This document shows positions 1 to 46,490 of a DNA stretch of 46,490 bases, piece after piece. Source of the stretch: Hyphomicrobiales bacterium (GTDB taxonomy: Bacteria > Desulfobacterota > Desulfobacteria > Desulfobacterales > SpSt-501); NCBI GenBank assembly GCA_050257775.1, contig JBLMXM010000027.1:1-46490 (forward strand). Reading direction: 5' to 3'. How positions within the stretch are numbered: the first letter of the stretch is position 1; each line of letters begins with the position of its first letter. A program made the position numbers and the translations under genes. The notes beneath the pieces were generated by a model. That model did not search any database. It saw only the letters and a list, made by a program, of their open reading frames with translations, and had not been told where the DNA came from.

Positions 1-1
1 G

Positions 2-214
2 CTCGCTATAGAGCAAGAAGGCTACATTTCCAGTGAGACGCTGCGGAACATGAAAGATCCGCAAGAGTTTCTGGTGATCAGCACGTGGAGGTCTTTGGAA
101 GATTGGCAGAAATGGTTTAACAGCAGCCAGAGAAAGGAGCTTCACTCAAAAGTCGATGTGCTGTTAGAGGGGGGAACCACCTACGAAGCTTACCAATACG
201 GGTTCATGTCTTAA
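2..214 (+). CDS. ABM (antibiotic biosynthesis monooxygenase-like) domain protein, C-terminal part; 5' end lies outside the window
   Basis: Frame 2 is open from the window edge to TAA 212-214. It is absent from the ORF track because it has no start. Translation ...DPQEFLVISTWRSLEDWQKWFNSSQRKELHSKVDVLLEGGTTYEAYQYGFMS resembles small ABM-fold proteins. Confidence 0.55.
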   Translation, partial: LAIEQEGYISSETLRNMKDPQEFLVISTWRSLEDWQKWFNSSQRKELHSKVDVLLEGGTTYEAYQYGFMS

Positions 215-259
215 GAACCCGCGCAGCTGCCCGGCTCATCTTGGCATGGCACCTGTCAA

Positions 260-428
260 AAGTTACAGATATCAACCAGCGTAAAGCTATATTCATAAAT
301 TTCCGCCAAGCCTGTGATATCATCCGACGTATCACAAGGTGGTGGCTCCTTGTGAATTATTCGACACGCTGAAAAATTGGCTTGATCTTCCCCTATTGGA
401 AAAGATATAATCTGCGCAATCCGAGGGG
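260..428 (+). repeat. Copy A of a dispersed non-coding element (other copies at 25715-26048 and 28508-28735)
   Basis: AAGTTAC sits exactly 61 nt before CATCCGACGTATCA in both copy A and copy C. About two thirds of the positions between them are identical. Weaker similarity continues to ...TAATCTGCGCAATCCGAGG. Confidence 0.6.
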
Positions 429-737
429 GTCACTCCAGACAGCTACACGCACCATATCAGGTTTTTGATAACGTGAGGTTGACGGATTATATCGCTGGAC
501 CTGGCGGCTCAGGGTGTTCCGGTTTGGATTTGACATAAACAGGCCAGCGGGGGTAATAATAGAATATACGGAATAAATCTGTAATGATTTTATATTGTTG
601 AACGCTTGTAATTTATCCGACAAAACACCGACCAGCCATTTCTGAGATAGTTTCAATCAACCTCAAGAGTCTATGGCCCCCCCAATCTTCCGAAGCCGCA
701 ATAAATCGGCAATTCCCGGAATCGATACTTTAAAATA

Positions 738-2711
738 TCACCTCAGTCCAGCAGTGCTATATGCGTTAAAAAGGCGCTCATCAAAGGGCCCTGCTTTATT
801 CGGTGACAACTTGTATTCGTTTTCTAATGAAAAATTCGGGTTCAGTCGCAGTACATTTTGCGCCGCCCACTGGGCTTCAGCATGCTTGCCTGACAGTTCG
901 TACGCTGCGGTGAGCCCTTTGTAGGCAAGATAGGCGAAACGGGATTGAGGGCTTCGATCGATAACCTCTTTGAATAACGATATCGACTTATCGTATTGGG
1001 TAGTTCCCACCAGAGCCCATGCAAGCTGGACGACATAGTTAACCGGTTTGAAGGGTGCAAGCTGGATAGCGGTTTCGCAGACATCGACGGATTCTTTAAA
1101 TTCCTCCCCCATGAACAACGCTAGGCATAGCATGTAGTGGCGACCGGAATCGTTCGGTGCTTGTTGAACGGATTTGCGCCCATATACGATGGCGGTTTCC
1201 ATATCCTTTTTTAACCGGGCGATGCGGCTCAACGTACCATAGGGCGGATAATCCGGGTCCACAGCCAGTGCTTTTTGAACCGCCTGTTCGGCCTTTTCCA
1301 TGGGTTGTTCGCGCTGCGTTGTCAGGCGCAGTTCAATTTCATCCAAATAGGTATTGGCCAACCATGTGTAAGCCCTTCCGAACTTGGGATCGATCTGAAT
1401 CGCCTCCTCGAACGACTGGCGAGCTCTTTGAACATCCTCCGACCTGCGGCCAAGATGATAGTATAGACCTCTCAGGTAGTGTTCATACGCTTTCAGGTTA
1501 TTCGGCCTTGAGTATTTCAACGCTCCCGTAGCATAGCCGGTTATCTGCACATTCAGAAACGCCATCACATCCATGGCTATTTTGTCCTGAAGGGCGAACA
1601 GATCGGAAAAACTGCGGTCATAACTTTCCGACCAGATATGATTCCCATCGCGGCCGTCAATCAATTGAACATTGATGCGCACCCGGTCTTGGTCGTGTTG
1701 CACGCTGCCCTCAATCAGGTATTTCACCCCAAGCTTCGCTGCAATTTCCTGGGCCTGCATCGCTTTGCCCTTGAACGCGAAACTGGAAGTGCGGGCGGCG
1801 ACATAAAGGTACGGTCCTTGCGATAGACTGGTTAAAAGCTGATCTGCAACACCTTCGCTGAGATACTCCTGTTGGGGGTCGCCGGTTAGATTTTCAAAAG
1901 GCAAAACTGCCAAAGACGGCTTATCGATGGGCGGGTAGACCGAAAGGCTCAGATCTACCCTTTCGGCAGGCATTTTTGTTTTGTATGAGAAAAATATCCA
2001 CCCGATAGCGATGATGACTACCGTAACCGCGGTGGCCACCATAGCCCCCAGGCGCTTGTGAGACCTTTGGCTACGGCTCCCGTCCGTTTGTGATAGTTCA
2101 GTGGGTGCAGCTTCGTTTGGTTCAATTTGAAGCTGATCATTTCCGGACATGTTCCTGAGACGGGTTACAAACTCTTCCCAGGCCGTATTGTCCCGAAGAT
2201 CTCCAAGCGTGACGGAAATGTCATTCAATCCGACGGAAGCCGAATCGAATGCAAACTTGAAGCGCCATTTGTTGTTTTCATCGTAGCCGAAAAGCCCTGC
2301 CCAAACATCACACTCTTCTTCCGAGCATTGGTACCTGTATTTCCCCCCTTTCTCATAGGGGGAAACAAGCTCCCGATCGAGGACTTTAAAGAGCGCTGCC
2401 GCCTCAAGGTCCGGAAGCCGGTTGCGCCATGCCATTCTAATTTTTGCCCACATGCCCTCGACATGCTCGGATGCCTTCTTACCTGAGAGAGATTTATCAA
2501 GCAGGGTCAGGATTCTCTGATGCCGGCGAATGTGAACAAACCCCGGATTCCCTTGTTTTTTCGCCTCTGTAATGATCAGGGCAATCAGCGAAAGGTAAAA
2601 ACGCCTGGAAGGCGTATCAAAATGAACTACGAGAGGTGTTATAGAGCCTTGGATTCGAAGCGTGATTTTGTATTCAGCCAAATTACATTGAATTGCTTCA
2701 ACCTTTTCCAT
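738..2711 (-). CDS. Single-pass membrane protein: unassigned ~220-aa cytoplasmic N-domain, one TM helix, periplasmic TolB-N-like module, then TPR repeats
   Basis: 657-aa ORF with a hydrophobic helix (GAMVATAVTVVIIAIGWIFFSY). The LAVLPFENLTGD...YLIEGSVQ...VRINVQLID motif is typical of TolB-N-like modules that precede TPR regions. The C-terminal half has TPR-like periodicity. The N-domain matches no family I recognise. Confidence 0.75.
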   Translation of the reverse strand: MEKVEAIQCNLAEYKITLRIQGSITPLVVHFDTPSRRFYLSLIALIITEAKKQGNPGFVHIRRHQRILTLLDKSLSGKKASEHVEGMWAKIRMAWRNRLPDLEAAALFKVLDRELVSPYEKGGKYRYQCSEEECDVWAGLFGYDENNKWRFKFAFDSASVGLNDISVTLGDLRDNTAWEEFVTRLRNMSGNDQLQIEPNEAAPTELSQTDGSRSQRSHKRLGAMVATAVTVVIIAIGWIFFSYKTKMPAERVDLSLSVYPPIDKPSLAVLPFENLTGDPQQEYLSEGVADQLLTSLSQGPYLYVAARTSSFAFKGKAMQAQEIAAKLGVKYLIEGSVQHDQDRVRINVQLIDGRDGNHIWSESYDRSFSDLFALQDKIAMDVMAFLNVQITGYATGALKYSRPNNLKAYEHYLRGLYYHLGRRSEDVQRARQSFEEAIQIDPKFGRAYTWLANTYLDEIELRLTTQREQPMEKAEQAVQKALAVDPDYPPYGTLSRIARLKKDMETAIVYGRKSVQQAPNDSGRHYMLCLALFMGEEFKESVDVCETAIQLAPFKPVNYVVQLAWALVGTTQYDKSISLFKEVIDRSPQSRFAYLAYKGLTAAYELSGKHAEAQWAAQNVLRLNPNFSLENEYKLSPNKAGPFDERLFNAYSTAGLR

Positions 2712-2747
2712 AGCAGCACCTTGAAAAGATTGAACGAAGAAAAACTG

Positions 2748-2763
2748 AACCGTTTAAACGGTT
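2748..2763. promoter_or_regulatory. Perfect 16-bp palindrome AACCGTTTAAACGGTT in a divergent promoter region (candidate operator)
   Basis: Read directly from the sequence. It lies in the 144-bp gap between the divergent genes 738..2711 (-) and 2856..3368 (+). Confidence 0.4.
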
Positions 2764-2855
2764 ATACCCTTACGATCTATGATAATCAATGTTGGATCGT
2801 GGCTTAATGCTAAGTATCTCAACATTTCGATTTTATTTATTAAAGGAGGCACATT

Positions 2856-3368
2856 ATGAACCGGTTCATTATAATTGCCGTGACAAGCTTGGGCGTTGCC
2901 ATCGGTTGGGGCGGACACGCTTTTGCTCAAGTTGCGAAAGAGGTTCAATTTTCCGGAACGCATTATTATGGGCATACACCCAAGGTCTTCAAACTCGATC
3001 AGGACCAGATGATTATGCAATTTGAGACTCTTGGGGTGAGGGTCAACGACAGCGGAGAGGGTCCGTTCCATGAGGCATCGGTCCAAATCGTGGGCATTCT
3101 ATATAGGGGCAAAGATGGAAGCAGACTCAGAGGGTTCGAGACATGGACAGACAAGGATGGGGATAAACTGGTCTGGGAAATCATGGAAAAGAAAATTGCA
3201 GACCCACAGCCCGGCACCTCCCCCGGCACGGCGAAGGTATTATCCGGTACCGGAAAGTATGTCGGGGTGGAGGGTACAATAGACTGGATCTTACGGTTTC
3301 CAAAAGCGTTCCCGGAGGGCACCGGTCGCGGAATCTGTCGGGAGGATGTGAAAATTTCGAGCAAATAA
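2856..3368 (+). CDS. Secreted hypothetical protein (170 aa)
   Basis: RBS AAAGGAGG upstream and a signal-peptide-like N-terminus MNRFIIIAVTSLGVAIGWGGHAFA/Q. No family recognised. Confidence 0.7.
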   Translation: MNRFIIIAVTSLGVAIGWGGHAFAQVAKEVQFSGTHYYGHTPKVFKLDQDQMIMQFETLGVRVNDSGEGPFHEASVQIVGILYRGKDGSRLRGFETWTDKDGDKLVWEIMEKKIADPQPGTSPGTAKVLSGTGKYVGVEGTIDWILRFPKAFPEGTGRGICREDVKISSK

Positions 3369-3533
3369 CATTCTCTAAGACTCCACAGATTTTCTATTTA
3401 CCTGAGATACTTTATGCTTTTCACACAGGCGGCCAAAGGATTCAAGTCTGAAGCCTCTGATGGGTTTACATTTCTCTCTGGAGGCTCTTTCGATCTTTGT
3501 AAGGCGATTTCAATTACTTAAGGAGAATAACTC

Positions 3534-4679
3534 ATGAAAATCAGGTCGCTTTTCGTTGCAATAATTCTTGGCCTATCATTTCTGTCTGAATTGGGTTTGA
3601 CCACCTCAGTCATCGCCGGGAACACGACTATCTCAGCAGCTGGAGATAACTGTTTCGTTTTGAAATCAGATGGTACAATTTGGGCTTGGGGAGCAAACAA
3701 TAAAGGTCAGTTGGGCGATGGGACAACAGTCAACAAACCATCACCGGTTCAGGTTGGTAGTGACAAAGATTGGGTTTCAATTGCGGTGGGAACCTATTTG
3801 GGAGCTTATGTGCTTGCCATAAAGGCTGATGGCTCCTTGTGGGGATGGGGCATGAACGAGCATGGTCAATTAGGAGACGGCACAACCGCAAATAAATCTT
3901 CTCCCGTACGGATTGGAACGGCCAAAGATTGGGTACTTGTAGCGGCAGGAAATTCTCATACTCTTGCTTTAAAATCAGACGGAACAATGTGGGCCTGGGG
4001 ATTGAATAATATGGGCCAGTTGGGCGACGGGACAACGGCAAACAAGCAGTCACCAGTGCAGATTGGATCTGACAAAGATTGGGTTTCATTTGCCCTGGGA
4101 CGCAGTCATAGTGTCGCCTTAAAAAGAAATAATTCATTATGGGCATGGGGAGGAAACGCCAGTGGTCAGTTGGGGGATGGGACAAACGAAGCAAGAACAA
4201 CTCCCAAGCACATTGGAACGGAGAGCAACTGGGCTTCGATTACCGCAAACTATGACCAAACGCTTGCTACGAAAAAGGACGGAACCCTATGGGCCTGGGG
4301 ATACAACGGGAATGGACGGTTGGGGGATGGGACAATTGAAGGAAAAACGTCTCCGGTTCAAATAGGAAATGACAAAAACTGGGCTTTCGTAACCACCGGA
4401 TTCGTTCATACTCTTGCTTTAAAGTCTGACGGAACTCTTTGGGGGTGGGGAAGGAACCAAAGTGGTCAGCTGGGAGACGCAATAACCGCAGACAAGCATT
4501 CTCCCGTTCAGATTGGAAACGACAAAGATTGGGTCTCGGTTTCAAAAGGGTCAGCCCACACTATTGCATTGAAAAAGGATGGAACTCTTTGGGCCTGGGG
4601 AGCAAACAATAATGGTCAATTGGGTGACGGAACCACGGTAAATAAGACCACGCCGGTGAAGGTTAGCGGCAAATGGTAA
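3534..4679 (+). CDS. Secreted RCC1-repeat (7-blade beta-propeller) protein
   Basis: RBS AAGGAG and a signal-like N-terminus. Seven repeats with ~50-aa period carry W(A/G)WGxNxxGQLGDGT...SPV(Q/R)(I/V)G. The repeats are also visible at DNA level (GACAAAGATTGGGT recurring). Confidence 0.9.
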
Positions 4680-4739
4680 TTTGGTTCTGTCTCTGATTAT
4701 TGAAATGCCAACGCTTAACCGACCCACTATCTATCGCCG

Positions 4740-4800
4740 AAAAAAATAAAGGGAGTGAATTAGCGATATTGACAGCGTAGTTGTACTCGCACATTCACTC
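4740..4800 (-). terminator. Hairpin plus T-tract on the minus strand, possible terminator of the lrp-decarboxylase-MFS operon
   Basis: Minus strand reads GAGTGAAT-(32 nt)-ATTCACTC, an 8-bp stem, followed by CCTTTATTTTTTTCGG. It lies ~240 nt downstream of the MFS stop and the loop is long, so confidence is modest. Confidence 0.4.
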
Positions 4801-5038
4801 GAAGTGACAGTGATATTCAGGCCATACTCCATTATCCGCAGGTTTCAGGGAATGGATTTCGGCGAGGAACCCGATCTTTGAGAATTATCGGGTTATTGAC
4901 GGCGTTAGTCCGGTAATCGCAGGAGACAGTCATCGGGAAAAGCATGAATAACAGCCTTCCTGGTCGAAATTCAGATAGACCGTGTCTTTGAGGCATATTC
5001 CACACAAAGCGGTTGGCTCTGAGTGGGTGTTCCACAGA

Positions 5039-6328
5039 TCAAGAGCCTTTAAACCCCGGCCTCATTTTGCTGCTTGTTCGCCTCTCTGATCGTCTGCGCA
5101 TAAGGTTAGGGAGAAAGTACCAAACCAGGCATACGGCCTGAAGGGCCAGGAGAATGGCAAAGCTGGCGTGGTAGCCTTGGGAGGAGTAGTTTCCGGTGGG
5201 TGTTACAGGGAAAAGGGCGATGACGGCGCCGATGCCCCACTGGGCGGTGAAGGCGGCGACGAAGACCAGGACGTTGAGGCTGGTGCTGACCCGGCCGGCA
5301 AGCTGCGCGGGAAAGCTCATGGCGAGCGCCGGGTAAGAGATGACGCCGGCCGTTCCCATGAAACCGAAAAGGATCCATAGCTCCATGGCCCAGTTCACGG
5401 GCGCCACCATGAGCAGCGTCTGCACGACCATGAACAGGACCATCCCCCACACGGAGGTTGCCATCGGTGTGATGCCCGCCTGGTTGAGCCTTTCGGTGAC
5501 AAAACCGGCTATGATGTAGCTTGCCGTCATGGCCGCGGCGCTCCAGAATAGAACACCGGCGATGGCGGCACGGTCCATGCCAGCGATGTCCCGCAGCCAC
5601 GGACCGGACCACAAGCCGTATATGGACATGAACGCCACCTGGGATATGACGGCCAGCGGGGCCACCCGCCAGAACAGTCCGTTGGTGAACACCTGCCGCA
5701 CCCCTCTGAGCTGGTCGGCCAGCCGGATGACGGGTGCCTCCTGTCTTTTTTCAGGCACCCCCCAGAAGATGGCTGCGGCTACCAGCGCGCTCAAGACGGC
5801 CAGAAGCATGAAAACCCCTCGCCAGTCCGTGTAACCCAGCGCGTACTCCACCGGCAAGGTAGCCGAAAGCGCCCCGAAGCCCCCGGCAGCCAAGTGCAGC
5901 CCGTTGATCCGCGGCCATTGGTGGGCCGGGAACCAGAGGGTATAGGCCTTTATGGCAGCCATATAGCCGGAGGAAACCCCCAAGCCGATCAGCGCGCGTC
6001 CGATCGAAAGCCCCAGAAGGCTTGTGGCCCATCCGAAGGCCAAGGCACCTGTCGCGGCAAAAACCATCAGCCCCCCCTCGACGCGCCGCGGGCCGAACCG
6101 GTCCAGCAGGACGCCCAAGGGCAGCTGGAATGCGGCAAAGGAGATAAAGTAGACGGATGTGAGCAGGCCCAGGTCCGCCGGGCCGACCTGGAGATCCGCC
6201 GCCAAGTTGGGGGCGATGATGGCATTGACCACCCGGAACAGGTAGGACAAAAAATAGGCCAGTGCAAAGGGGATGAGCACCCGCAGCAGGGTCACAAGGG
6301 ATGATTGACCTGCCTGGGTCGCGTTCAT
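5039..6328 (-). CDS. MFS transporter
   Basis: 429 aa with about 12 hydrophobic segments. An MFS-like GVLLDRFGPRR loop follows TM2. Its start overlaps the upstream stop (TAATG). Confidence 0.85.
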   Translation of the reverse strand: MNATQAGQSSLVTLLRVLIPFALAYFLSYLFRVVNAIIAPNLAADLQVGPADLGLLTSVYFISFAAFQLPLGVLLDRFGPRRVEGGLMVFAATGALAFGWATSLLGLSIGRALIGLGVSSGYMAAIKAYTLWFPAHQWPRINGLHLAAGGFGALSATLPVEYALGYTDWRGVFMLLAVLSALVAAAIFWGVPEKRQEAPVIRLADQLRGVRQVFTNGLFWRVAPLAVISQVAFMSIYGLWSGPWLRDIAGMDRAAIAGVLFWSAAAMTASYIIAGFVTERLNQAGITPMATSVWGMVLFMVVQTLLMVAPVNWAMELWILFGFMGTAGVISYPALAMSFPAQLAGRVSTSLNVLVFVAAFTAQWGIGAVIALFPVTPTGNYSSQGYHASFAILLALQAVCLVWYFLPNLMRRRSERRTSSKMRPGFKGS

Positions 6329-7587
6329 TACAGCTTCAACACATCCGGATTGAAGGTGAGCGTGGCGAAGTGATCCTCGATGGTCTCTTCGCGACGGATC
6401 AGCTCCGCTGATCCGTCGCGCCGCAGCAGCAGTTCCTTGGGCCGCAGCCTGCCGTTGTACGTGAAGCCCATGGCATGGCCGTGGGCGCCGGTGTCGTGGA
6501 TGACCAGGAGGTCACCGTCCAGAATGGCCGGCAGCTCCCGCTGGATGGCGAACTTGTCGTTGTTTTCGCACAGCGAGCCCACCACGTCCACCGGACCGGC
6601 CGACTTTCGGTCAAGTTTCCCGGGGACGGTGATGTGGTGGTAGGCGCCGTACATCGCCGGCCGCATGAGGGCAGACATGCAGGCGTCGACCCCAATGTAT
6701 GTGCGGTAGATGTCCTTGCGGTTGATGGCCGTGACAACCAGGGCGCCGTGCGGGCCGGTCACGAAGCGGCCGCTTTCCATGAAGAGCCTGGGCGCGTACC
6801 CATGCCTCTCCTTGAACCGATGAAAAAGCCCGGTGACCTCAGCGCCCAAAGCGGCAAGGTTGAGCGGCTCGTCTCCGGGCCGGTAGGGAATGCCCAGGCC
6901 GCCGCCCATGTTCACGAAATCGAAACGGATGCCGAGTTCCTTCGAGACTCCCTCGATCAATTCGAAGAGCATCGCCACGGTCTGGACCATGAAGCTGTAG
7001 TTGCGCTCGTTGGACACTACCATGGTGTGAAGCCCGAATCGCTTGGCGCCACGACCGACAGCCTTGCGGTAGGCTTCGACGAGCTGGTCGTGGGCAAGGC
7101 CGTATTTGGCTTCGACCGGGTTTCCGATGATGGCGTTTCCGCTGCGCCTCGGCCCGGGGTTATAGCGGAAGCATATCAGTTCTGGAAATTTCGGGATTTT
7201 CGACACCAGGCTGATGTCGTCCAAATTGAGGATGCAGCCGCCATCGGCCGCCGCCACCTCGAACTCGCTCACGGCGGTATTGTTCGAGGTGAACATGATG
7301 TCTTCGCCCCGAGCGCCGGCGCTGCGGCTAAGGAGGATCTCGGGCGTCGAGCTGCAGTCAAAACCGAAACCCAGATCCCGCATGATCGCCAGAATGCGCG
7401 GGTTGGGCAGCGCCTTCACGGCGAAGTACTCGCGAAAGGACCCCACTCCGGAAAAGGCTTTCTTCAGGGATTCCCCGGTCGCGCGAATCCCTTCCTCGTC
7501 ATAAATGTGGAAAGGGGTCCCGAAGTGCGCAACCACCCTGTTGAGCACGGGATAGAGGCGCTGTTCAAAATCGGGCGACATCGGCAT
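6328..7587 (-). CDS. Fold-type III PLP-dependent decarboxylase (diaminopimelate / ornithine / carboxynorspermidine decarboxylase family)
   Basis: Motifs GTPFHIYDE, FAVKA (PLP lysine), MGGGLGIPY and GSLCENNDKF. Substrate cannot be assigned from the sequence alone. Confidence 0.85.
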   Translation of the reverse strand: MPMSPDFEQRLYPVLNRVVAHFGTPFHIYDEEGIRATGESLKKAFSGVGSFREYFAVKALPNPRILAIMRDLGFGFDCSSTPEILLSRSAGARGEDIMFTSNNTAVSEFEVAAADGGCILNLDDISLVSKIPKFPELICFRYNPGPRRSGNAIIGNPVEAKYGLAHDQLVEAYRKAVGRGAKRFGLHTMVVSNERNYSFMVQTVAMLFELIEGVSKELGIRFDFVNMGGGLGIPYRPGDEPLNLAALGAEVTGLFHRFKERHGYAPRLFMESGRFVTGPHGALVVTAINRKDIYRTYIGVDACMSALMRPAMYGAYHHITVPGKLDRKSAGPVDVVGSLCENNDKFAIQRELPAILDGDLLVIHDTGAHGHAMGFTYNGRLRPKELLLRRDGSAELIRREETIEDHFATLTFNPDVLKL

Positions 7588-7590
7588 GCT

Positions 7591-8076
7591 TCAGGCTCTC
7601 CTTTTCTTCAAATTCTGGATGACAGAATCATCCAGCGGAATTCGTCCGGTTTCCTTGTACGTGCGCATTGCAATCACGGTACGGGTGGACCCCACCTGGG
7701 GCAAGGCGATGATCTTCTCGCGGCGTAGGCGTTCCAGCTGGACGGTCTCGGCCACCCTCACCTTCACCAGGAAGCAGTCTTCACCGGCCACGTAATGGAC
7801 TTCCTGGACATCCGGTATGGCAGCCAGAGACTTGCCCAAATCCGACTCATCGCTGTCCGGCTGCGGGGTGACAAAAACGAACGCCACCAGGCTGCGGTTA
7901 AAGCGTTCGGGATTGAGGCGGACCTCATACCCGTCGATGATTCCCTGCTTCTCGAGCTTGCGCACCCGTTCGAGGACACCCGAAGGCGCCATGCCCACCT
8001 GCCGGGCAACCTCGATATTCGGCACCCTGGCCTTTTCCTGGAGGATCTTGAGAATCTTGATACTGATATCATCCAT
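7591..8076 (-). CDS. Lrp/AsnC family transcriptional regulator
   Basis: MDDISIKILKILQEKARVPNIEVARQVGMAPSGVLERVRKLEKQGII is a typical HTH_AsnC segment, followed by a RAM-like C-terminal domain. It ends 3 nt upstream of the decarboxylase gene. Confidence 0.9.
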   Translation of the reverse strand: MDDISIKILKILQEKARVPNIEVARQVGMAPSGVLERVRKLEKQGIIDGYEVRLNPERFNRSLVAFVFVTPQPDSDESDLGKSLAAIPDVQEVHYVAGEDCFLVKVRVAETVQLERLRREKIIALPQVGSTRTVIAMRTYKETGRIPLDDSVIQNLKKRRA

Positions 8077-8195
8077 GGTGGCTATTAAATTTCATTAACA
8101 TCAATTTTTTCAGATTAATATTTTATAAATATTGATATGTCAAGAACTATATTCTAATTTTTGCGTTATTATTAGAACTGGCCCGTTCAAGCCGA

Positions 8196-8264
8196 GTCAA
8201 GCCACTATCCTCTCTATCGCGTGAAGTGAGAATTGAGAAACCGCACTGTCAAGCCACTATCCTC
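8196..8264. repeat. Two exact copies of GTCAAGCCACTATCCTC spaced 52 bp apart (a third partial TCAAGCC just upstream)
   Basis: Read directly: copies at 8196-8212 and 8248-8264. They lie in the lrp / exeA-like divergent intergenic region. Confidence 0.6.
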
Positions 8265-8507
8265 GAATGTCTTGCACCTGGATAGCGGATTGACGCCGGC
8301 GCCTTTCAATTTCCCCTAATCAACGCTCAACTCAATTCATTTTGACTGTATCCGACCGGACGTAATCATGGCGCATAATTCTGCTCTATATGCTCGCGTC
8401 ACGACCTTCGGTTGACTTTAAAGCTTGAATTTCGACAAATAAATATGCGATACTTATCGGTGAATTCCCTTGAGTCGCCAAATATCGTTTCCGAAAGGAA
8501 GACGTCG

Positions 8508-27203: not shown

Positions 27204-28403
27204 ATGGAAAACCGTTGGATCATTCTCGCGATTTTGTTCACAGTCCGAACCGTGATGGGTATTCAATTTCAGTCGGTCGCATCCGTTTCCCCTTTTCTAA
27301 TAAGGGATTTGGAAATCGACTACACACGAATTGGTGTACTTATCGGATTGTATCATTTGCCGGGGGTCTTTCTTGCATTTCCTGGGGGACTCTTGGGAAA
27401 CCGTTTTGGTGATAAGCGGGTAGTCATGAGTTCCTTAGTGCTGATGGCAATCGGTGGTCTTATAATGGGTACGAGCGATTCGTACACCCTATCTGTGACC
27501 GGGCGTTTGCTGAGTGGATTTGGGGGCATTCTTCTTAATGTACTGCTGGCCAAAATTATCGCAGATTGGTTTGCCGGAAAAGAAATAATCACCGCTATGG
27601 CGATTCTGGTCAGCAGCTGGCCTTTCGGCATAAGTCTTGGGCTCGTTTCTTTGGGAAAGTTGGCAACTGTTCTGTCTTGGCAGTTTGTAATGTATCTAAC
27701 GGCAGCAATCTGTTTTATTTCACTTGCACTCGTGGCCGTTCTTTATCGAACGCCGCCGAGCGTACGTGAAAATAATAAGACCAAGCCCCCAAGGGCAAAG
27801 TTGTCTGAACATGAGTTTTGTTTGGTGATATTGGCAGGCCTCATCTGGATGTTATTCAATGTCGGCTTTATCGTTTTACCCAGTTTTGGACCGGATCTGC
27901 TCACATCGATTGGATATGCCGTCACTGCCACGGGTTCGATTGTAAGCATGGTCACCTGGATCAGCATTTTTTCAGTTCAGCTTGGTGGATACATCTCAGA
28001 GAAAATTAGCCATCCGAATATTATTTTAATAACCTGTTTTGTAGGGATATTTTTAGCGATGCTGATATTGCCCTATTGCCCTTATTCAATCGCATTATTT
28101 GTCTGGCTTGGTTTTATTTTTGGTCCCCCCGCCGGTATTATTATGGCTCTTCCAGCAGAAGTTTTGCATCCGGAAAATAGAGCAGCCGGCATGGGAGTAT
28201 TTTACACTTGTTATTACGGCGGCATGATGGCAATGACTTCACTTGCCGGTTATTCACGAGACCTGACGCAGAACGCAGCCGCACCCCTTTTATTCGGGGG
28301 GATGTGTCTAATAATAGCCATTGTTGTACTTGTAGTATTCCGTACAATTCAGATCCGAGTCAAGCTTAATATTCTCAAAACAGAAATTGAACGTGGAACA
28401 TAA
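27204..28403 (+). CDS. MFS transporter
   Basis: About 12 hydrophobic segments, with an MFS loop GGLLGNRFGDKRV after TM2. Start placed at ATG 27204 (MENRWIILAILF...) rather than the track's TTG 27033, because the first 57 track residues look non-membrane and unnatural. The start remains uncertain and no clear RBS is present. Confidence 0.8.
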   Translation: MENRWIILAILFTVRTVMGIQFQSVASVSPFLIRDLEIDYTRIGVLIGLYHLPGVFLAFPGGLLGNRFGDKRVVMSSLVLMAIGGLIMGTSDSYTLSVTGRLLSGFGGILLNVLLAKIIADWFAGKEIITAMAILVSSWPFGISLGLVSLGKLATVLSWQFVMYLTAAICFISLALVAVLYRTPPSVRENNKTKPPRAKLSEHEFCLVILAGLIWMLFNVGFIVLPSFGPDLLTSIGYAVTATGSIVSMVTWISIFSVQLGGYISEKISHPNIILITCFVGIFLAMLILPYCPYSIALFVWLGFIFGPPAGIIMALPAEVLHPENRAAGMGVFYTCYYGGMMAMTSLAGYSRDLTQNAAAPLLFGGMCLIIAIVVLVVFRTIQIRVKLNILKTEIERGT

Positions 28404-28507
28404 TCATTTCTTAGTCTTCACTTATGGTGACGATCGAATTACTTAAGAAATAGAGACTGAAAAACATGTGTTACTGATGATAGACAGGTAGAAATCGACG
28501 GTGGCAG

Positions 28508-28735
28508 AAGTTACCGATATAGACAGGGCAAGGCGCATAGTCACAGATTACCGTCATGCCGGTGATTTCATCCGACGTATCATCAAGCCACCCACTTTGT
28601 GTTATGCTGTACTGTCACCGGGTAATATTTCCATCCACTGATCGGGATTTCCATTCCCTACCTATCCTTCCACCACAATAGAGATCAATCCCATCCTAAT
28701 CCGCATCTGACCGGTATGAGCGTCTTAATCGAGGT
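28508..28735 (+). repeat. Copy C of the dispersed non-coding element
   Basis: See copies A and B. It is co-linear with A (same 61-nt spacing between AAGTTAC and CATCCGACG) and with B (hairpin region plus downstream blocks CCCTACCT, ATCCCATCCTAATCCGCATC, GTCTTAATCGAGG). Confidence 0.6.
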
Positions 28736-29078
28736 AATATAACCATGACCAAAAACGGTTAAATTTCAATCGAAGCCTAATTTTCAGACCCTTGTTAGAA
28801 ATCCCGCCAAGCAACAATAGTGCAGGCCTTGAAATGATACTTCGATACTCGGAGCTTGACTGTCAAATTGACCTTGGCGTTATCAAATTGTTTTTACGTG
28901 AAATAATAGCTACCAAATTAGCTAATACTTATTTACATAATTATCATCTGTTAGCGTATCCATTTGTAATCACTTACATAATTAAAATTACAAAAAGTAA
29001 AAAACATTGACTTTTCTTGCGTATCAATAGAATACTGCAGGTGATTTTACTAAAATTCTCAGTTAATAGGAGGGCTAA

Positions 29079-29450
29079 ATGAGAGAGGCAAAGTTGATTT
29101 CGTCGTGTCTGTTGATTGTTGTTGTGGCGGCATTGTTTATTACGGGTTGTGGAGGTTCGGACGGTATTGATATGTCTAACCTCAGCGGCGCATGGCAGAA
29201 CCCATCGACGAAGCAAAGAGTTAGTATTAATTTTAGCAATGATAAAACTACAATCGTTATCGGCGACAAGACCCTGCCGGTCACAATGAAACCACTCACG
29301 TCTGATAGCTATACCCTTCGCGTTTCGGATGCAAACCTTGGGGAGAAGGAGTGGAAACTTTCCAGGGTCTGGGACGACAATGGGAAGTCTTTCACGCTGA
29401 AGTTCGAGCACGACGGCGAGACAGAAAATTTAGAGCGCGTAAAGATCTAA
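29079..29450 (+). CDS. Small lipoprotein, function unknown (123 aa)
   Basis: RBS TAGGAGGG and a lipobox LFITGC within MREAKLISSCLLIVVVAALFITGCGG. No family recognised. Confidence 0.7.
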   Translation: MREAKLISSCLLIVVVAALFITGCGGSDGIDMSNLSGAWQNPSTKQRVSINFSNDKTTIVIGDKTLPVTMKPLTSDSYTLRVSDANLGEKEWKLSRVWDDNGKSFTLKFEHDGETENLERVKI

Positions 29451-29480
29451 TCCTCCAAGCTCCTGACATCGCTTGAGGCA

Positions 29481-29520
29481 ACATCAAGGACCGGGCCGAT
29501 ATGCTCGGTCCTCGATGTTA
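29481..29520 (+). terminator. Hairpin 30 nt downstream of the lipoprotein gene (no T-tract)
   Basis: AACATC-A-AGGACCG-(12 nt)-CGGTCCT-C-GATGTT. Without a U-tract its terminator function is uncertain. Confidence 0.3.
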
Positions 29521-29592
29521 GGTGACCGGCTTTTGGGTGAAATTCCCAGATCTGACCAAGGTTTCTGGTTCCCAAACGCCATCTATCACCGA

Positions 29593-29649
29593 AAAAAATT
29601 AGGAAGGCTTTATGGCAATACTGCCTACTTTTTAATTTTCATCCTTCCT
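29593..29649 (-). terminator. Hairpin plus T-tract on the minus strand, possible pxpCBA terminator
   Basis: Minus strand reads GGAAGG-(34 nt, containing the GGCAgtatTGCC mini-hairpin)-CCTTCC-TAATTTTTTTCGG, about 100 nt downstream of the pxpC stop. Confidence 0.4.
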
Positions 29650-29749
29650 ACGGCAAGCGATATCCCACTGAAATTGCAACCCGGCTCGTATTAGGTATAT
29701 CGTGATCTGATCGATAATAGATTGCCGCTCAGAAGAGTCTGGGTATCAT

Positions 29750-30709
29750 TCATTCCAAACTTCGTTTAAACTTGGCTAATTTGTCCTCCATCTCCCGTAG
29801 CGCCTGAACGGCGGCCTCCAGCGAAACAGCCTCAAAGGACGCCGAGTCCCCGGGGGTGACTTGGCCGAGCAGCGACAGGTCGGCCGATATCACTGTGGCA
29901 ATTTTGCGGTAGCCACCTGAGGCGGTTTCGCCCAGAATGATGATGGGCTGCCCGTCTCCCGGCACCTGGATCGCGCCGGGAAGGATACCCTCCGAGATGA
30001 TCGACTCCTCGACTCCCGGCCGCCGGTCTACGACGGGCCCCTTGAGGCGGATGCCAGTGCGGTCTGAATCCGGAGAGACCGTGAAGGCGGCGGTGACGAA
30101 GGAATGTTTGCCTTCCTCGGAAAAGTGGTCGTCCTGCGGGCCCCAGACCACCCTCAGGCGCCAAGGTGACGCGTAAACCGGCACGAGTTCGGGCGCAATG
30201 CTTCTTCCAGTGTAGCAGGCAATATCCGCGGTTGAATCAACGCCTAGGATGTCCCCCTTGCGCAGCATACGCCCCTCGAAGCCCCCAAATCCCGAAGCCA
30301 GGTTGGTGGACCGGCTCCCCATCACCACTGGTACATGGATGCCGCCGGCAACGGCGATATACGCGCGCAATCCGCTTGACGGGCCTGAAAAGGCGATGAT
30401 CTCTCCTTCGCGGACGAGATGCGACCGCCACATGGCCAGGCGCTCGCCGGCCCTCCGCGGCTGCAGGTCGCCGCCGGTCACGGCGACGACGCCATCGCGT
30501 AGGACCTTCAGCCGCAAGCCCATGAGGGTTGTTTCCAGCACGGCTGCATGTTCATCATTCCCCACCAATAGGTTCCCCACCCGCACAGCGAAGGCGTCGA
30601 GGGCCCCGCTCGGTGCAACCCCATAGCGGGCGTACCCGAACCGGCCGAGGTCCTGCACGGTGCTCAGGATTCCGGGAGAAAGCACTTCGAACGTGTTCAC
30701 GTCCGCCAT
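29750..30709 (-). CDS. pxpC: 5-oxoprolinase subunit PxpC (KipA / allophanate hydrolase subunit 2 family)
   Basis: SPGILSTVQDLGRFGYARYGVAPSGALD and GAIQVPGDGQPIILGETASGGY motifs, plus operon context with pxpB and pxpA. Confidence 0.88.
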   Translation of the reverse strand: MADVNTFEVLSPGILSTVQDLGRFGYARYGVAPSGALDAFAVRVGNLLVGNDEHAAVLETTLMGLRLKVLRDGVVAVTGGDLQPRRAGERLAMWRSHLVREGEIIAFSGPSSGLRAYIAVAGGIHVPVVMGSRSTNLASGFGGFEGRMLRKGDILGVDSTADIACYTGRSIAPELVPVYASPWRLRVVWGPQDDHFSEEGKHSFVTAAFTVSPDSDRTGIRLKGPVVDRRPGVEESIISEGILPGAIQVPGDGQPIIILGETASGGYRKIATVISADLSLLGQVTPGDSASFEAVSLEAAVQALREMEDKLAKFKRSLE

Positions 30710-30712
30710 CGG

Positions 30713-31381
30713 TCATATCTCCACTTGGCACACGGCTTCAAATTTAACCCGGTCGCCCATCTCCAGCAGGGATGGCAGCTTACGGTTGGGATCGAATAGC
30801 TCGATGGGGGTCCATCCGATGATTTGCCACCCGCCGGGGCTCTCCACCGGGTATATCCCCGTCTGGCGCTGAGCGATGCCTACCGACCCCTTGGGAACCC
30901 GCGTGCGCGGCGTTCCCCGGCGTGGAATGGCCAGTGCCGCCTGCAGCTCACCCATGTAAGGGTATCCCGGCGTAAAGCCGATCATGTAAACGCGGTAAAC
31001 GGTTTCGGTGTGAAGCCGGATCACTTCCTCGGTGGAGATGCCGAGATGGCCGGAGACCCACTCCAGGTCCGGCCCGTAATCCCCGCCGTAAAATACAGGA
31101 ATGGTTACCGATTTAGCCTGCGGAAGGCCGGATGAACCGGACTGGGCAGCTACGTTCGCGATGCGCATCTGCAAGACCGCGGGCGAAATCGCCATGGGAT
31201 CAAAGACGACGAGCAGAGAGCGGTAGCCGGGAGCGAATTCGCGCACCCCTGGCAGATGGGCCTGCTCGAGCTGCCGCATGAGTTCCTGCACGCGGCGGTT
31301 GACCTCCGGCGATATCGTCTCGCCGAGCTCGACGAGAAGGCTGCGGTCGCCCATGACGCGAAATACAGGTGCGGTCTTCAT
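30713..31381 (-). CDS. pxpB: 5-oxoprolinase subunit PxpB (KipI / allophanate hydrolase subunit 1 family)
   Basis: GFTPGYPYMGEL...GSVGIAQRQTGIYPVESPGGWQIIG is a characteristic cyclophilin-like domain motif. Confidence 0.88.
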   Translation of the reverse strand: MKTAPVFRVMGDRSLLVELGETISPEVNRRVQELMRQLEQAHLPGVREFAPGYRSLLVVFDPMAISPAVLQMRIANVAAQSGSSGLPQAKSVTIPVFYGGDYGPDLEWVSGHLGISTEEVIRLHTETVYRVYMIGFTPGYPYMGELQAALAIPRRGTPRTRVPKGSVGIAQRQTGIYPVESPGGWQIIGWTPIELFDPNRKLPSLLEMGDRVKFEAVCQVEI

Positions 31382-31392
31382 CCCCCCCCGCC

Positions 31393-32175
31393 CTACATAA
31401 AGGCTGCCGCCGGTTTGACGGCGACACCGGCTGCATCAAGTGTTTCCCGGATTTTATTCACCAGCGCCAGGGCCTTGGGGTTGTCGCCGTGGACGCAGAT
31501 GGTCTCGGCCTTCAGCTCGATTTCGGAACCCTCGATGGTTTTGACCTTCCCCTCTTTAACCAGTTTCAGCACCTTGGCTGCCGCCACGTCGTTGTCGTGG
31601 ATAACGGCACCGGGGAGCTTGCGGGAAACCAGCGACCCGTCCGTGTTGTAGGCGCGGTCGGCAAAAAACTCGAAGGCTATGCGGATGCCGCGTCGCTGGC
31701 CGACCGCCTCCAGATCCGTGCGGTCGGAGCCGGCAAGCACAAAGAGGATCAAATGCTCATCTATCCGGGTCATCACCTCTGCTATCGCATCCCAGATGGC
31801 AGGGTTCTTGACGGCCATGTTGTAAAGCGCGCCGTGGGGCTTGACGTGCTGCAGCCGACCGCCCTGCATTCCGGCGACCGCCTGAAGCGCACCGATCTGG
31901 TAGGTGACGAAGTCCTTGATCTCCTCCAGGGTTACGTCCATGTTCCTGCGGCCGAATCCGACCAGATCGGGCAGTCCCGGGTGCGCCCCCAGGCCGACGC
32001 CGTGCTTGCGCGCCAACGCGACGGTCTGTCGCATGACGGCCGGATCCCCGGCGTGGAACCCGCAGGCGATATTGGCCGAAGTGATCAGAGGAATCACTTG
32101 TTCATCCATGCCGAGCTTATAGTTGCCGAAACTTTCGCCTACGTCCGAATTGAGATCAATGGCATTCAGAGGCAT
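31393..32175 (-). CDS. pxpA: 5-oxoprolinase subunit PxpA (LamB/YcsF family)
   Basis: IDLNSDVGESFG...SANIACGFHAGDP...VKPHGALYN are canonical LamB/YcsF motifs. Confidence 0.9.
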   Translation of the reverse strand: MPLNAIDLNSDVGESFGNYKLGMDEQVIPLITSANIACGFHAGDPAVMRQTVALARKHGVGLGAHPGLPDLVGFGRRNMDVTLEEIKDFVTYQIGALQAVAGMQGGRLQHVKPHGALYNMAVKNPAIWDAIAEVMTRIDEHLILFVLAGSDRTDLEAVGQRRGIRIAFEFFADRAYNTDGSLVSRKLPGAVIHDNDVAAAKVLKLVKEGKVKTIEGSEIELKAETICVHGDNPKALALVNKIRETLDAAGVAVKPAAAFM

Positions 32176-32324
32176 GATCGTCTTCTCCGTGTGGTTAGGA
32201 GGGATTTATGATGCTCAGGTCTATCCAATCTTAGGTGCGTTCATAGAGTTTCTCGGGCCAGTCGACCGAAAGGATGGCGAAGATTCTGGCAGCGCGGCTT
32301 AATCGGTGCTGCCAGAATTTAGCG

Positions 32325-32357
32325 AAAAAAAAGGGAACGGGCAAGACGCCTGTTCCC
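32325..32357 (-). terminator. Rho-independent terminator of rplM-rpsI
   Basis: Minus strand reads GGGAACAGGC-GTCTT-GCCCGTTCCC followed by TTTTTTTT, about 30 nt after the rpsI stop. Confidence 0.8.
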
Positions 32358-32387
32358 TTGAGTTCCATTCTTAAGTCGACTGATCGA

Positions 32388-32783
32388 TTAACGCTTTGAG
32401 AACTGGAACCGAGCTCGGGCGGAGCGCTGCCCGTATTTCTTGCGTTCTTTGACCCGCGGGTCGCGCTTCACAAAGCCGGCCTTTTTCAAGGTGGTCCGCA
32501 GGTCGGGATTGGCGGCGATCAGGGCCCGGGTGATGCCGTGGCGGATAGCGGCGGCCTGGCCGACCGGTCCACCGCCCTGGACCGTCGCCTTGATGTCGAA
32601 GGCACCGCTCGTGTTCGTCAGCTTCAGGGGCTGGACGAGTTCCAGCCGCGTCGTTTCCAGCGGGAAGTATTCCTCCACCGGAAGGTTGTTAACAACGATG
32701 GCGCCGGTTCCCGGCGTAAGCCAAGTCCGGGCGATGGAAGACTTGCGCTTCCCTGTGGCATAAAATAAAGTCTTATTTTCCAT
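32388..32783 (-). CDS. rpsI: 30S ribosomal protein S9
   Basis: [15 protein letters not shown]...[19 protein letters not shown]...[24 protein letters not shown]. Confidence 0.97.
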
Positions 32784-32808
32784 CCAGTTCCTCGAAGCTC
32801 AATAAAAT

Positions 32809-33243
32809 TTAGAATTTGAGGGGTTCGGGTTTTTGGGCCTGATGGGGGTGATGGCTGCCCTTGTAAACCTTGAGTTTCGTGTAAAGTTGGCTGCCGAGCT
32901 TGTTCTTGGGCAGCATGCCTTTCACGGCCCTGCGGACCAACTCTTCCGGCCGCTTTTCCATGAGTTCCCTGGCGCTGGTGGTCTTCAGCCCGCCGATGTA
33001 GCCTGTGTGCCGCTGATACACCTTCTGCACCCATTTCTTTCCGGTGAGCCTGACCTTGTCGGCGTTGATGACAATCACGAAATCGCCGGTGTCCACATGC
33101 GGAGTGAAGAGCGGGTTGTGTTTGCCCCTCAGCCGCGCCGCCACGGTTGACGCCAGCCGTCCGAGAATGGCATCGCTGGCGTCCACGATATACCATTTGC
33201 CCTGAACATCGGCAGCCTTGGCACTGTAGGTGTATTTCTTCAC
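32809..33243 (-). CDS. rplM: 50S ribosomal protein L13
   Basis: [46 protein letters not shown]... Confidence 0.97.
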
Positions 33244-33442
33244 GATCCGGGCTCCTGTACCTTCAGAATCGCATATATTTATTCAATAATTCAGATCGTG
33301 TCAAGAAAAAATGTAAAAAAGGAGTCCTTTACATCCGGCCCAGATTGAGCGATGTAGTCAAGCACAACCCAGACCCCCTAAGGCCTTGCCGCAAGCCTCA
33401 AGAAAAGTATCGTTCAGACTGGGTGGCAGCGAGTATAAATAC

Positions 33443-34069
33443 ATGCTTCCGATTGAAACCGAAGTTAAATTCCATCTGACCGACCCTTCCGCCGTGCGCA
33501 CACAGCTTTTGGCGTGGGGGGCCCGCAGCACGGGACGCAGCCTTGAGCGCAATATCCGCTTTGAAGATGCCGCCAAGAACCTGATACGCCGCAAATCGCT
33601 GCTGCGCTTGCGCGAGGATCGAAGGGTCACGCTGGCCTTCAAGTCGGTGCTACCCGAGGCCGACCCGGCTTTCAAGCAGCTCATCGAATTGGAAGTGGAG
33701 GTCGCGGATTTCGGTGCCATGCAACGTATCCTCGCCTCGCTCGGCTACCATCCGGAGCAGGCCTATGAAAAGTGGCGCGAAACCCTCACCCTGGATCAAA
33801 CCGCCTATTGCCTGGATACCCTGCCCTTCGGCGATTTTCTGGAAATAGAGGGCTCCAAAGAGGCCATCCTATCTGCCGCCAAACGCCTGGGTCTCGACTG
33901 GGACAAACGGATTTTGCTGAATTATCTGGAAATCTTCGACGTCATCCGCAACCGCGAAAGCCTGCCGTTTGAGGATGTCACCTTCAGCAATTTCGCTGCC
34001 AGGCCGGTTCACGTCGGCACGATGCTGCACCTGCTGGTAGCCGGTGCGCCTCAACCTCCCGACGGCTGA
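33443..34069 (+). CDS. CYTH-domain protein (class IV adenylate cyclase / triphosphatase family)
   Basis: Start set at ATG 33443 so the protein begins MLPIETEVKF (the ExExK CYTH signature). LRLRED...LAFK and IELEVEV strands follow. Confidence 0.75.
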   Translation: MLPIETEVKFHLTDPSAVRTQLLAWGARSTGRSLERNIRFEDAAKNLIRRKSLLRLREDRRVTLAFKSVLPEADPAFKQLIELEVEVADFGAMQRILASLGYHPEQAYEKWRETLTLDQTAYCLDTLPFGDFLEIEGSKEAILSAAKRLGLDWDKRILLNYLEIFDVIRNRESLPFEDVTFSNFAARPVHVGTMLHLLVAGAPQPPDG

Positions 34070-34929
34070 AGGTGAACGGCGTAGTCCCTTGCCAGCAGCA
34101 GTTGCCCATCATGCGAAAATACATACACCACGGCCGTGGTAAACGTGGGAAACGACTTGGGGGCAGGCATGGATTGGGAAAACGCCTTGGAATAGCTGAT
34201 GGAAAACGTGTATCCCTTCTGAGTTCCGGATGGCCGGCCTCTGGGCAGGTCGACCCGCGGCATGGCCAGCCACAACTCGGGATCGAGATCCTCCCCCTTA
34301 AAAACGATGATGACATGGCCGGCGAGCGGCTTGCGGCCCGGATTGGCGGCGATCAGCTTGTATTGAACGTCGAACGCGTTGCGGCCCGCATCAAATTTGG
34401 CACGAAATCCTTCTAGCGCGACCGCGTCACCTTTATCTACCGGGGGCTTGGCCTGTAAGTCGGAAGACGCTCGTTCTAGGTCCTTATCCGCGTCTGCCGT
34501 GCCGGCCACCGGCTTCGAGCCGGATCGATCCATGGCGGTTTGCGGGGCGGCCGGCGTCGATTTTCGATCGGCTGCCGGCCGACCGGCCTCGGCCAGCGCC
34601 TCTCTCATTTTTGTTTCAACCAGCACCACCTGCGCGGTGAGCAAGTCGCGCTCCTGTCGCAGCGCCTGAATCTGCTTCTGAGAAGATTCCAAGCGCTGCT
34701 GAAGCTCACGGGCTCGGTTATGCAGGCCTTGATTGACGCTCACCAGGACGACTACCGTGGCCAGAGCCGTCACCAACGAGGCGATCGTCAGAATAGCCAG
34801 GGTCTTGACCCGCTTGAAGGCGATGACTTTGCCATGATCGCCGATAAAAAGCACTGTCCAGCGCCGGTCCGCAGCGTGCGCCGGTTGTTCCACACCGTGG
34901 TCTTCCTCATTTCCAGATCGAGTGCTCAT
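34051..34929 (-). CDS. Membrane-anchored hypothetical protein (TM, coiled coil, low-complexity linker, ~130-aa C-terminal domain)
   Basis: Start set at ATG 34927-34929 (ATGA overlap with the upstream DUF62 stop). TM helix LAILTIASLVTALATVVVLV. Coiled coil RELQQRLESSQKQIQALRQERDLL. No family recognised. Confidence 0.65.
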   Translation of the reverse strand: MSTRSGNEEDHGVEQPAHAADRRWTVLFIGDHGKVIAFKRVKTLAILTIASLVTALATVVVLVSVNQGLHNRARELQQRLESSQKQIQALRQERDLLTAQVVLVETKMREALAEAGRPAADRKSTPAAPQTAMDRSGSKPVAGTADADKDLERASSDLQAKPPVDKGDAVALEGFRAKFDAGRNAFDVQYKLIAANPGRKPLAGHVIIVFKGEDLDPELWLAMPRVDLPRGRPSGTQKGYTFSISYSKAFSQSMPAPKSFPTFTTAVVYVFSHDGQLLLARDYAVHLQPSGG

Positions 34930-35732
34930 TCGACCGTCCACAGATTCACGCCATCCCCCGGGCGGATGCCGAGGTAGTGTTGCGCATTGCCGCCGTTAAC
35001 GGCGATTTCGAGATAACCGCGACTCCCAATTAGTGCCAGCGGCCGACCGGTTTCCCCATCCCCGTAAGTCGCACTGAGACCGGTGATCACCTGCCCACCA
35101 ATCCGCACCGCCAGGGCTCGTCCCGCAGATACTGTTTCCACTTTCCGAATTGCGGCCTGGTGCACGTTGGTAACCAGGTTTCCGAACCGATCGATGTGCA
35201 CGACCCGCCCCGTCACTCGGCCGTCGTCGGATGGCTGGGCACGGAGATCGGTCAGCACTGTCACGGCGTTGGGGTTGACCTCCGGTCCCACCTCGCGGAC
35301 GTCCGCTCCCCGGGATAGGTGAGCGGCGGCCGGCGCCATGATGTCCCGGCCATGAAAGGTCGGACTGACAAAGGGCCGACGCCAGGCCGGATTGTCCAAA
35401 CGCCTCAGCAGTATCTCCGGCGGCCGGCCCATTACCAGGGACAGCACGCCGTTGTCCGGGGCAATGAAGCGATGCGTGTGCGCCTCCAAATAGAGCAGCG
35501 CCCGGGATGTCCCCACCCCGGGATCCACGACCACAAGATGAATGCTGCCCGGCGAGAAGTATCCATAGGCGGATTCCAGCATGAATGCGGCCTGGGCGAT
35601 GTCCCCAGGGGTTATATTATGGCTGACATCGACAATCACTGTCGCCGGATCAATCCCCAGAATGACGGCCTTCATGAGCCCGACATACTCGTCCTCAACC
35701 CCGAAGTCAGTGATGAGACTGATAATCGCCAT
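34926..35732 (-). CDS. SAM hydrolase / SAM-dependent halogenase family protein (DUF62, SAM hydroxide adenosyltransferase-like)
   Basis: Start set at ATG 35730-35732 (MAIISLITDFG...). ITDFGVEDEYVGLMKAVI and HLVVVDPGVGTSR are family signatures. Confidence 0.85.
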   Translation of the reverse strand: MAIISLITDFGVEDEYVGLMKAVILGIDPATVIVDVSHNITPGDIAQAAFMLESAYGYFSPGSIHLVVVDPGVGTSRALLYLEAHTHRFIAPDNGVLSLVMGRPPEILLRRLDNPAWRRPFVSPTFHGRDIMAPAAAHLSRGADVREVGPEVNPNAVTVLTDLRAQPSDDGRVTGRVVHIDRFGNLVTNVHQAAIRKVETVSAGRALAVRIGGQVITGLSATYGDGETGRPLALIGSRGYLEIAVNGGNAQHYLGIRPGDGVNLWTVE

Positions 35733-35914
35733 GGCACGCTGACAGCTTCTGAATGAAGTCTGTGATCGGAATAAACGCCGTACTCTTGGGAGAAAGCGTC
35801 GCCCAAGGGCCAAGTTCAAGGCGCGCGAGCCCCGCGGAACGAGGCGTATTTACCGTATGCCGCAGTGACGGCGAGGCGAAGCGCAACACCGAAATTGGTC
35901 CTTCGACGACGCCT

Positions 35915-46490: not shown

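Follow-up and report, generated by a model that had tools for sequence, protein, structure and literature searches.

A previously undescribed family of non-coding repeats with a conserved core in one genus of uncultured Desulfobacterales

The stretch of DNA analysed here (46,490 nucleotides, hereafter the window; contig C27 of a 454-contig, 4.5-Mb assembly) contains four copies, designated A to D, of a previously undescribed family of non-coding repeats that is confined to one uncultured, sulfate-reducer-like genus of Desulfobacterales. The likeness of A, B and C in a core of about 45 nt, TCATCCGAC-RW-ATCACC-N13-GGTGATAT, goes far beyond what chance would produce, and none of the known families tested takes the element as a member. 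We tentatively favour the view that it is a portable regulatory element of leaders or intercistronic spacers, acting in cis and coupled to transcription, which a putative factor would recognise through an invariant word. This reading, which could well prove wrong, is ranked ahead of a recombination junction, a decaying repeat and a trans-acting small RNA, in that order.

The preliminary description of this DNA had reported three diverged, co-linear copies, and A, B and C lie exactly where it placed them, on the plus strand in AT-rich non-coding DNA (Table 1). The three are real and their count was too low, since a fourth copy, D, had been overlooked; its core (613–656) lies 296 nt downstream of copy A, and it is homologous to a copy in genome G023 over −156 to +124. 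Formal pairwise alignment of the three original copies gave local scores well above those of shuffled sequences, namely 66 for A and C (16.6 ± 2.4 for shuffles, with 0 of 500 as high), 37 for B and C (17.1 ± 2.3) and 26 for A and B (15.9 ± 2.1). Between A and C, blastn aligned 87 nt at 77% identity (E = 6e-9), and an ungapped 46-nt repeat (289–334 and 28537–28582) reached 83%. The distance from AAGTTAC (260–266 and 28508–28514) to CATCCGACGTATCA (321 and 28569) is, as had been proposed, 61 nt start-to-start in both. Copy B has only the core and the hairpin in common with A and C. The annotated lengths of 169–334 bp were thus overstated, because the homologous part amounts to only about 90 nt in A and C and about 45 nt in B.

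Table 1. Positions in the window of the four copies, their parts and a repeat inserted next to copy B.
Feature	Position	Strand	Remarks
Copy A	260–357	+	nhmmer match 316–337, E = 5e-4 genome-wide; also blastn and local alignment
Copy A, upstream module (A-type)	260–319	+	left arm TGTGATA at 313–319
Copy A, core 17-mer TCATCCGACGTATCACA	320–336	+	
Copy A, hairpin arms	332–339; 348–355	+	TCACAAGG; CCTTGTGA
Copy D	451–745	+	nhmmer match 612–656, E = 6.5e-6 genome-wide
Copy D, upstream extension	451–528	+	
Copy D, promoter-type module, 83 nt	529–612	+	profile match 530–612, E = 2.6e-15
Copy D, boxes TTGACA and TAATAAT/TAGAAT	530–535; 554–566	+	followed by AATAAATCTGTAATGATTTTATATTGTTG
Copy D, core TTATCCGACAAAACACC	613–629	+	3' arm CTGAGATAG at 642–650
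Copy D, long 3' extension	to ~745	+	
Copy B	25704–25782	+	nhmmer match 25743–25787, E = 7e-7
Copy B, upstream module (B-type) GAATTCTATTGCCTATCACATTGCGGG	~25704–25744	+	
Copy B, core variant GCATCCTACGTATCACC	25745–25761	+	hairpin 3' arm TTGTGATAT at 25774–25782
Palindromic MITE, 145 nt, unrelated to the element	25858–26002	.	>100 genomic copies, 85–97% identity
Copy C	28508–28606	+	nhmmer match 28564–28610, E = 1.4e-8
Copy C, upstream module (A-type)	28508–28567	+	left arm GGTGAT at 28561–28566
Copy C, core TCATCCGACGTATCATC	28568–28584	+	hairpin 3' arm TTTGTGTTAT at 28597–28606
Copy C, 3' tail as first annotated	28607–28735	+	weakly similar to the tail of copy B

Of the sequence said to be shared by B and C, the hairpin region holds up and the "downstream blocks" are borderline: the two tails score 23 against 15.3 ± 2.3 (z ~3.3), a value that 6 of 500 shuffles equal. 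Apart from this weak likeness to copy B, the tail of copy C was not found in other members of the family. Neither the spacer between livF and B nor the tails of B and C resembled the long 3' extension of other copies significantly, except for a weak similarity to copy D. The extra length of copy B is accounted for by the MITE that starts about 75 nt downstream of it, whose 23-nt terminal inverted repeats (25854–25876 and 25986–26008) are 96% complementary. A contig present in two public metagenomes (X19/X20) joins 25857 to 26003 and represents the MITE-empty site.

The three copies first described are the visible tip of a family with about 100 collected members. A core profile search of the genome to which the window belongs found 11 clear and about three marginal copies, and roughly 100 distinct ones were gathered from loci in about 20 MAGs of the same genus. 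The earlier interpretation is supported in so far as the element is genuine, non-coding and dispersed and is not a decayed gene end. The 17-mer TCATCCGACRTATCAYC, with at most one mismatch, is present in 22 of 41 related genomes at up to 16 matches per genome, nearly all matches being in this genus; the reversed control gave 0 matches. With a stricter core pattern, exact matches were obtained in 33 stretches across one genome per species (185,579 species). Thirty of these belong to MAGs of uncultured Desulfobacterales type, obtained from soil, sediment and groundwater and variously labelled (one each Syntrophaceae and Nitrospirae), and the other three are chance matches. The core had no match in plasmid, phage and viral-contig collections, and a literature search for the core strings returned no paper containing them. 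Rfam covariance models, applied to the window at the gathering threshold and to 20 copy loci at E ≤ 1 to 5, assigned no family; three sub-threshold matches were due to chance, and the sole real match was an unrelated c-di-AMP riboswitch. This riboswitch (RF00379, 93 bits; C313:8363–8498 of the window's genome, equivalent to L009:314–449) is located about 110 nt downstream of a family member and has a near-consensus promoter, TTGACA-N17-TACTGT.

The consensus derived from these copies reads (T)CATCCGAC-[G/A][T/A]-ATCAC(C)-N13–15-(G)GTGAT(AT). All of 100 copies have the same bases at the ATCC.GAC positions (100%), and the intervening G is 99% conserved, part of this invariance being ascertainment, since the copies were collected by searching for the core and degenerate cores do exist. 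The flanks, unlike the core, are only 50–70% identical between copies or are unrelated and modular. The suggestion that spacing and structure are conserved rather than sequence is therefore not supported; it is sequence that is conserved. The absence of 3-nt periodicity, on the other hand, is borne out, as the conserved part is a block of invariant bases and the short ORFs that run across it are not conserved as ORFs. One copy (L076, ~6050–6090, on contig C32 of G009) carries a 13-nt tandem duplication within the core, ATCCGACTTATCA being present twice.

Around the core, interchangeable modules are found, and the ends of pairwise homology fall at its edges: 307 of 645 left ends lie at 0–10 nt of the core start, and 489 right ends lie at +20–30 or +40–50. 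The promoter-type module, carried by about 40 copies, has the form CAGTTTGGnTTTGACA-N18-TAAGAAT-AGGATAT-ACGGAATAAATCTGCAATGATTTTGGATTGTTGGAT and is sigma-70-like, with an almost invariant TTTGACA and TAnnAT-type boxes, the putative −10 box being poorly spaced from TTGACA (18–19 nt, or 25 nt). The A-type module, ATATTCACAGAT...CCGGTGATTT, is present in A, C and about 15 others; its GGTGAT is able to pair with the ATCACC arm, which gives a second TCAC/GTGA inverted repeat of the same polarity. The B-type module, TTTGATTTCTATTGCCTATTGCAACGTTGG, occurs in copy B (as "CTATTGCCTAT"), in a copy on contig C170 and in others. On the 3' side, the extensions comprise a version of about 200 nt (copy D), one that we call class ii, and one running into adenylate cyclase-TPR genes. 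Class ii precedes six non-homologous genes in six genomes, which means that the conserved DNA is not part of any one gene's upstream region. Neither terminal inverted repeats nor target-site duplications were found at module edges. A gene hidden on the minus strand was also considered, given an SD+ATG at the left edge of some promoter modules, and was rejected because the ORFs there encode only 4–69 aa. In the window's genome, four paralogous adenylate-cyclase-like genes (on C282, C42, C219 and C15), which start MAQELKRKLSAILSAD..., have a conserved leader of about 180 nt with the core at its beginning; an identical repeat at the ends of contigs C42 and C219 is probably an IS that breaks the assembly.

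Next to the invariant word, a short hairpin is likely, and sequence is the main thing conserved, as judged from weak covariation and nearly invariant stem pairs. RNAalifold, run on 11 and on 39 copies and on both strands, returned an empty structure with no consensus fold, and among single-sequence folds only that of copy A was unusually stable (z = −5.1), B, C and three other copies giving unremarkable values. When the hairpin pairs were instead named by hand and counted on 90 copies, 71% of the cells were paired as compared with 28–45% in slid registers, and 61 cells had changed on both sides, against 44.9 ± 5.3 in shuffles, none of 500 of which reached 61. The covariation score was 0.135 versus 0.117, a value attained by 9 of 500 shuffles. 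Covarying extensions of the stem are seen as ACAAGG/CCTTGT, ACCGA/TCGGT and TCTCA/TGAGA. There is hardly any variation in the five central pairs, and 65 of the 90 copies have a C.U mismatch at one pair. The covariance check that had been put forward for the element thus yields at most a weak signal. In promoter-type copies, a further upstream stem, GTTG(GAT)/(ATC)CGAC, may possibly form, of which the core side never varies.

All copies are intergenic, and at 44% GC they are AT-rich relative to the genome (60%) and lie in accessory segments, consistent with the placement at AT-rich segments that had been noted for the window. Between co-directional genes the element stands in the sense orientation in 42 of 45 cases (93%, p = 9e-10), and it is found in 19 divergent, promoter-containing spacers versus 9 convergent ones. 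The statement that the copies sit just downstream of a plus-strand gene, which is true of A (after the ABM gene), B (after livF) and C (after the MFS gene), therefore gives half the picture. For 69 of 83 copies, the closest gene downstream points the same way as the element, with a median of 183 nt from hairpin to start codon; for the closest gene upstream this holds in 62 of 84, with a median of 171 nt to its stop codon. As the upstream stop is as near as the downstream start, a 3' role is also conceivable. In 14 of the 83 copies a convergent gene is faced; copy D is among them and consequently has no downstream gene to regulate. For copies A, B and C, the distance to the next start codon in the same orientation is 300–510 nt, and the lipoprotein gene that follows copy C has promoter-like sites of its own. 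Where copies cluster, they do so in direct orientation, 0.3–9 kb apart, and their neighbours include genes for nSTAND NTPase, TIR, CAP12-TIR, AAA_22 ATPase, adenylate cyclase-TPR and sulfatase proteins and toxin-antitoxin pairs.

As had been observed earlier, B and C flank the merB-like/MFS module as direct repeats, and a parallel layout exists in another genome of the genus (G007). There, on the reverse strand of locus L070 (6150–6330), a second Liv-type ABC operon ending in livF is succeeded by a B-type module whose core is degenerate (TCATTCGAAAAATTAC), then an MFS gene and then an intact element, an arrangement that mirrors the livF-B-...-MFS-C order of the window. The livF-pxpC interval, which holds B and C in the window, measures only 260–750 nt in three relatives and contains other DNA, without cores, in two more; from the synteny of these relatives the edges of the insertion are not definable.

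Evidence from RNA gives moderate support to transcription of the element. No sequencing run contained this strain itself at a depth high enough to be useful. Contigs of an rRNA-depleted sediment metatranscriptome match conserved parts of related copies, with a summed depth of 44–98 at the core of A and at the module of D, and of 100–300 along a G023 copy (module, core and extension). A single contig of 199 nt, 96% identical, connects the extension with the beginning of the gene downstream. The support is no more than moderate because the contigs are strandless and may contain DNA.

In the mechanism that we put first, sense transcription would make the element part of the 5' leader, or of the spacer between cistrons, of genes of accessory and defence type. 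Beside the hairpin, the word (T)CATCCGAC, invariant and single-stranded in appearance, would serve as the docking site of one trans-acting protein or small RNA, a putative trans-factor that would co-regulate the genes concerned. The active form of the element would be RNA rather than DNA. Copies with a promoter module, should the module fire, would bring their own transcription start, and A, B and C, which have none, would be read through from the ABM gene, livF and the MFS gene, respectively. Among known systems, such a role recalls the ops/JUMPstart element in the leaders of horizontally acquired operons controlled by RfaH. There too, a short word, invariant and bound to one orientation, is located in transcribed leaders of accessory genes that are AT-rich, at about ten per genome, and the element fits this description. 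The sequence of the element, however, differs from the ops consensus and is unrelated to GGCGGTAGnnTG, and the distribution of the specialised NusG paralogue does not follow that of the element: a second NusG-family gene occurs in genomes that carry no element, and G023, where copies are most numerous, lacks it. This makes an ops/RfaH-type mechanism that relies on a dedicated paralogue unlikely. Among the partner profiles tested (NusG paralogue, integron integrase, Y1 transposase), no trans-factor for the element was identified.

The next explanation, which we consider rather unlikely, is that the core is a recombination or mobility junction for a site-specific recombinase or an HUH-type ssDNA enzyme, with integron-like cassettes. 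Under this explanation, upstream units, each made up of a gene and a promoter module, would be joined at the core to downstream units that consist of the core and an accessory gene, and B and C would bound a merB/MFS cassette. It draws on the pile-up of homology ends at the core edges, on the direct-orientation clusters, on cargo typical of cassettes and defence (nSTAND, TIR, CAP12-TIR and toxin-antitoxin genes), on the livF-pxpC interval being empty in three relatives, and on the resemblance of a hairpin with an adjacent invariant word to HUH substrates, A-type copies having two similar hairpins around the word. Individual edges point the same way. One end of a 2.3-kb duplication in G023 (98% identity) lies at GTTGGAT, 10 nt ahead of a core, with unrelated DNA beyond; two paralogous copies in the window's genome share +2 to +399 and nothing upstream of the core; and two orthologous loci share −398 to +43 and then diverge. 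These cases fit the core as an exchange point, yet they are also to be expected if the core is simply the sole block of sufficient length and similarity for occasional homologous exchange, and selection on a cis-element combined with such exchange would give the same breakpoints. Moreover, the left edge of the G023 duplication is away from any core, and no B-C joint was seen in public DNA runs, in which the organism is represented at only ~2x depth. The recombination-related boundary once suggested for these copies survives in that homology does break at the core; no recombinase could be tied to the element.

With respect to integrons, the likeness to attC/cassette arrays, including CALINs, consists in direct repeats with an imperfect hairpin around accessory, defence and toxin-antitoxin genes and in between-locus homology that breaks at the site. 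In attC, R'' (RYYYAAC) and R' (GTTRRRY) boxes bracket an imperfect palindrome of 57–141 nt, the structure of which is conserved while its sequence is free. In the element, in contrast, GTTGGAT stands about 10 nt 5' of ATCCGAC, so that the order of the boxes is wrong, the hairpin has no GTTRRRY after it, it is the sequence rather than the structure that is mainly conserved, the copies are spread over many contigs, and many have a promoter-like module. Integron integrase (TIGR02249 above cut-off) was detected in 3 of 27 genomes, namely the window's genome, G023 and G013, the last of which is without the element, and no core was found within 10–20 kb of intI, nor any look-alike repeats next to it. 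The integron model was accordingly rejected: intI is rare and unlinked to cores, and attC boxes are absent. In the window's genome the integrase gene (C341:5064–5798, TIGR02249 368 bits) contains a single in-frame TAG and is truncated where the contig ends, which would place any attI or cassettes belonging to it outside the contig; in G023, intI is complete (C4:475450–476394).

A similar comparison applies to the ends of IS200/IS605-family elements and of their derivatives without cargo (PATEs), which share with the element a subterminal hairpin with an adjacent conserved single-strand word and a sharp edge of homology about 10 nt away from the hairpin; the two like-oriented hairpins around the word in A-type copies are reminiscent of an IS200/IS605 RE-LE junction. 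The element differs in having no conserved edge tetranucleotide (the bases before TCATCC vary, among them ACT, AGA, GAT, GGT and GTA) and no associated tnpA or tnpB, and the second hairpin is limited to A-type copies. Matches to the Y1 transposase (PF01797) are present in 27 of 27 genomes, element-free ones included, in numbers only loosely related to those of the element, which led us to reject an IS200/IS605 or RAYT model; a single adjacency in G003 looks coincidental. IS91 with a tyrosine recombinase was rejected as a partner as well, as it adjoins one copy in two genomes only. In the first of these (L090, on contig C32 of G009), the IS91-family transposase and tyrosine-recombinase genes (67–2180) are transcribed away from the element copy, which starts ~70–150 nt from the recombinase start, and the arrangement recurs in one other MAG (L061). 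That the word and hairpin are the site of an unrecognised recombination or ssDNA system which shuffles promoter modules and cassettes without an integron integrase is a long shot.

It is also unlikely that the family is a decaying mosaic repeat of the BIME or MITE type, which would have spread in the ancestor of the genus and would have no present function for its neighbours, the core persisting as the end or binding site of a vanished mobilising enzyme, or by gene conversion. A range of one genus with 0 to ~16 copies per genome, the low GC content, the mosaic structure with tandem or degenerate units and the failure to detect a partner gene are all compatible with decay. Neutral decay would, however, erode the core too, and eight core positions are 100% conserved across species next to flanks that are 50–70% identical or unrelated. 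The 42 of 45 sense orientations are hard to explain unless a function or an insertion bias is linked to transcription, and terminal inverted repeats and target duplications are missing. The REP/BIME sequences of enterobacteria, which go with RAYT transposases, are like the element lineage-specific, strictly intergenic and often located between co-transcribed genes, and they too combine a small imperfect palindrome in a mosaic with other short conserved motifs. REPs, however, number hundreds of copies in both orientations, often as inverted pairs, as compared with at most ~20 per genome and 93% sense for the element, in which an asymmetric invariant 9-mer and not a palindrome is conserved and with which Y1/RAYT genes are not co-distributed. 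The promoter-bearing Correia/NEMIS MITEs resemble it as small non-coding, co-transcribed repeats near gene starts with possible promoter boxes, and differ from it in that the element has no terminal inverted repeats, no target-site duplications and no uniform length; its conservation is in one 45-nt block, and homology edges fall at the core and not at common outer ends.

A family of independently transcribed, trans-acting sRNAs of about 150–260 nt, each of which would span promoter module, core and long 3' extension, is improbable: the promoter module with a conserved 200-nt non-coding extension lacking an ORF, the RNA contigs over module, core and extension, and the position of copy D and two G023 copies, which face convergent genes and so cannot be leaders, speak for it, but no variant is followed by an intrinsic terminator, most copies (A, B and C included) have no promoter module, one RNA contig runs on into the downstream gene, and there is neither a conserved fold nor an Rfam match.

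Should the cis-regulatory reading be correct and the word be a docking site, it would define a regulon of horizontally acquired and defence-type genes in abundant, uncultured Desulfobacterales of sediment and soil, one that would take in STAND NTPases, TIR effectors, cyclase-TPR proteins and the selenocysteine MerB/MFS module, and a 17-nt bait would offer a means of isolating the regulator. As a recombination site, the core would represent a new way of assembling accessory-gene cassettes. Either way, the element is a useful marker of variable regions for the annotation of these MAGs.

Two further repeats were observed in the window. Seven tandem 150-nt units, 61–79% identical, occupy positions 3659–4700 within a 381-aa ORF (3534–4679), the protein of which consists of 50-residue repeats. 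Adjacent inverted-repeat pairs of 32 nt and 43 nt, both 81% complementary, are located 25.5 kb apart at 10214–10298 and 35809–35909, and may be two diverged, oppositely oriented copies of one gene end or regulatory region.
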